DNA of 52,205 bases from the NCBI GenBank assembly GCA_964479225.1, contig CAYZLL010000004.1, positions 1-52,205 of the forward strand, written 5' to 3'. Shown here in pieces: positions 1 through 52,205 of the stretch. The notes below the pieces were generated by a model. That model was not told the origin of the DNA. It made no database searches and was given only the letters and a program-made list of their open reading frames with translations. Every line of letters begins with the position of its first letter. The stretch's first letter is position 1. Both the position numbers and the translations under genes were made by a program. Source of the DNA: an uncultured Smithella sp. (GTDB lineage Bacteria > Desulfobacterota > Syntrophia > Syntrophales > Smithellaceae).

Positions 1-273
1 CTTCTTCAGATGGTATTCTTTCACGCGGTCTTCGTTGGGCGTAATGGTCGCGCATTTGATGCCGACGCCGTATTTCATGATTGCTTTTGCTGAATCGACC
101 GTTACCTGATCGTCCGTATCATCGCGGTGTTTTACATGCAGATCATAATAATCAATGTCCATGTCCAGATAAGGAAAAAGAAGTTTCTCCTTGACCATCT
201 GCCACATGACACGGGTCATCTCATCGCCGTCCATTTCGACGACGGTGGTTTTTACTTTGATTTTCGTTGCCAT
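1..273 (-). CDS. icd: NADP-dependent isocitrate dehydrogenase, N-terminal 91 codons (rest lies off-window)
   Basis: My own reverse-strand translation from ATG 273..271 gives [45 protein letters not shown]...[19 protein letters not shown]. This is the conserved N-terminus of homodimeric NADP-IDH. It is absent from the ORF track because it runs off the window edge. Confidence 0.85.
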
Positions 274-332
274 AAAAAATTAATACTCCAGTATGGGTAA
301 GTTATCCCGCAGCTACCTGAGGGGTTTGTGCC

Positions 333-2264
333 TTATGTTCCGCTCATATTCAGGGCGCCACCGGCCAGAATGATTTGCTTTTGCCTTGCAGACAAAGCGC
401 AGGTTACATAAAAAGCGGTACCTTTGTTTTTGTTTCTTATTAAAAATTTCCCGTCCCCTGCGATGATCTTTTTGACTTCAGTAATTTCCAGAATGTCTTC
501 CTGATCGATATAATCATAGTCGCTCTCCGCACTGAAGGTCAGCGGCAGGATGCCGAAGTTAATCAGATTGGCGGCGTGAATCCGTTCAAAAGACTTGGTG
601 ATGACCGCACGGACTCCCAGGTACATCGGACACAGGGCGGCATGTTCCCGCGAAGAGCCCTGACCGTAGGAATGTCCCGCCACGATGATGTTTTGTTTTC
701 CATCCTGACGGATGGACATGGCCCGTTTGGCGAACGTCGGATCAACATTTTCAAAAACAAATTCGGAGTACCTGGGAATATTCGAACGGTATTTCATCCG
801 CGCACCGGCCGGGATAATATGATCGGTCGTTATTTTATCGCCAACCTTGATCGTGACCAGTCCGTGGATCGTATCGGCCAGTTCCGGGCTGCGCGGAAGA
901 ATGCCGATGTTCGGGCCGCGAATAACTTCAAAATCTTTCTTTTTCCTGTCCGGCTGGATGATCATGGAGTCATCAATGGAAAATTTCTTTGGCATCGTAA
1001 CTTTCGGGTAGCTGATTTTCAGAACGCGCGGGTCGGTAAATTTTCCGGTCAGGACTGCGGCAGCGGCTGTTTCCGGACTAACCAGATAAACATTGGCATC
1101 CATGGTGCCGGATCGTCCCGGAAAATTGCGGTTGGATGTGCGCAGGGATACACCGCCGGATTGCGGGCTCTGACTGTTGCCGATGCAGAAACCGCAGGCG
1201 TTTTCCATCAGCCTTGCTCCGGAAGCGATCAAATCAGTCAGATAACCGTCGTCAGACAAAGCCTCCAGCACCTGTCTGGAGCCGGGCGCGATGATAAAAC
1301 TGACATCGGGATGAGCTGTCTTGCCTTTTAAAATCCTGGCCACGGTGACCAGATCTTTATAAGAAGAATTGGTGCAACTGCCCAGACAGACCTGATTGAC
1401 ATCGATTTTCCTCATCTTCCGGACCGGACTGATATTGTCCGGGCTGTGCGGTTTGGCTGTTAAGGGTTCTATCTTGGCCAGATCAATATTGACGACTTTT
1501 GCGTAAGGTGCGTCTCTGTCGGCCTTGAGTTCAACAAAATACCCTTCTCTTTTTTGGGAACGTAAAAAAAGGCGGGTCATCTTATCGCTCGGGAAAATGG
1601 ACGTGGTCACGCCGCACTCCGCACCCATGTTGGCAATGGTCGCGCGCTCGGGAACGGTTAACGATTCCACGCCTTTTCCGCCGTATTCGAAGATCGTGTT
1701 GACATTTCCTTTGGTGGTAAAAATTTCCAGCACTTTCAGGATGACATCCTTGGCGGAAACCCAGGGTTTAAGTTTTCCCGTAAGATTGATTTTAATGACT
1801 TTGGGGCAGACCAGATAAAAAGGTTTGCCGGCCATCGCCAGGGCGACATCCAGGCCTCCCGCGCCGATGGCGATCATGCCCAGCGCTCCGCATGTCGGGG
1901 TATGGCTGTCCGAACCGATAAGGGTTTTGCCCGGTTTCCCGAACCTTTCCAGATGAACCTGATGGCAAATGCCATTTCCCGCACGGGAAAAAACGATCCC
2001 GTATTTCCGGGCCACGCTTTGCAGATAGCGATGATCATCCGCGTTTTCAAAACCGATTTGAATGGTGTTGTGATCAATGTAACTGACAGACAGTTCTGTT
2101 TTTACCCGGGGAACTTTCATCGCCTCGAATTGCAGGTATGCCATCGTTCCAGTGGCGTCCTGAGTCAGCGTCTGATCAATGTGAATGCCGATTTCCTCAC
2201 CGCCGATGAGATTGCCCGCGACCAGATGCTGAGCAAGAATTTTTTCAACCAGATTTTTCCCCAT
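333..2264 (-). CDS. Aconitate hydratase (aconitase family, 643 aa)
   Basis: Aconitase motifs are present: GSDSHT, Fe-S ligand regions GSCTNSS and CGFCIGN, RNFPGR, and a C-terminal swivel domain (GQGSSREHAA). ATG at 2264 has AAGGA upstream. The gene lies adjacent to icd. Confidence 0.9.
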   Translation of the reverse strand: MGKNLVEKILAQHLVAGNLIGGEEIGIHIDQTLTQDATGTMAYLQFEAMKVPRVKTELSVSYIDHNTIQIGFENADDHRYLQSVARKYGIVFSRAGNGICHQVHLERFGKPGKTLIGSDSHTPTCGALGMIAIGAGGLDVALAMAGKPFYLVCPKVIKINLTGKLKPWVSAKDVILKVLEIFTTKGNVNTIFEYGGKGVESLTVPERATIANMGAECGVTTSIFPSDKMTRLFLRSQKREGYFVELKADRDAPYAKVVNIDLAKIEPLTAKPHSPDNISPVRKMRKIDVNQVCLGSCTNSSYKDLVTVARILKGKTAHPDVSFIIAPGSRQVLEALSDDGYLTDLIASGARLMENACGFCIGNSQSPQSGGVSLRTSNRNFPGRSGTMDANVYLVSPETAAAAVLTGKFTDPRVLKISYPKVTMPKKFSIDDSMIIQPDRKKKDFEVIRGPNIGILPRSPELADTIHGLVTIKVGDKITTDHIIPAGARMKYRSNIPRYSEFVFENVDPTFAKRAMSIRQDGKQNIIVAGHSYGQGSSREHAALCPMYLGVRAVITKSFERIHAANLINFGILPLTFSAESDYDYIDQEDILEITEVKKIIAGDGKFLIRNKNKGTAFYVTCALSARQKQIILAGGALNMSGT

Positions 2265-2359
2265 TTCCAGTTTCCTTGATAAAAATTAAGATGATGTAGC
2301 ATTATGCCGCGAGCTTATATAATAAACCCGAAAGATAATCAACCGGCAAAAAGGATGAA

Positions 2360-2405
2360 AACAAAAAAATAACGGGCTTTGCTCTTGAACAAAACCCGTT
2401 ATCTT
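2360..2405 (-). terminator. Rho-independent terminator downstream of the LysM/NlpC-P60 gene
   Basis: Hairpin ATAACGGG(c)TTTG-loop-CAAA(a)CCCGTTAT. On the minus strand it is followed by TTTTTTTGTTTTC. Confidence 0.6.
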
Positions 2406-2437
2406 TGGCGAACTTTATATAATAAGGATAAGCTGAT

Positions 2438-3412
2438 TTATGCGCCGCTATCGTTTAATTCTTTTACTCTTATCGCCCGCTGGAATCTTTTCTGGTAATA
2501 AGGTGCCGTCAGGCTGTCAACCCGGACAGCTTTTCTTTTGGAAGATGCGTGGACAAATTCATTGTTTCCTATGTAAATTCCAACATGTCCGAGAGACCGG
2601 TTGGTGTGGAAAAAGACCAGGTCGCCTTTTTTGAGATTGTCACGCGTGATGCTGATGCCGACTTGGGCCTGCTCACGCGCGCTGCGCGGCAGCGTAATGT
2701 CAAAGATCCGGTAAATCCTTTGCACGAAGGACGAACAGTCAATACCCCGCAGAGATTCACCGCCGAACCGGTAAGGAGCGCCGATAAAGCCTGTTGCGAC
2801 TTTCACCAAGAGTTTCACTTCGTCCGTGCTGTTCCATTTGCCCAAAAGCGCTCTAGGGGTTTCCGGTTCATCTGATTGTACGGAATTGTCTAAAAAATTT
2901 CCATCCTCGGTCAAAGAGATATCGTCTGAATCGGCCTCTTCTTCGGTTGCTTCCGCGTCTTCATTTTCTTCAACTTGAACGACTCGGACGGATTTGCTTG
3001 GTGATGACGCAGCCCTGGCCAGGGCCAGTCTTTGTCCGACTCTTAAACTTTTCTGAGTCACGTGATTTATGGCCATAAGTTCTTTTAACGAAACTCCCGT
3101 ATTTCTGGCGATTTTGGCCAGCGTATCGCCTTTTTTAACCTTATAATAAGAAGGTTTTGATTTTGCTTGAACCTGGTTTTTTGCTGATTTTTTTGTGGCA
3201 ATGCTTAAAACTTGATTTTTCTTTAATCTGGCTTGATGGAGATTGTTTGCCTTTTTAATCTGCTGGACACTGACTCCAAACTTTTTAGAAATGCTGTAAA
3301 GGGTATCGCCATTTTTCACTTTGTATTGAGTTGCCAGAGCGTTCGAACTGAAAGTACTAAGTAATAAAATAAGGGCAAAAAGAAATGATAATTTCAGGAC
3401 TCGCCGTTTCAT
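2438..3412 (-). CDS. Secreted peptidoglycan endopeptidase, 2x LysM plus C-terminal NlpC/P60 domain
   Basis: N-terminal signal peptide (LSFLFALILLLSTFSSNALA). Two LysM repeats (YKVKNGDTLYSISKKFGVS, YKVKKGDTLAKIARNTGVS). NlpC/P60 catalytic region (GIDCSSFV...GHVGIYIG...FVHAS). Confidence 0.9.
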   Translation of the reverse strand: MKRRVLKLSFLFALILLLSTFSSNALATQYKVKNGDTLYSISKKFGVSVQQIKKANNLHQARLKKNQVLSIATKKSAKNQVQAKSKPSYYKVKKGDTLAKIARNTGVSLKELMAINHVTQKSLRVGQRLALARAASSPSKSVRVVQVEENEDAEATEEEADSDDISLTEDGNFLDNSVQSDEPETPRALLGKWNSTDEVKLLVKVATGFIGAPYRFGGESLRGIDCSSFVQRIYRIFDITLPRSAREQAQVGISITRDNLKKGDLVFFHTNRSLGHVGIYIGNNEFVHASSKRKAVRVDSLTAPYYQKRFQRAIRVKELNDSGA

Positions 3413-3759
3413 AATGAAATGCCTCCTTTTTGATTGGGGGTATTATCCTATTAACGGTGTACATCTTTCGCTTTGATAGTATAATTGCAATTTAAAAACG
3501 AAAATATATTTACTGTACACACCCAATGTACATTATAAACAATAATGTACGACCAACAATGCATTTGCCGAATGCTTACTAAAAATATACCGGTCTGTCA
3601 AATTTTATTTGCATTTTTCAGGGCAGATCTAACGTTAAGTTATTGTTTATATTTATTATTTAATAAAAAAGCGTCTGTCGCTCAGCGGGAATTTATTATT
3701 GGATTTTCTGTCCATTTTCGGTTAAAGCAGTGCGCGGCTTTTAAAATCAGGTTCACGTT

Positions 3760-4713
3760 ATGGATAGACTGAACGTAACGGCGCTTATGAAGACAAACAA
3801 AAGGAAGAACATGGGGAACTGGAAAAAAAATATATCGGTGCTGACCATTTCTATCGGGATTCTTTTTATGATCGATATCGGGCGATATTTTATTTACCCG
3901 AGCATGACTGATCTGAAAAATAATCGTCCCGACAAGACGGCTTTTATGGAATACAGAGAAAACACCTGGCGAAAAGAGGGCGCCAATAAAAAGATAACGA
4001 ATATCTGGGTGCCCCTGAACAGGATATCACCCTATGCGATGAAGGCGGTGATTATCGCTGAAGATGATAAGTTCTGGTCGCACGAAGGTTTTGATTTTGA
4101 GGCCATGCAAAAAGCTTTGGAGAAGGACATCAAAAAAAAGAAGTTTAAAGCCGGCGGCAGCACAATTTCCCAGCAACTGGCGAAAAATCTATATCTGTCT
4201 CCGTCGAAGAATCCTGTCCGGAAGATCAAGGAAGCTATTTTAACCTGGCGTATGGAAAGAAGTTTAAGCAAAAGAAGAATTATGGAGCTTTACCTGAATG
4301 TCGCGGAATGGGGTGACGGGGTTTTCGGTATTGAAGCCGCCGCCCGAAAACATTACGGAAAAAGCGCTGCCGCACTGGGCCCCCGGGAAGCCGCCGTTCT
4401 GGCCTCGATCCTGCCCAATCCCATTAAATATAAACCGCATGGCTCGTCAAGGTATGTTGTCAACCGTTCAGAAAGGATTTACCAGATTATGGTGCGCCGG
4501 GGCATTGTGATCCCTGAGTATGAGGAAGTGATCTCTGAACCTGATGAAAGCGAAGAGGAAACAGGTGAACAGGTTGAGCAAAGTGTCCCTGAAATGACCG
4601 GACAGACAGGTGAATCCCTTCAGCCGACGGAAGAAAAAAAGGAAGAAACCGTTCCGGAAGAACCGAACGTAAGTCCTGTTCTTCCGGAAACGGAAAATAA
4701 ACCGAATCCCTGA
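3760..4713 (+). CDS. mtgA: Monofunctional biosynthetic peptidoglycan transglycosylase with acidic/Pro-rich C-terminal tail
   Basis: GT51 motifs are present: AVIIAEDDKFWSHEGFD, GGSTISQQLAKNLYL, RKIKEA. There is one N-terminal TM helix. The start could instead be ATG 3787 or 3811. Confidence 0.85.
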   Translation: MDRLNVTALMKTNKRKNMGNWKKNISVLTISIGILFMIDIGRYFIYPSMTDLKNNRPDKTAFMEYRENTWRKEGANKKITNIWVPLNRISPYAMKAVIIAEDDKFWSHEGFDFEAMQKALEKDIKKKKFKAGGSTISQQLAKNLYLSPSKNPVRKIKEAILTWRMERSLSKRRIMELYLNVAEWGDGVFGIEAAARKHYGKSAAALGPREAAVLASILPNPIKYKPHGSSRYVVNRSERIYQIMVRRGIVIPEYEEVISEPDESEEETGEQVEQSVPEMTGQTGESLQPTEEKKEETVPEEPNVSPVLPETENKPNP

Positions 4714-4724
4714 GGAAAGCCGTC

Positions 4725-5978
4725 TTATAGCATTTCTATAGACGTGGCCATGGAAACACCGCCGCCGCCGCATATGGTGGCCAATCCAAGCGTTTTGTTG
4801 TGTTTTTTCATGGCATGAATCAGTGTAACCATAATCCGGCATCCGGTAGAACCCACCGGATGTCCTAGGCCGATACCGCTGCCGTTGATATTGGTGATTT
4901 CGCGGTTCAAACCAAGTTCTTTTTCGCAGCCGAGATACTGACCGGCAAAGGCTTCGTTGATTTCAATCAACTCAAAAGCATCCAGGCTGAGCGCCGGGTC
5001 TTTTTTAAGCAGGTTTTTGACGGCAGGAACCGGGCTTAAGCCCATCACGGACGGATGGCAGCCGCCGAGTCCCGAAGAACGTATCTTCGCGATCGGCTTC
5101 AAACCTAATTCTTTTGCTTTATCGGCTGACATGATGATCATGGCTGAAGCGCCATCGTTAAGTCCCGAGGAATTACCCGCCGTAACCTTGCCGACTTTGG
5201 GAATAAAGGCCGACGGTAAAGCCTTCAACTGATCCATGGTCAAGCCGGGGCGGAAATGTTCATCCTTGTCGAAAATGATTGGTGGCTTGCCTTTTTTCTG
5301 GGGAATTTCGATGGGTACAATTTCATCTTTGAAGTCACCATTCTTGGTAGCGCGTTCGACGTTGTTATGACTGCGCAGGGCGACCTCGTCCATTTCCTCG
5401 CGGCTGATGTTTAAAAGCTGGGCGATCAGTTCCGTCGTATGACCCATGATATAGGGTTTGCCCTTTAAACTTTCAAAAGGCTGGCCTGATTTGACGGGGC
5501 CGTCGTCGGATAATGGCATGACATAGGAGCCGCAATGCAGTGCGCGGATCATGGAATCGACAAAGACCGTGTCCTGAAGGCGGCAGCCCCAACGGGCGTC
5601 AAAACTGACGTAGGGTGTGCCGGACATATGCTCGACGCCGCCGGCCAGAATGACATCAGCCATGCCGGCTTTGATCATGGCCGCGCCGCTGAGGACGGCT
5701 TCCATCCCGGAAATACATACGCGATTCATCGTAACGGCAGTCACGCTTTCCGGAATACCGGCTAAAAGAGCTCCTACACGAGCCACATTGAGTGTGTTAC
5801 AGGATTCGAGGCAACAGCCGAAGCGAACATCATCAATCGTTGCGGGATCTATCCCTGCCCGCTTAATAGCTTCCTTCATGGCGACCGCCGCGATTTTGGC
5901 GCCGATCATGTCCTTTAATGTGCCTCCGAATGTTCCTATCGCTGTCCTGCACGCTGAAACAATTACAACATCCTTCAT
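4725..5978 (-). CDS. Acetyl-CoA C-acetyltransferase (thiolase)
   Basis: Thiolase signatures: VNRVCISGMEAV (active-site Cys), NINGSGIGLGHPVGSTG, and CGGGG near the C-terminus. AGGAG RBS lies before ATG 5978. Confidence 0.9.
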   Translation of the reverse strand: MKDVVIVSACRTAIGTFGGTLKDMIGAKIAAVAMKEAIKRAGIDPATIDDVRFGCCLESCNTLNVARVGALLAGIPESVTAVTMNRVCISGMEAVLSGAAMIKAGMADVILAGGVEHMSGTPYVSFDARWGCRLQDTVFVDSMIRALHCGSYVMPLSDDGPVKSGQPFESLKGKPYIMGHTTELIAQLLNISREEMDEVALRSHNNVERATKNGDFKDEIVPIEIPQKKGKPPIIFDKDEHFRPGLTMDQLKALPSAFIPKVGKVTAGNSSGLNDGASAMIIMSADKAKELGLKPIAKIRSSGLGGCHPSVMGLSPVPAVKNLLKKDPALSLDAFELIEINEAFAGQYLGCEKELGLNREITNINGSGIGLGHPVGSTGCRIMVTLIHAMKKHNKTLGLATICGGGGVSMATSIEML

Positions 5979-6155
5979 TTTGTATACTCCTTATTATTTT
6001 GATGATTTTCTTCTTACAAAGCTGGGTTTTTCAGACAGGCTTTTAAGAAGTAATTTCTTCATAATGCCAAAAATTTTTCATTAACCATCTCTGATTGGTT
6101 CGGATGAAGTGTTAAACAATTAAGAAAAATATGTCAAATAATAAAATGATAATTT

Positions 6156-6983
6156 TTATCGGGAGGATGACAAATTATGAGCCATCTGTTTTTTAATAAT
6201 TTTAACTATTTCTGTTGAGGAAAGAATGCCCCGTTCAATGAAATATTCGCCAAAGGGGCGCTGAAACCTTTTTTGCTTTCCCAGCAGGGCAAACAGCTCG
6301 AAGATGGAAATATAACCGGTTCGAAACGCGCATTCGCCGAATTTTTCATCAAAATCACGAACAGCCAAGATTTGTAGAACATCCTGATAGGAAAGCAGTC
6401 CCCATGACGTGGCGATCTGTCCGATCAGGGGGCGCTGACGCCGTTGCCAGCAGATCGCTTCAATCAGCGATCGCCAGGAAATCAGGCCGGAGTAATATAA
6501 AAACTGGCCCAGCATCAGATTTCCTTTCGGGATGTTGCCGTTGTAGAAATGGTCGGCATGGTCTTTTTGTTTTTTATGCCAGCGGCTTGGGTTGTAATAT
6601 CTTTCCCCGGAATTCTGGAAAGTCTGGTTTGAATATGTTGGTCGTGTTTTCCAACCGTCGAAATAGGGTGTTCCTGAAATCCTTCTTGTTTCCACAAACG
6701 AAAGCAGTCTTTCATAGGCTTCCCGGACGTTAATGAATTCGGCGTTTAAGTCTCTTGCCAACGTATCCAGGACCACCGCTCTGTCCGGATGGGTTTCCAG
6801 CGCCCGCTTGCGATAAGCCGCCTTGATGCCGACCGGTTGCAGATATTCCAGAAAATCAGCGGATACCCTGATTTTCGGGCCAAAAATGGTTTCACAGTCT
6901 TGAAAAATTTCTGATGAAATGGATTGAATACCCGACATTGCCCGTGTCCTATGGAATATGATGTGATCTGAAAATAACAGCAT
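6156..6983 (-). CDS. J-domain protein with four C-terminal T2SSE_N/MshEN-like 24-aa repeats
   Basis: The HPD motif sits in AAYRKRALETHPDRA. The C-terminal half is built from four repeats of the pattern xxGxx(hydrophobic)xxxG(hydrophobic x2)xxxx(hydrophobic)xxx(hydrophobic)xxQ. The start may be ATG 6938 (MSGIQ...). Confidence 0.7.
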   Translation of the reverse strand: MLLFSDHIIFHRTRAMSGIQSISSEIFQDCETIFGPKIRVSADFLEYLQPVGIKAAYRKRALETHPDRAVVLDTLARDLNAEFINVREAYERLLSFVETRRISGTPYFDGWKTRPTYSNQTFQNSGERYYNPSRWHKKQKDHADHFYNGNIPKGNLMLGQFLYYSGLISWRSLIEAICWQRRQRPLIGQIATSWGLLSYQDVLQILAVRDFDEKFGECAFRTGYISIFELFALLGKQKRFQRPFGEYFIERGILSSTEIVKIIKKQMAHNLSSSR

Positions 6984-7135
6984 CCCTGAGAATTATCAAG
7001 GGAAAAAACATCTGTGAAATCTAATGTTTCATGGTTTGGCGATGGTGAGCCAGAGAAACGTTTCCCCGCCGATATCGCGATATTGTGATGATGCGATGTG
7101 GAATCCGGTTGATTTTAATTTCGCGGTTAGAATTT

Positions 7136-8065
7136 CTATAAATCAAAAGGATTGTCTTTGTCAAAGTCCGGGGTCAGTTCATCATCGTTGACTGCTTGTA
7201 TGAAAATATTATCGAAGCCCAAATGAAGGGCGTAGTCCGTAACCTGTTCGTATTCATGTCGTGTGATTCTACGTTTCAGAATCGGGTGATGACGCACGTT
7301 GGAAACCGGTGTATATTGAGACATCAGGCTTAAGAAAACATTGGTGGAAATTTCTTTCTTAATCAATCGTAAAACTTCTTGCGAGTTTTCTATCCTGCCG
7401 GGTAAAACAAGGTGGCGAATAATGACTCCCTTTTGCGCAATGCCGTCCTTCATTTCCAGATCATCACCAACCTGGCGCACCATTTCCTTGATGGAATCAA
7501 GAGCAAAACGGGGATATCCCGGTGCGGAAGAAAACATCATGCTGTCTTCTTCCAATCCGTATTTAAAGTCCGGCAGATAAATTTCCACCATGCCGTCCAG
7601 CAGCTTGATGATTTCCGGATCTTCATAACCGCCGCAATTGTAAACGAAGGGTATTGTCAAACCTGCGGCCCGAGCCAGCAGCAGCGCTTCCAGTATCATC
7701 GGTGTCTGCGCCGTAGGGGTTACCGGTTCCACGTTGTGGCAATGCCTTTTTTGCAGATCGATCAGGACATCGGCCAGTTGTATGTTATCCAGTTCTTGCC
7801 CGATGGCACGGTGAGAAATCTGATAATTCTGACAGTAGATGCAGCCTAAATTACAGGAAGAAAGGAAAATGGTGCCGGCGCCGTTTCTGCCGGAAAGCGG
7901 CGGTTCCTCACCGTGATGAGCCAGGGCGCAATCCATGACGATTTTGTCCGGCAGCCGACAATAGCCCGTTTCCCCTTTTGTTCGGTCAACATGGCAATGA
8001 CGCGGACAAAGCACACAATCTTTTAAAATTTCTTTCAGCCGGGAAACTTTTTCTTCTAAATCCAT
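7136..8065 (-). CDS. Radical SAM protein, PflX-like (pyruvate formate-lyase activase-related)
   Basis: Cx3Cx2C motif in CNLGCIYCQN. An N-terminal Cys cluster is also present (CVLCPRHCHVDR...GYC). Confidence 0.8.
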   Translation of the reverse strand: MDLEEKVSRLKEILKDCVLCPRHCHVDRTKGETGYCRLPDKIVMDCALAHHGEEPPLSGRNGAGTIFLSSCNLGCIYCQNYQISHRAIGQELDNIQLADVLIDLQKRHCHNVEPVTPTAQTPMILEALLLARAAGLTIPFVYNCGGYEDPEIIKLLDGMVEIYLPDFKYGLEEDSMMFSSAPGYPRFALDSIKEMVRQVGDDLEMKDGIAQKGVIIRHLVLPGRIENSQEVLRLIKKEISTNVFLSLMSQYTPVSNVRHHPILKRRITRHEYEQVTDYALHLGFDNIFIQAVNDDELTPDFDKDNPFDL

Positions 8066-8092
8066 CTTCCCATGGCAAAGTAAAGTGCCGTA

Positions 8093-9160
8093 TCAAAATT
8101 GTTCTACTGCGTCTCGAATCTTACCGCTACCCACCAGTTCCAGAAAATCTTCACCCAGCGGGGCGGATAATTCCACCGCCCGGCGCCAGTTCTTGATTCT
8201 TGTCCCCTGATCATTGATCAAAGTCACTAAATCGGTGCGGTCGGGAACCTTCCCGCCGGGAAGACTTTCAACAAAGCTCTGCGACGGAAAAATCATTAAA
8301 ACATTGTCTAATGTATGCGGTTCCGGCCCACGGCTTTTGATTTGTTTATCCAGCCAGCCGGGAACGACCTTTTCCTGGTGATGAAAGAAAAGCACGATTT
8401 CATCTTCTCCGGCGGCATACTGGTGCGTCAGGTGATAATCAATCAGACCTCCGTCGCGATAAACACCGCGGGGCGCGCCATAAATATCACGCACACCGTT
8501 AATGACCAAAGGAATAGCGCCGGAAGCCAGCACGGCGTATTTAAAATTCACTTCATTTAACGGAACGTAATCTCCGCGGAAGGATCGCTGCAAACAAAAT
8601 GCCGGCGGTTTGGAGGCATTATAAAAAACGATTCTTTCTGCGAATTTGTGAATGTTGTTACGACTGAAATAATTAAATATCAGACAGGTTAACAGTCCTG
8701 CCTTCTGCAGCCAGTGATTTTCTGACGCGACCAGACCGCGCGCCCGTGCGGTGATCACCACAAGGCGGTATTGCTTATTGGCGAGAGCAAAAGAAAGCGC
8801 GTCATCCTCCAGATAGGCATTGATGATATGGGTCGTTGTTTGCAGGGCTGATGTCGGCGTATCCTGTTGGGTGTATTCAATATGGATATAAGCGTCCATG
8901 AGTTTCTGGTAGGATGGAATTGCCTCCGGCTGAATCCATGCCGCAAAGCGAAACGCGCCCGCGGAGGATCCGACCAGTTGCACCGGTTTTTGACATCCCA
9001 GCAGACCTTCCTTTAAAAGCGTCAAATCGAATCCACTGGCAATCAGCCAGCGGGGCCCTACCGCCGGTCCGAAATAAGTCGAAACCGAATCGAAATCAAA
9101 ACCACCATCCTTAATGATGGAATAGATTTTTTTTCCGGCTTTAATGCGTATTCTGCTCAT
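8093..9160 (-). CDS. Patatin-like phospholipase family protein (355 aa)
   Basis: GxSxG nucleophile elbow in VGSSAGAF and a downstream DGG motif (YRDGGLIDY). I trimmed the start to ATG 9160 (MSRIRIK...). The 132 codons further upstream in the ORF track overlap the proA promoter and 5' end and look non-coding. Confidence 0.7.
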   Translation of the reverse strand: MSRIRIKAGKKIYSIIKDGGFDFDSVSTYFGPAVGPRWLIASGFDLTLLKEGLLGCQKPVQLVGSSAGAFRFAAWIQPEAIPSYQKLMDAYIHIEYTQQDTPTSALQTTTHIINAYLEDDALSFALANKQYRLVVITARARGLVASENHWLQKAGLLTCLIFNYFSRNNIHKFAERIVFYNASKPPAFCLQRSFRGDYVPLNEVNFKYAVLASGAIPLVINGVRDIYGAPRGVYRDGGLIDYHLTHQYAAGEDEIVLFFHHQEKVVPGWLDKQIKSRGPEPHTLDNVLMIFPSQSFVESLPGGKVPDRTDLVTLINDQGTRIKNWRRAVELSAPLGEDFLELVGSGKIRDAVEQF

Positions 9161-9182
9161 ATTTTCTGTTTGGGCAAAGGCC

Positions 9183-9211
9183 TTGACACGTGAACTTTTG
9201 TCCTGTAGATT
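9183..9211 (+). promoter_or_regulatory. Candidate sigma70 promoter for proA-nadD
   Basis: TTGACA (9183-9188), a 17-nt spacer, then TAGATT (9206-9211). It lies ~115 nt upstream of the proA ATG. Confidence 0.4.
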
Positions 9212-9326
9212 TACACAAATTTTTCTTCTGCTAAAATGAAGAATGCAAGACTGTCCTTCTTTAAACGGGGCAGTTTTTACCAGTAATAAAAGAGAAAATG
9301 CAAGTTTATTTTTGAAGGATGGCGTT

Positions 9327-10583
9327 ATGGATATCAAGAGTTCTGTGCAGCAGATCGCCTGTGATGCGCAACTGGCGGCACGAAAGCTTTCCCGCGTGAC
9401 CGAGACGGAAAAAAACAAGGCTCTTTTGCGCATGGCGGAAGAACTGGAGAAAAATTCCAAAGTTCTTCTGGCAGCAAATTCTAAAGATGTCGTTAAGGCC
9501 AAAAAAACAGGCATCTCCAGTGCCATGCTCGATCGTTTGACCCTCAAACCGTCCACGATTGATCAAATGGCCCAAGGCTTGCGGGAAGTGGCCGCCCTGC
9601 CGGATCCCGTCGGGAAGGTAACGTCCATGTGGCGCAGGCCCAACGGTCTTTTGGTGGGAAAAATGAGAATTCCCCTGGGTGTCATCGGGATTATTTATGA
9701 GTCACGTCCCAATGTCACGGTCGACGCTTCGGCGCTGTGCCTTAAATCCGGAAATGCCGTGATTTTGCGGGGTGGTTCCGAATCCATCCAATCCAATCTG
9801 GCCATTGCCTCCATCCTGCAGAAAGTTCTGAAGGAGACATCTTTGCCGGAAAAAGCAATACAGGTCATCCCGATGACCGACCGTGAAGCGGTGAACGAGA
9901 TGTTGCATCTGGAAGAATACATTGACTTGATCATTCCCCGCGGTGGTGAAGAATTAATCCGCGCGGTGGTTGCTCAGTCCAGGATACCGGTCATCAAGCA
10001 TTACAAAGGTGTCTGCCATGTTTTTGTGGATGCCAGCGCCGACATGGAAATGGCCGTCAATATCTGTCTCAACGCCAAAGCTCAGCGTCCGGGTGTGTGC
10101 AACGCCCTCGAAACGCTGCTGGTGCATCAGGACATTGCGGGTAAATTTCTGCCGCTGGCGGCCGGTAAATTAAGGAAAGCCGGTGTGGTCATCAAGGGTT
10201 GCGCAAAAACAAAATCCATTTTGAAAAAGATTCAGCAAGCTCAGGAAAATGACTGGTATGCCGAATATCTGGATTTGATTCTCGCGGTGAAAGTTGTAAA
10301 AAACATGGATGAAGCCATTGCGCACATTGAAAAATACGGTTCTTTGCATACCGAGTCCATCATTACGGATGATTACGCTCATGCCCAGCGATTTTTAAAC
10401 GAGGTCAATTCCTCAACCGTTCTGGTCAACGCTTCAACGCGTTTCAGTGACGGCTTTGAACTGGGGCTGGGCGCCGAGATCGGCATTTCTACAACCAAAC
10501 TGCACGCTTTCGGTCCGATGGGACTGGAGGAATTGACCACAACAAAATTTATCATTTACGGAAACGGACAAGTGAGAACATGA
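9327..10583 (+). CDS. proA: Gamma-glutamyl phosphate reductase
   Basis: Aldehyde dehydrogenase-type ProA sequence ([33 protein letters not shown]). The start is set at ATG 9327, which has a GAAGGA RBS. The ORF-track start at 9243 adds an unsupported extension. Confidence 0.9.
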
Positions 10584-11227
10584 GATGGGGACTTTTGGGG
10601 GGAACTTTTGATCCGATTCACATCGGACATTTACGCGGCGCGGAAGAGATGTTGGATATTTTTAATCTCAACCGCATTATTTTTGTGCCGTCAGCACGGC
10701 CGCCGCATAAACTGGAGACCCAAATAACGTCTTTCAATCATCGCGAACAGATGATTCGTTTGGCCATTGAAGACAATGAAAATTTTTCATTTTCCGAAGT
10801 GGAAAAATTGCGCGCCGATAAATCCTATTCCGTGGAAACGGTGGAACATATTCTCCATAACTATACGGATGATCTGGAACTGTATTTCATTGTCGGTCAG
10901 GATGCTTTTCAGGCGATCACGACCTGGAAAGACTGGGAGAGACTGCTGCTGTTGTGTCATTTCGCCGTCATGACCCGTCCCGGATACGACGATTTAAGGC
11001 TGGACGCCATCCTGCCGGAAAAATTTGCCGAAAAATTTTCCTACGATAAAAAAATCGATGGATTTACAGGACCGACAGGGCACACCATTTATTTCCGTCA
11101 CATAAGTTTTCTGGATATTTCTTCCTCGCGAATGCGACAGATGGTTCAAGAAGGTAAATCCATCAGGTATCTGACCATGGATAGAGTCCATCAATACATT
11201 ATTAAAAATTCTTTGTACAAAAAATAA
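10580..11227 (+). CDS. nadD: Nicotinate-nucleotide adenylyltransferase
   Basis: [12 protein letters not shown] nucleotidyltransferase motif and a C-terminal ISSSRMR motif. There is a 4-nt ATGA overlap with proA. Confidence 0.9.
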
Positions 11228-11241
11228 GAAAGGAGTGGCTT

Positions 11242-12042
11242 ATGAGTTACAAATATATTGAACTGGAGATCAAAGATTATATCGCGACCGTTACGCTGGC
11301 CAGAGAAAAAAGTCTCAATGCTTTAAGTTTGGAATTTGCATCGGAAATTGCCGGCGTGTTTAAAGAGCTGGCTGCCAAGGATGACGTGCGGGCTGTTGTT
11401 TTGAAGAGTAAGGCCAGAATTTTTTGCGCCGGTCTGGATTTAAAAGATGCCGCAGGAGGTTTTACCGGGACAGCCAGAGGGCCGTTTGATATGATTAAAA
11501 AATTTCAGCCTCTTTTTGATTGCTGCAATGCGATTGAAGAGTGCCCCAAACCGGTCATTGCCGCGGTGCATGGCCAGTGCATTGGTGGCGGACTGCATAT
11601 GATTTCCGCCTGTGATATCCGCCTTTGTACCGAAGATGCCAGTTTCTGTCTGAAAGAACCGAAGATCGGGTTATGTGCCGATATGGGCGCTCTGCAAAGA
11701 CTTCCTTTGATCGTTGGCCAGGGATATGCCCGGGAAATCGCTTTCACCGTTGGTTTTTTCAACGCCCGACAGGTGGAAAAAATGGGACTGGCCAATCATG
11801 TTTACGCGGATCAGACGGCTCTTTACGCCGCCGCTGGTGAAATGGCCGCGCACATAGCAGAGAATGCCCCCCTCGCCATCGAATGCACGAAGGAAGTTCT
11901 CAATTTCAGTCGTTATACGAGCGTCAGCGAGGGTATGGCTCTGGCCATCCAGAAAAATATGTTTTTGCTGACAACCGATGATCTCAAAGAGGCGTTCATG
12001 GCGTTCATGGAAAAAAGGCAGCCGGTCTTTAAAGGGCAGTGA
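11242..12042 (+). CDS. Enoyl-CoA hydratase/isomerase (crotonase) family protein
   Basis: Crotonase fold signatures: NALS, FCAGLDLK, PVIAAVHGQCIGGG. Confidence 0.85.
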   Translation: MSYKYIELEIKDYIATVTLAREKSLNALSLEFASEIAGVFKELAAKDDVRAVVLKSKARIFCAGLDLKDAAGGFTGTARGPFDMIKKFQPLFDCCNAIEECPKPVIAAVHGQCIGGGLHMISACDIRLCTEDASFCLKEPKIGLCADMGALQRLPLIVGQGYAREIAFTVGFFNARQVEKMGLANHVYADQTALYAAAGEMAAHIAENAPLAIECTKEVLNFSRYTSVSEGMALAIQKNMFLLTTDDLKEAFMAFMEKRQPVFKGQ

Positions 12043-12072
12043 AAGACAAGATCCTAAAAAACATCTGTATAA

Positions 12073-12109
12073 AATAAGAGGGATTGTTCAAAGAACAATC
12101 CCTCTTATT
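12073..12109. terminator. Bidirectional hairpin terminator between convergent genes
   Basis: Perfect 17-bp stem AATAAGAGGGATTGTTC / GAACAATCCCTCTTATT with a 3-nt loop. Both flanks are T/A-rich. Confidence 0.7.
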
Positions 12110-12128
12110 ATTCTGATCTAAAATTTAT

Positions 12129-14138
12129 TTAACCTTGGTACATACTTTCAATGTCGTTCTTGTATTTTTCGAAGACAATTCTGCGTTTCAGTTTCAGAGT
12201 CGGCGTCAGCTCACCGGACTCAACGCTGAAGGGAGCTTCCATGATCTTGTAGTACTTGATCTGTTCGTAACGCGGCAGCGTTTCGTTGACCTCATCAATC
12301 TGCTTCTGGAACAATTCTTTGATCTTCTCATGGGCGATGAGGTCTTTGTTGGCAGAGTCCGGAATGCCATTGTGTTTGCAGTAACGGCGCAGCTCCTGAT
12401 AATCAGGAACAATCAATGCGCAAATGTATTTTCTCGCATCACCGATGAGACAAGCCTGATCGATGAAGGGCTTGCCGATAATGGCCAGTTCGATGGGATG
12501 CGGCGCGATGTTTTTGCCGCCGGACGTGACAAACAGTTCTTTCTTGCGGTCGGTAATGAGCAGGAATCCATCACGGTCAAACTCGCCAATGTCTCCCGTC
12601 TTAAACCATCCATCGTCCGTGAATGCTTCTTTAGTAGCGTCAGGTAAATTCCAGTATCCCTTGAAGACCTGAGGTCCTTTGACGAGTATTTCACCGTCTT
12701 CGGCAATTTTTTCTTCTGTCCAAAGAGCCGGTCTGCCAACCGTCCCCGGTTTGATCTGCAGTTTGTGAGCAAGTGTATTGTAGGCCAGGGAAAGACTGAT
12801 CGATCGAAGTGGATGGGTATAGGGCGATAACCCCTGCGCCTGTTTCGTCACCATGAGATCCACGGTTAAATCCAGCATCTTCTTTTGGAACCAGTTGCCT
12901 TTGCTGATATCAAAACTGGTGTTGAATTCCGGTTCATTAAAATTAATCACAGGCGATGTTTCCGTGAGTCCATAACCTTCGCTCAGTTGAATGCCCAGCG
13001 AACGGATAAATACACAAACATCTTTGGAAAGTTTGCCACCGCCGGATATGCCGAGAACCACGCGGTCCAGACCGGCTGTCTTTTTGATTTTGTTGAAAAC
13101 CAGAACGTTGGCCGCGGCGAACTGAAGCAGGTCTATTTGATTCATGCGTGTTGCGGTGGCCATGGCGTCGGAGTATTGTTCTCCCAGTTTCATGGCCCAG
13201 TTAAAAATAGACTGTGTTGTCTTGTTCTGTCGCGACATGATCGATTTTGTCGTATCGTAGATTTTTTCCCACAAGCGGGGAATGCTGATGACAACATTGG
13301 GCCTGATTTCCTGTAGATTTTTTGGTATTTTTTCAAAGCTTTCCGCAAAAATAAGAATGCCTCCCTGCTGAAGAGCGCCCACATGGTAATCACTTGTTCT
13401 GCCGAAAACATGACACATGGGTAAATGAACAAGGAAAGTCAGGTGAAGACCAAGTTCCCGTTGACAACGAACCAGCGTGGAATTGGAAGCCTGATGAAGG
13501 TTGGACACCCAGTTCTTCTGGGTGAGAACAGCGCCTTTCTGCTTACCGGTTGTTCCCGACGTGTAGATGATGGAAGCAACATCATCGGGTGTGACCGCGT
13601 TGATATTTTTCTCCAGCTCTTCGTCACTGATTTTACCCTTGCCCAAGGCGATAATTTCATCGAAAGTATAAACACCTTCAGGTTTTGTCCCCTGCCAGGA
13701 TCCCATTGTAATAATCTTGTCAATGGGAACCCCCTCTGCTTTTGCTTTGATGGCCATTTCTCCCCGGGCCTGATTGGAAGCGATGACGATTTTCGATCCG
13801 CTGTCCGAGGTCATGTACCCCAGTTCTTCAACGGTCAGTGTGGGATAAAGAGGCACACCGATAGCGCCGCAGGCCTGGATGGCCTGGTCAGCGATGATCC
13901 ACCGAGGTCTGCTTTCAGAAAAGATGACGATTCGATCGCCCTTTTTTAATCCCAGGACCAGCAAGCCCTTGGCAAAACCCATGGCTTCATCGCGAGTCTC
14001 CTTCCAGGTTCGGGAGTGCCATTCGCTGCTCGGATTACCGTTTTTGTCAATTTTGGCGCGAAGCAGTTCAACCTGGTCTCCAAAACGAAGCGCCTGATTG
14101 TGAAATATACCGCATAAAGTATCTGTTCTATAAGCCAT
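12129..14138 (-). CDS. Long-chain fatty acid--CoA ligase (AMP-forming)
   Basis: AMP-binding motif IIYTSGTTGKQKGAVL, plus GYGLTETS and WFKTGDIG...GFLLITDRKKELF. Confidence 0.85.
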   Translation of the reverse strand: MAYRTDTLCGIFHNQALRFGDQVELLRAKIDKNGNPSSEWHSRTWKETRDEAMGFAKGLLVLGLKKGDRIVIFSESRPRWIIADQAIQACGAIGVPLYPTLTVEELGYMTSDSGSKIVIASNQARGEMAIKAKAEGVPIDKIITMGSWQGTKPEGVYTFDEIIALGKGKISDEELEKNINAVTPDDVASIIYTSGTTGKQKGAVLTQKNWVSNLHQASNSTLVRCQRELGLHLTFLVHLPMCHVFGRTSDYHVGALQQGGILIFAESFEKIPKNLQEIRPNVVISIPRLWEKIYDTTKSIMSRQNKTTQSIFNWAMKLGEQYSDAMATATRMNQIDLLQFAAANVLVFNKIKKTAGLDRVVLGISGGGKLSKDVCVFIRSLGIQLSEGYGLTETSPVINFNEPEFNTSFDISKGNWFQKKMLDLTVDLMVTKQAQGLSPYTHPLRSISLSLAYNTLAHKLQIKPGTVGRPALWTEEKIAEDGEILVKGPQVFKGYWNLPDATKEAFTDDGWFKTGDIGEFDRDGFLLITDRKKELFVTSGGKNIAPHPIELAIIGKPFIDQACLIGDARKYICALIVPDYQELRRYCKHNGIPDSANKDLIAHEKIKELFQKQIDEVNETLPRYEQIKYYKIMEAPFSVESGELTPTLKLKRRIVFEKYKNDIESMYQG

Positions 14139-14286
14139 AATTCTACGTTCCCCCCTTTAAATAATTTAAATTAACCATCATGCGTTAATGAATCGTTTTT
14201 GCATGTTTGTTTGTTGGAAGTCCGCTTTTCCCAAGCTCTTTGCCTTCAAAAAATCAAGTTCCGATTCTGTGAGATTGAACTGATTT

Positions 14287-15240
14287 TTATTTGCCCTTGT
14301 AAAGAAAACGTTCCAGAAAGCGATGATACGTTGTCCAATCGGAATCGCCATTGTTCGAGGCCGCCATGAATGTCTGAAAAGCATTAAATTTAGCATCCAG
14401 ATCATCCATATAGTGGACAACTAAAGCCTCTAAAGTTTTCGGGCGTTTGGGAGAGCCGAATTCGAATTCGCCATGATGACTTAAAATAATATGGCGTAAT
14501 TCCATTGCTGTTTGGGGGGGGAAGTCAGCAATAGCGGCTATCTCTTTATCAATCATTTGTACGCCTAGCACAATATGACCGATAAGTCTACCTTCATCAC
14601 TGTAATCAATAATGGTGTCATATGAAAATTCATATATTTTCCCTATATCATGAAGGATGCCTCCGGTGATCAGCATATCTTTTTTCAGTTCCGGATAGTG
14701 CGCGGCGGCTTTTTCCAGTAAGCGCACCACCGAGAGGGTATGTTCCAGAAGTCCGCCCAGGTAAATATGATGAAAGCCTTTGGCTGCGGGAGCTTTCTTG
14801 AAAAGCTCCGCCGTCTTTTCCTGATGCAAAAAAGACTGCAATAGCTTTTGCAGAGGTTGGGTTTCTATATTTTCAACAAACTCGAGCAGTGCGTTATACA
14901 TGGCATCCACGTCACCTTTTACCGCGGGTAAATAATCGGCAGTGTCCATGTCTTCCCAGGCGCTTTTTTGAACCTTGACTATGGAAATCTGAATTGCATT
15001 TTTATAGTTAGAAGCTTTACCTTCAACGTAAATGATGTCGCCTTTTTTAAACTGCTGATCCCATTCCATGGCGTTGTCCCAGATTTTAGCATCCAGTTCG
15101 CCGGTCTTGTCCTTCAGCCGCACATTCAAATAAGGAGCGCCTTTGATGGAAAAAGCCATATTCTTTTCGGCCGCCAAAAATGTGGAAGCGACCCTGTCTC
15201 CCTGTTTAATGTCCTTGAGATAAACTTCTTTTGACTTCAA
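14287..15240 (-). CDS. OB-fold plus HD-domain 3'-5' exoribonuclease, YhaM-like
   Basis: The N-terminal OB-fold resembles YhaM. HD motifs are present (LLEHTLSV, GILHDIGK, ILSHHGE). The TTG start overlaps the fdhD stop (TTGA). Confidence 0.7.
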   Translation of the reverse strand: MKSKEVYLKDIKQGDRVASTFLAAEKNMAFSIKGAPYLNVRLKDKTGELDAKIWDNAMEWDQQFKKGDIIYVEGKASNYKNAIQISIVKVQKSAWEDMDTADYLPAVKGDVDAMYNALLEFVENIETQPLQKLLQSFLHQEKTAELFKKAPAAKGFHHIYLGGLLEHTLSVVRLLEKAAAHYPELKKDMLITGGILHDIGKIYEFSYDTIIDYSDEGRLIGHIVLGVQMIDKEIAAIADFPPQTAMELRHIILSHHGEFEFGSPKRPKTLEALVVHYMDDLDAKFNAFQTFMAASNNGDSDWTTYHRFLERFLYKGK

Positions 15241-16016
15241 ATGATGACCCGCCTTTCGTGAGAATAGATGTTCATCCGGCCATGACGCACATAGCCGATC
15301 AGCAAAATATTGGCCTTGTGTGACAGGGCAACAGCGTTGGCTGTCGGTGCGGAATGAGAAATAATGGCCGGTATGCCCATGTTCCAGACTTTATAAACAA
15401 TTTCGGATGAGATTCTTCCCGTTGTTAAAATCATTGCCTGATGCAGATTGATTTTCTGCATCAGGGCATAGCCTCCCAGCATATCTATCGTGTTGTGACG
15501 GCCGATATCTTCGCGAAGGGCGACGATTTTCTTTCCCGTCGCCAGAGCTGAACAATGGGTGCCGCCTGTCTGATTATGCACTGCGGAATTGTTCAGGAGT
15601 TCTTCCATGAGTTTGAGGGCCACACGGGTTTTGATCTTAAAATCCCTGGCAGGGCTCAAGGGTGTAAGCACGTCCATGTTTGATTTTCCGCGTGCCCCGC
15701 TGGACGCGATGTTTTTTACAGATGCCGGAGAGCAGTCTGTTTTTTTCTTCAGGATAACATCAACAAGATGCTTTTTTTTGTTCATTTTGATTTCTTCGAT
15801 GTCGCTCCTGCGGGCAATGAGCCTTTCCGATCTTAAAAAACCTGCCGCGAGTTCTTCCAGATGAATCCCGGCGCACGCAATATTCGCCAGTGGCTTGCCG
15901 TCAACATGAACCGCAAGACTCACTTCCTGAATCACTTTGGAGAGATTGCGGGTCACGGCCGTATCGTCGCCGGAAGATATTTTTATCGTTTTGATTATTT
16001 TTTTTAAATCACTCAT
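15237..16016 (-). CDS. fdhD: Formate dehydrogenase accessory sulfurtransferase FdhD
   Basis: FdhD-type sequence (GGTHCSAL, GRHNTIDM, GRISSEIV). ATGA overlap with the selB stop. Confidence 0.85.
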   Translation of the reverse strand: MSDLKKIIKTIKISSGDDTAVTRNLSKVIQEVSLAVHVDGKPLANIACAGIHLEELAAGFLRSERLIARRSDIEEIKMNKKKHLVDVILKKKTDCSPASVKNIASSGARGKSNMDVLTPLSPARDFKIKTRVALKLMEELLNNSAVHNQTGGTHCSALATGKKIVALREDIGRHNTIDMLGGYALMQKINLHQAMILTTGRISSEIVYKVWNMGIPAIISHSAPTANAVALSHKANILLIGYVRHGRMNIYSHERRVII

Positions 16017-17926
16017 CGATTCTCTCTTAATATGCGGTGATCTCCCACCCGGACGGTCAGTTTGCTGACGTCAAAATATTCCATCAACGGAATGATATAT
16101 TTACGGGAAAGGCCGGTCAACTCTTTAAAACTGGCCGGAGTCGCCTTGCCGTCTTTCATCAGCAACGCTTTGTAATCATCGCGCAATTTATTCAGCGATC
16201 CACTGTCGAAACAGAGATCTTCATTAATTTGTATTAAAGCGCCATCTTTGAGCATCAGTTTGATAATGCTTTGCGCTTTTGTTTTCTGATCTTTAAAATC
16301 GTTGATGACATCGTTGAGAGAAGGGGGCGCCAGTCCTGCGTCAGTATAAATCCGGGCAATGCTGTTGCGCAGCGAATCGAGTTCACCTTCCAGATGGACC
16401 TGATGTCCCGTGAGCCGGACATTATCTTTATCCAAAACAATCGTTTCTTGTTTGCCGAGATTGCGCAGCGCCAGATTGAACAGCTTGACCGATATCGCGC
16501 GTCCGAGTGTTTCCTTGAGCTGTTCTTTGGAAATGCCGCCCTGTAAAGGATTGTTCTGATGATAAGCGCTCAGGTTTTTCCCGATCAGAGCTTCCAGTTG
16601 ATTGTAGCAGACAGCGGAAATAACGGTGGTGTCTTCGTTGTCCAGCAGGATAGCTTTTCTGCCGGAAAACAACCCCTCCAGCGCTTCCCGGATTTTCTTC
16701 ACATGGATGCCGAGCCGGAAGTTCAGCCCGCGCAGATTGATGCCTTTAAAACCGGCTCGTTCAATGATAACAGAAATTTTTTCCGCCAGCGAACTGTTCA
16801 ATAAAATGTTCATGTCGGCCATAATTTTTTCGTTATGCCTTTTGTGTTTTGTCGGGAGAGGATCAATAATCAAACCGCCGCCAATCGTTGTCACCGGAGA
16901 ATAACTGCGCAGAACGAAGCGATCGCCGGCGATAATGACATCTTTGTTCGTCAGGATCATTTGAGCAAAAGCTTTTTGTCCCGGCGCCAGTTCGTCTTTG
17001 TCCAGCAAGGTCAGGCGGGCAATGATTTCGCTTGTTCCCGTGTGCAGGCGGACGAGTGTTCTGTTCTTCAGATTTTTAGCATTGGAAGCGAGAAACTCCA
17101 CAAACACATCGAGGCGCTGGGAAGGCCAAACGGTTTTCGGCCGGACAAGCACATGGCCCCGTTCGATGCTTGATTTTTCAACGCCCTGAAGGTTGATGGC
17201 GGTCCGTTGACCTGCCCAGGCTTCTTCTACCGTCTGGTTATGCACCTGCATGCCTCTGATGCGTGTGATGATATTACCGGGAAGCACCTGAATTTCTTCA
17301 CCGGTTTTAATGTGATCGGAAACGAGAGTTCCCGTTACAACCGTACCGAATCCCTTCATGGTAAAGACGCGATCCACAGGCAGGCGAAAAATTCCGTCAT
17401 CAGCTTTTTCATCGATTTTTCTTGCCGTTTCATCAATGGCCTTGAGCAGATCGGCAAGGCCTGTCTGTTTGATGGCTGATACCGGCACAATGGGTGCATC
17501 TTCCAGGAACGTTCCCTGCAGAAAATCGACAATCTCTGATTGGACCAAGTCCAGCCAGTCTTTCTCGACCAGATCAATTTTGGTCAGGGCGACGATGCCT
17601 TTGGATATGCCTAGCATCGAGCAGATATGCAGATGTTCCTTCGTTTGCGGCATAATGCCCTCATCCGCGGCAATGATCATCAAAACGAAATCAAGGCCCG
17701 CAGCGCCGGAGACCATATGTTTAATGAACTTTTCATGTCCGGGAACATCGACGATGCCGAGTGTCTGACCGGACGGAAGAATGAGCGAAGCAAATCCGAG
17801 TTCAATCGTAATGCCTCTTTGTTTTTCTTCTTTGAGGCGGTCGGTGTCCACACCCGTAAGCGCTTTAATAAGGGCGGTTTTCCCGTGATCAACGTGGCCG
17901 GCCGTGCCGAGAACGAAATGTTTCAT
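16013..17926 (-). CDS. selB: Selenocysteine-specific translation elongation factor
   Basis: GTPase motifs GHVDHGKT, DVPGHEKF and TKID, followed by a long C-terminal winged-helix extension typical of bacterial SelB (637 aa). Confidence 0.9.
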   Translation of the reverse strand: MKHFVLGTAGHVDHGKTALIKALTGVDTDRLKEEKQRGITIELGFASLILPSGQTLGIVDVPGHEKFIKHMVSGAAGLDFVLMIIAADEGIMPQTKEHLHICSMLGISKGIVALTKIDLVEKDWLDLVQSEIVDFLQGTFLEDAPIVPVSAIKQTGLADLLKAIDETARKIDEKADDGIFRLPVDRVFTMKGFGTVVTGTLVSDHIKTGEEIQVLPGNIITRIRGMQVHNQTVEEAWAGQRTAINLQGVEKSSIERGHVLVRPKTVWPSQRLDVFVEFLASNAKNLKNRTLVRLHTGTSEIIARLTLLDKDELAPGQKAFAQMILTNKDVIIAGDRFVLRSYSPVTTIGGGLIIDPLPTKHKRHNEKIMADMNILLNSSLAEKISVIIERAGFKGINLRGLNFRLGIHVKKIREALEGLFSGRKAILLDNEDTTVISAVCYNQLEALIGKNLSAYHQNNPLQGGISKEQLKETLGRAISVKLFNLALRNLGKQETIVLDKDNVRLTGHQVHLEGELDSLRNSIARIYTDAGLAPPSLNDVINDFKDQKTKAQSIIKLMLKDGALIQINEDLCFDSGSLNKLRDDYKALLMKDGKATPASFKELTGLSRKYIIPLMEYFDVSKLTVRVGDHRILRENR

Positions 17927-18026
17927 ATAATTATCCTGATCATGACGCTGAAAAGTAACAAACTCTTCATTTTTTCACAAGGTGATATTTTCCGGTTTTA
18001 CAAAAATAAAAAGATAGGATGAAGGC

Positions 18027-18518
18027 ATGAAAACGCCACCCAAATTAATCCTTGAAAATGCTCGATGGAATTGTTACAAAACGCTTCAAGAGAGGTATGG
18101 TTTGCGTATCCTTGGTCTTGATTATGGCGAAAAAAGAATTGGCGTAGCGGTCTGTGATGAATTGGGTATGACCGCTCAAGGATTGCCCACCATCATCCGG
18201 AAAAACAAAAAACATGACGGGGATATTTTAGGCAGATTGATCCATGATTACAAAGTTGAAAAGATAGTGATCGGTTATCCGATAAGGCTGGATGGATCAG
18301 AAGGCATCCAGTGCGAAAAGGTCAATCGCTTTGCATCGTTCATGGAAAAAACCTTTGCTCTGCCCGTGATGAAATGGCAGGAAACGCTTTCGACGAAAGA
18401 AGCGGAAGAAATTCTGATCAACTCCGGTGTCCGCTGGGAAAAAAGAAAGAAAATGGTGGACAAGCTGGCTGCCTGTCTAATTCTCCAGAATTACCTGGAT
18501 TCGATGGTCCAAAAGTGA
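18027..18518 (+). CDS. ruvX: Holliday junction resolvase-like pre-16S rRNA nuclease RuvX/YqgF
   Basis: ILGLDYGEKRIGVAV motif. In-frame TTG 18102 (AGAGG RBS) would give the canonical ~138 aa. ATG 18027 also has an AGGA RBS. Confidence 0.8.
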   Translation: MKTPPKLILENARWNCYKTLQERYGLRILGLDYGEKRIGVAVCDELGMTAQGLPTIIRKNKKHDGDILGRLIHDYKVEKIVIGYPIRLDGSEGIQCEKVNRFASFMEKTFALPVMKWQETLSTKEAEEILINSGVRWEKRKKMVDKLAACLILQNYLDSMVQK

Positions 18519-18539
18519 ATCAATGAATTCACCCTGAAA

Positions 18540-19769
18540 ATGAAAACAAAAGATAAAAATAATAATCAAAAAGAAAACCTTCAGGGCAAGAACTCTGCTG
18601 GGGGGGGTTACAGGCAAAAGCATTGGTGGTCAAGGAAATTCCCCGTATTTTTTCGTTTTCTGAATAAATATATCTCCTTTAATAAAACCATTCGCCGCGG
18701 TTTATGGATCATCTTCGCTGCACTTTTTATATTTTTCATTCTTTTTTTGAATTATTCGTTGAGTCCGATTGACAGAAATAATCGTACTGTCGTTGTGAAT
18801 GTGCCGACCGGTTCGAGCTTCCTGGAAAGTCTGGAAATTTTAAACAGGGAAGGATTAATTAAAAATCGATTTTTCTTTGTGAGCCTGGCAACCCTTAAAA
18901 GAGCAAGGCGCCAGATTCGCGCAGGCGAATATGAAATCAATACGCTGATGACGCCATGGACCATGATTAACAAGCTCGTGCGGGGAGAAATTAAACAATA
19001 CAAGGTGCCGATTCCTGAAGATTTATCACTACGCGATATTGCCGAACTTCTGGAAAAGGACAAGCTAATTAACCGAGATACTTTTTTTGAACTGGCCCGG
19101 GACAGGGAATTTTTACAATCATTGAATATTCAAGCGGATTCTATTGAAGGCTACCTTTTTCCGGAAACATATTTTTTTAATCGTTCCATGAATACAAAAC
19201 AAATCATGAGAAAAATGGTGGATACCTTTTGGCAGAAAGTAACTCCGGCAATGATTAAAAGGGCGAATGCCACCGGAATGAGTGTTCATCAACTGGTTAC
19301 TTTTGCCTCCATGATCGGCAAAGAATCTGCGGATCATGCTGAAAAACCTCTTATCGCCGCCGTGTTTAAAAACAGATTGAAGAAAGGGATGCGTTTACAG
19401 AGCGATCCGACGGCTGTTTACGATATGTATCAATTTAAAGGTAAAATTTTACGAAGTCATCTGAGGAGAAGTTCTCCCTATAATACTTATTTAATCAACG
19501 GTTTACCGCCGGGACCGATTGCCAATCCCGGTTTGGATTCGATGAAGGCGACACTGAATCCCGCGCCAGTGGATTATCTTTATTTTGTTTCCAAACAAAA
19601 CGGAACGCATCAATTTTCAAGCTCTTTTGCTGAACATAATCTGGCAGTGCAGCGGTATATAAATCACGAAACTGAACAAATACAAGAACTTGAAGAGAAT
19701 GTTGTGCCTCAGGTTGAAGGGGATTCACCACAACAAATTGAAGGTGAAGCAATAGAACAAAAGGATTAA
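18540..19769 (+). CDS. mltG: Endolytic murein transglycosylase MltG (YceG-like)
   Basis: YceG signatures: EGYLFPETY, ASMIGKES, SDPTAVY, SPYNTY, GLPPGPIANPG. One TM helix and an acidic C-terminal tail. Confidence 0.9.
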   Translation: MKTKDKNNNQKENLQGKNSAGGGYRQKHWWSRKFPVFFRFLNKYISFNKTIRRGLWIIFAALFIFFILFLNYSLSPIDRNNRTVVVNVPTGSSFLESLEILNREGLIKNRFFFVSLATLKRARRQIRAGEYEINTLMTPWTMINKLVRGEIKQYKVPIPEDLSLRDIAELLEKDKLINRDTFFELARDREFLQSLNIQADSIEGYLFPETYFFNRSMNTKQIMRKMVDTFWQKVTPAMIKRANATGMSVHQLVTFASMIGKESADHAEKPLIAAVFKNRLKKGMRLQSDPTAVYDMYQFKGKILRSHLRRSSPYNTYLINGLPPGPIANPGLDSMKATLNPAPVDYLYFVSKQNGTHQFSSSFAEHNLAVQRYINHETEQIQELEENVVPQVEGDSPQQIEGEAIEQKD

Positions 19770-19902
19770 AGAACGCAAGTTTTCCTGTTAGAGTCTTCCC
19801 GATTTTTTTAATTTCCCAAAACCGACTGATCAGTCTTTCCCTTTCCCCTATTTCCCTAGTAATTTTAAGCCGTTTTATTTGAAAAAAAGTTGAAATTTTT
19901 TC

Positions 19903-19931
19903 TTGACAAAGGCAACCTGCGCCTCTATAGT
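19903..19931 (+). promoter_or_regulatory. dcw cluster promoter (Pmra-like)
   Basis: Consensus TTGACA (19903-19908), exactly 17 nt of spacer, then TATAGT (19926-19931). It lies 41 nt upstream of the mraZ ATG. Confidence 0.7.
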
Positions 19932-19937
19932 TGCCAC

Positions 19938-19961
19938 GTGGAGTAAAGTGGCTTATCGTGG
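19938..19961 (+). promoter_or_regulatory. Candidate MraZ operator: three GTGG direct repeats at 10-bp phasing
   Basis: GTGGA at 19938, GTGGC at 19948 and GTGGA at 19958. They sit directly downstream of the -10 box, and the last repeat overlaps the mraZ RBS (GGAGGG). Confidence 0.6.
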
Positions 19962-19971
19962 AGGGAAGTTG

Positions 19972-20412
19972 ATGTCTGTTTTCAGAGGTCAATATCATCA
20001 CACTATCGATGAAAAAGGAAGGATAATTTTTCCTTCCAAGTTTCGTGAAATATTCTCGGAAGAATACGAGAACAAGTTGGTGATTACAACCTGGGATCAA
20101 TACCTGATGGTTTTCCCCTATGATGAGTGGTTGATCATTGAAGAAAAAGTGGCGCATCAATCCAAACTGCGCAAGGAAGTCAGAGAGTTTCAGCGTTTCT
20201 TTATGTCCGGGGCAATGGATTGCAACATTGACGGACAGGGGCGTGTACTTATACCACCTGCTTTTCGTGAATATGCTCAACTGGAAAAAGATATTGTCCT
20301 GGTGGGTATGCAGAAGAACATTGAAATCTGGTCGAAGGTTCGTCACGAAGAATGGAGGAAGCGCGTGGAAATCGACAAATGTGCTGACATTATCGCTGAC
20401 CTGGGAATTTGA
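19972..20412 (+). CDS. mraZ: Transcriptional regulator MraZ
   Basis: MSVFRGQYHHTIDEKGRIIFPSKFRE plus a second SpoVT/AbrB-like repeat (DGQGRVLIPPAFRE). ATG 19972 has a GGAGGG RBS. The ORF-track start at 19903 falls on the promoter. Confidence 0.9.
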   Translation: MSVFRGQYHHTIDEKGRIIFPSKFREIFSEEYENKLVITTWDQYLMVFPYDEWLIIEEKVAHQSKLRKEVREFQRFFMSGAMDCNIDGQGRVLIPPAFREYAQLEKDIVLVGMQKNIEIWSKVRHEEWRKRVEIDKCADIIADLGI

Positions 20413-20417
20413 AAACC

Positions 20418-21353
20418 ATGATTACCGAGTTCTATCACGAGCCGGTAATGCTCAAAGAAGTTGTTGATTCGTTATTAGTCAGTAAAACGGGAGTGTATGT
20501 AGACGGCACAGTCGGTGGTACCGGTCATGCTTATGCCATACTGAAAGAAACCGAAGCTTTACTGGTGGGCATTGATTGCGATGAAGATGCCCTTCACTTT
20601 GCAGAACAACGACTGGCGGAATTCGGTTCGCGTAAAATTTTAGTAAAAGATAATTTTGCAAATTTAGACAATATACTGAAAAATTTAAATATAAAAAAAG
20701 TTGATGGGGTCCTTCTGGATTTAGGCGTTTCTTCCCGTCAACTGGATGCCTCGGAAAGAGGTTTTAGCTTCAGTCAGCAAGCGCCGCTCGATATGCGGAT
20801 GGATCGCAGTTTGAAACTGAGCGCTTATGATATTGTCAACACATTTACGCAAAGTGAACTGGAAAAAATTATCAGGCTTTACGGAGAAGAAAAAATGGCG
20901 GCAAGAATAGCCAGGACAATATCAAAAAGAAGGCGGGAAGCGCCGATCGGCACAACAACCGAACTCGCGGACATCGCCGCCTCCTGCATGCCTGCGAAAT
21001 TAAGGTGGCAAAAGATTCATCCGGCTACAAGAACTTTTCAGGCAATTCGGATTGCCGTTAACCAGGAACTCGATCATATCAAACCTGCCATTCATGCCGC
21101 CGCCGATGTTTTGAAACCGGGTGGCCGCCTTTGCGTTATTTCGTTTCATTCTCTTGAGGATCGAATCGTGAAGAATGAAATCCGTTCCCTGGAGGGGAAA
21201 TGCGTATGTCCTACGGATCTTCCGGTTTGTGTTTGTCAGAGAGAAGCGAAACTCAGGAATCTGTCGAGAAAACCTATTACGCCCTCGCCGGAAGAAATTC
21301 AATCCAATCCGCGGGCGCGCAGCGCTAAATTACGAGTGGCCGGGAGAATCTAA
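20418..21353 (+). CDS. rsmH: 16S rRNA (cytosine1402-N4)-methyltransferase
   Basis: HEPVML, DGTVGGTGH, LLDLGVSS and FHSLEDR motifs. ATG 20418 is preferred over TTG 20409. Confidence 0.9.
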   Translation: MITEFYHEPVMLKEVVDSLLVSKTGVYVDGTVGGTGHAYAILKETEALLVGIDCDEDALHFAEQRLAEFGSRKILVKDNFANLDNILKNLNIKKVDGVLLDLGVSSRQLDASERGFSFSQQAPLDMRMDRSLKLSAYDIVNTFTQSELEKIIRLYGEEKMAARIARTISKRRREAPIGTTTELADIAASCMPAKLRWQKIHPATRTFQAIRIAVNQELDHIKPAIHAAADVLKPGGRLCVISFHSLEDRIVKNEIRSLEGKCVCPTDLPVCVCQREAKLRNLSRKPITPSPEEIQSNPRARSAKLRVAGRI

Positions 21354-21701
21354 ATGGCACAGTCCGCTCAGTCTGTGGAAACAAGAGTGATGCCCCATCT
21401 CAAGGAAACTGAAGAAGTTTCGCTGGGAATCAAATATCCGACGTACATCATTTTCGCCGTCGTCCTGATGATGGTGGCTTTGATCTATGTGGGTTCACAC
21501 ATTCGCATGACGGAGCTGGAGTATCATATCGCGGCGGAAGTCAGTGAACAGCAACAAAAACTGGAAGAACAAAAAAAATTAAAACTGGAATTCGCAATGC
21601 TGAAATCACCGCAAAGGATTGAAAGTATTGTGAGCAGTAAATTGCAGATGACCTATCCGGATAACGCGCAAGTTATCCTCTTGAAACAACCGGGAGAATG
21701 A
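21354..21701 (+). CDS. ftsL: Cell division protein FtsL-like (single TM plus coiled coil)
   Basis: The gene sits between rsmH and ftsI. It has one TM helix (IIFAVVLMMVALIYVG) followed by a coiled-coil segment. Confidence 0.6.
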   Translation: MAQSAQSVETRVMPHLKETEEVSLGIKYPTYIIFAVVLMMVALIYVGSHIRMTELEYHIAAEVSEQQQKLEEQKKLKLEFAMLKSPQRIESIVSSKLQMTYPDNAQVILLKQPGE

Positions 21702-21702
21702 C

Positions 21703-23679
21703 ATGGGCACTGCGTCAAAAGAAAGACTGAAATTCAGAATCATCATGGTTTTGATGATTTTTCTTGTTTTATTTGTCGCGCTGATCTCCCGTGCTTTTCA
21801 GTTACAGGTTTTATCCGGCCAAAAGTTGAAAAAAATAGCGAACCGACAGCACACCACGGTGCTACAGTTACAGGCGGAAAGGGGAATCATTTATGATCGC
21901 AACGGTGAAAAACTGGCCATCTCCATCATGGCTGATTCCGTTTGTGCCGACCCTTCCAAAATCATTGACCCGGAAAAAACGTCGCGGCAGATAGCCAATA
22001 TGCTTGGACTGGCCAGAGAGGATGTTTTAAAAAAATTATCCGCGCCCAGAAGTTTCTGCTGGCTGGCCAGAAGAATTTCTCCGGAACAGTCCGCTTCAGT
22101 CCAAAATGCGGATATCGAAGGAATCTTTCTGGTGAAAGAACCGAAACGTTTTTATCCCAACGGGGAATTAGCTGCGCATTTGCTGGGATTTGTCGGTCTG
22201 GATGCCCATGGTCTGGAAGGATTGGAAAAAAAGTTTGATGACTCATTGAAGGGAAAACCGGACAAACTGGCCTGGGCGAGAGATGCGAAGGGTAAAAAAT
22301 TGTTACTGCGGGTTGGAAAAAATGAGACCCTCCAAGATGATACTGAAAATCTGGTTCTAACCATTGACAACAGGATTCAGTATCTTGTGGAAACCAACCT
22401 GAAAGAAGCTGTGCTGGACAAGGGCGCCAAGGGAGGGCTGGCCATCGTGATGGATCCCAAGACGGGAGAAATTCTGGCGCTGGCCAACCAGATGGGGTTC
22501 AATCCCAATAACGTCGCAGATCTCAAGCCGGAAAGATGGCGTAATCACGCTATTGCCGATTATTATGATCCGGGCTCGACCTTTAAGCCTTTTCTGGTTG
22601 CTGCGGCCATGGAAGAAAAAATCATCAGGGAATCAGACAGATTTTTCTGCGAAAACGGAAATTACAAAGTGGCGAACCGCGTTATTCACGAAGCGCAACG
22701 AAAACGTCATGGAACCTTAACGGTGAGAGAGATATTGAAATATTCCAGCAACATCGGTTCAGCCAAAATCGCTCAAAGAATGGGTAAAGAAAAATTCTAT
22801 CATTACATTCAAGATTTTGGTTTTGGATCAAGGACCGGCATCGATTTACCCAGTGAATCACCGGGCTTGGTGCGGCCGGTAAAAAATTGGGTGCCCGTTG
22901 ATACGGCCATGATCGCTTTCGGCCAGGGTATTTCCGTGACAGCGATTCAGTTAATTACAGCTTTTTCAGCCATCGCCAATGACGGCGTTTTGATGAAACC
23001 TTATATTGTCCGGGGTGTTGCCGACCAGAATAATCATCTCATCAAGCTTTATACACCCACCGTGGTGCGTAAAGTTGTTTCTCCCGGAACAGCGAAACGC
23101 CTTACCGCGATGCTGACGGATGTCGTTGGCGCTGAAGACGGCACGGGTAAAAACGCGAAAATGGACAATGTTGCCGTAGCCGGCAAGACCGGGACGTCCC
23201 AGAAATTCGATGCGACCCGCGGGGTGTATTCTTCAGAAAAAGTTCGCACGTCTTTTATCGGATTTTTCCCGGCGGACAATCCGCAGGTTGCGATACTCGT
23301 TATTCTTGATGAGCCCCAAAGAGACAAATGGGGAGGCGTCGCATCCGCGCCGGTCTTTAAAAAGATCGGAGAGCAGATACTCAATTGTTTCAAGACGGAT
23401 ATCCGGGAAACCCCGGTTTTAGAAAAAGATAAAATGGAGAAAGTGCAGCTGGTTTCGGCTCAGGAAACGATTGTGCCGCAAAGTGTTGTTGCCAGTGACG
23501 AACTCTCCATGCCTGATTTTACGGGATTGACGATCAGAGAAGCGATGAAAAAAGCAAAAGCTGAATCCATCGAACTGAAAGTATCCGGCAACGGTTGGGC
23601 TGTCCGTCAGTACCCGCCGGCGAACGCGCCGCTGGGCAATGATCGTTTATGCAATGTTGTTTTTGAATTAAATAATTGA
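21703..23679 (+). CDS. ftsI: Peptidoglycan D,D-transpeptidase FtsI (class B PBP) with C-terminal PASTA-like domain
   Basis: Transpeptidase motifs are present: STFKP (SxxK), SSN and KTGT. The last ~56 aa resemble PASTA (MPDFTGLTIREAMKKAKAESIELKVSGNGWAVRQYP). Confidence 0.9.
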   Translation: MGTASKERLKFRIIMVLMIFLVLFVALISRAFQLQVLSGQKLKKIANRQHTTVLQLQAERGIIYDRNGEKLAISIMADSVCADPSKIIDPEKTSRQIANMLGLAREDVLKKLSAPRSFCWLARRISPEQSASVQNADIEGIFLVKEPKRFYPNGELAAHLLGFVGLDAHGLEGLEKKFDDSLKGKPDKLAWARDAKGKKLLLRVGKNETLQDDTENLVLTIDNRIQYLVETNLKEAVLDKGAKGGLAIVMDPKTGEILALANQMGFNPNNVADLKPERWRNHAIADYYDPGSTFKPFLVAAAMEEKIIRESDRFFCENGNYKVANRVIHEAQRKRHGTLTVREILKYSSNIGSAKIAQRMGKEKFYHYIQDFGFGSRTGIDLPSESPGLVRPVKNWVPVDTAMIAFGQGISVTAIQLITAFSAIANDGVLMKPYIVRGVADQNNHLIKLYTPTVVRKVVSPGTAKRLTAMLTDVVGAEDGTGKNAKMDNVAVAGKTGTSQKFDATRGVYSSEKVRTSFIGFFPADNPQVAILVILDEPQRDKWGGVASAPVFKKIGEQILNCFKTDIRETPVLEKDKMEKVQLVSAQETIVPQSVVASDELSMPDFTGLTIREAMKKAKAESIELKVSGNGWAVRQYPPANAPLGNDRLCNVVFELNN

Positions 23680-23686
23680 GGTTCGC

Positions 23687-25216
23687 GTGCAACTGACTCG
23701 GGTCATGAAAGGATTGGACATCATCCATCAGACAGGAAAAACTGCGGAAGACGTTTCCGGAGTATTTTTTTCTGCAAATCAGTGTGTTGAAAATTCTCTT
23801 TTTGTCGCTATCAAAGGCCTGATGAATGACGGGCATGATTTTATTGATGACGCGATATCCAGAGGCGCAAAGTTTATTGTTTACGAACGGGATCGGCAGT
23901 TTCCATCGTCGGTAACGGCTCTGAAAGTATCCGACAGCCGTCGCGCTCTGGGTCTTATTGCCAGAAATTATTTTAACGATCCGTCGGCGCATCTCACACT
24001 GATGGCGGTTATGGGCACAAACGGAAAAACAACCATTTCTTACCTTCTGGAATCCATCCTGAAGGAAGCGGGCCTTCCCTGCGGCGTTCTGGGAACCATC
24101 AACTACCGTTACCATGATAAAACACGTCCGGCGCCCAACACCACTCCCGAATCTTATGAAATGCAGAGAATCATGCGCGACATGGCGGACGATGGCATTA
24201 CCCATGTTGTGTCCGAAGTGTCCTCTCATGCGGTGGATTTGAAGCGGGTGGATGACTGTGATTTTGATCTGGGTATTTTTACGAATCTCACGCGCGACCA
24301 TCTTGATTATCATTTGACGATGGAAAATTATTTTCAGGCCAAGAAAAGATTTTTCTCCGAAATCCTGCCGCAAAGCAGGAAGGTTCATCCGCAAAAAATG
24401 GTGATCAATGCCGATGATCCATGGGGGCAGAGAATTCTGAATGAGGTATCGCTGCCGGCGCTCACTTACGGAATGGAAGGTAACCAGGCCGTTAGACCGG
24501 TCCATTATGAATTATCCCTGAAAGGCATCCATGCGGAGATTAATCTGGCGGGAGACACTGTCTTCATCAAATCACCCCTCATCGGTAAATTTAATCTGTA
24601 CAATATTTTAGCCGCCATGGGAGCGGCTTTTATTTTACAAATTCCTGCCCCGGTTATTCAAAGAGGCATTGAAAAATTAGCCAACGTTCCGGGGCGGCTG
24701 GAGCCGGTGGTTTCTGCGCTCCCGTTCAATGTTTTTGTCGATTACGCGCACACGGACGATGCTTTAAGGCGGGTTCTGCAGACGCTCAATGATCTCAGAA
24801 GAAAAAGAATTATTACCGTTTTCGGCTGTGGTGGAAACAGAGACAGGGGCAAGCGACCTTTGATGGGAGAAGCGGCTGTCACGTACAGCGATTTAACCAT
24901 TGTCACGTCCGACAATCCCCGGCTGGAGGATCCACTGGAGATCATCGCTGAAATAGAAACGGGCATTGACAGTAGCAAAGTCAGAAAAGTGGAAGCGGTC
25001 CCATTGCAATTAAACAGCGAACACAGCTTATACATTGTCATTCCGGACAGACGCAAAGCGATTGAAGCCGCGATCGGTGCGGCTGAAAAAGACGATATCA
25101 TTCTTATTGCAGGTAAGGGCCATGAGGATTACCAGATTCTGGGAACGGAAAAAATATCTTTTGATGATCGTGTCGTGGCCCGGAAGATTTTAGAATCAAG
25201 GAGTGGATGTAAATAA
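23687..25216 (+). CDS. murE: UDP-N-acetylmuramoyl-L-alanyl-D-glutamate--2,6-diaminopimelate ligase
   Basis: Mur ligase P-loop GTNGKTT, DNPR motif (SDNPRLEDP), GKGHE. Position in the dcw cluster fits. GTG start; ATG 23705 is an alternative. Confidence 0.9.
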   Translation: MQLTRVMKGLDIIHQTGKTAEDVSGVFFSANQCVENSLFVAIKGLMNDGHDFIDDAISRGAKFIVYERDRQFPSSVTALKVSDSRRALGLIARNYFNDPSAHLTLMAVMGTNGKTTISYLLESILKEAGLPCGVLGTINYRYHDKTRPAPNTTPESYEMQRIMRDMADDGITHVVSEVSSHAVDLKRVDDCDFDLGIFTNLTRDHLDYHLTMENYFQAKKRFFSEILPQSRKVHPQKMVINADDPWGQRILNEVSLPALTYGMEGNQAVRPVHYELSLKGIHAEINLAGDTVFIKSPLIGKFNLYNILAAMGAAFILQIPAPVIQRGIEKLANVPGRLEPVVSALPFNVFVDYAHTDDALRRVLQTLNDLRRKRIITVFGCGGNRDRGKRPLMGEAAVTYSDLTIVTSDNPRLEDPLEIIAEIETGIDSSKVRKVEAVPLQLNSEHSLYIVIPDRRKAIEAAIGAAEKDDIILIAGKGHEDYQILGTEKISFDDRVVARKILESRSGCK

Positions 25217-26669
25217 ATTCATGATCAAGGAATCGCCTGTCATTTCAGTAACTGAAGTATTGCAAGCAACGTTCGGAACTTTAATTTCCGGAACGGCGGA
25301 AACGATCTTTCAGGGCATCTCCACCGATTCCCGCCTGATTCAAAAAGGGAATCTTTTTGTTGCCCTCAAAGGTGAAAAGTTTGATGGACATGATTTTATC
25401 GAAAGAGCGATCCGGGCAGGTGTTGCGGGACTTCTGATTCAGGATGAAGCAAAAATCAGTCGCAAAGGGTCGGATAAAAAAACAGCCATCATAAAGGTCG
25501 AGGACACCCTGTTTGCGCTGGGAGAACTGGCTTGTCACTGGAGAAAAAAGTTTTCCATTCCGGTCATCGGATTAACCGGTTCTTCCGGAAAGACAACCAC
25601 AAAGGAAATGATTGCGGCCATTACGAGCCGTGTGAAAACAACTTTAAAAACAGAAGGCAATCTTAACAATTTGATTGGATTGCCGCAGACGATCTTTCGT
25701 CTGACCGACCAGGACGAACTGGCGATTCTGGAAATGGGCACGAATACCCGGGGAGAAATCAAAAGACTGACCCAGATCGCCGACCCCGACATTGGATTGA
25801 TTACCAACATCGGTCCGGCACACCTGGCGGGGTTCGGTTCCATGGCTGTTGTCCGAGACGAGAAGAGTGATTTATTTTTCAATATGTCGCCTTCGGGAAC
25901 CGCGGTGATTAATCTGGATGATGAATTGATCACGGAAACCGCAGAGCAATGGAACGGAAAGAAAGTAACGTTCAGCATGAGCCCCAACGCTGATGTTACG
26001 GTGACGGATATCGAAAAGAACGGGCCGAAGGGAATGCGCTTTCATCTGGTGATGGGCGGTCAGACTCAGAAAACGGACATAAAGATTGTCGGTCTGCATC
26101 ATGTCCATAACGCCATGGCGGCTGCGGCCACGGCATTTGCCGCCGGGGTGGATATCCGGACGATCTCCGAAGGACTGGGCGCGTTCCGGCCGTTCAGCGG
26201 TCGCATGGAAATCATCAAACTGCGCAACGGGGCTTTTCTGATTGACGATTCTTATAATGCCAACCCCGCTTCCGTGAGGGAGGCGCTGATGGCGCTGAAA
26301 GATTTGAAAGCAAATCATCCTGCTTACGTTTTTTTGGGTGACATGCTGGAATTGGGAGAGCAGTCTGAAGAAATGCATAGAAAAATAGGGATGCTGATGG
26401 CAACGATCGGCGTCCATGCTCTGTTCCTGCGAGGGGCTTTTGCCGCGGTAACGGCTGCCGGAGCCAGGGAAGGAGGCTTGTCGCCGGATCATATTTTCTT
26501 TCTGTCGGAGCAGGATAACGGCCTTGTTTACTTGAAAGAACGTTTGAAAAAGGGAGACTGGATTCTGATCAAAGGTTCACGGGGAATGAAGATGGAAAGA
26601 ATCGTGTCTCAAATATGCGATCATTTTGGTTCAGATCAAACAAGTGAAAACAGTAAAATGATTGATTAG
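25203..26669 (+). CDS. murF: UDP-N-acetylmuramoyl-tripeptide--D-alanyl-D-alanine ligase
   Basis: [12 protein letters not shown]-loop and DDSYNANP motif. Either GTG 25203 or ATG 25221 could be the start. Confidence 0.9.
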
Positions 26670-26686
26670 CCGGGAGTGAATTTAAA

Positions 26687-27766
26687 TTGATTTACCATTT
26701 ATTATATCCGTTACACACAACGATTTCGTTTTTTAACGTGTTTCGTTATATCACGTTTCGGACTATTTTCGCTTCCATTACGGCGCTGCTGATTTGCCTT
26801 ATTTTCGGAAAATGGATGATTCAAAAATTGCAGCAAATGCAAATCGGTCAGCAGATTCGGGAAGACGGGCCGCAAAGCCATCTGGTAAAGAAGGGAACGC
26901 CGACCATGGGCGGCCTGTTAATTATCTTTGCCGTGGTGATTTCCACGTTCCTCTGGGCCAATCTGTCCGTGACGTATGTCTGGCTGGTTTTGCTGGTAAC
27001 CGCAGGATTCGGATTAATCGGCTTTATTGATGATTACAGCAAACTCGCCGGAAAGAGTTCCAGGGGGATTCCCGGCAAAACAAGATTGATCGCTGAAATC
27101 ATTATCGCTTTATTCGTTAGTGTCATTCTTTATTTGAAACCGGAATTTAATCTGCACGTGACGATTCCCTTTTTCAAAACGATTTTACCTGATATCGGCT
27201 GGGGCTATATTTTCCTATCCACTTTCATTATCGTGGGATCGGCCAATGCTGTCAATTTAACAGACGGTTTGGATGGATTGGCGATTGGACCGGCCGTTAT
27301 CTGTTTTGCCACGTACATTTTGTTCGCCTATTTTTCCGGCAATATCAAGGTGGCGTCGTATTTGCGCGTTCCCTACATTCCCGGCGCCGGCGAACTGGCT
27401 GTATTTTGCGGAGCGCTGGTCGGGGCAGGGCTGGGCTTTCTCTGGTTCAATGCTTATCCGGCGGAAGTGTTCATGGGAGATGTCGGTTCGCTTTCGTTGG
27501 GCGGAGCCCTGGGGACAGTGGCCGTCATTACGAAACAGGAAATTCTGTTGGCCATTGTAGGAGGCATCTTTGTGGTGGAAACCTTTTCGGTCATTGCTCA
27601 GGTGGGTTATTTTAAGATGACCGGCGGGAAACGGATCCTGCGGATGGCTCCCCTGCATCATCATTTTGAATTGAAGGGCTGGGCGGAACCAAAAGTCATT
27701 GTCCGGTTCTGGATTATTTCGATATTGCTGGCTTTGCTGGCCATCAGTACGTTGAAGTTAAGGTAG
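26687..27766 (+). CDS. mraY: Phospho-N-acetylmuramoyl-pentapeptide transferase
   Basis: Polytopic membrane protein with [22 protein letters not shown] and PLHHHFE motifs. TTG start. Confidence 0.92.
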
Positions 27767-27770
27767 CTTA

Positions 27771-29117
27771 ATGGATTTTAGAAGCAAAAAAATAGTCGTG
27801 ATCGGCATGGGTAAAACCGGCAGTGCTGTCGCTGGATTTCTGGGCAGGCAGGGCGCGAACGTCATCGTGACGGATGAAAAATCGCCGGATCAATGGGGTG
27901 ATGCATACAGCCAGATTGCCCAAGAAAAATGGCTGGAGACAGGCGACTATCACAATGTCAATATTTTAAATGGCGCAACGATGGTGGTTCCTTCTCCGGG
28001 GATCCCTCCGAACAATCCATTGCTGCTCGAAGCTTTGAAGAAAAATATCAGCGTGGTCAGTGAAATTGAACTGGCCTACCGGTTGATCAAGGTTCCGATC
28101 ATTGCCGTGACCGGCACCAATGGCAAAACGACCACCACGACACTTTTAGGAAAAATTCTGCAGCATTCCGGGAAGAAAGTATTTGTCGGCGGCAATATCG
28201 GCAATCCCCTGATCGAATATGCGGAAACAGCTCAGCAGGATGATTTTATTGTGGCGGAAATCAGCAGTTTCCAACTGCAGTGGATACAGCAATTCCAGCC
28301 GTTCATTGCTGTGCTTTTGAATATTACATGCGACCACATCAACTATCACGGTTCGCTTGACGAATACCGCCGCGTCAAGGCCAGTGTGTTTGCCCGTCAG
28401 ACCCAAAATAATTTTGCCATTCTGAACGCTGAAGATCAGGAGCAGAAAGGGATAGCGGAATCGATCAACGCCCGGGTCTGCCAATTCAGTTCCAAAAATC
28501 TTTTGCCGGAAGGCATCTTTGTCCGGAATGAAAAAATTGTTTTGAAAATTCCACCCGTGGCCGAAGAAAGTTATCCTTTGGACATGATTCGTCTGCCGGG
28601 TGCCCATAATGTCGAAAATGTGATGGCGGCGATCATGGCGGCGCGTCTTTGCGGCTGTTCCTGTGAAGATATCATCGCGTCGATCCAGGCTTTCCGCGGA
28701 TTGCCGCACCGCATTGAATTTGCGGGAGAAAAAAAATCAGTCAAATTTTACGATGATTCCAAGGGAACTAACGTCGGGTCGGTACTGCGGGCGTTGGAGA
28801 CTTTTGAGCAACCGGTGATTTTACTTTTAGGCGGTCGGGATAAAGATGGAGATTTTGAAACCTTGCGGCCCTTATTGAAAACAAAAACCAAACAAGTGAT
28901 TTTATTCGGCGAAGCGCGGGAGCGCATCGCTTCGCTAATCACAGCAGATCAACCGCTCGTGAAAAAGAGTAAATTAAAAGAAGCCGTGGAGAGCGCTTAT
29001 CGTAGCGCAGAAGCCGGTGATATCGTTTTGCTGTCGCCCGGTTGCGCCAGTTTTGATGAATTTGCCAATTATAAGGAAAGAGGGAATTATTTTAAGGAAG
29101 TGGTGAGGAATCTGTAA
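27771..29117 (+). CDS. murD: UDP-N-acetylmuramoylalanine--D-glutamate ligase
   Basis: N-terminal GMGKTG Rossmann motif, GTNGKTTTT P-loop, DDSKGTN. Confidence 0.9.
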   Translation: MDFRSKKIVVIGMGKTGSAVAGFLGRQGANVIVTDEKSPDQWGDAYSQIAQEKWLETGDYHNVNILNGATMVVPSPGIPPNNPLLLEALKKNISVVSEIELAYRLIKVPIIAVTGTNGKTTTTTLLGKILQHSGKKVFVGGNIGNPLIEYAETAQQDDFIVAEISSFQLQWIQQFQPFIAVLLNITCDHINYHGSLDEYRRVKASVFARQTQNNFAILNAEDQEQKGIAESINARVCQFSSKNLLPEGIFVRNEKIVLKIPPVAEESYPLDMIRLPGAHNVENVMAAIMAARLCGCSCEDIIASIQAFRGLPHRIEFAGEKKSVKFYDDSKGTNVGSVLRALETFEQPVILLLGGRDKDGDFETLRPLLKTKTKQVILFGEARERIASLITADQPLVKKSKLKEAVESAYRSAEAGDIVLLSPGCASFDEFANYKERGNYFKEVVRNL

Positions 29118-30227
29118 ATGGAAGCCGCGTATAAAAAAGAGGATAGAATACCGGACGTTATCCTTCTTTTGGTGACACTGTTTCTGGTGGTGGTTGGTAC
29201 GGCGATGATTTATTCGTCCAGTTCCATTATTGCGCTGGAGAAATTCAAGGACAGTCAGTTTTTTTTAAAGAAACAACTGGCGTTTGTTTTCCTGGGATTG
29301 ATTTCCATGATTATCATGACCAAGCTCCCTTATGGATATTTAAGAAAATTAGCTTATCCCGGTATCCTGCTGTCTTTCGTGTTATTGACGATGCTGTTTA
29401 TCCCTTCTGTAGGCATGAAGCGCGGGGGAGCAACCCGCTGGTTGAATTTAGGAGGATTTTCTTTTCAGGTTACCGAGATGGTCAAGATTACGATGGTGCT
29501 ATTTCTGGCTCATTTGTTGACGCGCAAAGCTTACCAGATTACCAACTTTACCAAGGGAATTCTGGTGCCTTTGGGCGTGACAGCCGCCGTTATTCTGCTG
29601 ATTCTGCTGGAACCGGATTTCGGAACATCAGCGATTATCGCCACCATTTTGCTGATGATGTTGTGCATCGCGGGAGCGCAGATGAAACATCTTTTTTGTC
29701 TGGTCGGGGCCTTCATTCCCATTGGTGTCGCGCTGATTTTATATAAGGGATACCGACTGACGCGCTTAACCGCTTTTCTGGATCCCTGGAAGGATGCGGA
29801 TAATACGGGTTTTCAGATTATCCAGTCGCTGATTTCTTTCGGTTCCGGGGGGGCCTTCGGCGTGGGCATTGGCGACGGCATGCAGAAGTTATTTTATCTG
29901 CCCGAGCCGCATACGGACTTCATTCTTTCCATCATTGCCGAGGAAAGCGGCTTTATCGGTGTGGCGATCGTCATCATCCTGTTTGCGCTTTTTGCTTTTC
30001 GCGGTTTTGTTATTGCATTAAGAGCGCCTGATCTTTTCGGGACGTTATTGGCAGCCGGTCTGACGATGGTGATTTCTCTGGAAGCTTTCATCAATATTGC
30101 CGGTGTAATGGGATTGATTCCTTTGAAGGGGCTGGTACTGCCTTTCTTAAGTTACGGCGGTACGGCGTTTATTATGAGTATGACGGCGGTGGGCATTCTG
30201 TTGAATATTTCCACCCAGACGTCATAA
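29118..30227 (+). CDS. ftsW: Peptidoglycan glycosyltransferase FtsW (SEDS family)
   Basis: Polytopic SEDS sequence (LPEPHTDFI, LSYGGT). The gene lies between murD and murG. Confidence 0.88.
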   Translation: MEAAYKKEDRIPDVILLLVTLFLVVVGTAMIYSSSSIIALEKFKDSQFFLKKQLAFVFLGLISMIIMTKLPYGYLRKLAYPGILLSFVLLTMLFIPSVGMKRGGATRWLNLGGFSFQVTEMVKITMVLFLAHLLTRKAYQITNFTKGILVPLGVTAAVILLILLEPDFGTSAIIATILLMMLCIAGAQMKHLFCLVGAFIPIGVALILYKGYRLTRLTAFLDPWKDADNTGFQIIQSLISFGSGGAFGVGIGDGMQKLFYLPEPHTDFILSIIAEESGFIGVAIVIILFALFAFRGFVIALRAPDLFGTLLAAGLTMVISLEAFINIAGVMGLIPLKGLVLPFLSYGGTAFIMSMTAVGILLNISTQTS

Positions 30228-30266
30228 GGGTATTTTCGGTAGGTTTGATTTGATGCGGAGAAAAAG

Positions 30267-31361
30267 ATGCGGATCGTAATTGCAGGAGGAGGCACAGGCG
30301 GACATTTATTCCCCGGCATTGCGATTGCTGAAGAATTTTTGAAAAGAGATGACCAGACGCAGATTATTTTTATCGGGACGAAAAGAGGCATCGAAAGCAG
30401 ATTGCTCGGTCAACTCGGTTACGAACTCATGGAGATTGATATTGAAGGTGTCAAGGGACGGGGGATAAAAGCGTTGATGAAAGTCGTTTATCAGATTCCC
30501 AAAAGCATGGGCCAGTCCAGACGAATTCTAAAACAGTTTCAACCGGACATGGTTGTGGGTGTTGGCGGTTACGCGTCAGGGCCGGCGTTGCTGATGGCAC
30601 ACTGGATGGGGTTGCCGACAGCGATAGCAGAACAGAACGCCACTCCCGGTGTCACCAATAAGATCCTGGGGAAGTTTGCTGATAAGATATTCGTGACGTA
30701 TGAACAGACGCGAACATTTTTTCCGCACGCAAAGGTTGTGTTCAGCGGCAATCCGGTCCGCGCTTCTTTTACCTCCGGGAAGCTGAAAGGGAAACCGGAA
30801 AGAACGCATCGGCAACTGCTCATTTTCGGCGGGTCTCAGGGAGCGGAAGCGATCAACAAAAGCGTTATTGAAATGCTGCCGCAATTAAGCGGGATAAAAG
30901 ATGAAATACGTATTTTACATCAGACCGGCCAACGGCAACTGGAAGAAGTCAAAAAAGCGTACGGGCAGTTCGGCATCCAGGCGGATGTCCAGTCATTTAT
31001 TATGGACATGGCCCAGGCTTATGCTGATTCCGACCTGATCATCTGTCGTGCCGGCGCCACGTCGCTGGCGGAGATCACCGCGGCAGGCAAGGCGGCGGTT
31101 TTGATTCCGTATCCCTGGGCGGCCAACGATCATCAATTAAAAAACGCTCAGGCTCTGGAGGCGGAAGGTGCGGCGGCCGTCATTGAGGAGCGCGAACTAA
31201 GCGGCGCCAGATTATTCGGTGTTGTGGAGAATTTGCTGCGGGATGGAAAAAAAATAAAACACATGGAAGAAAATTCATCGAGAATCAGCAAAATTGATGC
31301 GGCAGCGACCATTGTTGATGCCTGCATTCACTTGATGACGGAAAAGAAAAGTCACCATTAG
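30267..31361 (+). CDS. murG: UDP-N-acetylglucosamine--N-acetylmuramyl-(pentapeptide) pyrophosphoryl-undecaprenol GlcNAc transferase
   Basis: GGTGGHLFP motif, GGSQGA, and the C-terminal GT28 domain. Confidence 0.9.
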   Translation: MRIVIAGGGTGGHLFPGIAIAEEFLKRDDQTQIIFIGTKRGIESRLLGQLGYELMEIDIEGVKGRGIKALMKVVYQIPKSMGQSRRILKQFQPDMVVGVGGYASGPALLMAHWMGLPTAIAEQNATPGVTNKILGKFADKIFVTYEQTRTFFPHAKVVFSGNPVRASFTSGKLKGKPERTHRQLLIFGGSQGAEAINKSVIEMLPQLSGIKDEIRILHQTGQRQLEEVKKAYGQFGIQADVQSFIMDMAQAYADSDLIICRAGATSLAEITAAGKAAVLIPYPWAANDHQLKNAQALEAEGAAAVIEERELSGARLFGVVENLLRDGKKIKHMEENSSRISKIDAAATIVDACIHLMTEKKSHH

Positions 31362-31386
31362 AAAAGAGAAGAGACGAGAAGGATTG

Positions 31387-32802
31387 ATGAAAAAAGATAA
31401 AGAAAAAAGCCTGATGCAGCGCAAAGTAAAACGCATTCATTTTGTCGGCATCGGCGGCATTGGCATGAGCGGGATCGCAGAAGTGCTGGTTAATCTCGGC
31501 TATAATGTGAGCGGTTCCGACGTTCAACCGTCGGAGACGACGACGCGCCTGCAAAAAATCGGCGCGAAGATCGTGATCGGACATGCGGCGGAAAATATCG
31601 GCAATACCGACGTTGTCGTGACCTCGACGGCAGTAAGGGAAAACAATCCGGAAGTGGTGGAAGCGCACCGGAAAAATATTCCGGTTATTCCGCGCGCGGA
31701 AATGCTGGCGGAGCTGCTCAAGATGAAGTTTTCCGTCGCCGTTTCCGGCAGTCACGGCAAAACCACAACGACCTCCATGGTTGCCACCATCCTGGCGCAG
31801 GGCGATCTGGATCCGACCATGGTGATTGGCGGAAAACTGGCCAGCATCGGCAGTAATGCCCGTCTGGGGGATGGAGAAATCATTGTAGCGGAAGCCGATG
31901 AAAGTGATGGATCATTTCTGAAATTATCGCCGACCATCGCGGTCATTACCAACATCGACCGCGAGCATCTGGATTATTACCCCGGCATCGTCGAAATCAA
32001 GGATGCGTTTCTCAAATTCGCCAACATCGTTCCTTTTTACGGCTGCACGGTTGTCTGTGTCGATAATGCACACATGCAGGAAATCATTCCTTCTATAAAA
32101 CGCAGAATGATCACCTACGGCATTGAGACGCCTGCGGATTATAGTGCTGTGGATATTAAATTTTCGAAGAGAAAAACCTGCTACACCCTGATTTATAAAG
32201 GCGAAAAACTGGGCCAAATGGAATTGACCGTCCCCGGCCTGTTCAACGTTTACAATTCGCTGGCGGCGATCGCCGTGGCGAGAGAACTGAATCTGGATAT
32301 TGCAACGATCAAGGAAGGGCTGAAGAGCTTCTCGGGCGTACAACGACGGATGGAAATCAAGGGAAGAGTGGGTGAAATAACCGTTGTTGATGATTACGGT
32401 CATCACCCAACAGAAATAAAAGAGACGCTGTCGGCCATGCGGCAGCTCTGGCAGGACCGGTTGATTGTTGTCTTTCAGCCGCACCGGTACACCCGGACGA
32501 AAGCACTGTTCGACGAATTTACCCGGGCTTTCCGTGGGGTGGATATCTTAATTTTAAACGACATCTATCCGGCCAGCGAAGAACCGATTGAAGGCATCAA
32601 TTCCGCAGCGCTTGGCGAAGCAATCAGAAAAGCGGGGCCAAAGCATGTGGAGTATATTTCCGGTGCGGAAGCAACCGTCGAATATCTCCTCAAAACAGTC
32701 CAGGAAAAGGATACCGTGGCGACCATCGGCGCCGGGAGCATTTACAAAATTGGTGAAGCGTTCATCAAAGCCCTGGTGGCAAGGGAAACAGAAAAGAAAT
32801 GA
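31387..32802 (+). CDS. murC: UDP-N-acetylmuramate--L-alanine ligase
   Basis: HFVGIGGIGMSGIA, GSHGKTTTTSM and DDYGHHPTE motifs. Possible starts are TTG 31384, ATG 31387 or ATG 31414. Confidence 0.9.
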   Translation: MKKDKEKSLMQRKVKRIHFVGIGGIGMSGIAEVLVNLGYNVSGSDVQPSETTTRLQKIGAKIVIGHAAENIGNTDVVVTSTAVRENNPEVVEAHRKNIPVIPRAEMLAELLKMKFSVAVSGSHGKTTTTSMVATILAQGDLDPTMVIGGKLASIGSNARLGDGEIIVAEADESDGSFLKLSPTIAVITNIDREHLDYYPGIVEIKDAFLKFANIVPFYGCTVVCVDNAHMQEIIPSIKRRMITYGIETPADYSAVDIKFSKRKTCYTLIYKGEKLGQMELTVPGLFNVYNSLAAIAVARELNLDIATIKEGLKSFSGVQRRMEIKGRVGEITVVDDYGHHPTEIKETLSAMRQLWQDRLIVVFQPHRYTRTKALFDEFTRAFRGVDILILNDIYPASEEPIEGINSAALGEAIRKAGPKHVEYISGAEATVEYLLKTVQEKDTVATIGAGSIYKIGEAFIKALVARETEKK

Positions 32803-33737
32803 CGGGCGGAAATGAAATTCAAGAAGCGCTCAAAGACATTCATGCCGGAAAGGTATTGTTTGACGAAAAAATGTCCGCTCATACCTCGCTGAAAGTCGGA
32901 GGATGCGCTGACGCACTCATCTGGATAGAAAATGCAACGCAACTAATAGCGATTGTCCAAAGACTGAGGGCAAAGAACATAAAATTTTTTCCGGCGGGAA
33001 ATTTGACCAACATCATTGTGCGGGACGGTGGATACAGGGGAGCAATTTTGCTGATGACGGGGATGAAAGATATTTATTGCGAACAGACATCCGCAGACCG
33101 GTATATGGTTTCGGCTATGGCCGGCGTTTCTCTGGCAAAAGTTGTTAACCAGTCCTTGGCGGAGGAACTGACCGGCCTGGAATTTTGCGCCGGGATCCCC
33201 GGCAGTGTCGGCGGCGCCGTCTGGATGAATGCCGGGGCTTACGGCAAAGAAATGAAAGATGTCATTCAAGAGGTCGATATACTGGATTCCTCATCTACGA
33301 AAAGAACCATGCGCAGAGAAAAAATATCTTTCAGCTACCGTCATACGGATTTTCCCGACGACACCATCATCCTGAGCGCTCAATTTCAGTTGGAAAGAGG
33401 CGAACGCGCGGTGATTAAGGACAGAATCAACGAAATTATGCAATGGCGTCAAGAAAAACACCCGCTGGAGTATCCCAGTGCCGGATCCGTTTTTAAGAAT
33501 CTGCCGGGGATGCCGGCCGGGAAAATCATTGAAGAAATGGGTCTCAAGGGCGCGACGGTGGGAGGAGCGCAGGTATCGCCCAAACATGCCAATTTTATTA
33601 TTAACCGGGGCGAGGCCACCGCTTTGGACATTTTGAGCCTGATTGAACTGATTCAATCCAGGATCCGGCAGGAAAAGGGCGTGGCGCTAGAAACGGAAGT
33701 TGTGATTATCGGAGAAAATGAATGTTCAGAAAAATAA
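32799..33737 (+). CDS. murB: UDP-N-acetylenolpyruvoylglucosamine reductase
   Basis: FAD-binding domain (TSLKVGG, GAGSN-like region) and SAGSVFKNP-like motif (SAGSVFKNL). ATGA overlap with murC. Confidence 0.9.
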   Translation: MTGGNEIQEALKDIHAGKVLFDEKMSAHTSLKVGGCADALIWIENATQLIAIVQRLRAKNIKFFPAGNLTNIIVRDGGYRGAILLMTGMKDIYCEQTSADRYMVSAMAGVSLAKVVNQSLAEELTGLEFCAGIPGSVGGAVWMNAGAYGKEMKDVIQEVDILDSSSTKRTMRREKISFSYRHTDFPDDTIILSAQFQLERGERAVIKDRINEIMQWRQEKHPLEYPSAGSVFKNLPGMPAGKIIEEMGLKGATVGGAQVSPKHANFIINRGEATALDILSLIELIQSRIRQEKGVALETEVVIIGENECSEK

Positions 33738-34576
33738 TGCGCAAAAAATCGGAAATCGCAAAAAAGCAAAACAGGCTGCGTCGCCGCCTGAGTAATGTTT
33801 CCGGTGATTTGTTTGCCGCGGGGGTTTTATTGTCGGTGGCGGTATGTCTGACCATCGCCTTTATTTATTCCTACAGCTTGATGGTCAGCAGCCCCTATTT
33901 CCAGATTCAGGAAATATCCGTGCGGGGATTAAAGGAACTGACTGAAAAGGACATTCTCGCTTCGGCGAACATCAAGCCTATGCAGAATATTTTGTCTGTC
34001 AATACGGAGGCCGTGGTGCGCCGGATTGCCGCCAATCAGTGGGTGGAAAATGTTTATGTCGGCAGAGAATTTCCCGGGAAACTTGTTCTGCAAGTGCAGG
34101 AAAGAACCCCGCTGGCCCTGGTGAAGCAGTCCGATGATTTTTATCTGATGGATGCCAAAGGTTTTGTCTTTAAGCGATTGATGAAAAACGACGCGGTCGA
34201 TCTTCCCGTCATCACCGGTGTTCGAACGGAAGAAAAAACGGCGTCACCGCTTATTTTGAGCACGCTGACCTTCTTGCAGACGGTTTCGCGTTCCGAAGAA
34301 TATGCCTACCTGGGCACCATTTCAGAAATTAATGTCGATTCTGTTTTCGGTGTTGCGCTTATTTTTGACAAGGGGTTGTATTTAAAACTCGGCACGGAAG
34401 GTTTTGAAAACAAACTGAAGAAACTGAAAAGCGTCCTGGCCGATCTGGAAAACAGAGGGATGAAAACCGGTTATGTATGTGTCGATTTATCCGATGCGTC
34501 GAAAGTAACGATTAAGCGCAAAAACATTCCGGAGCGAGTGGCGCAGGATGATAAAAGCAAACAATATCAAATTTGA
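33722..34576 (+). CDS. ftsQ: Cell division protein FtsQ (TM plus POTRA)
   Basis: One TM helix and a POTRA segment (IQEISVRGLKELTEKDILASANI). Position before ftsA fits. The 5' end overlaps the murB 3' end by 16 nt; ATG 33737 is an alternative start. Confidence 0.8.
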   Translation: MFRKIMRKKSEIAKKQNRLRRRLSNVSGDLFAAGVLLSVAVCLTIAFIYSYSLMVSSPYFQIQEISVRGLKELTEKDILASANIKPMQNILSVNTEAVVRRIAANQWVENVYVGREFPGKLVLQVQERTPLALVKQSDDFYLMDAKGFVFKRLMKNDAVDLPVITGVRTEEKTASPLILSTLTFLQTVSRSEEYAYLGTISEINVDSVFGVALIFDKGLYLKLGTEGFENKLKKLKSVLADLENRGMKTGYVCVDLSDASKVTIKRKNIPERVAQDDKSKQYQI

Positions 34577-34615
34577 GTTTATGGATCAGTCAAACTAAAA
34601 AGAGGGGAAACACGG

Positions 34616-35833
34616 ATGGTTAAGAGAAGTAATGTCATCGTCGGTCTCGATATCGGGACCACCAAAACCACTGCGATCGTCGGCGATGTTACCGAAAGCG
34701 GTATTGACATCATCGGCATCGGTACATCGCAAAACAGGGAAATGCGCAAGGGAACGGTTGTTAACATCGACAGCATGGTGGAGTCGATCAAGATGGCCGT
34801 GGAGGAAGCCGAGCATATGTCCGGTTGCCGGATCAACTCCGTGTTTGTCGGTATCTCCGGCAATCACATCAAGGGACAGAATTCCTTGAGCATCGTATCC
34901 ATCAAGGGCAGAGAAGTTGACGAGAAAGACGTTCAGCGCGTGATTGAAGCATCCGAAGCGATCGCCATTCCCCTCGGCAGAAAAATACTGCACGTTCTTC
35001 CCCAGAGTTATGTGATTGACGGCCAGGAAGGCATCAAGGATCCTATCGGTATGTCCGGCGTCCGTTTGGAGGCGAAGGTGCACATTGTCACCGGAGCGAT
35101 TTCCGCCATTCAGGACATTGAAAAATCCGTTAACCGCGTCGGCTTGGATATTGATGGTATTGTGCTGGAACAGCTGGCGGCGGGCGAAGCGGTACTCAGC
35201 AAAGATGAAAAAGAACTGGGGGTTGTGCTGGTGGACATCGGCGGGGCCAACACGTCGGTGACCATCTTTTCCGAATCAAGCATCAAGCACACGGCAATCC
35301 TGCCTGTCGGCGGGAACTATCTTACGTCGGATATCTCCACCGGTTTGCGCACACCGCTGGCCGAAGCCGAAAAAATAAAAATTAAATACGGCTGTGCCAT
35401 GACGGCCATCATACCGAAAGATGAAACCATCCGGGTGCCCAGTCTGGGCGGTCGCGAAGACCGTGAAGTTTCGCGTCAAATACTCGGGCGCATCGTCGAA
35501 CCCAGAATGGAGGAAATCTTGAACCTGGCTTATAACGAGGTGGTCAAATTCGGTTTTGAAGATTTACTGGCGGCGGGTGTTGTCTTAACCGGAGGCACAT
35601 CGCTTCTGGAAGGCGTCAGCGAGCTGGCCGAGAAAATTTTTGACATGCAGGCGCGCAAAGGCATTCCCATCAACGTGGGCGGATTGACGGACATTGCCAA
35701 TTCGCCGGCGCATGCCATCGGTGTGGGGTTGATCCTTTACGGCCACAACCAGAATGTTTTAAACGGCGTTTCAACAGGAATGTTTGGAAATATAAAAAGA
35801 AGCGTAAAGAAAATGTTTTCAGATTTTTTTTGA
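34616..35833 (+). CDS. ftsA: Cell division protein FtsA
   Basis: Actin-like ATPase motifs (GLDIGTTK, VLVDIGGANT, VVLTGGTS). Confidence 0.92.
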   Translation: MVKRSNVIVGLDIGTTKTTAIVGDVTESGIDIIGIGTSQNREMRKGTVVNIDSMVESIKMAVEEAEHMSGCRINSVFVGISGNHIKGQNSLSIVSIKGREVDEKDVQRVIEASEAIAIPLGRKILHVLPQSYVIDGQEGIKDPIGMSGVRLEAKVHIVTGAISAIQDIEKSVNRVGLDIDGIVLEQLAAGEAVLSKDEKELGVVLVDIGGANTSVTIFSESSIKHTAILPVGGNYLTSDISTGLRTPLAEAEKIKIKYGCAMTAIIPKDETIRVPSLGGREDREVSRQILGRIVEPRMEEILNLAYNEVVKFGFEDLLAAGVVLTGGTSLLEGVSELAEKIFDMQARKGIPINVGGLTDIANSPAHAIGVGLILYGHNQNVLNGVSTGMFGNIKRSVKKMFSDFF

Positions 35834-35848
35834 AAGGAAGGAGAGAAC

Positions 35849-37006
35849 ATGTTTGAATTAACTGAAGTATGTACCGAAAATCTGGCAAAAATCAAGGTGA
35901 TTGGAGTGGGCGGCGGCGGCGGAAACGCCGTCAACACGATGATTTCATACTGCCTGCAGGGGGTTGATTTCGTCAATGCGAACACGGATGCGCAGGCTCT
36001 GGGCGTATCCAGCGCGCCGGTCAAAATTCAAATCGGCACGCAAATAACCAAAGGTCTGGGGGCCGGTTCCGATCCGGAAATCGGCAAGCAGTCCGCTCTG
36101 GAATCCCGCGATGAAATCAAGCCTTATCTGGAAGGCGCGGATATGATTTTCATTACCGCGGGCATGGGCGGAGGCACCGGAACAGGCGCGGCGCCGGTGA
36201 TTGCGGAGATTGCCCGGGAGTGCAGCGTGCTGACGATTGCCGTGGTCACTAAGCCTTTTCAGTTTGAAGGCAAGAAACGCAACATTCAGGCAGAAGAAGG
36301 CATCGCCCAGTTACGGGATGCCGTCGATACGCTGATTGTTGTGCCCAACCAGAGACTTTTAAGCCTGGGCGGACGCAATCTGTCCCTGCTGGAAGCCTTC
36401 AAAAAAGCGGATGACGTTCTGTATCAGGCGGTCAAGGGCATATCCGATCTCATTCTGGTTCCGGGCCTGATCAATCTGGACTTTGCTGATGTCCGCAGCG
36501 TCATGAGCAACATGGGCATGGCCATTATGGGAACCGGCGTGGCCAGCGGTGAAAACAGAGCGGCGGAAGCCGCCCAGCGAGCCATTTCCTCTCCCCTTCT
36601 GGAAGACAATACCATTCAGGGCGCGCACGGCATTCTGCTCAACATCACCGGCGGTTCGGATCTGAGCCTTTATGAAGTCAACGAAGCTTCGTCGCTGATT
36701 CAGGAAGAAGCCGATGAAGATGCCAATATCATTTTCGGCACGGTCATTGATCCGAATATGGAAGATGAAGTTCGCATTACCGTTATCGCCACCGGTTTTG
36801 ATGATTTTTCCAGAAAGAAAAACGAATCCATCGGTAACGTCACGCGCTTCCGCGGACTGGGTTCCAGAGAAGACCTGTCCACGCCAACGTACATCCGCAG
36901 AGAAAGAAAACTGAACACCGGGGAAGTCGCCGTGGTCGGCCTCGGGGATGAAAACGAAAACATGGATATACAGATTCCGACATTTTTAAGGCGTCAGGCT
37001 GACTGA
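35849..37006 (+). CDS. ftsZ: Cell division GTPase FtsZ
   Basis: Tubulin signature [18 protein letters not shown], and the conserved C-terminal peptide DIPTFLRRQ. Confidence 0.95.
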
Positions 37007-37085
37007 TCAGCGTGAAGAGTTCATGTTTGGCTCCATGGTTCAAAAGTGACAGGGGCATTTACAGAATATAGGTCATCATAAAGCC

Positions 37086-38777
37086 ATGGATTGGAAACTG
37101 AAGAAAACGTATGCCGGTATTCTGGAAAATGAGAACGGTTATGTAAAGAAAATTTGGGGAGAATATAATACGGTTTGCCTTGCTTATCCCAATCATTACC
37201 GGACAGGCATGGCCAATCTGGGTTTCCAAACCATTTATAAGATATTGAATGCTCAACCTTCCTTTCTTTGTGAGAGGGTATTCCTGCCCGTTTCCGGAAG
37301 CGAGGCCAGATTCGCTTCCGGAGCGGCGGGAATCTTTAGTCTGGAAAATCAAAAACCAATTCACGATTTTGACATTTTGGCTTTTTCCGTTTCTTTTGAA
37401 AACGATTATCCCCATATTTTAGAAATGATGTATAAGGCCGGCATCCCTCTGTTGGCGAAGGATCGCTCCGAAAAATATCCCCTGGTGATCGGCGGCGGCA
37501 TTGCCCTGACGCTGAATCCGGAGCCACCGGCAGATTTTTTCGATCTTTTTATTCTGGGCGAAGCGGAAGAAATCTTGCCGCAGTTTTGCCGTGCTTTTGA
37601 AGAGGCACGCCGCCTGGGTCAGTCGCGTCAGGAATTCTTGAGGTTCGCACAAAAAAATCTGAACAACCTTTATGTTCCCGGTCTTTATGACGTCCATTAT
37701 TCCTCGGAAAGTAAAATCAAGTCCATGAAACCGCGGGAAGACGGACTGCCCGAAAAAGTAAAAGTACAGCGTGTCCGGGACCTGGATGATTTTTGCACCG
37801 AGGAAGTGATCAGTGCGCCCCAAACCGAAATGGAAGACATGTTTCTGGTGGAGGTGAACAGAGGCTGTGCCAGAGCCTGCCGCTTTTGCGCGGCCAGTTT
37901 TGTATATCATCCGGTGCGTTTTCGCAGTCGTCCGGAGATTTTAAAATCCATTGATCGGGGTCTGCAACGAAAAAAGAAGATCGGTTTGATTGGAACGGCC
38001 GTATCCGATCATCCCGAGTTACTTCCTATTTGCGAGTATATTATTGCGCAAAAAGCTCAGGCCGGTCTCGGGTCCCTGCGTATCGATCAGATCAATGAAA
38101 AAATAGTCGATTTGATCAAGGAAGGCGGCATTGAAACGGTGGCGCTGGCGCCGGAAGCGGGCAGCCAGAGATTACGTGATGTTTTGCACAAAGGCATATC
38201 GGAAGCCGATATCCTGAATGCCGCAGAATTGCTGGCGGGAAAAGAAATTTCCAATTTAAGGCTTTATTTTATGATCGGGCTTCCCAAAGAAGAAGAAAAC
38301 GATATCGACGCCATCATTGAGCTGACTAAAAAAATTCAGCACCATATCCGCAATAAATATGCGGGAAAGAAAAAGTTCCGCAGGATTATTCTGAGCGTCA
38401 ACCAGTTTATTCCCAAGCCGTCCACGCCTTTTCAATGGTGCCCTCTGGAAGATGTCAGCATGGCCGGGAAGAAAATAAAAAAGATTGAAAACGCATTCCG
38501 CAAAGACAAGCAGATCAAAGTCATCCACGATGTTCCCAAATGGAATTATATTCAGGCGCTGCTTTCCCTGGGGGACCGCCGTGTGGGAGAAATTCTGCTG
38601 GCCGTACACCGCCTGGAAGGCAACTGGGCGCGTGCGCTCAAAGAGGTCACGATTAATCCGGATTTTTATGTTTACCGTCTAAAGCCATTTGATGAAGTGC
38701 TGCCCTGGGATATCATTCATCTGGGTGTTTCTAAAAAAGCGCTTATTTCAGAATACCGGAAAGCCATGCAGGAATAA
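37086..38777 (+). CDS. B12-binding-domain radical SAM protein (563 aa)
   Basis: Cx3Cx2C motif in CARACRFCAAS. The N-terminal region resembles the cobalamin-binding-like domain seen in large radical SAM proteins. Confidence 0.75.
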   Translation: MDWKLKKTYAGILENENGYVKKIWGEYNTVCLAYPNHYRTGMANLGFQTIYKILNAQPSFLCERVFLPVSGSEARFASGAAGIFSLENQKPIHDFDILAFSVSFENDYPHILEMMYKAGIPLLAKDRSEKYPLVIGGGIALTLNPEPPADFFDLFILGEAEEILPQFCRAFEEARRLGQSRQEFLRFAQKNLNNLYVPGLYDVHYSSESKIKSMKPREDGLPEKVKVQRVRDLDDFCTEEVISAPQTEMEDMFLVEVNRGCARACRFCAASFVYHPVRFRSRPEILKSIDRGLQRKKKIGLIGTAVSDHPELLPICEYIIAQKAQAGLGSLRIDQINEKIVDLIKEGGIETVALAPEAGSQRLRDVLHKGISEADILNAAELLAGKEISNLRLYFMIGLPKEEENDIDAIIELTKKIQHHIRNKYAGKKKFRRIILSVNQFIPKPSTPFQWCPLEDVSMAGKKIKKIENAFRKDKQIKVIHDVPKWNYIQALLSLGDRRVGEILLAVHRLEGNWARALKEVTINPDFYVYRLKPFDEVLPWDIIHLGVSKKALISEYRKAMQE

Positions 38778-38874
38778 AAATAAATTAGCCGATGAACAAC
38801 TCGGTTTGTGAAGCTAAATTTGAGTGGACAAGATGGGCAAATCGTTATTATATAATGCAAAAAAACAAGGATAA

Positions 38875-39708
38875 TTGGACAAAAAAATGGAAAGTGCGAT
38901 TGCCCAAGCGATTCAATTAAAATACCAGCCCGTAGCGCTTTTGTGGTCGAATGAAAAACCGGCCGACGCCATGCAGTTTGCTGAAGGCAAGTGGGGCTGC
39001 GTGATGTGGCTGGCTGTATCCGCGGCCAAAGGCAAAGCAGCCGTAGCCGATAAAAGTACCTTCGGTTGTATCGGCGGTGGTGTGGGGTTAGGCTTTGGGG
39101 AACAGTACAAGAATTTCCCCGGCGGAGAAGGAGGTTTCTGTCATTTTCTTTCCACCGGCAATACCGAACGCCAAGGCGGTAAGGAAATTGCCGAAAAGAT
39201 AAAACCTTTCATGACCAAAGAAAGCTTTGATAATTTTCTGCACGGCGAACGATATATTCAGACTCCGGAGCTTGTGGAAAAATTTATCACGAACCTGCCG
39301 ATGATGGACATTCCCGCAAAATATGTGGTTTTTCGTCCGTTGTCCGACATTGATTTATCCGGGGAAAAACCGCAGACGGTCATTTTTTTCGTCAATCCTG
39401 ATCAACTTTCCGCCTTAACCGTTCTGGCCAATTACGGACGGGGCCATAATGAAAATGTCATCATTCCTTATGCCGCCGGCTGTCAGACGATGGGCATTTA
39501 TCCTTACCGCGAAGCAAAATCCGCAGCGCCGCGCGCGGTCGTCGGTTTGACCGATCTTTCCGCCCGCGTTTACGTTCGCAAGCAATTGGGCGATCCTCAT
39601 TTCATGACCTTTTCTGTGCCTTTCTCATTTTACGAAGAAATGGAACAAAACGTTCCCGGATCTTTTCTGGAACGCCATACCTGGCGGAGCCTGTTATCAG
39701 GGCCTTAA
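38875..39708 (+). CDS. DUF169 domain-containing protein
   Basis: LKYQPVALLWSNEKP...GKWGCVMWL...FGCIGGGVGLGFG matches my recollection of the DUF169 (COG2043) family. The start is either TTG 38875 or ATG 38887. Confidence 0.6.
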   Translation: MDKKMESAIAQAIQLKYQPVALLWSNEKPADAMQFAEGKWGCVMWLAVSAAKGKAAVADKSTFGCIGGGVGLGFGEQYKNFPGGEGGFCHFLSTGNTERQGGKEIAEKIKPFMTKESFDNFLHGERYIQTPELVEKFITNLPMMDIPAKYVVFRPLSDIDLSGEKPQTVIFFVNPDQLSALTVLANYGRGHNENVIIPYAAGCQTMGIYPYREAKSAAPRAVVGLTDLSARVYVRKQLGDPHFMTFSVPFSFYEEMEQNVPGSFLERHTWRSLLSGP

Positions 39709-39820
39709 GCCTGGTTTTTCATGCCGGAATTTTACAATTGAATTGCCTGTCTTTATCAGGTGTGTTAATTTCGGCCCGTCAAAATAATTTTTGAAATCAA
39801 TAACTGTCAGCGATATCAAG

Positions 39821-41113
39821 ATGAAATCAAAAAAAATGAGCCCTGTCCGATATCTGGAAAGTTTGAACATCAACAAAATGCGTTTCGGCCTTCAGCCCGT
39901 GACTGAACTTTTATCAAGGCTGGACAATCCACAAAAGTCGTACAAAACAATTATTGTTGGCGGTACCAACGGCAAAGGTTCTACCGCGGCGATGATCGCG
40001 TCCATCCTGCGCAGCGCCGGTTACCGGGTTGGATTATACACGTCGCCTCATCTCGTCGATGTGAGGGAGAGAATCGTCATCAACGGGAGAAAAATTTCCC
40101 GAAAGGATTTCAACCGGACCATTGAGTATGTAAAACGTAAGATTCTCAAGCCGGTAACGTACTTCGAATTTCTAACCGCTGCGGCATTTCTTTATTTTCA
40201 AGAAAAGAACATTGACATTGCCGTACTGGAAGTTGGTCTGGGAGGGCGATTGGACGCGACCAATGTGTGCACGCCGCTTGTTTCCGTCATCACCAATATT
40301 GATTTCGATCACATGGCTTATCTGGGTGGAACGCTGGAAGCGATTGCCCGCGAGAAAGCCGGCATCATCAAACGAAAAGGGATTTGCCTGACTGCGGCAA
40401 AACAAAAGAAAGTCCTCGACGTCTTTCAGGGCGTCCGTCAGCGCCGTCAGGCAGAGCTTTATGTTTTGGGATGTCATTGGAAAATTAAAAAGCAAATAGA
40501 CGGATTTTTTGCTTACGACGGATTGCATCGCCATATAAAAAATCTGAAGATTCCATTGCGGGGAAATCATCAGGCAATCAATGTCGCTCTGGCTCTGGCG
40601 ACGATAGAGATTTGTGAAGAAAAAGGTTTAAATATTAATGATACGGCGATTCGTCGGGGGCTGGAAAATACACGTTGGGCTGCCCGTCTGGAGGTCCTGC
40701 GGGAAAACCCTCTTTTTATGCTCGATGGCGCGCATAATCCTGCCGGAATCGATTCTTTGTGCCGTTTTCTGAAAAAGGATTTCTCCTGTCGCCGATTGAT
40801 TTTGATTTTCGGCGCTTTGGTGGACAAGGATTTTCGGCTCATGCTGAAAAAGATAGCGCGGTGTGCTGAAAGGATCATCTTGACGCCGTTAAAAACAGAA
40901 CGGTCAGCTTCCCTAAACGAAATGAGTGCCGCCCTGATCAAAACCGGCTGCACGCCGGTCATTGCTGCAAATGTTACGCAGGCCATGGAAAAGGCCTTTG
41001 CTCTGGCCGGCAAGAAAGATGTGATTTGCGCTGCCGGTTCTTTTTATCTTGCAGGAGAGGTAAAACAGGCGTTTCCTAAACTTGCTGTCTGTGATAGTAA
41101 AAAATCACGATAA
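39821..41113 (+). CDS. folC: Bifunctional folylpolyglutamate synthase/dihydrofolate synthase
   Basis: Mur-ligase-like P-loop GTNGKGST, plus SPHL and DGAHNP motifs. ATG 39821 is preferred to TTG 39791. Confidence 0.85.
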   Translation: MKSKKMSPVRYLESLNINKMRFGLQPVTELLSRLDNPQKSYKTIIVGGTNGKGSTAAMIASILRSAGYRVGLYTSPHLVDVRERIVINGRKISRKDFNRTIEYVKRKILKPVTYFEFLTAAAFLYFQEKNIDIAVLEVGLGGRLDATNVCTPLVSVITNIDFDHMAYLGGTLEAIAREKAGIIKRKGICLTAAKQKKVLDVFQGVRQRRQAELYVLGCHWKIKKQIDGFFAYDGLHRHIKNLKIPLRGNHQAINVALALATIEICEEKGLNINDTAIRRGLENTRWAARLEVLRENPLFMLDGAHNPAGIDSLCRFLKKDFSCRRLILIFGALVDKDFRLMLKKIARCAERIILTPLKTERSASLNEMSAALIKTGCTPVIAANVTQAMEKAFALAGKKDVICAAGSFYLAGEVKQAFPKLAVCDSKKSR

Positions 41114-41141
41114 AATTACTCATCAAAGGTAGAAAAATAGC

Positions 41142-43403
41142 GTGAGTGGGCGTAATCGACGCAAAACAGAAAAAGAAAAAAGAAACTTTCCTGCATTTGC
41201 TGCTGATTTAAAAATCTTTTTTCTTGCTCTGACCATTATTCTTTCCAGTGCCACGGCTTCTTCTGCGCAAACATCCGTTCAGGACAGTTCTGTGCAAATT
41301 GAAGCCGACAGCATGGCGTATGACAGCATCCGCGAAGTTTATCACGCAAAAGGCAAGGTAAAAATAATATACAGTGACGCAGCGCTTTCCGCGGATGAAG
41401 TGGAACTGGAGAATAAAGACAATGTGGCCACCGCTCAGGGTAACGCGTTTTTGAAAATGGGAGAAGACACCCTGCGCGGAGAAAAAATTATTTACAACTT
41501 TGAAGAGAAAACCGGCGCCGCTTATCAGGCTGATGCTTTTTATGCGAGAAATAATTTTTATGTCCGCGGCGATAAAATAGAGAAAACCGGCGAGAGCACC
41601 TATTTGATTCTTCAACCGTGTGCCACAACCTGTGATGGCGACAATCCGGACTGGCAGATTGCCGGCAGTGAAATGAAGGTGACCCTTGAAGGTTTTGGGT
41701 TGATGAAAGACGCCCGCTTTCTGGCCGCAGGATTTCCAGTACTTTATTCCCCGTATCTTCCTTTTCCCGCAAAAACAAAACGACAAACGGGATTGCTTCT
41801 CCCGCATTTCGCTTATTCCCGGGACAAGGATGGCCTGGATATCGAGATTCCATTCTTCTGGGCGATTTCACCGCAGATGGATGCCACTTTTTATCAGCGT
41901 TACATCGAAAAAAGAGGATTGAAGGAAGGCGCGGAGTTCCGATATTATCTGGGGGAAAAATCGGCCGGTTTGTTTTACGGTGATTACCTCGAAGATACTC
42001 GGGATGTGACTGAAATTAAAGATGCCGCCACCCGCCGGGACTGGCAGGGAGCGCACCGGCGGTGGTCTTATTATTTCAATCATCAAACGGATTATGATTC
42101 CCGGTTTTATGTCAGAACCGACCTGAAGAAAGTATCCGATAAATGGTATTTTAAAGATTTTTCCGCTTACAATTATTATCGTGAAAATTATGCCGATTCG
42201 GCGGATGACCATTTTAAAAATGTGTCCTTCAAGGGCGACAAGTCTTTGCGCTATCTGGAATCAACCGCGCGTGTTTACAAGGGCTGGTCCAATATCAATC
42301 TGACAGGATTAATCCATTACACCGAAGATTTTGCGTCTGCCGACAATGATCATACCTTGCAGAAATATCCGGAGATCTCACTAACAGGCGTTAAGCAGCC
42401 GTTATTCAGAACGCCTTTATTTTATGAATTCACCGGCGCTTATGATTATTTATACAGGGGAGAAGGAGACCACGGACATTTTGTGGATTTTACGCCAACC
42501 ATTTCCTGGCCAGTTGATATATTCGGGTATCTGAAATTAACGCCACAGTTTGCTTTTAAAGAAACTCTCTGGAGTCGTGATGAATATCAAAAGGACACTC
42601 AGGATAAAAATGATGACCGGACGATCTATAACGCATCCGTATCTTTGAGCAGCCAACTCTCCCGCGTCTTTGATGTCCAGGGAAAGGGCTGGGAAAAAAT
42701 CAGACACGAAATCAAACCGGAGATCATTTATGCTTATGTTCCCAACGTACAGACGGATGACGTTCCCGATTACTATCTGCCCGTGTCTGCTCCTTTTGTA
42801 TTTCCGACCACACCGCTGTCCAGTAATTCACTGGATGAACAAAGCGCGGTTGCCTGGGCCCTGACCAATACCCTGACGGCCAGGATAAAAGATAAGGATG
42901 GCGCTCACAGCTATCTGGAATTTCTGCGGCTGAAGTTATTTCAGGCTTACGATATTCACGAAGCGGGCAGAGACATGGAGGGGCCGGATGAGGGGAAAAA
43001 ACCTTTCTCCGATCTGGGAATTGAACTGGACATCTCTCCTTCTAAATATTTTTATTTGAAAGCGCGCAGCAGATACAATTTCTATGACAGTTGGAAACAA
43101 AACAATTTTGATTTGCGTCTTCGGGACGGTCGGGGTGATGCGTTGTCCATCGGTTACCGGTACACCGCTGACTTTCTGGAAGAAATCAACGTCGGTCTCA
43201 AAGCTGTTCTCAGCAGAAATATCGATGCCACGTTTGTTTCCAAGTACGATTTGGACAATTCCCGAAGGATAGAAAATTCACTCGGATTGATTTATCACAA
43301 GCAATGCTGGAGCCTGGGAGTCGATGTGACCGAGACCGATGACGACGTTCGCTTCTCGTTTAGAATATCACTGGCCGGTTTCGGAAAGACGGCCAGCAAA
43401 TAG
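41142..43403 (+). CDS. lptD: LPS-assembly outer membrane protein LptD
   Basis: Signal peptide, an OstA-like N-terminal domain (IEADSMAYD...GNAFL), and a large aromatic-rich beta-barrel region. 753 aa, GTG start. Confidence 0.8.
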   Translation: MSGRNRRKTEKEKRNFPAFAADLKIFFLALTIILSSATASSAQTSVQDSSVQIEADSMAYDSIREVYHAKGKVKIIYSDAALSADEVELENKDNVATAQGNAFLKMGEDTLRGEKIIYNFEEKTGAAYQADAFYARNNFYVRGDKIEKTGESTYLILQPCATTCDGDNPDWQIAGSEMKVTLEGFGLMKDARFLAAGFPVLYSPYLPFPAKTKRQTGLLLPHFAYSRDKDGLDIEIPFFWAISPQMDATFYQRYIEKRGLKEGAEFRYYLGEKSAGLFYGDYLEDTRDVTEIKDAATRRDWQGAHRRWSYYFNHQTDYDSRFYVRTDLKKVSDKWYFKDFSAYNYYRENYADSADDHFKNVSFKGDKSLRYLESTARVYKGWSNINLTGLIHYTEDFASADNDHTLQKYPEISLTGVKQPLFRTPLFYEFTGAYDYLYRGEGDHGHFVDFTPTISWPVDIFGYLKLTPQFAFKETLWSRDEYQKDTQDKNDDRTIYNASVSLSSQLSRVFDVQGKGWEKIRHEIKPEIIYAYVPNVQTDDVPDYYLPVSAPFVFPTTPLSSNSLDEQSAVAWALTNTLTARIKDKDGAHSYLEFLRLKLFQAYDIHEAGRDMEGPDEGKKPFSDLGIELDISPSKYFYLKARSRYNFYDSWKQNNFDLRLRDGRGDALSIGYRYTADFLEEINVGLKAVLSRNIDATFVSKYDLDNSRRIENSLGLIYHKQCWSLGVDVTETDDDVRFSFRISLAGFGKTASK

Positions 43404-43486
43404 AATTTCCCCGGCTGACCAGGTACCCTGGCTGTTGTGGATATAATTTCAGGCCGGACATTTCCGTGATAACGATTCTATAGAAA

Positions 43487-45010
43487 ATGATGATGGATAC
43501 TCTTATTTTAGCCGCAACCAGTTTTATCATTTCGATCTCGTTGATGATTACGGGAAAGAAAGACAAGTTGCAGGCGTCTTTCGCCGGATTGTGCGCGGTC
43601 GTTTTTACCTCACAGGTGACCGTTACGCTGGGAAATTATTTTCCTTTCGGTTTTCTGATGATCATCCGATACCTGGGCTTGCTGGCCGTGGCGCCGCTGA
43701 CGCTTTTGTTTTTCCGTTATCTGACCAGAGAACGGTCATTCATTTCCAGGAAAATATTCGCCGTATTTGTTTTGATCAGCTTCTGCGCCGCTTTGTTTGT
43801 TTTTACACCCCTGGCGCGCGCCACCTGGTTTTATACGGTATTATTGTGCTACATAATTTTTGTCTTAGTCTTCTGTTATTTTGCACTGCTGTGGCATGTA
43901 ACAAAATTGCCGGACGCAACGGAAAAACGACGCCTCGGTTATCTGCTGGCTGCCTGTCCCTTCGCCTTGATATTAAGCCATCTGGATTTGTTGAACAACC
44001 GGGGATTGAACCTGCCGGTGGTCAGCGGGATGGTCATATCGCTGCTGCTGTACTTTGTTTTACTGATTATTGCTTACCCGCAGCTCCAGAAACTGCATGA
44101 TTTTTTTGCCCGCTCCCTGGTTATTTTGGTCAGCACCGTCACCGGCGCTGTCATTCTTTATTTTGTGGTCGGATTTTTCAACGGCACCCCGCCTTTTTCC
44201 GGATTACTGGTGGCCTCTTTCCTGATTGTCATTTCCCTCTCGCCGATGCGCATGATTTTGAGAAAAATATTCAGTTACTTTTATCCCGAAAGCAGGGATG
44301 TCTTTACGTCTCTTTATGAATTTGACGAAAAGCTGGAAAGAGAAAAAGACATGATGCTGGCAGAAATGGCGCCTGTCCTGGCCCATGAAATTCGCAATCC
44401 GCTGGGTTCCATCAAAGGGGCCGCTCAATATCTGCAAGAGGAAGCGGCCAATGATGAACAGAGGAAACTCTTGAATGTTATTGTTGAAGGGGCGGACAGG
44501 CTGAATGATGTCGTCAGCCGTTTTCTCGAATATACGCGCCCCCATCAACTGAACCTGAAACGCCATAACATTAATGGTATTATTAAAAAAACCATTGCGC
44601 TGATTGCCGCTAATAAGCTAATGGAAAAAATTAACATCATCGAGGAGCTGGATGAAAGTCTGCCCGCGGCGGAAGTGGATGACCAGCAATTGATGCAAGT
44701 TATTTTGAATTTAACTTTAAACGCCATAGAGTCTATGCCACAAGGCGGAACGTTGACTTTTCGCACAACCGGTCCGGAAGCAGATGCCGAAGGCATGATA
44801 ACGCTCTCCATCCGTGATACGGGACGTGGTATCAGTAAAAATGATATCAAAAATATATTTAAACCGTTTTTTACAACCAAGGAAAGGGGCGTGGGCCTTG
44901 GTCTGGCCATCTGTCAGAAGATCATCAAGGAGCATGGCGGCAGCATCAGCGTGGAATCAGATCCCTCAAGAGGTACCGAATTTCTCATCAAGATTAAAAC
45001 GGCCGGATGA
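43487..45010 (+). CDS. Sensor histidine kinase with polytopic membrane N-terminal domain
   Basis: About 6-7 TM helices, H-box LAHEIRNPLGSI, N-box LNLTLNAIESM, G-boxes IRDTGRGI and GVGLGLAI. Confidence 0.88.
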   Translation: MMMDTLILAATSFIISISLMITGKKDKLQASFAGLCAVVFTSQVTVTLGNYFPFGFLMIIRYLGLLAVAPLTLLFFRYLTRERSFISRKIFAVFVLISFCAALFVFTPLARATWFYTVLLCYIIFVLVFCYFALLWHVTKLPDATEKRRLGYLLAACPFALILSHLDLLNNRGLNLPVVSGMVISLLLYFVLLIIAYPQLQKLHDFFARSLVILVSTVTGAVILYFVVGFFNGTPPFSGLLVASFLIVISLSPMRMILRKIFSYFYPESRDVFTSLYEFDEKLEREKDMMLAEMAPVLAHEIRNPLGSIKGAAQYLQEEAANDEQRKLLNVIVEGADRLNDVVSRFLEYTRPHQLNLKRHNINGIIKKTIALIAANKLMEKINIIEELDESLPAAEVDDQQLMQVILNLTLNAIESMPQGGTLTFRTTGPEADAEGMITLSIRDTGRGISKNDIKNIFKPFFTTKERGVGLGLAICQKIIKEHGGSISVESDPSRGTEFLIKIKTAG

Positions 45011-45068
45011 AGTCCGCAACAAGTCATTGACGCTTGATTTAAAATCGAAAGCGTAATAATTACAAGTC

Positions 45069-46442
45069 ATGAAAAAGATTTTAATCGTTGATGATGAACT
45101 GAATATGCGGCTGGTTTTGTCTGCCATGCTGAAGAAGGAAGGCTTTGAGGTTTCTTCCGCGGCCAACGGAAGAGAAGCTTTGCAGATTCTGCAATCAGCC
45201 GGCATAGCCGTCGTCATCACCGATTTAAAAATGCCCGATATCGATGGGATGGCTTTACTCTCCCGTGTTTCCGAGCAGTATCCGGAAATTCCCGTGATTA
45301 TGATTACCGCTCACGGGACCATCGCCACGGCCGTGGAAGCATTGAAAAAAGGCGCGTTTGATTACATTACCAAGCCTTTCGATCTGGATGATTTGAAAAA
45401 CATCATTGCCAAAGCCGTCAAAACGCAAGCTTTAAAAGAAAACGAATTGTCCGTCGCGCCGTCAGAAATTGAGCGCATCGGCATGATCGGGACCAGTCCC
45501 AAAACAATGGAATTATTCGATGCCATTAAACGGGTGGCGCCGACAACCACAACCGTCATGGTCACCGGTGAAACAGGCACAGGCAAAGAGCTGGTTGCCG
45601 ATGCCATTCATCACAACTCTCCGCGCAAAGACAGACCGCTGATAAAAATAAACTGCGCTGCGATTGCCGAAACATTGATGGAGAGTGAACTCTTCGGTTA
45701 CGAAAAAGGCGCTTTCACCGGAGCCATGGTGACCAAGCCGGGTAAATTTGAACTGGCGCACAAGGGGACTCTTTTTCTTGATGAAGTGGCTGAAATTCCG
45801 CGCGAAATGCAGGTAAAACTCCTTCGTGTTATTCAGGAACGCGAATTCGAACGGGTAGGCGGATTGAGAACAATCAAGGTGGACGTCCGCATTATCGCCG
45901 CAACTAACCGCAACCTGGCCCGTGAGGTCAAGGCGGGGAACTTTCGCGAAGATTTATATTATCGCCTCAATATTTTCCCGATCGACATTTCCCCGTTGCG
46001 CGAAAGAAAGGAAGACATCCCGCCTCTGGTCGATTATTTTCTGGAGAAATTTAACAAAAAAATGGAACTGTCCGTTGGTATGGACAGCGACGTGAAAGAA
46101 ATGCTTATGCGCCATGAGTGGCCGGGCAATATTCGCGAATTGGAAAATCTCATCGAACGCATGATATTAATGGCGAAACATAACCGGATTACCGAACAGG
46201 AAATTCCACTCGAATTTAAAGAAGCGGTCAATCAAACTGCGCCTGTGTCGTCCGATGATATTGAAAAGCCTTATAAAGAGCATCTGCGTGACCAGGTGGG
46301 GAATGTGGAGAGGCAGATGATTATTCAATGCCTTGATGAAACCGGCGGTAATGTGACTCAGGCCGCCAAAAAAATGGGCCTGAGCCGCAAAGGATTGCAG
46401 TTGAAAATGATCAAATATAATTTACGCAAAGACGCAAAATAA
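45069..46442 (+). CDS. Sigma54-dependent response regulator (NtrC family)
   Basis: Receiver domain (ITDLKMPDIDG), AAA+ Walker A GETGTGKE, GAFTGA sigma54-contact motif, and a C-terminal Fis-type HTH. Confidence 0.92.
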   Translation: MKKILIVDDELNMRLVLSAMLKKEGFEVSSAANGREALQILQSAGIAVVITDLKMPDIDGMALLSRVSEQYPEIPVIMITAHGTIATAVEALKKGAFDYITKPFDLDDLKNIIAKAVKTQALKENELSVAPSEIERIGMIGTSPKTMELFDAIKRVAPTTTTVMVTGETGTGKELVADAIHHNSPRKDRPLIKINCAAIAETLMESELFGYEKGAFTGAMVTKPGKFELAHKGTLFLDEVAEIPREMQVKLLRVIQEREFERVGGLRTIKVDVRIIAATNRNLAREVKAGNFREDLYYRLNIFPIDISPLRERKEDIPPLVDYFLEKFNKKMELSVGMDSDVKEMLMRHEWPGNIRELENLIERMILMAKHNRITEQEIPLEFKEAVNQTAPVSSDDIEKPYKEHLRDQVGNVERQMIIQCLDETGGNVTQAAKKMGLSRKGLQLKMIKYNLRKDAK

Positions 46443-46479
46443 AATAACGCGTATCCATATTATTCAAGGAGAATCAAAA

Positions 46480-46707
46480 ATGAATTTCAAAATGGGGCTG
46501 ATGGCAATTCTGGTTTTTTTTGCCCTGATCTTTGTGGCTCAGAACATCGATGTTGTGACGATGAAATTTCTCTTGTGGGAGATTTCGATGTCGCGGGCGG
46601 TGCTGCTTTTTTTCTCTCTGTTAACAGGATTTATTGTCGGCTGGCTTCTGCACAGCTACCTGTCCTATCGCAAAGACAAAAAAGAATTTTCCAATTACAA
46701 ACCGTAA
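46480..46707 (+). CDS. LapA-domain (DUF1049) small inner-membrane protein
   Basis: 75 aa with two TM helices and a basic C-terminal tail. The layout is typical of the lipopolysaccharide assembly protein A domain. Confidence 0.6.
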   Translation: MNFKMGLMAILVFFALIFVAQNIDVVTMKFLLWEISMSRAVLLFFSLLTGFIVGWLLHSYLSYRKDKKEFSNYKP

Positions 46708-46803
46708 AGCGCAGTATAAAATGGCGGAAAAGTTTCGACGGTGGCATGAATCGGTCTAGACAAAAAATGTACCAGTGCCCTATATTTTCAATAATATGCT
46801 TCT

Positions 46804-47811
46804 TCAATCATTATTTTTGAAACTTAGGGAGAAATAATCACGCAACGGAGACCATTCTTTAATCTTTGTCGTAACATCAACAAACCAAACAAATATTAAT
46901 GATATTAAAACCATTAAAAACTTGTTTTGCAACGCCTCTCTCTGTTTTCGCAGCTCAAAATCAGCGGATGATTCGCCTTCTCTTCTTGTACTTGAACCCA
47001 TTAGTCCCGTCATCAGAATTGCATATAGAAAGATGATAGTATACTTTGTTAACAATGAAAATATTGTAAAAAATATGTTGTTGTTAGTAATATATGTCAT
47101 TCTAAAAACAAAAATAAAAACAGAAAAGAAAAACAAAAGGCTGATAGTCCATGATGCAGTTTCAGACAGGTCAAGAAAAATACATATATAAAAGATAACT
47201 ATTGTGCCTATTATGCTGCCTATTGTTATTGCAGCGTCCGTATAATCTTTGTAAATAACCAATTTACCATTGAAATGAAGAAAAACTGAGATAACTGAAA
47301 TCAATAAAAGTGCGATGATAATATATTTTACAGTTTGATTTTTACTTTCACTCTCTGTCTGCTGCGTAGATTCTGTTGGCAGCTCAGATTTTTGTTTAAT
47401 ATTTTGTGTTTCTGCCTTTTGCGGCGCAGGAGAAACTTCTGTAGTCGCTGGATTCTGAGTTAAAGTTAATAGTCTCGCCTCTAATTCCGATTTCCTTTGA
47501 GTTGTAAGTTTTGTCAATGCGTCGGTATAAAATTGACTACCTTTGTGACCCTCAGAAAATGCTTTTCCATCGCGTGTTTTTATCCATTCTCGTTGCTCGT
47601 CTCTGAGAATAATTTTTTCAGGTTCACGAAGAACTGACATCAATTCTTTATAAATGCCATTAATATCTTTTTCAGCCGTTTCGAATTCATTTGACGTTTC
47701 AATGTACTGTTTATATTCTTCATCCGATATTTCAGGACTGTTTAAATCAGCCCATGCAAATGATACGAACAAAAATACACACAGCAACGACCTCATAATA
47801 GTTGCAACCAT
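46804..47811 (-). CDS. Signal peptide plus DUF1311 (LprI-like) periplasmic domain fused to a ~5-TM membrane domain
   Basis: Signal peptide MRSLLCVFLFVSFAWA. DUF1311-like core (INGIYKELMSVL...LRDEQREWIKTRD). A Thr/Gln/Glu/Ser-rich linker is followed by about five hydrophobic helices. Very AT-rich. The start is uncertain: ATG 47811, ATG 47829 or GTG 47856. Confidence 0.55.
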   Translation of the reverse strand: MVATIMRSLLCVFLFVSFAWADLNSPEISDEEYKQYIETSNEFETAEKDINGIYKELMSVLREPEKIILRDEQREWIKTRDGKAFSEGHKGSQFYTDALTKLTTQRKSELEARLLTLTQNPATTEVSPAPQKAETQNIKQKSELPTESTQQTESESKNQTVKYIIIALLLISVISVFLHFNGKLVIYKDYTDAAITIGSIIGTIVIFYICIFLDLSETASWTISLLFFFSVFIFVFRMTYITNNNIFFTIFSLLTKYTIIFLYAILMTGLMGSSTRREGESSADFELRKQREALQNKFLMVLISLIFVWFVDVTTKIKEWSPLRDYFSLSFKNND

Positions 47812-47858
47812 TTTTTCATCCTTGTCCATAAAAAATGTTTGTATGGATTTGTACACTA

Positions 47859-47971
47859 ATCTATATGCCGCTCAATATATTGCCAACAGAATGCATGCCG
47901 CTGCGAGAAATGCTCGTCATGAAACGAAGAGAGAACATCAAACAAAATTGAACTGCCTTTAGGGCATAGAT
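47859..47971. repeat. 113-bp segment bounded by short imperfect inverted repeats and flanked by TA/TA
   Basis: Left end ATCTAT(AT)GCC (47859-47869) pairs with right end GGCATAGAT (47963-47971). TA dinucleotides lie at 47857-58 and 47972-73. Confidence 0.3.
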
Positions 47972-48006
47972 TAGGATAGTCCATAGCTACTCCAAAGGAA
48001 TGAAAG

Positions 48007-48035
48007 CGGGGTGTGGCGCGATAATCCACACCCCG
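48007..48035 (-). terminator. GC-rich hairpin just downstream of the 71-aa gene
   Basis: CGGGGTGTGG / CCACACCCCG form a 10-bp stem with a 9-nt loop, starting 7 nt after the stop codon. The minus-strand tail CTTTCATTCCTTT is only moderately T-rich. Confidence 0.5.
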
Positions 48036-48041
48036 AGTGTA

Positions 48042-48254
48042 CTATTTCAAGGCGCCCCAAGCCTGCCACTTATTGCAGGTATTGCTGGCCTGTTTGTCTT
48101 GGCCTTTCCAAGGACCGCCTTGAAGTAGACATTTGCCTTTGGAGCTTGAAGAATCCACAGTGACTCGCTGACCGAATTTGTCTACTTGACGGCTTCCTCC
48201 CCAGAAATTACAAACCGCACAGTTCTTGAAGCTTTTAGGCCAACTTTGAGACAT
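48042..48254 (-). CDS. Small Cys/Trp-rich protein of unknown function (71 aa)
   Basis: ATG 48254 is preceded by AAGGAGA. The product is MSQSWPKSFKNCAVCNFWGGSRQ...GKCLLQGGPW...NTCNKWQAW, with 4 Cys (CxxC plus two single Cys) and 5 Trp. A hairpin follows the stop. Confidence 0.6.
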   Translation of the reverse strand: MSQSWPKSFKNCAVCNFWGGSRQVDKFGQRVTVDSSSSKGKCLLQGGPWKGQDKQASNTCNKWQAWGALK

Positions 48255-48546
48255 TTCATTTCTCCTTTTCTTGTTTGCCACTCTTTCGTTAGTCAGATCA
48301 ATATGAGGTGGCTTTCATACTAATCTAACCTCTTATTAATAAATACTCTATATCTCCAATATTTATTTAATTCATTTTTCCGTAAATTTAAAACCATTCA
48401 TGTCTTTTAGCGGGGAATACTCTAACAGACTAATGTTCTGAGCTAATATATCTTTTCTTGTTGCTTCAGCTCGCGTTGATTTATGATATTTATTATGGAA
48501 TTCATAATTTTCCCAAAATAACTATACGGCAACAAGACAAAGCTTA

Positions 48547-49131
48547 TTATGCCAACTTTCTAGTTTGAGACTTGTACAGGTTATCAGCCTGTTGTAACAA
48601 GTGGTCATTATTATAAAGTTCTTCTGCAACTTGTTTCCATGTAATATGCTTTTTTTCAAAGACTTCGAGAGTACCTTTTCTGCCCCATGTTTTAGAATTC
48701 GTAAAATACTTTGATGATGCAAGCGCCACCACGTAAGTACTTATTTTCTCAAGTCCGGGGAGAGTCTTGATATATTCCCTGTCTTGTGCAAACTCTTCAT
48801 TTTGTTTAGGACTAAAGCTCTCAAAGACTTTTGCTTCAATGATTATGATTGCACTTTCCCCAAACAGACAGAGATCAAATGTCCTCTTTTGTGGCAATTC
48901 TCTTTGCCGAACGGATTCATCCATCTGCCAAAGAAAATCTCGATAGAAACATACTTCATAGCCAATGTCCCATTCACCATCCTTGCTGACATCTAATTTT
49001 AATGTATCAATCAGCCATTGAGCAAATTTTCCCGGATCTTCGCTGGCTTTCTGGTAGAGAACAGAGCAGAAAAACCGTTCATCTCTTGTCAGGTCAGACC
49101 ATTTATTGTCTTTGAAATAAGAAATACCCAT
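48547..49131 (-). CDS. Operon gene C: PD-(D/E)xK-like nuclease-fold protein (194 aa)
   Basis: The motif order is E59, D86 (TFDLCLF) and E99-x-K101 (IIIIEAKV), with hydrophobic strands in the expected places. An AGGAGGA RBS overlaps the stop codon of gene B. Confidence 0.6.
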   Translation of the reverse strand: MGISYFKDNKWSDLTRDERFFCSVLYQKASEDPGKFAQWLIDTLKLDVSKDGEWDIGYEVCFYRDFLWQMDESVRQRELPQKRTFDLCLFGESAIIIIEAKVFESFSPKQNEEFAQDREYIKTLPGLEKISTYVVALASSKYFTNSKTWGRKGTLEVFEKKHITWKQVAEELYNNDHLLQQADNLYKSQTRKLA

Positions 49132-49143
49132 GTAGATTTCCTC

Positions 49144-50400
49144 CTAAATATCAAATGCCTTACCCTCTTCAATTTCAAACACGTTATCAAAGTAATCTTT
49201 GAACTTTCCTCCAAATTCCGTATGAATAGGAATAAGTTGCTTTGGTTTGAAAGCATTTGCAAACGCTTTCAAATCTTTGACCGTCGCGTGTCCGCTGGTG
49301 TGGGCATACACAAAATTGACTCGTGGATCATTTCGATATGCCGCTATCTCTTCAGCGCCGAAGTATTCGCGATTTGTAAATTCAAGATAACCAAGCCACT
49401 GTGAATATATAACGTTGATAGGCTCTTCTTTTTTATAAGAATTCATGATCCTGCTTTTGGACATTTTGCTCAGATAGAGGAAGCCTGCCGGATTTTCGGC
49501 TAATTGTTCTTTCTTGATCCTATGCTCATATACTCTTTTCCTGAAGTCACCAAAGAAGCTGGCATTTTCCTTCAATTTCTTGTCTTGGCTGAAATCTGCA
49601 TACACGCCTATCAAATCCCATTCCATTGTTGGAACATGGATTGGAATATGTTGAGAGGCAAGAGTAATTTTCACCTGTTCCAGTACCCATGCGGTATAAA
49701 TATCAATGATGAGCGTCTTGTGTGTCCTTAAACAAGCGCGATAAGCGGATACAATCCGGTCAATGTTTTGGGATGATGAGATTAGGAACGAGAGATTTTT
49801 CTGGTCTTTTATCGTTTCATATATTTTCTTTTCGACAGCGGTTTCCGTGGGAAAATCGTCGTTGCTGCGCTTCATCATAGTGCCTTCCATGAAAAGCAGA
49901 TCAATATTCCTTGGTGGATCATGGACAATCTTATCAAAAAGAATCGATTTTCTACCATGCGCCCGAAAATCTCCGCTATAAAAGACGCGCTTTCCTTCCG
50001 CCTCAATCAAAAACGCATAAGCGTCGATTGCTGAATGGTCAACCAGATATGGCTTTATGGTAAAATCACCTATCTGGAATGGCTGCCAACTTTTGAAATA
50101 TGAAAATTTATTGCTGTGTAATTCTTTACCCAGGAGCATCCGCGTTGCGTCGATGAGATGCTTTCCAAGCTCGCCAATGTATACAGGAATGGAGGAATCA
50201 ATGGTATCGATGAGACCGAAATGGTCTTGATGGGGGTGACTGATCAGGACTGCATCGATTTTGACATTTGTCAGATCTATCTCTTGGCTCGTTTTGCTGA
50301 GTGGCATACCAATATCAAGCAATATCGTTGTCTTTTCTGAAGATAACTGGATACATGTTCCGCCTATCTCCTTGCTTCCTCTGTGAATAAGTATTTTCAA
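49144..50400 (-). CDS. Operon gene B: metallo-beta-lactamase fold, beta-CASP-type nuclease (418 aa)
   Basis: MBL motifs LLDIG, SHPHQDH (HxHxDH), VDHS and YSGDF. Beta-CASP-like MEGT, HTSGHA and the final PIHTE. TTG start (MKILIHRG...). Confidence 0.75.
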   Translation of the reverse strand: MKILIHRGSKEIGGTCIQLSSEKTTILLDIGMPLSKTSQEIDLTNVKIDAVLISHPHQDHFGLIDTIDSSIPVYIGELGKHLIDATRMLLGKELHSNKFSYFKSWQPFQIGDFTIKPYLVDHSAIDAYAFLIEAEGKRVFYSGDFRAHGRKSILFDKIVHDPPRNIDLLFMEGTMMKRSNDDFPTETAVEKKIYETIKDQKNLSFLISSSQNIDRIVSAYRACLRTHKTLIIDIYTAWVLEQVKITLASQHIPIHVPTMEWDLIGVYADFSQDKKLKENASFFGDFRKRVYEHRIKKEQLAENPAGFLYLSKMSKSRIMNSYKKEEPINVIYSQWLGYLEFTNREYFGAEEIAAYRNDPRVNFVYAHTSGHATVKDLKAFANAFKPKQLIPIHTEFGGKFKDYFDNVFEIEEGKAFDI

Positions 50401-50467
50401 TTGGCCTTACCCTTTCATTTTCTTTATTACCATTCCGTTGATTATCCCTATATTCAACACCGATCTT

Positions 50468-50496
50468 TAAATACACAACATTAAGAGCAATATCAA
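50468..50496 (-). promoter_or_regulatory. Possible internal sigma70-like promoter ahead of gene B
   Basis: On the minus strand: TTGATA (50496-50491), a 17-nt spacer, then TATTTA (50473-50468). AT-rich DNA produces such matches by chance. Confidence 0.25.
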
Positions 50497-51401
50497 AATA
50501 ATATTTTGTTTTTCTGTTTGTTCAGATTCAGGTCCACATCTTTTCCAAAAAAGTATAATCCGGCTAAACGCTTCTTTTCAATACTCTCATAAAGATGACT
50601 TATGATTTTATCTTTTAGCCTGTCTATTACATTCTGGTTGAATCCTGCAATAACGAGAAGCGGCCTTGGTTCTATGGCTGATATCTGAACTTTCGCGAGA
50701 TATGATTTATCTCTTATAATTCCAAGCGTCTTTTTGGTTTCAATCGCAGTTTGATATGCTTCGATTATCCGCTCTTTATTTTTTATTGCAAAGTCATAAT
50801 ATTTTTTAATTTGTTTATTGATTTCGTTGCTGTAAAGCCTCGAATCAAAAATCTGCTTCAATTCTATGAAAACAAGTTTTTTGATCTTTTTATCGAAATT
50901 GACCAGATCGATGCTCGTATTATCTGTTTTATCGTCATCATCATTTTCTGATTCTCCTGGAAACGCGGCCACTTCAACATCAACGATCGTTTCCTTGTTT
51001 TTCTCGACAAGCTTGGACTGAATAGCTTTATCTTCCCCCGCATATACGGCAATGTTCGTCTGCACGGTCTTAAGATCTTTAATAATATTTCTTACATTGG
51101 GACAAGCATCGTCGCTTATTTTAAGCTCTCCATGGTCTGGCAATATCTTCACATAGGGAGATTTGAGTTTGGCAATGAGATATTTGTAATGAACCTCGCA
51201 ACATATTTCTTTTCCTTGCAAGCTGATTCGCAGCATATTCCCCATTTTTGAGTAAACATAAATGCTATGCGACCGGAGCTGAATGTTGATATTACGATCG
51301 GTATGTGAAAGCGCAACAATCTCTTTCCACCACTTTTCAGCTAGTAGCTTTTCGACAAGTAGGCTATCTTTTTGAAGCCGGACAAAGGTATTCTTTCGCA
51401 T
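50493..51401 (-). CDS. Operon gene A: unknown N-terminal domain plus PD-(D/E)xK-like nuclease core (302 aa)
   Basis: IVDVEVAAF strand, acidic loop ESENDDDDKTDNT, D165 (SIDLV), then E180-x-K182 (VFIELKQ). A GGAGGG RBS precedes ATG 51401. Confidence 0.55.
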   Translation of the reverse strand: MRKNTFVRLQKDSLLVEKLLAEKWWKEIVALSHTDRNINIQLRSHSIYVYSKMGNMLRISLQGKEICCEVHYKYLIAKLKSPYVKILPDHGELKISDDACPNVRNIIKDLKTVQTNIAVYAGEDKAIQSKLVEKNKETIVDVEVAAFPGESENDDDDKTDNTSIDLVNFDKKIKKLVFIELKQIFDSRLYSNEINKQIKKYYDFAIKNKERIIEAYQTAIETKKTLGIIRDKSYLAKVQISAIEPRPLLVIAGFNQNVIDRLKDKIISHLYESIEKKRLAGLYFFGKDVDLNLNKQKNKILF

Positions 51402-51410
51402 TGTTCCCTC

Positions 51411-52205
51411 CTAGTGTAGTGCGTCTAACGCTTCTTTACATTTGTTGATCTTTCCAAATATTTTTTCCACCGACGCACTCCAAACGAACACTTGAGGGTT
51501 TTGGTTGTGATTTTCCAAATATTCGTTGATGGCGGAAATCAATTCCGGAACGCTGGAGAAAGAGCCACGCCGGATACGTTTGTCGGTGATTTCGCGGAAC
51601 CAGCGCTCGACCATGTTCAACCAAGAACTGGAAGTCGGCGTAAAATGTAGATGAAACCGCGGATGGCGCTTGAACCAAGCTTTGACACGCGGGTGCTTGT
51701 GCGTGGCATAATTGTCCACGATCAGATGAAGATCCTGATCTGTTGGTGTTTGCGTATCGATCTTCTTGAGGAACCGGATAAACTCTTGGTGCCGATGGCG
51801 CGGCATACAATCGCCAATGACCTTGCCGTTGAGCATGCTCAGAGCCGCAAACAAAGTCGTTGTGCCGTTGCGCTTGTAGTCGTGAGTTTGTCGTGCTGGA
51901 ATTCCCGATCTGAGAGGAAGAAGCGGTTGCGTGCGCTCCAGGGCCTGTATTGGGCTCTTTTCGTCCACGCACAGAACCAACGCCTTCTCCGGCGGGTTCA
52001 GATACAGGCCCACGACATCGGTCAGCTTTTCGACAAAGTGTTTGTCGCGGCTGAGTTTGAAAGTCTCTATTAAATGGGGTTTGAGGTTGTGCATTCGCCA
52101 GATGCGACGAATACTGGCCTCTGACAAATGCTGTGCCTTGGCCATGCTGCGCGTGCTCCAATGCGTGGCATTCTGAGGTTTCGTATGCAAGGTGGCTTCG
52201 ACAAC
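51411..52205 (-). mobile_element. IS630-family (Tc1/mariner-like DDE) transposase gene, C-terminal ~264 codons; N-terminus off-window
   Basis: The catalytic triad is visible: [16 protein letters not shown], and E in NMVERWF 36 positions after the second D (D-x35-E, within the usual family range). The reading frame stays open to the window edge. The stop TAG lies inside a CTAG tetranucleotide. Confidence 0.85.

Follow-up and report, generated by a model that had tools for sequence, protein, structure and literature searches.

A beta-CASP nuclease-like protein and its PD-(D/E)xK-like partner form a recurring pair that resembles a mobile defence module

RNase J and other beta-CASP enzymes have both endonuclease and 5'-to-3' exonuclease activity. 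A beta-CASP protein, Cas14, is described as the cutter in type VII CRISPR-Cas, where a separate recognition component recruits it (PMC13069675), and the validated 6A-MBL anti-phage system of Pseudomonas aeruginosa is reported to include an MBL-fold enzyme (10.1101/2025.09.30.679545, PMC13276650). A divergent wHTH-WYL-WCX regulator upstream of an operon is described as a layout of defence systems (PMC9122601, PMC9122588), and a rapidly evolving REase domain is reported from predicted antiviral systems (PMC9503650). Here we analyse three nuclease-like genes, A, B and C, in a 52,205-nucleotide stretch of DNA from an uncultured Smithella sp. (the window). A and B recur together as an uncharacterised pair and resemble a mobile module of defence type; C is a later arrival.

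Three nuclease-like genes beside an IS630-type element

The initial annotation had described A, B and C as co-directional and tightly packed, and reading the sequence confirmed the coordinates (Table 1). The A-B gap is 92 nt and the B-C gap 12 nt; at the latter, the sequence AGGAGGA (49145-49139) overlaps the TAG stop codon of B (49146-49144). C is now predicted to be co-transcribed with B and in close translational coupling to it. The three ORFs have conserved homologues in the hundreds to thousands and are therefore real genes rather than products of chance. The TTG start of B is correct because residues that precede its first internal Met (I5, H6, R7, G8, E11, I12, G13, G14, T15 and C16) are invariant in 19 homologues. 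The AT-richness and the adjoining IS630-type transposase also held up: GC content is 36.5% in A, 40.8% in B and 38.3% in C, against 47.2% in window positions 1-46000, and the transposase ORF matches DDE_3 (Pfam, E = 6.5e-22), a domain of the DDE transposase superfamily.

IS630 elements insert at CTAG and duplicate the TA. Here, the CTAG at the junction with A supplies the stop codon of the transposase (TAG, 51413-51411), directly followed by the ribosome-binding site of A (GGAGGG, 51411-51406). This insertion, 9 nt upstream of A, separated A-B-C from the upstream genes and any native regulator. On this side, relatives have a DUF2779 nuclease gene together with a WYL regulator in divergent orientation; in the window, the IS element and the end of the sequence lie in between and keep any regulator from view. 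As the initial annotation had noted, no methyltransferase, ATPase or helicase occurs in the flank covered by the window, whose outer end falls within the IS element or just past it. Pfam likewise detected no methyltransferase domain in any ORF scanned between 46.8 and 52.2 kb, and a classical restriction-modification system was rejected for want of a cognate methyltransferase among those ORFs. For a toxin-antitoxin module, a small antitoxin gene next to the toxin would be expected; neither between the three genes nor next to them is there a small partner ORF that has homologues.

Table 1. Features at the A-B-C locus, in window positions
Feature	Positions	Strand	Details
Gene A	50493-51401	(-)	302 aa
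Gene B	49144-50400	(-)	418 aa, TTG start
Gene C	48547-49131	(-)	194 aa
B-C junction	49132-49146	(-)	B TAG stop, C ribosome-binding site AGGAGGA and 12-nt spacer; read from sequence
3' remnant of 266-aa PD-(D/E)xK partner gene	48378-48521	(-)	about the last 48 codons; tblastn
IS630-type element/gene A junction	51402-51414	(-)	CTAG site; read from sequence
IS630-family (DDE_3) transposase ORF	51411-52190	(-)	Pfam

The A-B pair, its exchangeable partners and gene C

B consists of MBL, beta-CASP and RMMBL domains, with Pfam matches to Lactamase_B, Lactamase_B_2 (1.1e-14) and RMMBL (3.1e-8), all above cut-offs. The residues D29, H55, H57, D59 and H60, D121-H122-S123, S142-G143-D144-F145, H367...H371, P391 and H393 are invariant in 19 homologues. 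MBL motifs 1-4 and beta-CASP motifs A-C are present and the metal ligands conserved, as in the MBL/beta-CASP superfamily; B is a predicted MBL/beta-CASP hydrolase with every catalytic residue intact. Among beta-CASP proteins, a histidine at motif C is a signature of RNase J and CPSF, not of SNM1/Artemis. The presumed motif C of B is a histidine (H393), which, together with the RMMBL match, makes the protein RNase J/CPSF-like and not SNM1/Artemis-like.

B has more than 6300 homologues, found in Desulfobacterota, Acidobacteriota, Nitrospirota, Planctomycetota and Proteobacteria and on plasmids. Their distribution is patchy: in a collection of species-representative genomes covering 185,579 species, 299 stretches encode a B relative. 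Amino-acid identity of B in loci from four phyla is 55-68%. Such conservation is unusual for a defence effector and counts against a defence reading.

RNase J is the top match of B among both NCBIfam families (TIGR00649 / NF047419) and solved structures (7pcr, 3.7e-14), and JGI labels many members of the B family 'ribonuclease J'. B could accordingly be viewed as a housekeeping RNase J-like RNA-processing enzyme with unrelated cargo as neighbours, a reading that we find highly implausible. B scores 59.4 and 54.7 bits against cut-offs of 400 and 820, respectively, the match to solved RNase J spans B residues 7-230 only, and the solved chains exceed B in length by about 130 residues (~550 versus 418 aa). 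Its patchy distribution, its fusion to PD-(D/E)xK partners and the consistency of this pairing across loci also speak against a housekeeping role. With scores this far under the curated cut-offs and a partial match, membership of the RNase J family was rejected, as was an anti-Pycsar Apyc1-type phosphodiesterase (PF23023, 12.8 bits against a cut-off of 50, residues 25-67 only).

A has two domains. The N-terminal alpha/beta domain (about residues 1-105) is novel and without any annotation. The C-terminal domain is PD-(D/E)xK-like: in the AlphaFold model of A (pLDDT 87.7), its secondary structure fits the PD-(D/E)xK core, and D141, E143, D165, E180 and K182 are invariant in the family. Members of the A family match four PD-(D/E)xK Pfam families weakly; across 35 members, these matches include SduA_C (20/35), YhcG_C (15/35) and PDDEXK_4 (5/35), which suggests that the domain is related to these families. 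As Foldseek returned no significant match for the model of A, the nuclease assignment rests on the weak profile matches and the invariant residues.

The A family is the commonest partner of B, adjoining it in 28 of about 80 loci. For both of the distant A homologues examined (43-45% identity), the gene immediately upstream encodes a B-type MBL protein, and fusion proteins exist in both orders, B-A (P0090, P0112) and A-B (P0412). These 28 loci, the two distant homologues and the fusions establish A and B as a genuine two-component module; in every case examined, an A-family protein has a B-type MBL protein either as its partner or within the same polypeptide.

B is found with other partners as well. 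A PD-(D/E)xK-like protein is encoded within three genes of B in 62 of 82 loci, from several unrelated-looking families. The D...ExK signature is kept at a conservation of at least 85% in all five partner clusters, whose profiles are remotely similar to one another across the nuclease core (hhalign probabilities 71-86%). The recurring unit is B with one PD-(D/E)xK partner, usually downstream of B, often accompanied by a WYL regulator and small accessory genes. Sequence identities of B and A are uncorrelated (Spearman 0.11, 280 locus pairs), and single genomes can hold two B copies with different partners (L005/L006, L035/L053). Partner genes have been swapped around a conserved B gene.

C is a single-domain PD-(D/E)xK nuclease-like protein (AlphaFold pLDDT 92.4). 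Nearly all top Foldseek matches of its model in the PDB are PD-(D/E)xK nucleases, including R2 endonuclease, BstEII, McrC, cap-snatching endonucleases and Can2 (E from 2e-4; probability up to 0.96), but with low TM-scores (0.24-0.34). E59, D86, E99 and K101 are invariant, so that both the modelled fold and the E...D...ExK signature are those of the PD-(D/E)xK superfamily. The suggestion that all three products are nuclease-type is thereby supported, for A tentatively, by the domains of B, the weak PD-(D/E)xK profile matches of A and the fold model of C; the motifs that had been quoted for each of them all lie at invariant columns of homologue alignments.

The initial annotation had gone further and taken the three genes for one candidate defence system, here considered as an obligate unit of three nucleases. 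The compact arrangement, with the ribosome-binding site of C overlapping the stop codon of B, fits this proposal, and a second lineage (L003, L083-85) has the same A-B-C order and is collinear with the window at 76-77% nucleotide identity. This is, however, the only other lineage in which C adjoins B: the C family is present in just 2 of 82 B loci, and homologues of C at ~45-55% identity stand alone in mobile surroundings, with no MBL gene nearby (4/4). Even in L083, the B-C spacer is 226 nt rather than 12 nt. The syntenic locus L093, which carries the closest relative of B (92% nucleotide identity), lacks both A and C. It shares with the window only the B gene and the downstream chromosomal flank (window 48496-48252 and L093 11943-12187 are 90.6% identical), and the module occupies the same chromosomal site in both, beside conserved housekeeping genes. 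In the position of C, L093 encodes a different, 266-aa PD-(D/E)xK partner. The window retains a remnant of this displaced gene, 65% identical to residues 213-263 of the L093 protein (tblastn, E = 1e-16).

The solitary homologues, the absence of C from L093 and the remnant identify C as a later arrival, which replaced an earlier downstream partner of B. We therefore consider an obligate three-gene system quite unlikely. Recurrence elsewhere, which the initial annotation had named as a check, speaks for A-B but against C: A-B recurs widely, sometimes fused, but C stands beside B in a single other lineage. C probably acts independently, although the A-B-C collinearity in that lineage means that it may contribute functionally to A-B.

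Genomic setting and candidate functions

The mobile, defence-like setting that had been proposed for the locus is seen across the B family. In L083-85, L090, L091 and L093, the B module has a divergent WYL-WCX regulator upstream, and a WYL cluster occurs in 12 B loci. The closest A-B-C relative adjoins GmrSD and a DEAD-helicase/PLD pair, and one plasmid copy of the B module has a type IIG restriction-modification system next to it. Among 148 random B neighbours, counted with no matched background, we found WYL (four), GmrSD (two), NERD (two) and AbiE, together with a SIR2 partner of Argonaute, HEC-05, PDC-S01, PDC-S22 and integrases. A-like proteins are also fused to a REase-ARP domain, which, from its Pfam name, appears to be the rapidly evolving REase domain of PMC9503650. 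The divergent WYL regulators, the defence-gene neighbours, the plasmid copies and the absence of the B module from phage and viral collections favour a role in defence.

The same mobility could mean that the module serves the mobile element and not the host, as an anti-restriction or entry nuclease or in plasmid or island maintenance. B-like modules are carried on 11 plasmids, six of them predicted to be conjugative or mobilisable, and on one of them a few genes separate the copy from a MobF relaxase. Genes for integrases and transposases are often found nearby, and in the window an IS element abuts the block. We nevertheless regard a function for the element as very doubtful: the window and L093 share a chromosomal site next to housekeeping genes, WYL regulators and restriction genes typically accompany host defence systems, and the phage and viral collections lack the module.

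A DNA-damage response or repair module would account for the regulators differently. B would then be SNM1/Artemis-like and its partner a structure-specific endonuclease, and a WYL regulator sensing single-stranded DNA would switch on both for the processing of damaged or cross-linked DNA. The WYL-WCX genes divergently upstream in several loci are compatible with this idea, as the WYL factors DriD, PafBC-like regulators and SiwR are described in published accounts as governing damage responses. Genes of LexA and ImuB/UmuC type (two each among the 148 neighbours) and one for a DnaE-like polymerase lie near some B homologues, and the high conservation of B points in the same direction. However, the histidine at the presumed motif C and the RMMBL match are the signature of RNase J/CPSF and not of SNM1/Artemis. 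Together with the very patchy distribution, the several copies with different partners in some genomes, the swapped and replaced partner genes, the plasmid copies and the adjoining restriction and abortive-infection genes, this is not what is expected of a repair pathway, and we judge such a function rather unlikely. If it did apply, the locus would represent a new pathway of nucleic-acid processing under WYL control in anaerobic bacteria of soil and sediment.

The explanation that we favour, with modest confidence, is that A-B is a nuclease module with two components, from an uncharacterised family that moves horizontally, and that its most likely targets are invading nucleic acids. It is a new and plausible candidate for defence, of the nuclease-based sort that is already familiar, and we infer the following function and mechanism for it. 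The PD-(D/E)xK partner, here A, would bind B and provide target recognition and a first endonucleolytic cut; B would then degrade the exposed strand, RNA or DNA, as RNase J and other beta-CASP enzymes do. Partner diversity would reflect changing specificity under selection by mobile elements. In relatives, a WYL regulator sensing single-stranded DNA or damage signals may restrain expression. C would be a separate, solitary PD-(D/E)xK endonuclease gene that entered the hotspot at the expense of B's earlier downstream partner.

A broader reading is possible, and we put it forward tentatively: the B family may be an undescribed modular class of anti-invader systems, in which a fixed beta-CASP executioner is combined with interchangeable PD-(D/E)xK partners and small accessory proteins that confer specificity. 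The B gene would serve as a homologous anchor for the exchange of flanking cassettes, and the window would capture an exchange in progress. The partner families in such a class would be A-type, DUF2779-type and at least four others. The exchange itself would comprise the replacement of a partner by C, the remnant left behind and the bringing in of A upstream.

If A-B is a defence module, it adds a widespread family, with thousands of B homologues, to the catalogue of bacterial immunity, one that current detection tools miss entirely. It would also provide a functional context for unannotated partner families, the N-terminal domain of A and small accessory proteins. A near-invariant B amid quickly exchanged nuclease partners constitutes a natural experiment on the swapping of specificity modules.

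Comparison with named systems

In line with the earlier proposal that no named system fits, no family in PADLOC, Pfam or NCBIfam matched above its cut-off for such a system. PADLOC-DB v2.0.0 gave no significant match: the best were B to LmuA (E = 0.019) and C to JetD (E = 0.0019), both short and partial, with none for A. The A-B module is unnamed by any PADLOC, Pfam or NCBIfam model and in the searchable literature, and our searches found no named homologue tying A, B or C to defence. The 6A-MBL system was rejected because B reaches 16 bits where the cut-off of NF058524 is 220, and because the partner genes are absent among the ORFs scanned. A few B homologues have AAA ATPases nearby; these resemble IteA, with scores below cut-off, and none of their NCBIfam matches is to a 6A-MBL-system family.

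WYL-regulated operons of the BrxR/CapW type (BREX, CBASS and others) have the same divergent regulator layout as L083-85, L090, L091 and L093, whereas the genes beside the B-module regulators match none of the known systems. Shedu (SduA; DUF4263/SduA_C) resembles A in its layout, with an N-terminal domain of the variable type ahead of a domain that is PD-(D/E)xK in Shedu and PD-(D/E)xK-like in A. SduA_C is the best Pfam relative of this A-family domain (best E = 2.1e-5), and the setting of the A module is likewise defence-island-like. Shedu is, however, a single gene whose N-terminal sensor domains vary, whereas A-family proteins come with an MBL/beta-CASP nuclease, as a partner or in fusion. 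A itself scores 12.6 bits against the Pfam cut-off of 27 and has no PADLOC Shedu match; its assignment to Shedu was rejected on these grounds and because the module is not a single-gene system.

B resembles RNase J and CPSF-73 in MBL motifs 1-4, in the histidines at the presumed motifs B and C and in the RMMBL domain, but its family differs in being accessory, patchy, horizontally mobile and paired with PD-(D/E)xK proteins. Cas14 of type VII CRISPR-Cas is also a beta-CASP MBL nuclease and a weak NCBIfam match of B (NF045584); at 53.1 bits against a cut-off of 800, B was rejected as a Cas14. None of the five neighbouring ORFs scanned matched a cas family, and 46.4-52.2 kb contains no repeat array. 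Recognition in type VII CRISPR-Cas is by a crRNA complex, whereas the partner of B is a protein nuclease. If A-B is a defence module, its design would therefore be similar to that of type VII CRISPR-Cas, with a recruited beta-CASP nuclease and a protein as the recognition module.

Predicted products of genes A, B and C

The nuclease-like genes A, B and C lie on the minus strand near the end of the window, and their coordinates, as given in the initial annotation, are borne out by the sequence. A and B are separated by 92 nt and B and C by 12 nt, with the AGGAGGA ahead of the C start codon containing the TAG stop codon of B (49146-49144), so that the ribosome-binding site of C overlaps the end of B as had been described. 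The TTG is the correct start of B, since residues 5-18 are invariant among homologues. Many conserved homologues exist for A, B and C (637 for the C family), and none of the three is therefore a chance ORF. The genes are as AT-rich as claimed, with a GC content of 36.5-40.8% versus 47.2% in the first 46 kb of the window. Promoter-like and terminator-like sites were no more frequent than in shuffled sequence, and no meaningful direct or inverted repeats were found around the A-B-C block.

Features of the window and of related loci (L-numbers denote loci around homologues elsewhere)
Feature	Sequence	Position	Strand	Remarks
A	window	50493-51401	-	302 aa ORF
B	window	49144-50400	-	418 aa ORF, TTG start
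C	window	48547-49131	-	194 aa ORF, ATG start
3' remnant of 266-aa PD-(D/E)xK partner gene	window	48378-48521	-	non-coding; 65% aa identity to L093, E = 1e-16
Transposase ORF, IS630-type	window	51411-52190	-	Pfam match to DDE_3 (DDE transposase superfamily)
LprI-domain gene	window	46804-47856	-	33% GC
Small ORF	window	48042-48281	-	70-79 aa, four cysteines; internal ATG at 48254
GC-rich hairpin	window	about 48005-48040		10 bp
160-aa family gene	L093	8959-9441		unannotated family
DUF2779 gene	L083	1852-3318		head of the A-B-C operon
111-aa gene and DnaE-like polymerase after the B module	L091	10388-13111		polymerase truncated, 791 aa
Split B-type MBL	L096	4742-6032		two ORFs
Split B-type MBL	L097	4746-5989		two ORFs

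Judged by its profile matches and motifs, B is an MBL/beta-CASP nuclease. Lactamase_B_2, Lactamase_B and RMMBL all exceed their Pfam cut-offs, and the motifs HPHQDH (residues 55-60), DHS (121-123), SGDF (142-145), HTSGHA (367-372) and PIHTE (391-395) are invariant in the homologue alignment. The closest curated family and the closest solved structures are those of RNase J. In beta-CASP proteins, the residue at motif C is tied to substrate class; the histidine at the presumed motif C, along with the RMMBL match, aligns B with RNase J and CPSF within the superfamily. Membership of four named families was rejected on score: RNase J (59 bits versus a cut-off of 400), Cas14 (53 versus 800), Apyc1 (12.8 versus 50) and the 6A-MBL enzymes (16 versus 220). 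The 6A-MBL lead was also followed through AAA proteins near some B homologues, which are IteA-like below the cut-off and are accompanied by no 6A-MBL-system family match.

A is predicted to be a PD-(D/E)xK nuclease-like protein on the basis of profiles and conserved residues. Its AlphaFold model is confident (pLDDT 87.7) and has two domains, the C-terminal half holding the invariant D/E...D...ExK residues (D165, E180 and K182 in the homologue alignment). This half gives weak Pfam matches across the family, to SduA_C in 20 of 35 members, YhcG_C in 15, DUF234 in 8 and PDDEXK_4 in 5. A Foldseek search of the whole model against PDB and viral structures returned nothing significant, which leaves the nuclease call to the profiles and conserved residues, and the N-terminal domain without a known relative; its likeness to YjbR/DUF1801/frataxin-like folds is weak (probability ≤0.63). 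C has invariant D86, E99 and K101 and a model with pLDDT 92.4, whose top PDB matches in Foldseek are almost all PD-(D/E)xK nucleases (E from 2e-4, low TM-scores), including the R2 retrotransposon endonuclease, BstEII, McrC, bunyavirus and arenavirus cap-snatching endonucleases, and Can2. Sequence-profile searches of the PDB with the A and C alignments as queries gave no match. The motifs originally quoted for the three proteins each fall on invariant alignment columns, and 'nuclease-only' is a fair label for their predicted chemistry.

The insertion sequence said to adjoin the block is represented by the transposase ORF. Elements of the IS630 family target CTAG sites and duplicate the TA on insertion. 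The transposase stop TAG is part of such a CTAG (51414-51411), directly followed by the GGAGGG ribosome-binding site of A and its ATG at 51401, which places the element 9 nt upstream of the A start codon; its other end falls beyond the window. In the closest A-B-C relative, a DUF2779 gene and a gene for a divergent WYL regulator are found past this position. In the window, the element has probably separated A-B-C from the upstream genes and the control that it originally had, and with the element so close to its ATG, transcription of A would start inside the element or reach the gene by read-through.

A conserved hub with interchangeable nuclease partners

To survey the surroundings of B, ORFs were called and neighbours clustered at 80 loci around B homologues in species-representative genomes. 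The largest neighbour cluster is the A family (28 loci), whose gene mostly follows B directly, after a gap of about 10-20 nt; it precedes B only in the window, L003, L063 and L068. Two distant A homologues that were looked up (43-45% identity) each come immediately after a B-type MBL gene, and the two proteins are fused in both orders, B-A (P0090, P0112) and A-B (P0412). On comparative grounds, these findings argue strongly for a physical partnership of A and B, and as far as such comparisons reach, A+B is a real, widespread, two-component nuclease module without a name. In L096 and L097, the B-type MBL gene ahead of the A homologue is broken into two ORFs, reflecting either an assembly frameshift or a pseudogene.

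Where an A-type gene is absent, other clusters follow B: cluster 2 (about 260 aa, 14 loci), cluster 5 (about 320 aa, 11 loci), cluster 6 (about 360 aa, 8 loci) and cluster 22. All of them keep the D...ExK signature at a conservation of at least 85%, and some are remotely similar to one another over the D...ExK core in profile comparisons. A PD-(D/E)xK-like partner is found no more than three genes from B in 62 of 82 loci. At four loci, DUF2779 proteins occupy these partner positions; in PMC3985635, DUF2779 is grouped with the RNase H-like superfamily. The DUF2779 protein of L083, in the closest relative of the window block, has a sub-threshold NCBIfam match to the UU173 family (59.5 bits versus a cut-off of 225).

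Further proteins accompany the hub. An unannotated 160-aa family, represented in L093 and in proteins P0016, P0028, P0044 and P0066, is encoded near B in several loci and is joined to the B C-terminus in some genomes, giving proteins of about 573 aa, and represents a second kind of partner that is not PD-(D/E)xK. At least five recurrent small-protein families (90-220 aa), none present in the window, occur at loci including L001, L004, L011, L017, L021, L026, L057, L058, L072, L092, L094 and L095. They include a cysteine-rich family (16 members), one of about 130 aa (11 members) that is also found on plasmids, and one of 107 aa with a HAD-like DxDGT motif; those tested had no Pfam match. From the side of A, some relatives (P0439, P0470 and P0488) are fused to a REase-ARP/PDDEXK_13 domain and thus carry two PD-(D/E)xK-type domains per chain, so the MBL protein is not the sole possible companion nuclease. 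Going by its Pfam name, REase-ARP appears to be what PMC9503650 describes as a rapidly evolving REase domain.

Gene C and the exchange of partners

The initial annotation had proposed A-B-C as one three-gene system. Its expectation that the genes recur together held for A and B, through the 28 loci and the fusions, and failed for C. Among 82 B-seeded loci, the C family adjoins B in just two lineages, that of the window and L003/L083-85, and all four C homologues examined on long contigs (about 45-55% identity) are solitary, with no MBL gene nearby; the solitary status of C is defined by these four distant contexts and the 82 loci. The solitary homologues are surrounded by integrases, IS66 fragments, toxin-antitoxin pairs or unannotated genes. 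In profile-profile comparison, C is unrelated to A and to every partner cluster.

The metagenome contig L093 reveals how C came to lie beside B. Its B gene is 92% nucleotide-identical to that of the window, and the two share a downstream chromosomal flank that includes the LprI-domain membrane protein and a LapA-domain protein. Homology is confined to 50414-49139 (B and a few bases) and resumes from 48496. L093 lacks A, and the genes upstream of its B encode a divergent WYL-WCX regulator, a TPR protein and three small proteins; it also lacks C, and a 266-aa cluster-2-type PD-(D/E)xK protein is encoded downstream of B. Directly after the C stop codon, the window retains the last 48 codons or so of this 266-aa gene, indicating that C took the place of most of an earlier partner gene. 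C is thus independent of the A-B pair and supplanted an earlier partner, and a single three-gene system is not supported. The whole A-B-C block aligns collinearly with L083/L003 (76-77% nucleotide identity), where the B-C spacer measures 226 nt versus 12 nt here, so the arrangement has persisted in two lineages.

A mosaic origin of B from L093-like and L003-like sequence was ruled out, B being uniformly nearer L093, with a fall in identity, to 83-89%, limited to roughly the last 250 nt. The identities of B and A are uncorrelated (Spearman 0.11, 280 locus pairs), and some genomes hold two B copies with different partners. Together with the absence of a mosaic, this argues for frequent partner exchange around a conserved B, the sequence of which may itself be the anchor for recombination.

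Within the shared flank, the LprI (lysozyme-inhibitor-like) domain is N-terminal, and the C-terminal region of the protein has long hydrophobic stretches that, judged by eye, look membrane-spanning. This very AT-rich gene is kept at the same position in L093, so low GC reaches past the nuclease block. The small ORF has a good ribosome-binding site before its internal ATG and matched no family in any library scanned; L093 has just its 3' end and the hairpin that follows it in common with the window.

Genomic context, likely role and relation to known systems

In L083-85, L090, L091 and L093, the B module is preceded by the gene of a divergent WYL-WCX regulator, and WYL regulators form a neighbour cluster of 12 loci. 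The closest A-B-C relative has GmrSD and a DEAD-helicase/PLD pair as neighbours, and a Rhizobium plasmid copy of the B module adjoins a type IIG restriction-modification system. L090 adjoins genes for an ADP-ribosylglycohydrolase (ARG) and an ARPP-domain protein, matching components of the ARG-centred neighbourhoods predicted to be antiviral in PMC9503650. Among 148 random neighbours of B homologues were WYL proteins (4), GmrSD (2), NERD (2), AbiEi/AbiEii, a SIR2 partner of Argonaute, HEC-05, PDC-S01, PDC-S22, a type II methylase and integrases, as well as LexA-type (2) and ImuB/UmuC-type (2) proteins. The B family is patchy (299 stretches matched in a collection covering 185,579 species) and is found on plasmids. 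B and C gave no match in INPHARED phages or IMG/VR viral contigs, nor did A and C on PLSDB plasmids.

The best reading is that A+B is an accessory, horizontally exchanged two-nuclease module against foreign nucleic acid, and it is probably defensive. If the module resembles RNase J-type enzymes and Shedu-like nucleases in its action, target recognition and nicking would fall to the partner and the ensuing degradation to B, with a WYL regulator gating expression. In L091, the B module is followed by the 111-aa gene and a DnaE-like polymerase with PHP, DNA_pol3_alpha and finger domains; such neighbours, like those of LexA and ImuB/UmuC type, suggest a possible link to damage-inducible mutagenesis cassettes. 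The main alternative is a WYL-controlled damage-response nuclease pair, which we rate lower because the B module varies in copy number, swaps partners, is carried on plasmids and has restriction-type neighbours.

Searches of A, B and C against PADLOC, Pfam, NCBIfam and PHROGs gave only generic MBL matches, for B, and public annotations of these genes read "MBL fold metallo-hydrolase", "ribonuclease J" or "hypothetical protein". In agreement with the earlier statement that no named system applies, no model in PADLOC v2, NCBIfam (June 2026 release) or Pfam (checked for A, C and all partner clusters) names the A-B pairing; a more recent naming is possible. Nor is the pair described in the papers searched for beta-CASP or MBL proteins in combination with defence, WYL, Shedu, PDDEXK, DUF2779 or REase-ARP. 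Its chief appeal lies in the conserved beta-CASP hub, the interchangeable nuclease partners and the exchange event visible in the window. We regard A-B as a nuclease-based, WYL-associated candidate defence module, which belongs to a familiar theme and is not a new category.
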